From: Nitrospinota bacterium
Lineage (GTDB): Bacteria > Nitrospinota > Nitrospinia > Nitrospinales > VA-1
Length of the DNA: 29,292 nucleotides
Reading direction: 5' to 3'
Assembly: GCA_022567815.1 (NCBI GenBank)
Contig: JADFGI010000001.1
Span: forward strand, 1-29,292
The position numbers were made by a program, and so were the translations under genes. Below are positions 1-29,292 of the stretch, one piece after another (positions within the stretch are counted from its first letter, which is position 1; every line of letters starts with the position of its first letter). The notes under the pieces were generated by a model. The model did no database searches and was not told where the DNA came from. It saw only the letters and a list, made by a program, of their open reading frames with translations.

Positions 1-94
1 AAATGGCGATTTGAACTTCCGACGAACCGGTATCCGTCTCATGTTTTCTGTAATCCGAAATGATGGTTGTTTTTACTTCCTTGTTTAACGGCAT
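1..94 (-). CDS. rpsO: 30S ribosomal protein S15, 5' part only (runs off window start)
   Basis: Manual translation from ATG at 94 gives MPLNKEVKTTIISDYRKHETDTGSSEVQIAI, with the S15 'HxxDTGSxEVQ' motif. AGGAG RBS at ~104-108; lies downstream of truB. Confidence 0.95.
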   Translation of the reverse strand, partial: MPLNKEVKTTIISDYRKHETDTGSSEVQIAI

Positions 95-122
95 GTTCTT
101 TTTCTCCTAAATGGGAAAACAT

Positions 123-367
123 GCTGAAAGACGATTGCTGAATGTTTTCGCAGAAAAGCTCGCTCCCGCGAGGGGGAAATTTTAAGGCTCCGTTCGCTTC
201 GCTCACCAGCCCTAAAAAACCTTAAACCCATCGCATGTAAATATTGGGTTCACTGTTACGCTGGCGTTTCGCTCACGAACCCAAAAAAACTTTGCACGGC
301 GTGAGCAAACTCGCCCTCCGCAGAGGAGTCGAACTTCCTTGCGAAAACATTCCAATCTTCCTTCAGC
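123..367 (-). promoter_or_regulatory. Long imperfect inverted repeat (~28 bp stem) upstream of rpsO; candidate structured leader
   Basis: 140-152 GAATGTTTTCGCA is the exact reverse complement of 340-352. 123-137 pairs with 353-367 at 13/15 (one G-U in the mRNA sense), with a 2-nt bulge between the two segments. Confidence 0.55.
159..328. repeat. Composite palindromic repeat, family A
   Basis: CTCGCTCCCGCGAGGGGGAAA..TTTAAGGCTCCG..GCTCAC.AGCCC is shared with 4521-4627. The TGCACGGCGTGAG..CGCCCTCCGC.GAGGAG tail is shared with 6847-6893 and 10884-10937. Confidence 0.8.
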
Positions 368-379
368 GTTCTAAAATGA

Positions 380-1312
380 TTAAATCAGCACTCGTTTCAG
401 TTTAAAAGCCACGTCCTCCGGGGCAAGCCGGGCATAAGCATCCTGATCGACAACGGGTTCCGCAATGGCGAGCAAATGGCTGTCGATATGGGAAACCCTT
501 AGATTCATCCCTGGTTGAAATCGGTTGGGAATAGTCTCTAAAGAGGATTTTGAGGGCGCGATACCATTGGCGATGGAATCGACAAAACTCTCTTTGATGC
601 GGATTTCCGGAAGAAAGTTGAGGGCCTTCTCTACAGGAATCAATTTGCTGGCTATACTTTCATCTGCAACCGCCGCTTCCAATACTTCCAGGGTCAGAGA
701 TGTTTCCTGATCAAAGTGCCCAACCCGATTTCTGACCAAGCGGCCCATATGGGCTTCACAGCCCATTTTCTGACCGGCATCGTAGCAAAGCGTTCGTATA
801 TAAGTTCCCGCAGAACATTGGACTTCAAAGCTAACCCGGTTTTCCTCTTTTTTCAGAAATTCGAGGGAATAAATCTGGATGGGAACAGGCTTTCTTTCGA
901 TAGTAATACCATTTCTGGCCAATTTGTAAAGTGGAATTCCCTGTTTCTTTTTGGCTGAAAACATAGGGGGAATCTGGTTTTGCTTGCCCAGGAAGCTCTT
1001 GAAAACGGAACGAATCTGCGCTTCAGAAATGTTTTCCGGGTTTCCTCCCGCCGCCGTTACTTTGCCCGTGGCGTCCTGGCTGTCCGTGGAGGTGCCCAGC
1101 ACCATTTCAGCGGTGTAAACCTTTGGCAGGGAAGATAGGAACTGAATGATCCGGGTCGATTTGCCGATGCAGATGGGTAGAACGCCTTCGGCCATCGGGT
1201 CCAGCGTTCCGATATGGCCTGCTTTTTTGACGCCAAGAATTTTTTTTACCGACAAAACCATCTTGAAAGAGGATGGTCCCCGGGGTTTATACAAATTTAC
1301 CACTTTATTCAA
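380..1312 (-). CDS. truB: tRNA pseudouridine(55) synthase
   Basis: KKAGHIGTLDPMAEGVL and CSAGTYIRTL motifs; TTG start overlaps the rbfA stop. Confidence 0.96.
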   Translation of the reverse strand: MNKVVNLYKPRGPSSFKMVLSVKKILGVKKAGHIGTLDPMAEGVLPICIGKSTRIIQFLSSLPKVYTAEMVLGTSTDSQDATGKVTAAGGNPENISEAQIRSVFKSFLGKQNQIPPMFSAKKKQGIPLYKLARNGITIERKPVPIQIYSLEFLKKEENRVSFEVQCSAGTYIRTLCYDAGQKMGCEAHMGRLVRNRVGHFDQETSLTLEVLEAAVADESIASKLIPVEKALNFLPEIRIKESFVDSIANGIAPSKSSLETIPNRFQPGMNLRVSHIDSHLLAIAEPVVDQDAYARLAPEDVAFKLKRVLI

Positions 1313-1649
1313 GGTGCAGATCCCTTAGAATTTTTGATATTTTATCCACCCGGTTCTGGGTATCGTCGTGCTTGAAATCGAGTTGCGGGATGTACCTCAA
1401 ATAAAGGTTTTTTCCCAGAAACTTGCGGATAAATCCTTTAGCGCTTATCAAGCCATCCATGGTGTTTTCCTTTTCCTCATCCGTTCCCATGACACTGACA
1501 TAAATATTTGCGTGTTTGAGATTGTCAGTGACATCCACCTGAGTGATGGTGGCAAACCCGATTCTTGGATCTTTCAATCCATGGTGAACCAACTTGGAAA
1601 TCTCTTCCAGAAGGAGTTCCTGGATTCTTTCGGATCGCTTGAACCGCAT
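1305..1649 (-). CDS. rbfA: Ribosome-binding factor A
   Basis: MRFKRSERIQ..LKDPRIGFATITQVDVT..RYIPQLDFKHD. Start placed at ATG 1649 rather than the ORF-track 1706. Confidence 0.95.
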   Translation of the reverse strand: MRFKRSERIQELLLEEISKLVHHGLKDPRIGFATITQVDVTDNLKHANIYVSVMGTDEEKENTMDGLISAKGFIRKFLGKNLYLRYIPQLDFKHDDTQNRVDKISKILRDLHLE

Positions 1650-1668
1650 GGCGCTATAATTCCTGTAT

Positions 1669-1974
1669 TCATTTTGGATTGAGGGTGCCCAGATGGATCG
1701 TTTCAATCTGGCAATCGGTAATTTCGGCCAAATTCATTTTATCTATTGATTCCACGACCTTGCTCATCAATCCATCCAGGTATTTATGATCCGAGCCCAC
1801 AGCGACAATTCCAATATGCAGGTTTTGCCAAACATCCTGATCTCCAATTTCCGCAATGGAGATATTGAATTTGTTCTTGACCCGGTCCTTGATCGATTTG
1901 GTGATCCGCCGTTTTCCCTTTAACGAATTATTTCCGTGCAGAAAAAACTTGATAGAGCAACAAACGACCTTCAT
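1669..1974 (-). CDS. DUF503 (YlxP-like) family protein
   Basis: NSLKGKRRITKSIKDRVKNKFNISIAEIGDQD pattern; typical position between infB and rbfA. Confidence 0.88.
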   Translation of the reverse strand: MKVVCCSIKFFLHGNNSLKGKRRITKSIKDRVKNKFNISIAEIGDQDVWQNLHIGIVAVGSDHKYLDGLMSKVVESIDKMNLAEITDCQIETIHLGTLNPK

Positions 1975-2036
1975 GAAACACTCGTTTGAAATTTATTCTA
2001 CAGGGGATTTCTAAAAATTAATATTTTTTGGCCTTT

Positions 2037-2081
2037 GCAATCGCCAACCCCTTAAAATAAGGGTTGGCTCATAGTCCGGGC
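2037..2081. repeat. Hairpin repeat, family C (inverted relative to 12819-12863)
   Basis: GCCAACCCCTTAAAATAAGGGTTGGC hairpin. The reverse complement aligns with 12819-12863 (GCC.GG.C.ATGAGC..CCCTTAT..AAGGG..GCGA.TTGC). Confidence 0.65.
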
Positions 2082-2105
2082 TGAATTTTTAGAGGAACCC
2101 TGCAA

Positions 2106-4484
2106 TCACGTCACCTCTTCGAGGATGAACGGCTCAATAATATCTCCCTGTTTCACATCCTGATATTTGTCCAAAGAGATGCCGCATTCATATCCTGAGA
2201 GGACTTCTTTCACATCTTCCTTAAACCGTCTTATGGAAGCGATTTTTCCCTGATAAACAACGACGCTGTCGCGGATAAGCCTTGCGTCCAGCAGGCGCTC
2301 TATTTTTCCTGAAACCACATGGCATCCGGCAATGGTACCCACCTTTGGAATCGTAAAGACCTCCCGTACCTCGGCCTTGCCGATAGTTCTTTCCGTGAAC
2401 TTGGGTTCCAAAAGGCCTTCCAGGGCTTTTTTCATGTCATCAATGGCGTCATAAATAATATTGTAAAGACGAATATCGACATTGTCCCTTGCGGCGAGCT
2501 GGGCGGCTTTATCTGTTGGCCGCACATTGAATCCAATAATGATGGCATTGGAAGCGGTTGAGAGCAGAACATCAGATTCGGTGATGCCTCCCACCCCATC
2601 ATGAATCACCTTGATGCGGACTTCATCGGATTCCAGTTTTGAAAATGCTTCTTGCACCGCATGGATCGACCCTTGAACATCGGCCTTGATAATCAGGTTG
2701 AGTTCTTTAATTTTTCCTTCGACGATTTGCTGATGCAGGTCGTCCATAGTGATACGAGAGGATTGCGCCAGGATGGATTCTCTTTGCCGTTGCAGTTTTA
2801 AATTGCTGAGCTGGCGCGCTTTCTTTTCATCCTGTACCACCATGAATTCATCGCCGGGTTGGGGAACGTCGGGAAGCCCGACCACTTCCACGGGGGTGGC
2901 AGGGGGCGCTTGCAAGATTTTACTGCCATTGTCACTTATAAGAGCCCGGACTTTGCCAAAATAGCACCCCACAATGAATGGATCGCCAATTTTTAACGTT
3001 CCTTTTTGTATGATCAGTGTGGCAACAGGTCCCCGTCCTTTATCCAGCTTTGATTCTATGACCGCAGCTCTGGCTTTCACCTTGGGATTAACCTTGAGGT
3101 CCATGATTTCCGCCTGCAATAGAATCATTTCCAAAAGATGGTCGATCCCGGTTTTTTGCAAAGCGGAGACTTCCGTGAAAATGGTTTGTCCACCCCAATC
3201 TTCCGGCAACAATCCTTGATCGGCCAGTTGTTTTTTAACCTCATCGGGTTTGGCGTCGGCCTTGTCAATTTTGTTGATCGCCACCAAAATGGGAACACCT
3301 GCCGCATTGGCATGGTCGATGGCTTCTTTGGTCTGCGGTTTGATCCCATCATCCGCCGCGACGACGAGAACGACAATATCCGTCACCTGAACGCCACGGG
3401 CACGCATGGCAGTGAACGCTTCATGACCCGGAGTGTCAAGAAACGTGATAAGCGATCCTTTGATTTTAGCCTGATAAGCGCCTATATGCTGGGTGATACC
3501 GCCTGCTTCTTGTTTTGCCAGGTTGGTTTCCCGGATGGCATCCAACAGGGAAGTTTTCCCGTGATCCACATGTCCCATGATCGTCACAATGGGAGCCCTG
3601 TGAACCCGGTCTTTTTCCAAGTCTTCCTCTTCTTCTTCAAAACCTATTTCTGATTCCGGTGTGACCAGTATTACCTCAAACCCTCGCTGGTCCGCCACTT
3701 TGCTGGCGACATCAAAATCGAGGCTTTGGTTGATCGTGGTCATGATTCCCAGGCCCATTAAATTCATGATGATGTCGTTGGCAGCGCACTTCAGTTTATC
3801 AGCCAAGTCACGAACATGAATATTGGGAGGAATTTCCACGGTTTCAAAAGTTTCCTCTTCTACTTCTTGCGGTTCTGTTGGAGGAGGTTCTTTTGCTGCC
3901 ACCGGAGGTTGGGATTTTTCTCGGACAGGTTTGGGCTTTTTGGTTTTTTCCTTGGCAGGTTTTGGAGCGGCTTTTGGTTTTTTTGCCGCCGCTTTAGGCT
4001 TGTCTTCCTTTTTGACGATTTTCAAACCATGTTTTTTTGGTGCTTTCGCTGGTTCTGCTTCCGCGACGGCTTTTATTTCAGTGGGTTTTTCCGTTTTGGA
4101 GATTATCCTGGTTGTGGGTTTTAGGTCTAAAAGAGGTGTGAGTTCACTTTTTTCCGAGGAGAATTTTTTCTTGATAGCTGTTTTAGCAGTTGTCTTTGGT
4201 TCTGCTTTTATTACGGTTTTGGCTTTTGCTTTGACGGGGGCCTTGATTACTTTTTTCGCGGCGGTTTTTATAGTGATTTTTATTTTTGCCTTGACCGCTT
4301 TAGCTTTCATGTTGACGGCGGCAAACTCAGGATCGAACAACTCACGGATAAAATCTGCGGTTTCTCCCTCAATGGAACTCATATAATTTTTGACCGGGAT
4401 GTCTTTTTCATGCAAGGCATCAATAATCTGGTCATTTTGAATATTGAGCTCCAACGCTAATTTATTTATGCGAATTTTTGCCAA
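2106..4484 (-). CDS. infB: Translation initiation factor IF-2
   Basis: G-domain [32 protein letters not shown] start with an AAGGAG RBS at ~4492-4497. Confidence 0.98.
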
Positions 4485-4520
4485 CTAATATCTCCTTATA
4501 ATTCAAAAACGGCGTCACAA

Positions 4521-4627
4521 CTCGCTCCCGCGAGGGGGAAAGTTTAAGGCTCCGCTCACTTTGCTCACGAGCCCCGAAAAGCCATAAATTCCTAGTGCGT
4601 TAATATTTGATCCAGCCCATCGGCTGG
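4521..4627. repeat. Composite palindromic repeat, family A, in the nusA-infB spacer
   Basis: Near-identical 5' part to 159-215; ends in the CCAGCC-CATC-GGCTGG hairpin module. Confidence 0.8.
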
Positions 4628-4632
4628 TCGAA

Positions 4633-6270
4633 CTAATCCAGATCACCTATCCGCTGTTTAGCCTGCTCAAGGATTGATTTGGCAATCTCCTCATCAATAC
4701 CTGCAATGGCCAGCAGTTCTTCCAGCGGAGTGACCGACAGTTCCTCAAGAGTTTGAAATTCGTTTTGTTTTAATATTTCTATTACGTTGGGGTCAATATT
4801 CGCGAGTTCATCGACCGGAATATCATGATCTTCATCCTCTTCGGCGGTCGCTTCCCTCGCTTCAGATTCCACGACGGCATCTTCACTTGTCTCTTCTTTT
4901 GCTTTTGCCGCATCGTCGATCAATCCTTCGGAACTTTCAGGAGCCTCGGATTTTTCGCCTTCCAAAGGAGTTTCAACTTGAGGTTCTTCAAGAGGTTTGC
5001 TTTTGTGCTCTTCAGCCAGTTTGAGAATGGCCGTGGCTTTTTTGGGGCCAATGCCGGGCAATGCGGTCAATCCCTTCATCCCCAGATTCAATGCCCTATC
5101 AAAGGATACGACATCGCCGGCAAAGAGAGCGGCCATGATTTTTTCGCCCAACCCCTTGGTCTCCTTAACCAGGTCCAAAAAGTCTGCTCCATCGACAGGT
5201 TTTTTGGGCGCAAAGAGCCCCGACGATGCCCCTAGGTCAACAGCTTCTCCCTGGCCTTTGATATCTATTCTCCATTTGACCAGCTTGGCGGCAAGGCGCA
5301 CATTTTGTCCCTTTTTGCCAATGGCAAGGGACATCTGATCATCCGCTACGATGATGGTCATATGTCTTTCGGACTCGTTGACGATGATCCGGGATATTTT
5401 AGCCGGGCTGAGTGCGTTTCTGATAAACACCTCAGGGTCCTCGGAGAATTCGACGATATCAATTTTTTCTCCGCGCAGTTCCTGGACGATAGATTGGACC
5501 CGCATCCCCCGCATTCCTACACAGGCGCCTACGGCGTCAATGTCCCGATCGTTGGTTTTGACAGCGATCTTGGTGCGTCCGTTGGGCTCCCGGACAATGC
5601 CCATGATATCGACCATGCCTTCGCTGATTTCCGGAACTTCCATCTCGAAGAGACGCTGGATCAACCCTGTGTGGGTCCGCGACAGGATGACCATAGCATT
5701 TTTTGAAGTTTTCCGTATATCCAGGATGTAGGCGCGAATGCGTTCTCCACGGTTGAATGTTTCCCGAAACACCTGCTCCCGCCGGGGCAAAATTCCTTCT
5801 GCTTTTCCAAGATCGACAATAAGGTCTCCATGCTCGTGCCGTTGCATGATGCCATTAATCAGTTCACCTTTTTTATCTTTAAAGTCGTTGAAAATAACAT
5901 CGACTTCCGCCTCACGCACTTTCTGAATAATGACTTGTTTTGCCAGTTGGGCGGCGATTCTTCCATAGTCCTGCAAAACCTGTTGCACCAGCACCTGTTC
6001 GCCAAGTTCCACCTCCGGAGCTATTGACTGGGCTTCCTCCAGGCTTATTTCCTCGTCAGGCTGAGCGACTTCTTCCACGACGGTTTTTTCGGCAAAGATT
6101 TCAACTTCGCCGGTTTCTTCATTGAACTCGCTGTGGAGTTCTTTGACCATGGGCATGCGCTTGCGGGCGGCGGCTTCCACCGCGGCTTTCAGGGCGTCGA
6201 TCAAAACGCTTTTTTCCAGGCCCTTTTCACGGGCGATTTGTTCAAGCAGGCTGGTGGTTTCGGAGCTCAT
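4633..6270 (-). CDS. nusA: Transcription termination/antitermination factor NusA with extended acidic C-terminus
   Basis: GRIAAQLAKQVIIQKVREAE; S1 and KH domains (GACVGMRGMRV, SLAIGKKGQNVRLA); C-terminal helix-hairpin-helix-like repeats (LPGIGPKKA, IAGIDEEIA). Confidence 0.97.
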   Translation of the reverse strand: MSSETTSLLEQIAREKGLEKSVLIDALKAAVEAAARKRMPMVKELHSEFNEETGEVEIFAEKTVVEEVAQPDEEISLEEAQSIAPEVELGEQVLVQQVLQDYGRIAAQLAKQVIIQKVREAEVDVIFNDFKDKKGELINGIMQRHEHGDLIVDLGKAEGILPRREQVFRETFNRGERIRAYILDIRKTSKNAMVILSRTHTGLIQRLFEMEVPEISEGMVDIMGIVREPNGRTKIAVKTNDRDIDAVGACVGMRGMRVQSIVQELRGEKIDIVEFSEDPEVFIRNALSPAKISRIIVNESERHMTIIVADDQMSLAIGKKGQNVRLAAKLVKWRIDIKGQGEAVDLGASSGLFAPKKPVDGADFLDLVKETKGLGEKIMAALFAGDVVSFDRALNLGMKGLTALPGIGPKKATAILKLAEEHKSKPLEEPQVETPLEGEKSEAPESSEGLIDDAAKAKEETSEDAVVESEAREATAEEDEDHDIPVDELANIDPNVIEILKQNEFQTLEELSVTPLEELLAIAGIDEEIAKSILEQAKQRIGDLD

Positions 6271-6280
6271 GGTTCAAGTC

Positions 6281-6757
6281 TTAAAATTCAATGATTGGTT
6301 TGGCTTGTGAAATTTTATCCAGAGAAATTTCTATGGATACGCCCTCTTCATCCAGAAAAAGGATTTTGTTTTTACAGTCCTGGATAGTCCCGCGAAAATT
6401 TTTTCGGTTTTCCATGGGAGAAAATGTTTTAACCTTTATCGCTTTGTTCTTAAATCGCAAAAAATCTTTTTCCTTTTTTAAAGGCCTGTCCAAACCCGGT
6501 GACGAGACCTCCAGGACAAAAGGGTTGGAGATAAGATCGTCAATTTCTATCATGTCTCCAACTTGACGGCTGACTTTTTTACAGTCATCCACGGTAACTC
6601 CCTGATCACTATCAATAAAGATTCGCAAAGTCCATGTTTTGCCCAGTTTTTTGTATTCCACATCCACCAAGTCCAGGGCTTCGTCATTAATGACGGGTTC
6701 AACTATCTCAATGATGGAATCTATAACCGAGGTTTTAGTCATAGTCATCAACAGCAA
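6281..6757 (-). CDS. rimP: Ribosome maturation factor RimP
   Basis: LRIFIDSDQGVTVDDCKKVS and LEVSSPGLDRPL motifs; directly upstream of nusA. Exact start uncertain (several Met codons). Confidence 0.95.
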   Translation of the reverse strand: MLLMTMTKTSVIDSIIEIVEPVINDEALDLVDVEYKKLGKTWTLRIFIDSDQGVTVDDCKKVSRQVGDMIEIDDLISNPFVLEVSSPGLDRPLKKEKDFLRFKNKAIKVKTFSPMENRKNFRGTIQDCKNKILFLDEEGVSIEISLDKISQAKPIIEF

Positions 6758-6846
6758 GAGGATAATTTACGATCCGTATCAAGTGTACTTGGGGACGAAA
6801 AAACTTCCAACCCAAACGAGAGAACGCTGATCGTTGTGAGCAGTTG

Positions 6847-6893
6847 CCCCTCCCGCGAGGAACGGCGTGAGTAAATTCGCCCTCCACTAAAGG
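6847..6893. repeat. Partial family A repeat (tail module)
   Basis: CCCGCGAGG..ACGGCGTGAGTAAATTCGCCCTCC resembles 295-328 and 10884-10937. Confidence 0.6.
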
Positions 6894-6923
6894 AATTTTA
6901 TCAATTATCGCTCCGCCGATGGT

Positions 6924-6954
6924 AAAAAAAAATGCGGGTTAAAAAACCCGCATT
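6924..6954 (-). terminator. Intrinsic terminator-like hairpin in the rimP leader
   Basis: Perfect 10-bp stem AATGCGGGTT-N4-AACCCGCATT, followed by a U-tract on the minus strand (A-run at 6924-6932). Confidence 0.75.
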
Positions 6955-6983
6955 CCGCCTACGAGCTATAAATTTCAAATAGA

Positions 6984-7012
6984 ATTTTACTAAAAGGGTC
7001 CTTGCGTTGCAA
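6984..7012 (-). promoter_or_regulatory. sigma70-type promoter for rimP-nusA-infB
   Basis: Minus strand TTGCAA (7012-7007), 17-nt spacer, TAAAAT (6989-6984). Confidence 0.6.
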
Positions 7013-7040
7013 GGGAAATTTTCGCCATACCGCAGATAGA

Positions 7041-8756
7041 TCAGGAAAGCAGGCCATTCAAAATCGCAGGAATATTTTCCAGAACTCCGGGGAAATCGTG
7101 AAGTTCAGATGTGTTTGTTTTCCTTATCTTTATTTCCACTTTTCCGGCCTCAAGATTTTTGGGGCCAATAATTATTTGCAAAGGGATGCCCAGAAGATCG
7201 GCGTCGTTTAACTTGACTCCCAGCCGGTCAGGCCGGTCGTCGAGCAAAACCTCAATATTCTTCTCCTGTAAATTCCTGTAGGCCGAATCACTGGCATTTT
7301 TTACGGCTTCCTGGGAATAATTTGTCGGGATGATGTGAACCGCAAAAGGGGCGATGGGAACCGGCCAAATGATTCCCTTTTCGTCATGATTCTGCTCAAT
7401 GGCGGCGGCGGCGGTCCGCCCCACGCCTACTCCGTAACACCCCATAACCATTGGTCTTTCCTTTCCGTTCGGATCGAGAAACAAGGCTTTCATGGATTTG
7501 CTGTATTTGGTTCCCAAAATGAAAATGTGGCCCACTTCAATGCCGCGTTTCACCTGGTAGGTTCCCGAGGGGCATCGCGGACAGGGTTCGCCCTCCATCA
7601 CCTTACGGATATCGGCGATCTTTTCGGCCTGGAAGTCCCGGTTTATCTGAACTCCAGTGAAATGGGCGTCTGTTTTATTGGCTCCGGTGACGAAATTTTT
7701 CAACGCCCCGACTTCCCGATCGGCATAAACTTTCAATTTTAATCCCACGGGCCCGACAAACCCGCAGGGGATACCGGTTTCCTCGGATATCGTTTTTGCG
7801 TCCGCAGGGCGAACCCATTCCGCGCCAATCAGGTTTTTTAGTTTGGTGGGGTTGATTTCGCGGTCGCCGCGCACCAGACCGGCGATCAGGCCCTGATCGG
7901 AATCGAGCACAATGGTTTTAACGATCTGCTTGGAGGAGACGGATAAATACTCGGCAACTTCTTTAACGGATTTTTTACCGGGAGTGGAAATCTCCTTCAA
8001 ATCATCCAATTTGGGGTTGTCATCATCGGGGGAGGGGGCTTTGGCTTCGGCCAGTTCTAAATTGGAGGCGTAATCGCAGGAATCACAAAATCCTATGTGA
8101 TCTTCTCCCGACTCTGCCAGAACGGCAAACTCATGGGATAAATTTCCGCCGATGGTTCCGGAATCGGCTTCGACCATTTTAAATCTCAACCCGCACCGTT
8201 TGAATATGTTTGCATAGGCGCCGGCCATTTTTTGATAAGTTTCCCTGGCAGACGCGTCATCGGCGTGAAAGCTGTAGGCGTCCTTCATCATGAACTCGCG
8301 TCCGCGCATGATGCCGTATCGGGGTCGGACCTCATCCCTGAACTTGGTTTGGATTTGGTACAAAATCAGCGGCAACTTCTTGTAGGACTTGACCTCTTTT
8401 CTCACAATATCGGTGATGATTTCCTCGTGGGTGGGGCCGTAGCAGAATTCCCGGCCATGACGATCCTTGAATCTTAAAAGCTCTTTGCCATAAAAATCCC
8501 ATCTGCCGCTTTCCTGCCATAGCTCGGCGGGTTGGATGCTGGGAAGGAAGGTTTCCTGACCGTCAATGCGGTTCATTTCTTCGCGGATAATCTGTTCGAC
8601 TTTTCTGAGTACCCGGAGTCCCAGGGGGAGAATGGAATAAATCCCTGATGCCACCTGACGGATCATTCCTGCCCGCACCATCAATTTGTGGCTGACGACC
8701 TCCGCATCGGCAGGAGATTCTTTGAGCGTGGGAATAAACATCTTCGAGTAACGCAT
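7041..8756 (-). CDS. proS: Proline--tRNA ligase (bacterial type with INS editing domain)
   Basis: ELWQESGRW, GPTHEE, TKFRDEVRPRYGIMRGREFMMKDAYSFH, RGIEVGHIF, MGCYGVGVGR. Confidence 0.98.
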   Translation of the reverse strand: MRYSKMFIPTLKESPADAEVVSHKLMVRAGMIRQVASGIYSILPLGLRVLRKVEQIIREEMNRIDGQETFLPSIQPAELWQESGRWDFYGKELLRFKDRHGREFCYGPTHEEIITDIVRKEVKSYKKLPLILYQIQTKFRDEVRPRYGIMRGREFMMKDAYSFHADDASARETYQKMAGAYANIFKRCGLRFKMVEADSGTIGGNLSHEFAVLAESGEDHIGFCDSCDYASNLELAEAKAPSPDDDNPKLDDLKEISTPGKKSVKEVAEYLSVSSKQIVKTIVLDSDQGLIAGLVRGDREINPTKLKNLIGAEWVRPADAKTISEETGIPCGFVGPVGLKLKVYADREVGALKNFVTGANKTDAHFTGVQINRDFQAEKIADIRKVMEGEPCPRCPSGTYQVKRGIEVGHIFILGTKYSKSMKALFLDPNGKERPMVMGCYGVGVGRTAAAAIEQNHDEKGIIWPVPIAPFAVHIIPTNYSQEAVKNASDSAYRNLQEKNIEVLLDDRPDRLGVKLNDADLLGIPLQIIIGPKNLEAGKVEIKIRKTNTSELHDFPGVLENIPAILNGLLS

Positions 8757-8770
8757 AAAACTTCTTTCTT

Positions 8771-8835
8771 CCCCGCTACGCGGGAGGAACAGCCTGCTAC
8801 GCAGGAGGGCTGACGCTCGCTACGCTCACCAGCCC
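8771..8835. repeat. Family A repeat (YAC-loop hairpin variant)
   Basis: CCCCGCTACGCGGGAGGAACAGCCTGCTACGCAGGAGGGCTGACGCTCGCTACGCTCACCAGCCC is nearly identical to 17310-17375 and 17430-17496. Confidence 0.85.
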
Positions 8836-8851
8836 GGAGAACCGTAATTCT

Positions 8852-8924
8852 CGTCATCGCGAGCCGCTATCAGCGGCGCGGTGATCCAGAGACTCTGGAT
8901 CGCTTCGCTTTGCTCGCAATGACG
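8852..8924. repeat. CGTC-type REP-like dimer
   Basis: Starts CGTCATCGCGAG and ends CTCGCAATGACG; internal GATCCAGAG/CTCTGGATC palindrome. Confidence 0.65.
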
Positions 8925-8956
8925 CGAAGTGGCTAGTGCTAAACACGGTATATTTA

Positions 8957-8983
8957 GTAGGGCAGGCTTTCCAGCCTGCCTAC
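8957..8983. repeat. GTAG-type REP-like palindrome
   Basis: GTAG-GGCAGGCT-TTCC-AGCCTGCC-TAC. Confidence 0.6.
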
Positions 8984-9003
8984 TTCAAATGAAGGATGTT
9001 GTT

Positions 9004-10731
9004 TTACAGGAATTTGTTGGCAAGGGCAATGTCTTCTTCACGATGAATTTCCAGCCAGCCCTGATGAATCTCCAGGAAATTGATGACGAATCCCCGGTCG
9101 ATCATTTCCTGGATCAAGTCTGTGAATGTGAATCGGGCGATGTCGTCCGCCTCTTGAAACTTCCCTTTATAGTTTTGTACGCAATCCTTGTAGGTTTGGA
9201 TAAATTGTTCCGCCCCGGTTTTGGAGAATTTGCCTAGGCCGATGAACTCGTGCGTCGCGGTTTCTGGATTGATCTTGTTGCCGATCTTGGCAAGGATATT
9301 ATCGTAAACGACGCTTATCCGCCTCCTGCTGGGTGGACGTTTGTTCTTGCTGATGATGAAATCCAGAACCTTTCCCTCCTCTGCCCGCTGGTATTGAATG
9401 GTGTTATCCGCCACCAGCACGATGTCTTCCTTGCAGTCCATCAGCTGGGTGATAATGTGGTTTTCCAGGAGGATGTCCGAATATAGCATGAGAAATCCGT
9501 TGTTCATTTTTTCCCTGGCAGTGAAGATACTGTGTAACATCGAGCCGTTTTTATAATCCGCATTGTTTAAAATAGCCACGCTCTCTGCTTTCATCTGGTC
9601 ATGGGCATATCCGGCGACGACGGTGATGTCGGTGAGGTTGGCCTGATTTAAAGTGCTGATCTGCCGTTGCAGGAGGGTTGTCCCGGCGATTTCCATCATG
9701 GCTTTGGGTTTGCCGTTGAGAAGCGGCTTTAAGATAGGGTCTTCTCCGGCGGCGGGAATGATGACAGGGATGTTGGCCAACTGCTCGTCCTGTTGGTCCT
9801 TTTCTTTAATGTCCAGAAACCCCACGGCTTTGAAAATTTCCCGCACCGAAGCGCATAAAGGGTCCGCTTCAAAGGACCTCTGGTTGAGCAAAAGGGTCTT
9901 GGAAACTTCGATCATGGATTTATAGGCGGCTCTCAGCAGGTGATTAGCGTATATGATGATGCGGAACCCGGCGGCGCTCAATTCCTCTTCGGTGATGGTG
10001 TTGTAGGTGGTGGGAACGCAAACGAGCGGTTTGTCCAGATCGAGTTCACGGAGCAGGTGACGGTAGCTTTGCGCAAATTGCAGAATCTCTTCCGGGTTTT
10101 TGGATTTGGAGTGGATCATGATTCCATCCACCCCGGCAAGCAGATAAGTTTTTGCCCTTGCCAGCGCGTCCTCCAGTCCCTTGCCGGCGATGAGGCTTTC
10201 CAGGCGGGCGATGATCATAAAATCTTCGGTGGACAAAACATTTTTTCCGCGTTTAATTTTTTGGGCGAACACATCAGGGTCCGCCAGCGTCTGTTGCGTT
10301 CCCGCTTCGAGACTGTTTCGTTTGGGAAACACCTTGTCTTCAATGATGACCGCCGAAACGCCCGCCCGTTCCAGCTTGGACACCATGTATTCAAAGTTGT
10401 TGGCGTCGCCGCCGGTGTCTCCATCGACTATTAGGGGTTTGGAAGTGACCGCCAGAATTTCCTGGATGGTGTGCAGGCGGGAGTCGAAACTGACCACTTC
10501 AATATCGGGGTGACCCTTGGAAGCGGAATCGGTCAGACTGCTTTCCCAAATAGCGTCGAACTCGCGGGCCACTTTGGCGTCTTCTAGGATGCCTTCGACC
10601 TTCGCATCGTTGGCAACGATTCCGCTCAGTCCGTTGTGCGCTTCCAGAACGCGCACGGTTTTGCCTTCCCGTAAAAGGGATTTCAACTTTCCGCGACGTA
10701 TTTCAGGGAGTGTGTTATTTGCCAGTGTCAT
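9004..10731 (-). CDS. aepX: Phosphoenolpyruvate mutase fused to a C-terminal NTP-transferase (LicC/PntC-like) domain
   Basis: PEP mutase signature EDKVFPKRNS (EDKxxxxxNS), plus VDGDTGG and ARLESLIAG. C-terminal domain (~9004-9771) starts IPVIIPAAG..KPKAMMEIAG and has LYSDIL and WLEIHREED. Confidence 0.9.
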   Translation of the reverse strand: MTLANNTLPEIRRGKLKSLLREGKTVRVLEAHNGLSGIVANDAKVEGILEDAKVAREFDAIWESSLTDSASKGHPDIEVVSFDSRLHTIQEILAVTSKPLIVDGDTGGDANNFEYMVSKLERAGVSAVIIEDKVFPKRNSLEAGTQQTLADPDVFAQKIKRGKNVLSTEDFMIIARLESLIAGKGLEDALARAKTYLLAGVDGIMIHSKSKNPEEILQFAQSYRHLLRELDLDKPLVCVPTTYNTITEEELSAAGFRIIIYANHLLRAAYKSMIEVSKTLLLNQRSFEADPLCASVREIFKAVGFLDIKEKDQQDEQLANIPVIIPAAGEDPILKPLLNGKPKAMMEIAGTTLLQRQISTLNQANLTDITVVAGYAHDQMKAESVAILNNADYKNGSMLHSIFTAREKMNNGFLMLYSDILLENHIITQLMDCKEDIVLVADNTIQYQRAEEGKVLDFIISKNKRPPSRRRISVVYDNILAKIGNKINPETATHEFIGLGKFSKTGAEQFIQTYKDCVQNYKGKFQEADDIARFTFTDLIQEMIDRGFVINFLEIHQGWLEIHREEDIALANKFL

Positions 10732-10736
10732 GGGTA

Positions 10737-10937
10737 CCCCTTACAGGGGAGGACCCCGTTACACGGGGAGGATAAGTTTAAGGCTCCGCTCACTTAGTTC
10801 GCGAGCCCTTGGGATTATTTGGAAACTATTGATTCTTCAAAAACGCACTGCACGTAAATATTTACTCCAACCCACAGGCTGGCTGCACGGCGTGAGGAAT
10901 TTTCCCCCTCGCGGGGCGAGCGCCCTCCGCGGAGGAG
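10737..10937. repeat. Composite family A repeat
   Basis: CCCCT-TAC-AGGGG and CCCCGT-TAC-ACGGGG hairpins, the TTTAAGGCTCCGCTCAC..AGCCC module, the AATATT..CCAACC-CACA-GGCTGG module, and an inverted copy of the CTCGC..CGCGAGGGGGAA module at ~10902-10920. Confidence 0.8.
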
Positions 10938-10960
10938 CTGGCCGCTTGTGGTATGGTCGT

Positions 10961-11227
10961 TCATTGTGTTTTTTCCAGTTGTTCCCGAATCCACGACGGA
11001 ACATAAATCGTTTCCAGTTCAAAATGTTCCAATGCCTTCAGAATAATTTCCGCCTGGCTTTCCGGCTGAAGCTTTTTATCCAGGATGATAAGGTTTTTCC
11101 CCTTCACCCTGCAAAACCCGCTTTCTATGGGGAAGTCATCGTCCGCGAAATTCCCGAATTCAATTTCTATGGAAAGCTTCGCGGCCACCGCTTTCAGATC
11201 TTCAAGCCGGGCATGAGTGTCCATCAT
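10961..11227 (-). CDS. Small hypothetical protein (88 aa)
   Basis: Co-oriented with flanking genes and protein-like in composition (SGFCRVKGKNLIILDKKL..IYVPSWIRE); no family assigned. Confidence 0.7.
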   Translation of the reverse strand: MMDTHARLEDLKAVAAKLSIEIEFGNFADDDFPIESGFCRVKGKNLIILDKKLQPESQAEIILKALEHFELETIYVPSWIREQLEKTQ

Positions 11228-11278
11228 GGATGTGTTTTTACAGAGGTTGCTGAATAAGTATTTAAAATTGCCTCAGGG

Positions 11279-11355
11279 TGTCACCCTGACTGAGCTTGTC
11301 GAAGGGGGACAAAAGGTTAAAAATAGGCTCATGCTTCGACAGGCTCAGCATGACA
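11279..11355. repeat. REP-like inverted pair (TGTC/CTTCGAC type)
   Basis: TGTCACCCTGACTGAGCTTGTCGAAG ... CTTCGACAGGCTCAGCATGACA form imperfect inverted repeats around an AT-rich spacer. Confidence 0.65.
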
Positions 11356-11428
11356 TCAAGTAAATAGTGCCTTGAATATACTTATTCTGCAACCTGTTGG
11401 GAATCGTCTAATTCAAATTCCTGTAATT

Positions 11429-12796
11429 TTAGCCGATGATCCGCATGATATCGTTGTAAAAAGCTAAGACCATCAGACTGAGCAACATGAAAATACCGAC
11501 CTGTTGCGCCCGTTCGCGGCTTCTTTCACTCAAAGGCTTTCCTTTGACCATCTCAATGAGGAAAAAGAATATGTGCCCTCCGTCCAGGACCGGTATTGGC
11601 AAAAGATTCAGGAGGCCCAGATTGATGCTCAACAAGGCCGTTATCCGGATGAGTTCGTTGAACCCCTGTTCAGCTCGGTCGCCAAAAACTTGGAAGATCA
11701 AAATAGGACCGCCAATGCTGTCAGCCGGAATCGACCCCACGACCATTTTTTTGATACTGACCGCGATCAGGTAAATCAACCGTCCTGTTTCCTCGAGGGA
11801 GCGCTCGATGGCGCCAAAAACCCCATAGCTTTCCTCAACCATCTCACCGCTCATGCCAATGCCGATGACTCCGATTTCCACTTTTTTGCCTTGCTCATCC
11901 TCAATCTCCTTGGGTTCCGGAGTCAAAGCTATGATGATTTCCTGACCTTCCCGTAAAATACGAAAGTCCAGTTCCTTACCGGGTTGGTCCACCGCCGCGG
12001 GTTTGAGATCGCCCCAGCCGAAAATAGGTTTGCCATCGACTTTAAGAAGTTGGTCGCCAACCTGCAATCCTGCCCGGTCGGCGGCGGAGCCTTCCTTGAC
12101 ATAAGTTATGTTTTGTACCAGCGGTGTGATGCCGATGAGACCGACGGTTTTTTTGTCACCGAAAAGGTCTGTGGTTTCTTCTGAAACGGGGGTGATAGCA
12201 AAATTTAACAGGGAGGATCCTCTTTCGACCTTGAAATCGAGTGATTTCCCCGGAGAGGCGTGGACAATTTTTTGCAATTGATCCCAAAATTTGACTTGTT
12301 TGCCGTCGATTTCGACAATCTTATCGCCGATTTGCAGGCCAGCCGCCAGAGCGGGAGATTCTGGTCTGATGTTTCCCGTGACCAGGCCCAGGGTTTGTAC
12401 TCCCACAAGGTAAACCACCCAATAAATAGCAATCGCAAACAGGATGTTGAATAACGGACCCGCAAAGGCGATGGCCAGACGGTGCAGGACCGGGGCGGCG
12501 GCAAACGAACCCTCCTGATTCCGGGAATCGGCTTCATAATCTTCTCCCTTCATTTTCACGTATCCGCCAAGCGGGATGGCGGAAAGCAGGAATTCTGTTC
12601 CTCCCGATTTGTAACTGATAATTTTTGGTCCAAAGCCAAGGGAAAACTTTTCCACCACCACTCCAAATTTGCGGGCGGCTAAAAAATGCCCCAATTCATG
12701 GACAAAAATCAAGGCCGCCAGGCCGCCCAGAAAGGCCAGCATTTTGAACCCGAATTGAAATATGGCATCCGGGCTGATAAATGATAATTCAAACAT
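11429..12796 (-). CDS. rseP: RIP metalloprotease RseP (site-2 protease, two PDZ domains)
   Basis: HELGH zinc motif, FSLGFGP, AGPLFN, NLLPIPVLDGGH; two PDZ-like repeats (SPALAAGLQIGD, SAADRAGLQVGD). Confidence 0.96.
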   Translation of the reverse strand: MFELSFISPDAIFQFGFKMLAFLGGLAALIFVHELGHFLAARKFGVVVEKFSLGFGPKIISYKSGGTEFLLSAIPLGGYVKMKGEDYEADSRNQEGSFAAAPVLHRLAIAFAGPLFNILFAIAIYWVVYLVGVQTLGLVTGNIRPESPALAAGLQIGDKIVEIDGKQVKFWDQLQKIVHASPGKSLDFKVERGSSLLNFAITPVSEETTDLFGDKKTVGLIGITPLVQNITYVKEGSAADRAGLQVGDQLLKVDGKPIFGWGDLKPAAVDQPGKELDFRILREGQEIIIALTPEPKEIEDEQGKKVEIGVIGIGMSGEMVEESYGVFGAIERSLEETGRLIYLIAVSIKKMVVGSIPADSIGGPILIFQVFGDRAEQGFNELIRITALLSINLGLLNLLPIPVLDGGHIFFFLIEMVKGKPLSERSRERAQQVGIFMLLSLMVLAFYNDIMRIIG

Positions 12797-12818
12797 TAGG
12801 TCATCTCTAAAAATGGGT

Positions 12819-12863
12819 GCCTGGCCATGAGCGGCCCTTATGAAATAAGGGTCCGCGAGTTGC
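12819..12863. repeat. Hairpin repeat, family C
   Basis: GCGGCCCTTATGAAATAAGGGTCCGC hairpin; flanks align to the reverse complement of 2037-2081. Confidence 0.65.
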
Positions 12864-12920
12864 CTGACAGAAAAATATCGAATTACTAGAAATCCTCATG
12901 GGATGGTTTCCTGACAGGAT

Positions 12921-13021
12921 TTATTCTCACAAGCGGGTTTTATACCCCGTGTCTTGACACGGCTTTAATAATGAAAACTTTTGTCGGGCACCCCGTCTGC
13001 TTGCGGCAGAGTCGTTTATTT
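12921..13021 (-). mobile_element. ~100-bp two-hairpin non-autonomous element, family P (MITE/PATE-like)
   Basis: Colinear with 14314-14415 along its whole length; hairpin CCGTGTC-TT-GACACGG; overlaps the lolA stop codon. Confidence 0.65.
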
Positions 13022-13669
13022 TTTCGAGGTATAGTCCAGCAACTCGACGCCTTCGGGGACTTCGAACTGGAAGGTAGATTCCGGAATTTTCTCATTTATC
13101 CGGATATCGCTGAAATTGATTTCTGTTTTGTTTCCCAATTTATCATACACGGTTGATCCAACGATTTGGTAGCTTTTACTATTCGCCACCAGCACCAACC
13201 GGTCGACGGCGTTGTCTTCCTCTTTGGGAATGAGAACGACGGTGATCAGGCCTTTTTCCTTTGATACTTTTATGACGTCGAAGGAATCTGTTAATTTTCC
13301 CTTACCGGCAAGAAACAGGGCCGGGGTATTGGAGGAATAAATACTTTCTACGGGAACCTTGGTCACTTGCCCCTCGTCGGGGATATATAACCAGAGAATC
13401 TTTTCGTTGCTCACCAGCACCTGAGGCTCCGGGGCGTTGTAAACCCACTTCATTTTCCCCGGTTTTTTGATTTGCACCTTGCCCCTGGCTTCCAGGGTTT
13501 GGTTCATGGTTTTAACATACGATTTTTGTACGAACCGGGCAGTGATTGTTTTAACGGACTCGTATTGCTTTTGAATGGCGTCAAGCGCCTCTTGTTCTTC
13601 ACTGGCGGCGGCGTTCAGGGTACCGCCTGCAAAAATCAGAGTGATTAGGCAAGCAAGTATTTTATTCAT
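13016..13669 (-). CDS. lolA: Outer-membrane lipoprotein carrier protein LolA family
   Basis: Signal peptide; TITARFVQKS, IKKPGKMKWVY..EPQVLVSNEKILWLY..QV, and C-terminal FQFEVPEGVELLD. Confidence 0.88.
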   Translation of the reverse strand: MNKILACLITLIFAGGTLNAAASEEQEALDAIQKQYESVKTITARFVQKSYVKTMNQTLEARGKVQIKKPGKMKWVYNAPEPQVLVSNEKILWLYIPDEGQVTKVPVESIYSSNTPALFLAGKGKLTDSFDVIKVSKEKGLITVVLIPKEEDNAVDRLVLVANSKSYQIVGSTVYDKLGNKTEINFSDIRINEKIPESTFQFEVPEGVELLDYTSKK

Positions 13670-13693
13670 AACGATAACCAGAGCTGAGTGAGA

Positions 13694-14314
13694 TCAATTT
13701 TTCTTTTGCGTGACTTTTCGTTCCGATACTGTGAGGCGGTTTTCAACCATCAGTTGAATGGCCCTCGGATAAATAATGTGTTCCTGTTCCAAAATGCGCT
13801 TGGACAATGCCTCCTCATCGTCCGAATCGTATACGGGGACGACGCTCTGAAGAATAATCGGTCCGCTGTCAACCCCCTCATCGACAAAATGCACCGTGCA
13901 TCCCGAAAACTTGACGCCATGTTCCAGGGCCTGCTGTTGTGGGTGTAATCCTGGAAAAGCGGGAAGCAGTGAAGGGTGAATGTTAATGATTTTTCCCGCA
14001 AAACTATTTATGAAGGCTTTCCCAAGAATCCGCATGAACCCGGAGAGGCAAACGAGGTCAACGGCTTCGGCCCGCAACAGGTCTTTCAATGCCCGGTCAA
14101 ATTCCTCCTTGCCTGAATAAGATTTGGGGTCCAGGAAGACGGGTTTTATCCCGTGATTTTTGGCCCGTTCAAGGGCAAAAGCTTCCTTGGCGTTACTGAT
14201 GACGATGGGAATTTCGGCGGCGAGAGTTCCTTGTTCAATTTGGTCGATAATGGCTTGCAGGTTTGTTCCTTGTCCCGAAACCAGCACCGCGAGTTTGAAT
14301 TTCTTCGATCCCAT
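13694..14314 (-). CDS. purN: Phosphoribosylglycinamide formyltransferase
   Basis: AVLVSGQGTNLQAI, LSGFMRIL, NIHPSLLPAFPG, GCTVHFVDEGVDSGPII. Confidence 0.97.
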   Translation of the reverse strand: MGSKKFKLAVLVSGQGTNLQAIIDQIEQGTLAAEIPIVISNAKEAFALERAKNHGIKPVFLDPKSYSGKEEFDRALKDLLRAEAVDLVCLSGFMRILGKAFINSFAGKIINIHPSLLPAFPGLHPQQQALEHGVKFSGCTVHFVDEGVDSGPIILQSVVPVYDSDDEEALSKRILEQEHIIYPRAIQLMVENRLTVSERKVTQKKN

Positions 14315-14415
14315 TCAATCCCACCAGTGGGTTTTATTTCCCATAGCTTGCTATGGCTATTAAATGAAAATCCTTTTCGGATACCGCGTCCGCTTGTGGC
14401 GGATTCGTTGATTTA
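14312..14415 (-). mobile_element. Family P element abutting or including the purN start codon
   Basis: Minus strand TAAATCAACGAATCCGCCACAAGCGGACGCGGTATCCG..GCCATAGCAAGCTATGGGAAATAAAACCCACTGGTGGGATTGAATGGG; colinear with 23964-24161 and 12921-13021. Confidence 0.7.
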
Positions 14416-14518
14416 TTCAGAGAAAAGCCCATGAAAAAAGATAATATTCCTGATGATGAAAAATTATTCCCCACGCTTTGATTTGAGCTTACCATTAAAT
14501 ATCCAGATAAATCAATGG

Positions 14519-14560
14519 CCAGCGTGACGCTGGACCCAATATTGACGTGCGATGGGTTTT
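14519..14560. repeat. Family A hairpin module, inverted
   Basis: CCAGCGTGACGCTGGACCCAATATTGACGTGCGATGGGTTT is the reverse complement of the module at ~225-265 and 17399-17429. Confidence 0.7.
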
Positions 14561-14797
14561 CTGCCAACACATCCAGGTTTTGTGTGGTTGCTCACCGGGA
14601 AGGGATCAATTAATCAGAACTCTAAAACGCCTTGAAAAATACGAGCCCCCAGATAAGTGAAGGATGAGGTGGGCCTGGAGGATAGGAAAAGGAAATGGTT
14701 TCTACTGCATGTACTTGGCTCTAAGAAATAACTCCATGGACTACCGCACCCGCACCTTAATAACTGGTCCGGCCTTAATGTCGCATGGATATCTGAT

Positions 14798-15241
14798 TCA
14801 AGCTCTTTTCTTTTTCGCTTTTACCTTAGCCTTTTTAATCACTCTTGGTTTCGCCGCACTGACTCTTTGCTTTACAGCCGACCTTCCCAAGCCATGCGAA
14901 ATAAAAGATTGGACAAGTGAGTTCATGGAAACCCCTTCTCTTGCCGCCGTTGTTTCTAATTCTGCGTGTATGAATCTGGGTACTCGTTGGACAAACTTCC
15001 CGCTATATTCGCTTGCCACCTTCGGGAACGATTTTCCCTCCTCCTTAAAGACCTTGAGGACACACCACAAAGCGTCTCTCCCGTTTTCAATTGCTTCTTC
15101 GGGCGTTTCGCCGTCCGATATGCAACCGGGAATGTCTGGGAACGTGATGAGATATCCGCCGCCATCCTCCATAGTCAGAGGCCGAATCTCAAAAGGATAA
15201 ATAAGATCCTGGTATTTTGATTTTTTTGCCAGCTTTTCCAT
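14798..15241 (-). CDS. hicB: HicB family antitoxin with C-terminal ribbon-helix-helix
   Basis: GGGYLITFPDIPGCISDGETPEEAIENGRDAL; YSGKFVQRVPRFIHAEL..EGVSMNSLV; 1 nt downstream of hicA. Confidence 0.92.
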   Translation of the reverse strand: MEKLAKKSKYQDLIYPFEIRPLTMEDGGGYLITFPDIPGCISDGETPEEAIENGRDALWCVLKVFKEEGKSFPKVASEYSGKFVQRVPRFIHAELETTAAREGVSMNSLVQSFISHGLGRSAVKQRVSAAKPRVIKKAKVKAKKKRA

Positions 15242-15242
15242 T

Positions 15243-15470
15243 TCATTCCTCGATCATCTTAATCAATTTTTTGATATAAACTCCCTTGGTTGGCTTGTGG
15301 GCCGGAACACTCAGGATTTTTGCCAGACCCTTTTTCATAAATATAACATGGCTGCCGCCGGGGCTCCTGATTTTAAGACCATAATGAGCGGCAACGGATT
15401 TGACATCCTCGATCCTCCAATCACGAGGATTTTGTTTCATTTTTTGAAGAGTTTTATCTGCACTCGGCAT
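15243..15470 (-). CDS. hicA: HicA family toxin (mRNA interferase)
   Basis: 75 aa and basic, with GGSHVIF (catalytic His) and SVPAHKP..YIKKL; directly precedes hicB. Confidence 0.9.
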   Translation of the reverse strand: MPSADKTLQKMKQNPRDWRIEDVKSVAAHYGLKIRSPGGSHVIFMKKGLAKILSVPAHKPTKGVYIKKLIKMIEE

Positions 15471-15473
15471 AAT

Positions 15474-15520
15474 TATATAGTACTATATATAATACTATAT
15501 GGTGATGGAGAAAGTGTAAA
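15474..15520 (-). promoter_or_regulatory. hicAB promoter with palindromic operator
   Basis: Minus strand TTTACA (15520-15515), N17, TAGTAT (15497-15492); perfect 16-bp palindrome TATATAGTACTATATA at 15474-15489. Confidence 0.6.
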
Positions 15521-15960
15521 AACATTGATTTTTTTAAATTATTTTTATTGGCAAAAAAATTCTCTCTTCTATTTGAAGATTTTAAACTGAGACACTACCA
15601 ATGATTCGACTTGATTGGGTGGGAACGTTTTCCGTCTAAAACCCGGATTTTTTTCAGAATCGGGAATAAACCTGTCAATTAATCTATCTTAATATTGGAA
15701 TTTGAATGAAAGTTTGAATTCCATCCCTTTTTGCGATCCGTCGGCCTATTTTAAACTCCCTGGCCGGCGGATTTTCTTTATTATTTTTCCTGCCGATTTT
15801 CAAGCGTTTTCCTCCCTGGTCAGCCTCATTTACAAAAATCATTTGGTATATAAATCAATATTTTATTGGGATATAAAGGCTTGCGCTGTTAGAGTTATTG
15901 TATTCCCAAAGAAAAAAATCTGTTCACCGAATGATGAAAACTTTGTCCCATGAGGTTTTT

Positions 15961-17307
15961 ATGAATAAGCAACGATATTTGATTTCCCTTCTCCTGTGTT
16001 TTTTTCTGGCACAACCCTTATCGGCTTTTGCGGACCAAAATGCCGATTTGTTGGCCGCTGGCAATCGGGGAGATTATAAAGAGGTCAAGGAGTTGCTGGC
16101 CAATGGAGCTGACCTGGAAACCCGGACGGCCAAAGGCAGTACCGTTCTCATTGTTGCTGTAGCCGCCAAGCATGATCGGATCGCCCACCTTCTGCTGAAA
16201 AAGGGAGCCAGGGTCGATGCTAAAAACCGGTATGACGATACCGCTCTCATCCTGGCCTCAACATTGGGCGATCCCGTTCTCGTTAAAACGCTTATTGACC
16301 GCGGGGCGGATGTCAATGCGCGGAATATGTATGGGTGGAGTCCCCTGTCCAGGGCCGTAAGGTATGGTCATGAAAAAACCGTGAAGCTTTTGATTTCCCG
16401 CGGAGCGGACCTGGAGGCGGCCATCAAGGGAGGCGCCACGCCCTTGATGATTGCTATTAGTGAACATCATTTCGGGGTCGTGCGTGAATTGGTTCGGCGA
16501 AATGCCGATGTCAACATCCATAACTGGAAAGGGGTGACTCCTTTGCAACTGGCGGTTTTCGCCGGTCGCTCCGATATCATAAAACTTCTGCTGGATAATG
16601 GGGCGGCTAAGGATGCCGTCAATAAATTCGGAGATACTGTTTTGTTTCTGGCGACGGAACAAGGGTCGCCGGACTGCGTAAAAGTTCTTTTGACAGCCGG
16701 GGCCAAGGTAAATGTAACAAACAAAAAAGGGTGGACGGCCCTCGCAAGAGCCGTCAAGTTTGGCCGTACCGAAGTCGGCAGGATTTTGATCTCCAATGGC
16801 GCTGATGTGGATGCAAAAAGTAAATCCGGAACCACCCCGCTGATGATAGCGGCGGAACGGGGAAATGTCGATTTTGTCCGAATTCTGCTCGAACACAATG
16901 CCGACCTGCATGCCAGGAGCAGAAACGGAGCCAATGCTTTAATGAGCGCGGCGGCGGGAGGCAACGCGGAGACGGTCCAGACGTTGATTGATGCGGGCGC
17001 GAAAATTAATAAAACGATGGCAAACGGTTCCACTGCCTTGATGATTGCCGCGGAACGGGGAAGGCGGGAGGCAGTCAATACTCTTCTAAAAAATGGAGCA
17101 GATGTTCACGCCAAAAGCAAAAAAGGCTGGACGCCTTTAATGGGCGCGGTTGCCGGGGGACACCCGGACCTTACCCGATTGTTTTTGCGCCAGGGGGTGG
17201 ACCCGGCGGCAAAAAGCAATAATGGCTGGACGGCTCTAAAAATCGCTTCCCAGCTCAAGCGAAAAGAAATGGCAACGATTCTAAAACAAGCCGGAGTCCG
17301 TGAATAA
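15961..17307 (+). CDS. Secreted ankyrin-repeat protein (13 repeats)
   Basis: Thirteen ~33-aa G.T(P/A)L..A...G....V..LL..GAD repeats counted. Signal peptide MNKQRYLISLLLCFFLAQPLSAFA with a GAGG RBS; the ORF track starts earlier, at 15898. Confidence 0.92.
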   Translation: MNKQRYLISLLLCFFLAQPLSAFADQNADLLAAGNRGDYKEVKELLANGADLETRTAKGSTVLIVAVAAKHDRIAHLLLKKGARVDAKNRYDDTALILASTLGDPVLVKTLIDRGADVNARNMYGWSPLSRAVRYGHEKTVKLLISRGADLEAAIKGGATPLMIAISEHHFGVVRELVRRNADVNIHNWKGVTPLQLAVFAGRSDIIKLLLDNGAAKDAVNKFGDTVLFLATEQGSPDCVKVLLTAGAKVNVTNKKGWTALARAVKFGRTEVGRILISNGADVDAKSKSGTTPLMIAAERGNVDFVRILLEHNADLHARSRNGANALMSAAAGGNAETVQTLIDAGAKINKTMANGSTALMIAAERGRREAVNTLLKNGADVHAKSKKGWTPLMGAVAGGHPDLTRLFLRQGVDPAAKSNNGWTALKIASQLKRKEMATILKQAGVRE

Positions 17308-17309
17308 CT

Positions 17310-17496
17310 CCCCGCCACGCGGGGAGGAAAAGCCTGCTACGCAGGAGGGCTGACGCTCACTTCGTTCACGAGCCCTTAAAAGCCATAATGCATAAGACTA
17401 CGTTAACATTGGGTCCAGCGTCACGCTGGCCCCGCCACGCGGGGAGGAAAAGCCTGCTACGCAGGAGGGCTGACGTTCGCTACGCTCACGAGCCCC
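17310..17496. repeat. Family A repeat, 120-bp unit plus partial tandem copy
   Basis: CCCCGCCACGCGGGGAGGAAAAGCCTGCTACGCAGGAGGGCTGACG occurs at 17310 and again at 17430. Confidence 0.9.
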
Positions 17497-17524
17497 GGAA
17501 GAGGTAATTTCAGCAACCCTGGAT

Positions 17525-17705
17525 CTACCCCTGCGGGGCACGTGTGATATTTCCACAATAACCTTCATGCCCTGAAAGGGTAAAAGCTTGGGAATAATAT
17601 AACGGCTTTGTCGCTGACACTCCTCGCAAAGACGAGATACCCAAACCCCTCCTTCGTGGAAGGGGGAGGTCGGTTCCCCCTTTTTAAAGGGGGCTAGGGG
17701 GATTT
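17525..17705. repeat. Mosaic of assorted REP-like hairpin fragments
   Basis: GCCCTGAAAGGG (~17569), CTCCTCGCAAAGACG (~17620), and a C-run/T-run/A-run/G-run hairpin followed by CTAGGGGGATTT (~17676-17704). Confidence 0.5.
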
Positions 17706-17808
17706 TAATTTTCTCTTTCTTGCCAAAAGAATGAAAAATAAATAAAACCTCCTTATGAAACTTACCTCCTGCGTAGCGGAATTTTCCCTCCAGCCGTTTT
17801 CAGGGCCT

Positions 17809-17932
17809 CGCGTAGCGTCAGGCCCAAGTTTCCTCCCCCGTGTAACGGGGCGCGTAGCGTCAGGCTCAAGCTTCCTCCCCGTGTAACGGGGCGCGTAGCG
17901 TCAGGCTCAAGCTTCCTCCCCGTGTAACGGGG
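17809..17932. repeat. Three tandem 41-42 bp direct repeats, no spacers
   Basis: CGCGTAGCGTCAGGCTCAAGCTTCCTCCCCGTGTAACGGGG starts at 17851 and 17892 (identical), with a variant at 17809; each unit contains the inverted family A hairpin. Confidence 0.92.
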
Positions 17933-17944
17933 CGCGTGGCGGGG

Positions 17945-20140
17945 TCAGGCTGGAAGGTTTTCCTGGATTTTTTTGAGGAGTCCGATGTTTTGCGTATGTC
18001 CCGTCCGGTGGGCTTTGATATGGCCGCGGATGGGCCTTCCCAGCAGATAAAAATCACCCAGAATATCCAGGATTTTATGGCGGGCAAACTCGTTCTCAAA
18101 CCGGAGTTTGGTGTTTAAAACTTTTTTGTCTCCCAGCAGAATGAAGTTATCCAGCTTCCCGCCGGAGGCAAACCCCATTTTAGTCAATTGGGCCACATCT
18201 TCCATGAAGCCGAAAGTCCGCGCCGGAGCGATCTCATTTTTGAAACTTGATTCGCCTTTGAACACATAGGTGTGATCCTGAGTGCCAATGGGCTCAGGAT
18301 ATTTCATGTAGTAACTGACGGTGAATGTCTCGGCGGGTTCTATGGAAATCACCGGACCGTTTTCATCCTTGGGGCCAAACGTATAAGTTTTGTCGATGAC
18401 GATTTCATCGTAAATTCCATCCTGTTCCTCGAATTCCCCATCCTCTATAAGAGTGCAGAAGTCTTTTGCCGAGCCGTCCATCACCGGAGCTTCGTCCCCT
18501 ATTTTGATGAGCAGGTTGGTGATCCGGTACATATGCAAAACCGCCATGATATGTTCAATGGTAGCGACGGATGCCAGGCCTTTTTTCAGGCAGGTTGAGT
18601 AATCCGTGGATTGAACATTTTCCAACCGCGCGGGGATGGTCTTGCCAGAGGATATGTCGCCGAAAATGATGCCGCTACCCGGAGGCAGGGGTTGGAGAAT
18701 GAGGCCGGTTTTAATGCCGGAATGGAGCCCGCTTCCGCAAAGCACCACACTTCGCTTGAGAGTTCTTTGTAACGGGAGAGGGGAAGGTTGTTTGCCATTG
18801 GATTCTGGAAGTCGAATGGCATGACGCTTCAGTTTTTCCTGGAATAGTTTTTTATCGGTTTTCAGAGCCTTGCAGGTTTTTTCCAGATCCCATCTGTTTT
18901 TTCTCAGGTGATGGATGATGAAGCCCTTCTCCCAGGTTAGCTCCGCTTCCTGGAAGGTTTCAGAAGGACCGGACTCATCAGGGTTGACCGTTCTCCTGGA
19001 GTTTTGAATTTCCTGAGGCAGTTCCTGCAGGGAAATTTTCCCGCAGGTGGAACCGGTTATCAGAATTTTATCCAGGACCGACCGAAGTTCTTTAACGTTT
19101 TCGGGCCAGTCGTAACGGCATAAAGCGGCCAGCGCATCTTCTTCGATGACGGGGACGGGAAACTTCCCCTTTTCCGCGCATTCCTCAAAATAGTCTTTGA
19201 CCATGATGGGAATATTGTGGGAATAATCGCGCAGAGGAGGGATCTCCAGGAGGGTGTTATTAAATAAACCCAACAACTCAGGATTAAATTGCTCCCCGGC
19301 GGTCAGCACTTTCAGGTTTCTGGATGATGAGATCATTAATCGGGCGGGGAGAAATTCGCTTTCCGATTTGCCTTTTAATCCCTGGGCCAGTTTTTCTTGA
19401 AGATCTTTGTCCAGGGATTCAATGTTACTCAGATAAACCACGGAACCCTGGCTTCCTGGCGACTGCTTCGCGGATTTTTTTGATCGGCTGGATTTTCTTT
19501 TCGCTTTGGAGAAAAGATGGGATTGAATATCATGGGATTGCCGAACCGCGCAATTCAGCTTGATAAAGGGATGGTCGCTCTGGTGACTTCGCCGATGAAT
19601 GCAGTGCGCGATGAACTCTTTTCCCGTCCCTTTTTCCCCAAGCAGAAAAATGGGCTTATTGTTCTGCGACGCCTGTTGGGTGGCTTTTTTTACCTCCACC
19701 ATCATCTCGAAGCAAAGCGGCAGGTCTTCCTGGTTGAGTAAATTGCCTTCCAGGGTTCTCTGGTTTTTCTTTTTTTCCTTGAAAACGGATTCGACCGATT
19801 CAGTCAGTTGATCGAGGGAAAACGGTTTTTCGATAAAGTCGAATGCGCCAAGTTTTGTCGCCTGGACGGCGGTGTCGATGGTGCCGTGCCCCGACATAAT
19901 CAACACTTCAATTTCGGGATGGTAAGTCTTGACCGTTTTTAACACCTCGATTCCGTCCATTCCCGGGAGCCAGATATCCAGCAGTACCAGATCGGGTGGG
20001 TCGGATTGAATCATTTTCAAAGCCCCCAGCCCATCCTCTGCCACGGAAACCTCGTAGCCTTCGTCGCTGAGGATATCCTTGAGCGAACTGACTATATTTT
20101 TTTCATCGTCTACAATTAAAACCCGTTCGTTTGCCAACAT
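17945..20140 (-). CDS. lpxC: Fusion: receiver domain + degenerate sigma54 AAA+ + Fis-like HTH + UDP-3-O-acyl-N-acetylglucosamine deacetylase (LpxC)
   Basis: One continuous ORF. REC: VDDE..LVLLDIWLPG..SGHG..IEKP. Walker A GEKGTGKE. LpxC at 17945-18772: LQRTLKRSVVLCGSGLHSG, TIEH, EIAPARTFGF, HKILDILGD, GH. Start at ATG 20140 (GGAGG RBS) or TTG 20215. Confidence 0.9.
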   Translation of the reverse strand: MLANERVLIVDDEKNIVSSLKDILSDEGYEVSVAEDGLGALKMIQSDPPDLVLLDIWLPGMDGIEVLKTVKTYHPEIEVLIMSGHGTIDTAVQATKLGAFDFIEKPFSLDQLTESVESVFKEKKKNQRTLEGNLLNQEDLPLCFEMMVEVKKATQQASQNNKPIFLLGEKGTGKEFIAHCIHRRSHQSDHPFIKLNCAVRQSHDIQSHLFSKAKRKSSRSKKSAKQSPGSQGSVVYLSNIESLDKDLQEKLAQGLKGKSESEFLPARLMISSSRNLKVLTAGEQFNPELLGLFNNTLLEIPPLRDYSHNIPIMVKDYFEECAEKGKFPVPVIEEDALAALCRYDWPENVKELRSVLDKILITGSTCGKISLQELPQEIQNSRRTVNPDESGPSETFQEAELTWEKGFIIHHLRKNRWDLEKTCKALKTDKKLFQEKLKRHAIRLPESNGKQPSPLPLQRTLKRSVVLCGSGLHSGIKTGLILQPLPPGSGIIFGDISSGKTIPARLENVQSTDYSTCLKKGLASVATIEHIMAVLHMYRITNLLIKIGDEAPVMDGSAKDFCTLIEDGEFEEQDGIYDEIVIDKTYTFGPKDENGPVISIEPAETFTVSYYMKYPEPIGTQDHTYVFKGESSFKNEIAPARTFGFMEDVAQLTKMGFASGGKLDNFILLGDKKVLNTKLRFENEFARHKILDILGDFYLLGRPIRGHIKAHRTGHTQNIGLLKKIQENLPA

Positions 20141-20211
20141 TTCCTCCAAATATGAGGTATGAAATGATTCGAGGTGTTCTGTATTCCCTATCGATTGCCA
20201 AATGATGCGAT

Positions 20212-20847
20212 TCAAAAACGCTTGATGAAATCCAGGTAATAGATTTTATCTCCGGCGTTGATGAAATTGTTCTCGTACTTTGATTTGGGAAGATCTCCCC
20301 GGTTCCCCCGGAAAACTCCCGGCCCGATCTTATTTTTTAATTGCGCCTGCGCTTCAAAAAATTCCAGGATTTCCAAGGCGTAGGGTTCGCTGTCCGTTGC
20401 CAAATGCACTTCCCCGCCAGGAATCAATTTGCTCGTCACAAGATCCACAAAAGGCGGTTTGATCAATCTGCGTTTGTAATGGCGTTTCTTTGGCCAAGGG
20501 TCCGGGAAATTGATGTATATTTTGTCCAGACTTTCATCCTTGAACAGCAGGGAAACCTTTTCGCGGGCATCTCCATAAACGATACGGATGTTTTTTATCT
20601 GCAGTTTATTGACGCGGGTGATGACCTTGCGAATGCCCTTGTGATAAAAATCCATGCCCACAAAATTGCTATCCGGTTCGCGTGCCGCCATGTCGATGAG
20701 AAACTTTCCGTTGCCAAATCCGACATCCAGTTGCAATGAATTCCCGTTCTCGAAAACCGCGCTCCAATCGGGGAGGGCCTCGGTGTCCAGGAAAAACGGG
20801 CTTTCCTGGGCGATTTCATCAAAAGAAATTAAGGGCTTGGAGGCCAT
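20212..20847 (-). CDS. trmB: tRNA (guanine-N7)-methyltransferase
   Basis: LDVGFGNGKFL, NFPDPWPKKRHYKRRL, VHLATDSEPY. Confidence 0.94.
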   Translation of the reverse strand: MASKPLISFDEIAQESPFFLDTEALPDWSAVFENGNSLQLDVGFGNGKFLIDMAAREPDSNFVGMDFYHKGIRKVITRVNKLQIKNIRIVYGDAREKVSLLFKDESLDKIYINFPDPWPKKRHYKRRLIKPPFVDLVTSKLIPGGEVHLATDSEPYALEILEFFEAQAQLKNKIGPGVFRGNRGDLPKSKYENNFINAGDKIYYLDFIKRF

Positions 20848-20855
20848 ATTAAATT

Positions 20856-21341
20856 TTATCCTTCATTGCTTCCACGATTTTCATGAATGGTGATTATTTT
20901 CAAGACTTCAAATTCTTTATGCCGTCCGGGAAGAGAAATCACCACTTCATCCCCGGCTTGTTTTCCCAACAGCGACCTGCCGACAGGCGAGGCGGTTGAA
21001 ATTTTTCCTTCATCAGGATTGACCTCCTCCGGAAACACCAAGTGATATTGGGTTTCATCGCCCGTGTTTAGATCCTTTAAGAACAGGGTGCTTCCCAGGC
21101 CGGACCGGTCTCGTGGAATACGGTCAACATTCAAAGCCATGACATCGCTGATTCTTTTTTGCAATTGGGATAACCGCGTCTCAAGAAACATTTGCCGTTC
21201 CTTGGCCGCCTTGAATTCGGCGTTTTCGCTCAAATCACCGTGCTCCATGGCGGTTTTCAACGCTTTAGGGATATCGACTTTTAATTCGACTTTGGCGTTT
21301 TCAAGTTCCTTATCAAGTTTATCCAGGATGGGAAGTCGCAT
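20856..21341 (-). CDS. greA: GreA/GreB family transcription elongation factor
   Basis: HGDLSENAEF acidic tip; coiled coil; KISTASPVGRSLLGKQAGD. Confidence 0.92.
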   Translation of the reverse strand: MRLPILDKLDKELENAKVELKVDIPKALKTAMEHGDLSENAEFKAAKERQMFLETRLSQLQKRISDVMALNVDRIPRDRSGLGSTLFLKDLNTGDETQYHLVFPEEVNPDEGKISTASPVGRSLLGKQAGDEVVISLPGRHKEFEVLKIITIHENRGSNEG

Positions 21342-21518
21342 TGGTGAATTCTCCGCTTAACAAAATCTGATTCTGGTGAAACAACGTCCGGGTAAAAAAT
21401 TCAAAATGAAATTTTGCTTCCCGGTCAAAAGGAGACGCATACCTTGAGGCCGGACTGGGGCAAAACTATCTCAATCACTATAGGCTGGACAGCAATTGTT
21501 TTCAAGTTTCCCTTTGCG

Positions 21519-21559
21519 TTGAATTGCACCAGTTGGGTTTATTTCCCGTAGCTACTGCC
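21519..21559 (-). mobile_element. Partial family P element end
   Basis: TTGAATTGCACCAGTTGGGTTTATTTCCCGTAGCT matches TTCAATCCCACCAGTGGGTTTTATTTCCCATAGCT at 14314. Confidence 0.55.
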
Positions 21560-21561
21560 GT

Positions 21562-21716
21562 CCCGCCACACGGGGAAAAGAAGCTGGGCTGACTCTCGCT
21601 ATGCTCACGCCCGCTATACAGGAGGAAAAATTACAGGATGAAAATTCTGCATGAAGCAAGATCCCATCCGCCATAAACCCATAGTACGTTAATATTGGGT
21701 CCAGCCCCCAGGCTGG
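21562..21716. repeat. Degenerate family A repeat
   Basis: CCCGCCACACGGGG..GGGCTGAC.CTCGCTATGCTCACG, later followed by ACGTTAATATTGGGTCCAGCC-CCCA-GGCTGG. Confidence 0.7.
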
Positions 21717-21860
21717 CGGCTTGCAAGTTTTCGGGGACATGGGTAACACTCAAGATTTTTCCGGGATGGGTGGAACACCGGACGAGTGTCCGCAAAAAAA
21801 AAGTAAAAGCAAAATGGATGATGCGTGAAGTATTGAAAAACCACGCCTTAATTTAAGTAT

Positions 21861-21888
21861 TTGAAAAATAAAGGATTATCGCTATAAT
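21861..21888 (+). promoter_or_regulatory. sigma70-type promoter upstream of the HDOD gene
   Basis: TTGAAA (21861-21866), N16, TATAAT (21883-21888). Confidence 0.5.
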
Positions 21889-21964
21889 AAAGGATATCGG
21901 TCACTTATTGAATTTATTTTATTTGCGTCCAATACAGGCGCTACCTGGAGATTTGGGCCTTAAT

Positions 21965-22825
21965 ATGATGAGAGACGAAATTTTAAAAATTCTTACGGAA
22001 AAAAGCGATTTGCCCCCGCTTCCGGAAATTCTTTTGAAGTTGCAAAACCTTATCAACGACCCTGAAAGTGAACTGGAAGAGATTGCAAGACTTATAGAGA
22101 CAGAACCTGTTTTGTCGGGAAGGCTCATCAAACTGGCCAACAGTGTTTTATATGGGGGGGGACGGGAAAAAACCGAGGATCTTTCCGGCACGGTAATGCG
22201 CCTGGGCGTAAAAATGATTCTGGACCTGGCCTACACTCTTCAACTGACCAATATGTTCAACCGGTTCAAGTCCTTCGACCAATACAAGTTCTGGATGCAT
22301 TCAATGGCCGTCGCCTGTTTAACCCAGACTTTGAGCCAAAAGGTGAATCTCCCGCAGGAGGAAAAGGAGGAAAGCTATGTTTGCGGTTTGATGCATGATC
22401 TTGGCATCGTAGTTTTTGAGTATTTGATTCCTGATGAATATTTCGCGTTCGTGAAATCCATCGGTCCTGAAGAGGCCTCTTTGGAAACCCTTGAACTGGA
22501 AAAATTCGGCATCGCCCACCCGGAACTGGGCGCAAGATTCATTCGCCAAAATTGGCCAATTTCACCCATCGTCATTACTGCCGTGGAGAATCATTTTCAT
22601 CCGCTGTCCGTGAATGGCGCCGGGCTGAATGTCTCTCAATTGGTTGGTATCGCCAACCAGGTGGCTATCAACGAGGGGATCACCAACGGAATCGGCATCC
22701 CGCCTGAAATTCCTCTGGAGGGCAAAATTTATGAAAAATTGGGAATTTCTCCAGAAGAGTTGGAAGAAATCGTTGAGACAACTGTGGAAGGCCTGGACAA
22801 CACTGAACTGCTAATGAAGGCCTGA
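21965..22825 (+). CDS. HDOD domain signalling protein
   Basis: LPPLP, EPVLSGRLIKLANS, FWMHSMAVA, GLMHDLG, HPELGA..W..V..H. Start at ATG 21965; the ORF track uses TTG 21908. Confidence 0.9.
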   Translation: MMRDEILKILTEKSDLPPLPEILLKLQNLINDPESELEEIARLIETEPVLSGRLIKLANSVLYGGGREKTEDLSGTVMRLGVKMILDLAYTLQLTNMFNRFKSFDQYKFWMHSMAVACLTQTLSQKVNLPQEEKEESYVCGLMHDLGIVVFEYLIPDEYFAFVKSIGPEEASLETLELEKFGIAHPELGARFIRQNWPISPIVITAVENHFHPLSVNGAGLNVSQLVGIANQVAINEGITNGIGIPPEIPLEGKIYEKLGISPEELEEIVETTVEGLDNTELLMKA

Positions 22826-22852
22826 ACTTGTTATAAGAGGGAGCGATAATTT

Positions 22853-23959
22853 ATGGATGAGTCTTTCCACGTCACCTTTCGCGGAGTGAGGGGGTCTATT
22901 GGAACCCCTGTCTCCCTGGTGCAAATGGAGGAGAAGCTCACTAAAGCTTTGGAACGTGCGCAACCCGAGGATTTAAAGGACGCTTCTACCAGGAAATCCT
23001 TCATAGACAGCCTGCCTTTTGAGATCCGTGGTTGTTTTGGCGGCAATACTCCCTGCGTCCAGATGCAGGTTGGCGGAGAAAACCTCATTTTTGACGGTGG
23101 GACGGGTATTCGTCAGGTGGGCCAGGATTTGTTAAAGGGGGACTTTGGCAAGGGTCAGGGGAAAGCGCATATTTTTTTCTCCCATACTCACTGGGATCAC
23201 ATTCAAGGATTGCCATTTTTCACCCCTTTTTATATCAAGGGAAACCATTTCACTCTCGTCAGCCCTCACGATAATCTTAAAAAGCGATTGGAAGTCCAGC
23301 AGTCACCCGAATATTTCCCAGTGCCGTTTGATGCCTATTCGGCTACCCTGGACATTCCCGATGTACATGGCAAGTCTGAAATCAGCGTCGGTGACATAAA
23401 AGTCAAATGGCAGGAGATGTGCCATCCCGGAAAATCGTTTTCTTACCGTATCGAATACGCAGGGAAATCGGTGGTGTATGCCACGGATGCCGAATACAAA
23501 AACTTAAGAGCTGAAAAACTGCAACCCTATGTCGATTTTTTTCGGGACGCGGACCTGCTCATCTTCGATTCAATGTTCACGTTTGGCGATGGGCTGGAGA
23601 GAAGGGACTGGGGGCATAGCTCGACGTTTATCGGAGTTGATCTTGCGGTAGACGCAAACGTAAAAGAGATCGCTTTTTTCCATCATGATCCCCGGTATGA
23701 CGATTTTAAACTGGTCGATATTTTTTCCCAAACGCAAAAATACCTTAAATCCATCGCTCCTGAATCTAACCTCAAAATGTTTCTTTCCTATGAGGATTTG
23801 ACGGTGGACATCCTGCAGGTTGAGTCCCCGATTCAAGATAAAGCTGAAAATGTCCCTTATCCCATAAAATTAAATGGGAAAGGGCAAAATCTGAGCCAAA
23901 TCCCAGGAAAAATTTTGGTCTCAAAAAACGGTTTGCTTAATCAGGACGACTTTCTATGA
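22853..23959 (+). CDS. MBL-fold metallo-hydrolase (phosphodiesterase/RNase Z-like)
   Basis: SHTHWDHIQG (HxHxDH), GVRGS, GGNTPCV, FDGGTGIR, WGHSS, FFHHDP. Confidence 0.9.
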   Translation: MDESFHVTFRGVRGSIGTPVSLVQMEEKLTKALERAQPEDLKDASTRKSFIDSLPFEIRGCFGGNTPCVQMQVGGENLIFDGGTGIRQVGQDLLKGDFGKGQGKAHIFFSHTHWDHIQGLPFFTPFYIKGNHFTLVSPHDNLKKRLEVQQSPEYFPVPFDAYSATLDIPDVHGKSEISVGDIKVKWQEMCHPGKSFSYRIEYAGKSVVYATDAEYKNLRAEKLQPYVDFFRDADLLIFDSMFTFGDGLERRDWGHSSTFIGVDLAVDANVKEIAFFHHDPRYDDFKLVDIFSQTQKYLKSIAPESNLKMFLSYEDLTVDILQVESPIQDKAENVPYPIKLNGKGQNLSQIPGKILVSKNGLLNQDDFL

Positions 23960-23963
23960 ATTT

Positions 23964-24161
23964 TAAATGAACGACCCCGCCGCAAGCGGACGGGGTATCC
24001 GACAAGGATTTTTATTTAAAAGCCGTAGCCAGCGTGACGCTAGACCTGAATGGAAACATCTTTCTCTGCCGGTAAACATTATCAAGGCAAACGATTATTG
24101 CCTGTTGCCCCTGCGGCTAGTAGCTACGGGGTATGAAACCCACTGGTGGGAATCAAATGGG
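23964..24161 (+). mobile_element. Family P element carrying an ~90-bp internal insertion
   Basis: TAAATGAACGACCCCGCCGCAAGCGGACGGGGTATCCGACAAGGATTTTTATTTAAAAGCCGTAGC [insert ~24030-24121] AGCTACGGGG..AAACCCACTGGTGGGAATCAAATGGG. Confidence 0.7.
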
Positions 24162-24222
24162 CAATTTCGGATTAAGACCTATCGGTGGGACAAGATGATG
24201 AATTTTTCTAGAGGCAGGGCTG

Positions 24223-25872
24223 ATGACCTATTCACCTAAAAGAACTCCAAGAAAGTCTTTCCTTTCCAAGCTGAGGGTTGTTTGCTGTATTAGCTTGCTG
24301 GCTCTTTTAGCAGGGTGTGCTACGACAACCCAGTTGACTGATACAACTTTAGGAATCTCGGAACAGTTGCCTGCCAAAATAGCCATCTATTTTAAAAAAA
24401 TAGTTTCAAATAGACATGAACATGGGGCGAAAGAAGAAGACTATCAAGAATATATCCAGGAGATATTTACTCAGGTATTTTCAGAAGTTGAAGTGGTGAA
24501 CGAACTTGAAGATGTAGAGGAAACCAGATCAATAGCAATCGTTTTGATAGACTTTGATTCTTCTACAGGAATGTTTATCAATTCCCGTGCTAAAATTCGG
24601 TTTCTTGATACCAACGGCCAAGAACTCTTCTCTGGTAGGAATAATTCTTCGACTCCAAATTGGTGGAACTCAGTCGATGACCACAGAAACGCCGCTATTG
24701 CTACTTTCACCCCCCTCATCCGAAATTTGAGTCAAAGTGGGAAAGTCTTAAGCTATATCAGATCTAAACCAGCACTACATTATGCGGCGAAGTTCACTAA
24801 ACCATCGAGAGTGTTGATCTATGCGAAAGCGGACTCCACCCCGCCCTCCATCGTCATAACGTCTCATAAGATCAAGCGTGGGGTCTATGTGGTGGACAAT
24901 TCTTCCCGGACGGAAATCACCGGGCGAGCGGTGGACCCCAGCGGGGTGGTGGAGGTGAAGCTTAATGGCGAGTCAATTTTCCTTGATGCGGAGGGAAACT
25001 TTAAGGGCGATATCTTTCTGAGGGTAGGTGAGAACAAAGTAGTGATAACGGCGATGGACACTCAGCAGAACTTTGTCAGAAAAGATTTTGTCATCAAAAG
25101 AAACCCGAAAACCACCATGGTCCGCAAAGATGAGGTAACCGGACAGAAAGATTTTGGCAGGTTTTATGCCTTGATCATCGGCAACAACAATTATCAACAC
25201 TTGCCTAAACTCGAAACCGCCCGTAACGATGCAAAATCGCTTGAAAAAATTCTAAGAGAAAAGTATGGCTTTGAAACAGAGGTGTTGCTGGATGCGAAGA
25301 GAGATGAAATTTTAGAGCGCCTCAATAAAATCAGAAAAAGACTGGAGCAGAGCGACAGTTTTCTTTTATATTATGCCGGTCATGGTGAGTTCGATAAATC
25401 ATCGGGCAAGACCTATTGGCTACCCGTGGACGCCAAACTTGATGATGACACCAAATGGATTCTGGCCGATCGGATCACATCGAATATCAAGCGTTTCGCT
25501 TCCAACCATATTCTCATCGTGGCCGACAGCTGTTATTCAGGAACCATGACCAGAAGCCTGAAGACGGATGTGGACACCAAGGGTACTCGAAACATATACC
25601 TCAAAAAAATGCTCAATAAGCCCTCACGAACCCTGATCGCAAGCGGCGGGAACGAACCCGTGACCGATATTGGGGGTGAAGGTCATTCGGTCTTTGCGCA
25701 AGTGTTTTTAAAAGCCCTGAATTCGGTGGAAGATAAGGTCTTTACCGCCGAGGAACTATTTTACGGCTATCTAAAAGAAGCCGTTGCGGGAAGGTCCGAG
25801 CAGACCCCCGAATACAGCATCATCCGCAATTCCGGGCATGAAGGTGGGGATTTTCTGTTTGTGAGGGAATAA
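24223..25872 (+). CDS. Lipoprotein with Ig-like domain and C-terminal caspase-family (peptidase C14) domain
   Basis: Lipobox LLAGC; beta-rich DSTPPSI..GENKVVITAMD segment; ALIIGNNNY..NDA..YYAGHG..ADSCYSG His/Cys dyad. Confidence 0.88.
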   Translation: MTYSPKRTPRKSFLSKLRVVCCISLLALLAGCATTTQLTDTTLGISEQLPAKIAIYFKKIVSNRHEHGAKEEDYQEYIQEIFTQVFSEVEVVNELEDVEETRSIAIVLIDFDSSTGMFINSRAKIRFLDTNGQELFSGRNNSSTPNWWNSVDDHRNAAIATFTPLIRNLSQSGKVLSYIRSKPALHYAAKFTKPSRVLIYAKADSTPPSIVITSHKIKRGVYVVDNSSRTEITGRAVDPSGVVEVKLNGESIFLDAEGNFKGDIFLRVGENKVVITAMDTQQNFVRKDFVIKRNPKTTMVRKDEVTGQKDFGRFYALIIGNNNYQHLPKLETARNDAKSLEKILREKYGFETEVLLDAKRDEILERLNKIRKRLEQSDSFLLYYAGHGEFDKSSGKTYWLPVDAKLDDDTKWILADRITSNIKRFASNHILIVADSCYSGTMTRSLKTDVDTKGTRNIYLKKMLNKPSRTLIASGGNEPVTDIGGEGHSVFAQVFLKALNSVEDKVFTAEELFYGYLKEAVAGRSEQTPEYSIIRNSGHEGGDFLFVRE

Positions 25873-25957
25873 ACTCCCAAGCTGGATTAGTAACGAAAAG
25901 TTCCTCTTCCTCCATTCAAATAACCAGGAGCGCAATTCCCCTTTCCCTCAAACAGAA

Positions 25958-27262
25958 TCATTTCTGCGCTTTCACAGCCGCTAATTGCGCCTGGCGGGAA
26001 AAATTAATCGAGTTGGCAAGGATGCGTGCCGATTCCTGGGGGCTGTGAAAACCTGTGCTGTTCTCGGATGAAATGAAATCCCACCGGATTTCACTTCTTC
26101 GATGCAGTTTCCGGGCCTCCTCTAGCTGGTCATCCGGTATGCCATTGTTTTGGGCTTCCACAATGGCGTCCATTGCATCCAAGAGAGAATCCTCCGCAAC
26201 ACCCAGCAACTCGGCAGTCCGGTTTTGAATGGTAATGACCCGGTCCCGCAAATGTTGCTCATCGGCTTTATGGCAGGTTTGACAAGCCTTATTGATGTTT
26301 GTCAGCGGACTCCGCAACCAGTGGTCTGAGATTTTCATGGCACCCTGCCTTATATAAGGCATATGACAATCCGAACAGGTCACACCAGACTTGGCATGAA
26401 GTCCCGAACTCCACAATTCGAATTCCGGATGTTGGATTTTGATCATGGGCGTTTTGGTTTCCTTGTGCGTCCAGTCTTTAAATTCGATAGCATCGTAATA
26501 GGTTTCAATATTTTCAATGCTCAGTCCTTCATCCCAGGGAAAAGTTAAAATTTTATCTTTCCCAGCGAAATAATATTCGACATGACATTGACCGCAGACA
26601 TAACTGCGCATTTCCTGTCGACTGGCCATGGAAAGGTCTATTCCTCTTTTTTGCATGGCATTTTTGAAAGCGGGACGGGTAATACGCAAAGCCATGGTTT
26701 TTGGGTCATGGCAATCGGCGCAGGAAGTTGCGGTGTGAAGTTTGTCTTTAAGATCATTAAAAGGTGTGCTGTTGAACGCTTCCCACCCCATGGACTTGAT
26801 GAGTTGAGGAGCTTCTGCCGCGTGACAATTGGCGCAAGCACCTGGCTGGCTGACCAATTTCACTCTTTGCGTTTTAATCTGATCGGACAAAGCATGATGA
26901 TGGCCCCGGTCTTCATTGTGGTCCTTGCTGAAGGCGTAGCCCGCCCAAAGGCGGATTAGTGCTGGGTTTTTCTCCAATTTGCTGTAGGGAACAGAACCCC
27001 CAAAAGGAGTCCCCATTGAAGAATCTTCAGTCTTTAAAAATGTATCGTATTGATTGGGAAAGTTTTTGCCCCAAACCGCTGGATCCAGTTCATCCTTACC
27101 AATTTCGACAACCTTTTGGAAGGGGATTTTGGCCTCAGCTTTTCGTTCCTGGATATTGACCAATAATGTCCCAATTCCCCACATGAGTCCGATTCCCAGA
27201 ACAAAAGAAGCGCCAAGGGCAATTAAAAATCCGAAAGAAATATTTCCGCAATCATTTTTCAT
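25958..27262 (-). CDS. nrfA: Ammonia-forming pentaheme cytochrome c nitrite reductase, catalytic subunit (c552)
   Basis: Five heme motifs (CANCH, CADCH, CGQCH, CSDCH, CQTCH); WAGYAFS, EDRGH, CHVEYYF, KIQHPEFE, ENSTGFHSP; N-terminal membrane anchor. Start at ATG 27262 with a GGAGA RBS. Confidence 0.93.
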   Translation of the reverse strand: MKNDCGNISFGFLIALGASFVLGIGLMWGIGTLLVNIQERKAEAKIPFQKVVEIGKDELDPAVWGKNFPNQYDTFLKTEDSSMGTPFGGSVPYSKLEKNPALIRLWAGYAFSKDHNEDRGHHHALSDQIKTQRVKLVSQPGACANCHAAEAPQLIKSMGWEAFNSTPFNDLKDKLHTATSCADCHDPKTMALRITRPAFKNAMQKRGIDLSMASRQEMRSYVCGQCHVEYYFAGKDKILTFPWDEGLSIENIETYYDAIEFKDWTHKETKTPMIKIQHPEFELWSSGLHAKSGVTCSDCHMPYIRQGAMKISDHWLRSPLTNINKACQTCHKADEQHLRDRVITIQNRTAELLGVAEDSLLDAMDAIVEAQNNGIPDDQLEEARKLHRRSEIRWDFISSENSTGFHSPQESARILANSINFSRQAQLAAVKAQK

Positions 27263-27294
27263 TGTTCTTTCTCCCAAAGAGTCAATCCATCTCA

Positions 27295-27777
27295 TCATCC
27301 ATGCCCGACCCCGGAATGACAGGTCAGGCAATTCATTTCTTCTTTTCCGTGAAACCGCACAACCGAAGACACCAATGCGGAATGACATTTTAGGCACTGC
27401 AGGTTTGTGACTTTTCGGTTGAACCCCGTTATACGGATGGGTTCAGGAAAATTCCCGGTTGTAAAGGCTACGCTGTGGTTCCATCCATTAATGGCTTTTA
27501 CAATGTATTTCTCGTAGAAAACCTCGGGTGTGTGGCAGTCGTTGCAGGTGGCAACGGCTTTATGGGTGCCATGGTTCCACCGGTCATAAACCGATTGCAT
27601 GATATGACAGTTGGCACAGGCTTTGGGATCATCCACCATATAAGAAAACCCCTGGCCGTATATAAACGTGAATCCCCCCAGGCCCACGATTCCACCAGCC
27701 AGAAAGAAAACGAAAATCCATAAGAAAGGAGAGGAAAATTTATTTCTGGATTTGGAATCGGGGGATCTTTCAAACAT
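27295..27777 (-). CDS. nrfH: Tetraheme cytochrome c nitrite reductase small subunit (NapC/NrfH family)
   Basis: N-terminal TM helix; four CXXCH (CANCH, CNDCH, CLKCH, CLTCH); immediately upstream of nrfA. Confidence 0.92.
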   Translation of the reverse strand: MFERSPDSKSRNKFSSPFLWIFVFFLAGGIVGLGGFTFIYGQGFSYMVDDPKACANCHIMQSVYDRWNHGTHKAVATCNDCHTPEVFYEKYIVKAINGWNHSVAFTTGNFPEPIRITGFNRKVTNLQCLKCHSALVSSVVRFHGKEEMNCLTCHSGVGHG

Positions 27778-27998
27778 ACTAAGACGGGCTCCGGGAAAGA
27801 AGTGAATAGGTATGCAAATAGGATTAGCGGATGAACCGATTCAAAACTTACATATCAGTTGTCTATTGTGATCCGAGATTTCCAATATGTACATTAAATT
27901 TTTTCGGTCACTTAGAAAAAACCTGATCTTACCTCCAAGTGAAAGCGTTTTAATTTTTCCTCTTCCCAAAACCCGCCTTTCTTGTTTATCCTCAAGGC

Positions 27999-29292
27999 AT
28001 GGCGAATCCAAAAATGTTCAGATTTTCCATCGACCGCGGTGGAACGTTTACCGATATCTACGCTGAAGTTCCCGGCGAACCTGGTTATCGAGTCCTAAAA
28101 CTGCTCTCTGAAAATCCCGACCGCTATGACGACGCTCCCCTGGAAGGCATCCGCAGAATCCTTGAAGAGCAGGGTGCGCTGGCGGCAGAGGGCGTGGACG
28201 CAAGCCAGATTGAATGGGTGCGCATGGGAACCACGGTGGCCACCAACGCCTTGCTGGAAAGAAAGGGCGCTCGAACGGCTCTTCTCATTACAAAAGGGTT
28301 TCACGATTTACTGCAAATCGGCAAGCAAAACCGGCCTCGCATCTTTGACCTGGAAATTAAAAAACCGGATCTTCTTTATGAAAAAGTTGTCGAAGTCGAT
28401 GAGCGGGTAAGATTGGCCGATCAGGTTCCGCCTGAAGAGGGGAGTCCTGCCGCCAAGGGGTTGACCGGGGAAACGGTGGAGATCCTGAAAGCGCCTGATC
28501 TCGAAAAGTTACGCCGGGAACTTGACAAACTACTTGAAGAAGGGTTCGAGAGTCTGGCGATTGTTTTACTGCACGCTTTCACCTGGCCGGCTCACGAATT
28601 GCAAATAGGCGCGTTGGCGGAAGAGATGGGCTTTACCCAGGTTTCCCTGTCCAGCCAGGTCATGCCCCGTATTAAAATTGTGGACCGAGGGCAAACCTGT
28701 TGCGTCGATGCCTACCTGACGCCGCTCATCCGCAAATATATCGAAGGGTTTCGTTCCGGTTTTCGTCAAGGCAGTGACCCGGAGTTGTTTTTCATGCAGT
28801 CGGACGGCGGCCTGGGCCGGGCGGATTGTTTCACCGGAAGCAGGGCGATTCTTTCAGGTCCGGCGGGAGGCGTGGTCGGATATGCCATGACGGCGTTTGA
28901 CGAGGAATCGCGGGAACCGGTTATCGGGTTTGACATGGGGGGAACGTCCACCGACGTTTCCCGTTTTGATGGCGAGTATGAATGGGTACACGAAACGGAA
29001 GTGGCAGGCGTTCATCTGCAGGTCCCGCAATTTGCTATCCGCACGGTGGCGGCGGGGGGAGGGTCGCGGCTGTTTTTCAAAAATGGAACGTTTGTGGTAG
29101 GGCCGGAATCTTCCGGGGCCTATCCCGGTCCGGTGTGTTACCGAAACGGTGGCCCGCTGTCGCTCACCGACGCCAATCTGGTGTTGGGACGATTGCTTCC
29201 GGAATTTTTCCCCAGGATTTTTGGGCCCAAAGAAGATCAACCTTTGGACCTGGACGCAAGCCGCAGTGCGTTTCGGCATCTCACCGATGAAA
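27999..29292 (+). CDS. Hydantoinase A / 5-oxoprolinase family protein, 5' part (runs off window end; not in the ORF track)
   Basis: Manual translation: [93 protein letters not shown]. Confidence 0.92.

Follow-up and report, generated by a model that had tools for sequence, protein, structure and literature searches.

The only LpxC found in the genome of this Nitrospinota bacterium serves, we propose, as the output domain of a response regulator of NtrX/PlrR descent, with its activity set by phosphorylation of an N-terminal receiver; we put the probability of this reading at roughly 0.65. LpxC commits the cell to lipid A synthesis, is a control point for lipopolysaccharide (LPS) and has long been pursued as an antibiotic target, and its known regulation, worked out mostly in Proteobacteria, acts through proteolysis or transcription. 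Because the only LpxC forms the tail of a signalling protein, and because a histidine kinase is encoded next to that protein in relatives, phosphorylation probably acts as a direct switch on outer-membrane synthesis.

A single frame from receiver to LpxC

The gene lies in a window of 29,292 nt (the whole stretch of DNA that was analysed), and all features given below by window position are on the minus strand. It occupies a single open frame of 756 codons (17945..20215), counted from a TTG directly adjoining the stop codon of trmB; residue numbers here count from this TTG, so that D80 corresponds to D55 of the 731-aa protein. Translation probably starts at an ATG at 20140 or a TTG at 20137, directly past a GGAGG at 20143-20147, and the in-frame 5' extension that contains this motif (20141..20215) is probably an untranslated leader. 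Read from the ATG, the fusion gene (17945..20140, stop codon 17945-17947) encodes 731 aa, in the order receiver (REC), dead AAA+, lid, helix-turn-helix (HTH) remnant and LpxC. Homologues in the databases begin at the MLxxER position, measure 726-739 aa and align with 96-97% coverage.

The linker between HTH and LpxC (18773..18814; AlphaFold2 pLDDT <50) contains no in-frame ATG, GTG or TTG from KLKRH to KRS, and the first such codons, GTG GTG, fall within the LpxC fold, so a separate, internally started LpxC is ruled out. Contigs from three independent metagenomes (runs X1, X2 and X3) cross the junction without gaps: the X1 contig, of 3691 nt, covers 17903-20900 with 11 substitutions and 0 gaps, and those of X2 and X3 span 18283-19251 and 18614-18819. 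Every indel seen among the run contigs lies 3' of the fusion stop codon, inside a repeat. Given these contigs, the start-free linker and an identical frame in over 100 genomes assembled independently, closed chromosomes included, an artefact of assembly or gene calling that merged two neighbouring genes is ruled out, its probability being practically nil. An earlier note on this DNA had read the locus as a true fusion in one uninterrupted frame with a linker free of start codons, and had suggested checking the junction in reads; the 756-codon frame, its Pfam domains and the gap-free contigs bear that reading out.

The LpxC domain (17963..18772; Pfam residues 483-751, E 5e-80) scores 269.3 bits against PF03331 (cut-off 27), over profile positions 1-267 of 268, and 229.9 bits against TIGR00325 (cut-off 187.25). 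The reference residues, in E. coli numbering, are His79, His238 and Asp242 for zinc and Glu78, His265, Thr191, Lys239 and Asp246 for catalysis. Residue-by-residue matching to P. aeruginosa LpxC places their counterparts at E554/H555 in TIEH (552-555; 18551-18562), T667 in ARTFGF (665-670; 18206-18223), H713/K714/D717 in HKILD (713-717; 18065-18079), D721 in ILGD and H740 in GH (739-740; 17996-18007). The zinc and catalytic residues are invariant across 38 long and 46 short forms of the fusion, and the domain has a dN/dS of 0.05. In one metatranscriptome run, in which DNA carry-over is possible, identical contigs were seen at 18186-18340 and 18544-18798.

The earlier note had also asked whether this is the only lpxC of the genome and whether relatives carry the fusion or separate genes. 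A single copy was found in the source genome (84.6% complete), alongside lpxD, lpxB and lpxK, which indirectly supports its prediction as the UDP-3-O-acyl-GlcNAc deacetylase. Among 120 Nitrospinota genomes, 108 have an LpxC match, each as a single copy that is fused wherever the contig allows, in frames of 660-809 aa except where a contig end cuts them.

A conserved receiver and a degenerate activator

The receiver (19793..20122; Pfam Response_reg, PF00072, residues 32-141, E 7e-33) has an intact acidic pair, D36/D37 (within 20099-20113), phospho-Asp, D80 in LLDIW (19976-19978), S108 and K130-P. These motifs are retained in 37 of the 38 long forms, and the receiver has the lowest dN/dS of the fusion protein (0.04). 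That pseudo-receiver forms can evolve is shown by a distant fusion, P0140, from which phospho-Asp, acidic pair and Lys have all disappeared.

The middle of the protein has fared differently. Its degenerate sigma54-type AAA+ core (19232..19705; Pfam Sigma54_activat residues 171-307, E 9e-19) reaches 71.8 bits, where ten canonical paralogues of the genome score 225-253 bits. The Walker A motif GEKGTGKE (19616-19639) is intact; the former GAFTGA loop now reads LFSKAKRKSS (19487-19516), Walker B is reduced to VYLSNIESL, with SN for DE (19412-19438), and the arginine-finger remnant FNPELLGLF (19262-19288) has N and L at the finger positions, so that both fingers are lost. GAFTGA is missing in 38 of 38 long forms and the Walker B glutamate in every fusion examined; judged by these motifs, the domain is incapable of sigma54 activation or ATP hydrolysis. 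A sensor-II PPLR (19223-19240) lies just upstream of the AAA+ lid (18983..19222; AAA_lid_14, PF25601, residues 332-411, E 1.8e-13), within which the lid motif YDWPENVKELRS is found (19079-19114). There follows a Fis-type HTH remnant, WEKGFIIHHLRKNRWDLEKTCKALKTDKKLFQEKLKRHAI (18815..18934), which can be aligned to the NtrX HTH; in the fusion protein HTH_8 (PF02954) gives no match at E<=0.1, and another residue stands in place of the turn glycine. The earlier note had described the receiver pocket (phospho-Asp, Ser and Lys-Pro) and the LpxC zinc and catalytic motifs as kept, the GAFTGA loop, Walker B DE and arginine finger as lost and the HTH as degenerate, all of which agrees with what we found.

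Selection nevertheless acts on this middle. P-loop residues G168, E169, G171, G173 and K174 are each at least 90% conserved, as are the sensor II and lid motifs, and the HTH remnant, with a dN/dS of 0.06 within the genus, is constrained as tightly as the receiver; the middle therefore still does something in long forms. The AAA+ core has a dN/dS of 0.08-0.28, and AAA+ and lid 0.08-0.30.

REC-HTH-LpxC and REC-LpxC forms record repeated loss of the AAA+ and HTH modules, the HTH being deleted in families f2, f3 and f7 and in part of f4. In an LpxC tree (FastTree without support values, E. coli as sole outgroup), long and short forms are intermingled, and the nearest LpxC relatives (56-64% identity) are REC-fused throughout; three 'free' LpxC representatives fall among the short forms, perhaps because their gene calls are truncated. 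Because AAA+ and HTH have dropped out independently on many occasions and REC-LpxC has endured, the conserved switch appears to run from receiver to LpxC, with the AAA+ scaffold dispensable and the receiver as the conserved partner of the enzyme. Here we depart from the earlier note, which had taken the activator scaffold itself for the switch.

A candidate NtrY-type kinase

Upstream of the fusion on the same strand, Pfam identifies trmB (20212-20847) and, before it, greA (20856-21341); the three genes probably form one transcription unit, and a promoter-like site lies at 21505-21477. The downstream neighbours purN (13694-14314), lolA (13016-13669) and rseP (11429-12796) are conserved across the phylum, and the order greA-trmB-fusion-purN-lolA-rseP recurs in 15 relatives. 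In families f1-f4, the greA-trmB context stands upstream of the fusion in the place of a kinase.

The earlier note was correct that the window holds no cognate kinase, and a strong candidate is encoded elsewhere in the genome (contig C375, 11946-14156). This single orphan has NtrY_N, HAMP, PAS, HisKA and HATPase domains, with H-box and G-boxes present, and is 48-57% identical to kinases that abut fusions in relatives, against 31% for the next paralogue. Its orthologue occurs once per genome in 104 of the 120 Nitrospinota genomes, and in relatives no response regulator gene follows it. The kinase lies immediately upstream of both a REC-HTH-LpxC (locus L002) and a REC-LpxC (locus L006), and, wherever the basal families f5, f7 and f9 have both genes on one contig (11 of 11 genomes), it abuts the fusion; in families f1-f4, the two are 90 kb to 1.35 Mb apart (20 of 20 genomes). 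In both gene orders, an ORF for DUF4390 (PF14334, E 9.8e-26) is kept directly 5' of the kinase, overlapping its start. Such PlrP-like periplasmic proteins make up the third component of NtrYX-family systems (PMC13001219). The ancestral order is mutS-DUF4390-kinase-fusion-purN-lolA-rseP. In the source's order, the kinase has been split from the fusion; as these two genes are unlinked there, their pairing rests on orthology and ancestral order.

The association extends beyond the phylum. In a member of the Zixibacteria, 10 nt separate an NtrY_N kinase gene from the REC-LpxC gene that follows it, and in a genome scan of other phyla that retained 80 loci, nearly all labelled as MAGs and with no named culture, 33 full-length and 2 truncated NtrY-like kinases abut fusions, in about half of the 69 fused loci, compared with 0 of the 11 unfused lpxC loci. 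With an NtrY-type kinase directly upstream in basal Nitrospinota and in other phyla, two-component control, already put forward in the earlier note, is the best reading of the fusion; new here is the likely kinase, of the NtrY type and with a DUF4390 partner.

Mechanism, alternatives and known systems

In the mechanism that we propose, the C375 kinase would phosphorylate D80, and the phosphorylation state of the receiver would set the LpxC activity level of the cell. By the likeliest route, phosphorylation would change how receivers dimerise, using the alpha4-beta5-alpha5 face together with the long alpha5 helix that is retained in every form, and this change would in turn affect the activity, assembly or turnover of LpxC. 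The AAA+/HTH middle would be a decaying, dispensable remnant rather than the switch, and may still bind nucleotide. AlphaFold2 models each domain confidently and the linkers as disordered, one of 44 residues having a pLDDT of ~30. Neither for the full-length long form (pTM 0.56) nor for a short form of 447 aa (pTM 0.66) did it give a confident interdomain arrangement, so a CheB-like packed inhibitory interface is unsupported. Rather more tentatively, envelope/LPS homeostasis could be the ancestral job of the NtrYX family and the long-form AAA+ a nucleotide sensor acting on the same switch, a joint reading that we consider doubtful; if it were true, the P-loop, sensor II and lid would feed energy or second-messenger state into the receiver-LpxC switch.

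The constraint on the HTH also fits a bifunctional protein, in which the N-terminal half is an NtrX-like, sigma54-independent DNA-binding regulator and LpxC is fused for co-expression or stoichiometry, with no effect of the receiver on the enzyme. NtrX itself lacks GAFTGA and works as a repressor, the HTH looks more canonically Fis-type in distant long forms, with weak HTH_8 matches, and the AlphaFold2 models resemble beads on flexible linkers. We regard this as unlikely, because many lineages dropped HTH and AAA+ independently while REC-LpxC stayed intact and kinase-adjacent, because the source copy has lost its turn glycine and any HTH_8 match at the threshold used, and because co-expression alone would not keep the phospho-acceptor pocket in 108 short forms.

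A further possibility is that the receiver sets the abundance of LpxC and not its catalysis, phosphorylation exposing the protein to FtsH, Lon or ClpXP or hiding it from them in place of the E. coli C-terminal degron. Proteolysis controls LpxC in E. coli and, probably through Lon, in some alphaproteobacteria (PMC12444477); the fused LpxC lacks the E. coli-type C-terminal tail, stopping ~5 residues past the fold where P. aeruginosa LpxC continues for ~27 more, and its loops and linkers are disordered and rich in Lys, Ser and Arg. The source genome also encodes a LapB-like candidate, in which TPRs are combined with a zinc ribbon that matches the LapB type weakly (21 bits), and proteolytic control may therefore coexist with receiver control. 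Against this, the top PF18073 match of the genome is RadA, not LapB; Gram-positive controls match this profile too, and we rejected it as a LapB marker. Although we give control of abundance low odds as the explanation, it is a variant of phosphorylation-set LpxC activity and compatible with it.

It is far less probable that the receiver of the source's order is a structural relic, receiving no phosphate since the kinase moved away and leaving LpxC constitutive. The distance between kinase and fusion in all f1-f4 genomes would fit such a fate, and P0140 shows that pseudo-receivers can arise; however, the phospho-acceptor residues are all kept in the most constrained domain of the protein, and the orphan kinase is intact, widely conserved as a single orthologue and without a regulator beside it.

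For the N-terminal 455 residues, the top PDB match (Brucella NtrX, 5m7n) and the top NCBIfam match are both NtrX. Assignment to the NtrX equivalog itself (NF051870) was rejected: the fusion scores 257.6 bits against a cut-off of 600, which no protein of the genome reaches, and canonical NtrC-type paralogues lie above it at 312-385 bits. Like NtrY/NtrX systems, including PlrP-PlrS-PlrR (Bordetella PlrSR), the fusion has receiver, GAFTGA-less AAA+ and Fis-type HTH in that order, and its candidate partner kinase has NtrY_N, HAMP and PAS and sits behind an overlapping DUF4390 gene. It differs in bearing an entire C-terminal LpxC and in having lost Walker B and the arginine fingers, both of which Brucella NtrX keeps. 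In R. sphaeroides and Caulobacter, lpxC transcription is repressed by NtrYX (PMC7240162, PMC12444477), a precedent for action of this signalling family on LpxC; in the fusion, the link to LpxC is instead physical, and its hosts belong to Nitrospinota and other non-proteobacterial phyla. Several further regulators (VpsR, TyrR, HupR, PhhR and HsfA) share with NtrX and the fusion a Sigma54_activat-family AAA+ that has lost GAFTGA, some with non-consensus Walker motifs, but they are still transcription factors, whereas the fusion has lost all hydrolysis determinants, its HTH has decayed and its relatives delete the domain.

In its working, the fusion most likely resembles response regulators with enzymatic output, such as the CheB methylesterase, the GGDEF proteins PleD and WspR and the HD-GYP protein RpfG, all with a receiver at the N terminus, an enzyme at the C terminus, a flexible linker in between and a histidine kinase gene alongside. 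Unlike in those proteins, the output here would be a biosynthetic zinc amidase of an essential pathway, present as the only copy, and no packed interface is predicted. LpxC is also a module of a longer polypeptide in LpxC-FabZ (NF009667; the LpxC part of the fusion scores 204 bits, below the cut-off of 465), but there two lipid enzymes are joined at the LpxC C terminus, and here a signalling module at its N terminus. Known control of LpxC by FtsH/LapB(YciM) in E. coli, by Lon, NtrYX or ChvGI, or by DVU2934, a D. vulgaris regulator with lpxC as its single target (PMC3333781) and likewise a precedent, works either by degron and adaptor or at the promoter, whereas the sensor domain of the fusion lies within the enzyme polypeptide. 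In the literature searched, which did not extend to subscription journals, we found no description of a REC-LpxC fusion or of LpxC as a receiver output, and the words 'fusion', 'fused', 'receiver' and 'response regulator' appear nowhere in the text of a 2025 review of lipid A regulation.

The series from REC-AAA+-HTH-LpxC to REC-LpxC is a clear natural case of a transcription factor whittled down to the phospho-switch of an enzyme. If the proposed reading is true, LpxC control would gain a third mode, in which a receiver inside the enzyme, served by an identifiable sensor kinase, switches it directly in response to a signal. The pleiotropic NtrYX/PlrSR family would thereby gain a concrete biochemical output, which may account for its effects on the envelope and on lpxC in alphaproteobacteria.

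An uninterrupted frame joining a receiver to LpxC

On the minus strand, window positions 17945–20215 form a single open frame of 756 codons (the residue numbering used here), with a TTG start that adjoins the trmB stop codon. The sequence points to ATG 20140, or TTG 20137 directly after it, as the likely start, with GGAGG just 5′ at 20143–20147; initiation at 20140 gives 731 aa, and database homologues measure 726–739 aa at 96–97% coverage. Pfam places Response_reg at residues 32–141, Sigma54_activat at 171–307, AAA_lid_14 at 332–411 and LpxC at 483–751, whereas HTH_8 gave no match at E ≤ 0.1. The earlier note had described an uninterrupted receiver (REC)–AAA+–HTH–LpxC frame, and this was borne out: every motif that it listed was found in its place, and in-frame ATG, GTG and TTG codons are all absent from the linker before LQRTLK. 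A read-level check of the junction, as the note had proposed, found it gap-free. Because the gene is covered by contigs of three independent metagenome runs, none with an insertion or deletion in it (a single 3691-nt contig spans 17903–20900), an assembly artefact at the junction is ruled out; the indels among these contigs all lie 3′ of the fusion stop codon, within a repeat.

The receiver retains D36/D37, the phospho-acceptor D80 (D55 of the 731-aa protein), S108 and K130. In a residue-wise alignment with Pseudomonas aeruginosa LpxC, the zinc ligands and catalytic residues are kept (E554/H555, T667, H713/K714/D717, D721 and H740), and by score and catalytic residues the fused domain is a bona fide LpxC. 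Unlike Escherichia coli LpxC, which has a C-terminal tail, it stops a few residues past the fold. The AAA+ domain retains Walker A (GEKGTGKE), sensor II (PPLR) and the lid motif YxWPxNVKEL; it has no GAFTGA or arginine fingers, and the Walker B DE has become SN. It scores 71.8 bits against PF00158, compared with 225–253 bits for ten canonical paralogues of the same genome. The genome has rpoN, and the fusion lacks three features that define sigma54 activators. Its descent places it with NtrX/PlrR; it scores 257.6 bits in the NtrX equivalog test, below the cut-off of 600, and public annotation calls it either LpxC or NtrX.

Just 3′ of the fusion, at 17794–17958, a 41-nt unit carrying the hairpin CCCCGTGTAACGGGG is repeated four times in tandem, the last copy overlapping the final codons and stop of the fusion. 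Contig word-depth there is ~900–2300, compared with ~10 for the gene (three metagenome runs), and loose ends are many, so this is a short multi-copy element. Between the fusion and an ankyrin-repeat gene (15898–17307, plus strand) are two 66-nt direct repeats (17310–17495), which share 94% identity, are spaced by 120 nt and have arms that are inverted with respect to the 41-nt units. The ankyrin-repeat ORF encodes 469 aa, with a hydrophobic, signal-like stretch close to its N-terminus. Only the window's genome and the congener L026 have this gene in the fusion–purN interval; that interval is too short for it in a second congener, L037, and no ankyrin match turned up in the flanks of the remaining relatives examined.

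Distribution and constraint

The genome carries lpxD, lpxB and lpxK, and the fusion is the only LpxC found in its 84.6%-complete assembly, which bears on the earlier question of whether this is the only copy. LpxC is single-copy in 108 of 120 Nitrospinota species genomes (56 of the 57 of high quality). As to whether relatives carry fused or separate genes, the frames are fused across the phylum, at 660–809 aa unless cut by a contig end, except in two families, where frames of 514–516 aa and 460–466 aa correspond to REC–HTH–LpxC and REC–LpxC. Clustering public protein space at 50% gives more than 40 receiver–LpxC clusters, in four architectures (these two short forms, REC–AAA–lid–HTH–LpxC and REC–AAA–lid–LpxC). 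By names and record titles, their hosts include Nitrospinota, Thermodesulfobacteriota and 'Deltaproteobacteria' MAGs, Binatia, Syntrophorhabdaceae, Thermodesulfovibrionia, Zixibacteria, one Spirochaetota genome and others. The closest LpxC relatives outside the phylum (56–64% identity) are receiver-fused without exception. The fusion is real, ancient and widespread. One member from a Logan assembly (P0140, 695 aa) is a pseudo-receiver variant that has lost the acidic pair (VEND), phospho-Asp (LVSLW) and Lys (EQP).

Between the window's fusion and its closest congener, dN/dS is 0.04 for the receiver, 0.21 for the AAA+ core, 0.15 for the lid, 0.06 for the HTH remnant and 0.05 for LpxC. Across the order, the receiver and LpxC are 76–94% identical and AAA+ identity falls to 41–55%. 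Families f2, f3 and f7 and part of f4 have lost the HTH; f5, f7 and short forms with LpxC 77–79% identical to that of the window have lost the AAA+ domain. Because all long forms have the same derived defects (no GAFTGA, Walker B glutamate or arginine fingers) and long and short forms are intermixed in the LpxC-domain tree (one outgroup, no support values), a single origin followed by repeated loss is the economical reading. These comparisons indicate that the conserved unit is the receiver plus LpxC and that the scaffold is dispensable. The earlier proposal that the activator scaffold was repurposed as a switch is not supported by this pattern, as the AAA+ and HTH regions were repeatedly deleted and the receiver and LpxC conserved. 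Where the scaffold persists, it is still under purifying selection, with its nucleotide-binding pocket kept.

A candidate partner kinase

At REC–HTH–LpxC and REC–LpxC loci, the end of a histidine kinase gene meets or overlaps the fusion start. Its orthologue in the window's genome (contig C375, 11946–14156, running off the contig end) is 48–57% identical to the fusion-adjoining kinases (next paralogue, 31%) and has an NtrY N-terminal region, HAMP, PAS, HisKA and HATPase domains, and intact H-box and G-boxes. Overlapping the kinase start is a gene whose product is a DUF4390 protein, signal-like at its N-terminus; this is the family of PlrP, which recent genetic evidence makes the third component of some NtrYX-family systems (PMC13001219). 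The ancestral order was mutS–DUF4390–kinase–fusion–purN–lolA–rseP. In the basal families (f5, f7 and f9), all 11 genomes with both genes on one contig have the kinase adjoining the fusion. In f1–f4, where greA–trmB is now 5′ of the fusion, the two are separated by 90 kb to 1.35 Mb in all 20 genomes compared. No response regulator sits beside the separated kinase, and 104 of 120 genomes retain a single orthologue of it.

Beyond Nitrospinota, an NtrY_N kinase lies 10 nt upstream of a Zixibacteria REC–LpxC gene. Among 80 species-representative loci, a full-length NtrY-like kinase adjoins 33 of 69 fused genes (two more kinases are cut by a contig end) and none of the 11 unfused lpxC genes, for 8 of which 1.6 kb or more of upstream sequence was available.

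At one long-form locus (P0130; 710 aa, 3.9-Mb contig), a LapA-domain gene, a further LPS-assembly gene, lies directly upstream of mutS–DUF4390–kinase–fusion. An HDOD-domain gene (window 21908–22825, plus strand), divergent from greA, is syntenic with greA–trmB–fusion in most f1–f4 relatives examined, and also lies ~700 bp from REC–LpxC on unrelated metagenome contigs (L016 and L017).

Probable two-component control of LpxC

There is precedent, at the level of lpxC transcripts, for NtrYX-type signalling to affect LpxC: NtrYX loss raises lpxC mRNA about nine-fold in Rhodobacter sphaeroides, and Caulobacter NtrYX inhibits lpxC transcription (PMC7240162, PMC12444477). In Desulfovibrio vulgaris, lpxC is the only target of the regulator DVU2934 (PMC3333781). 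The fusion most likely works like response regulators with enzymatic output. Two-component control, raised as a candidate in the earlier note, is the best-supported reading, at a probability of roughly two in three, given the NtrY-type kinase association and the intact receiver. From the observed anatomy, constraint pattern and kinase association, we infer that the kinase would phosphorylate D80 and that this would set LpxC output.

The favoured route would be a phosphorylation-dependent change in receiver dimerisation. NtrC-family receivers use the alpha4–beta5–alpha5 face and an extended alpha5 helix, and AlphaFold2 models keep this helix in the long form (residues 109–134; mean pLDDT 79.8, pTM 0.56) and the short form (109–127; 85.0, 0.66; linker disordered). 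A live variant is that the receiver controls LpxC stability rather than catalysis. CheB-like occlusion, a possible alternative, is unsupported by the models, because neither form yielded a fixed interdomain arrangement, although the domains themselves were good. Separately, the best match in the window's genome to PF18073, the 'LapB zinc ribbon', is RadA (contig C332; L045:229–1605), and a 498-aa TPR protein (C130; L130:1365–2861) is the sole LapB-like candidate, its C-terminal ribbon scoring 21 bits, below cut-off.

Our literature search, with subscription journals outside its coverage, found no paper describing a REC–LpxC fusion, which also goes unmentioned in a 2025 review of lipid A regulation. 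New here, alongside the read-level junction check, per-domain dN/dS and unfused-lpxC control, are the conserved P-loop, the split gene order in the window's order and an orphan kinase identified on C375.
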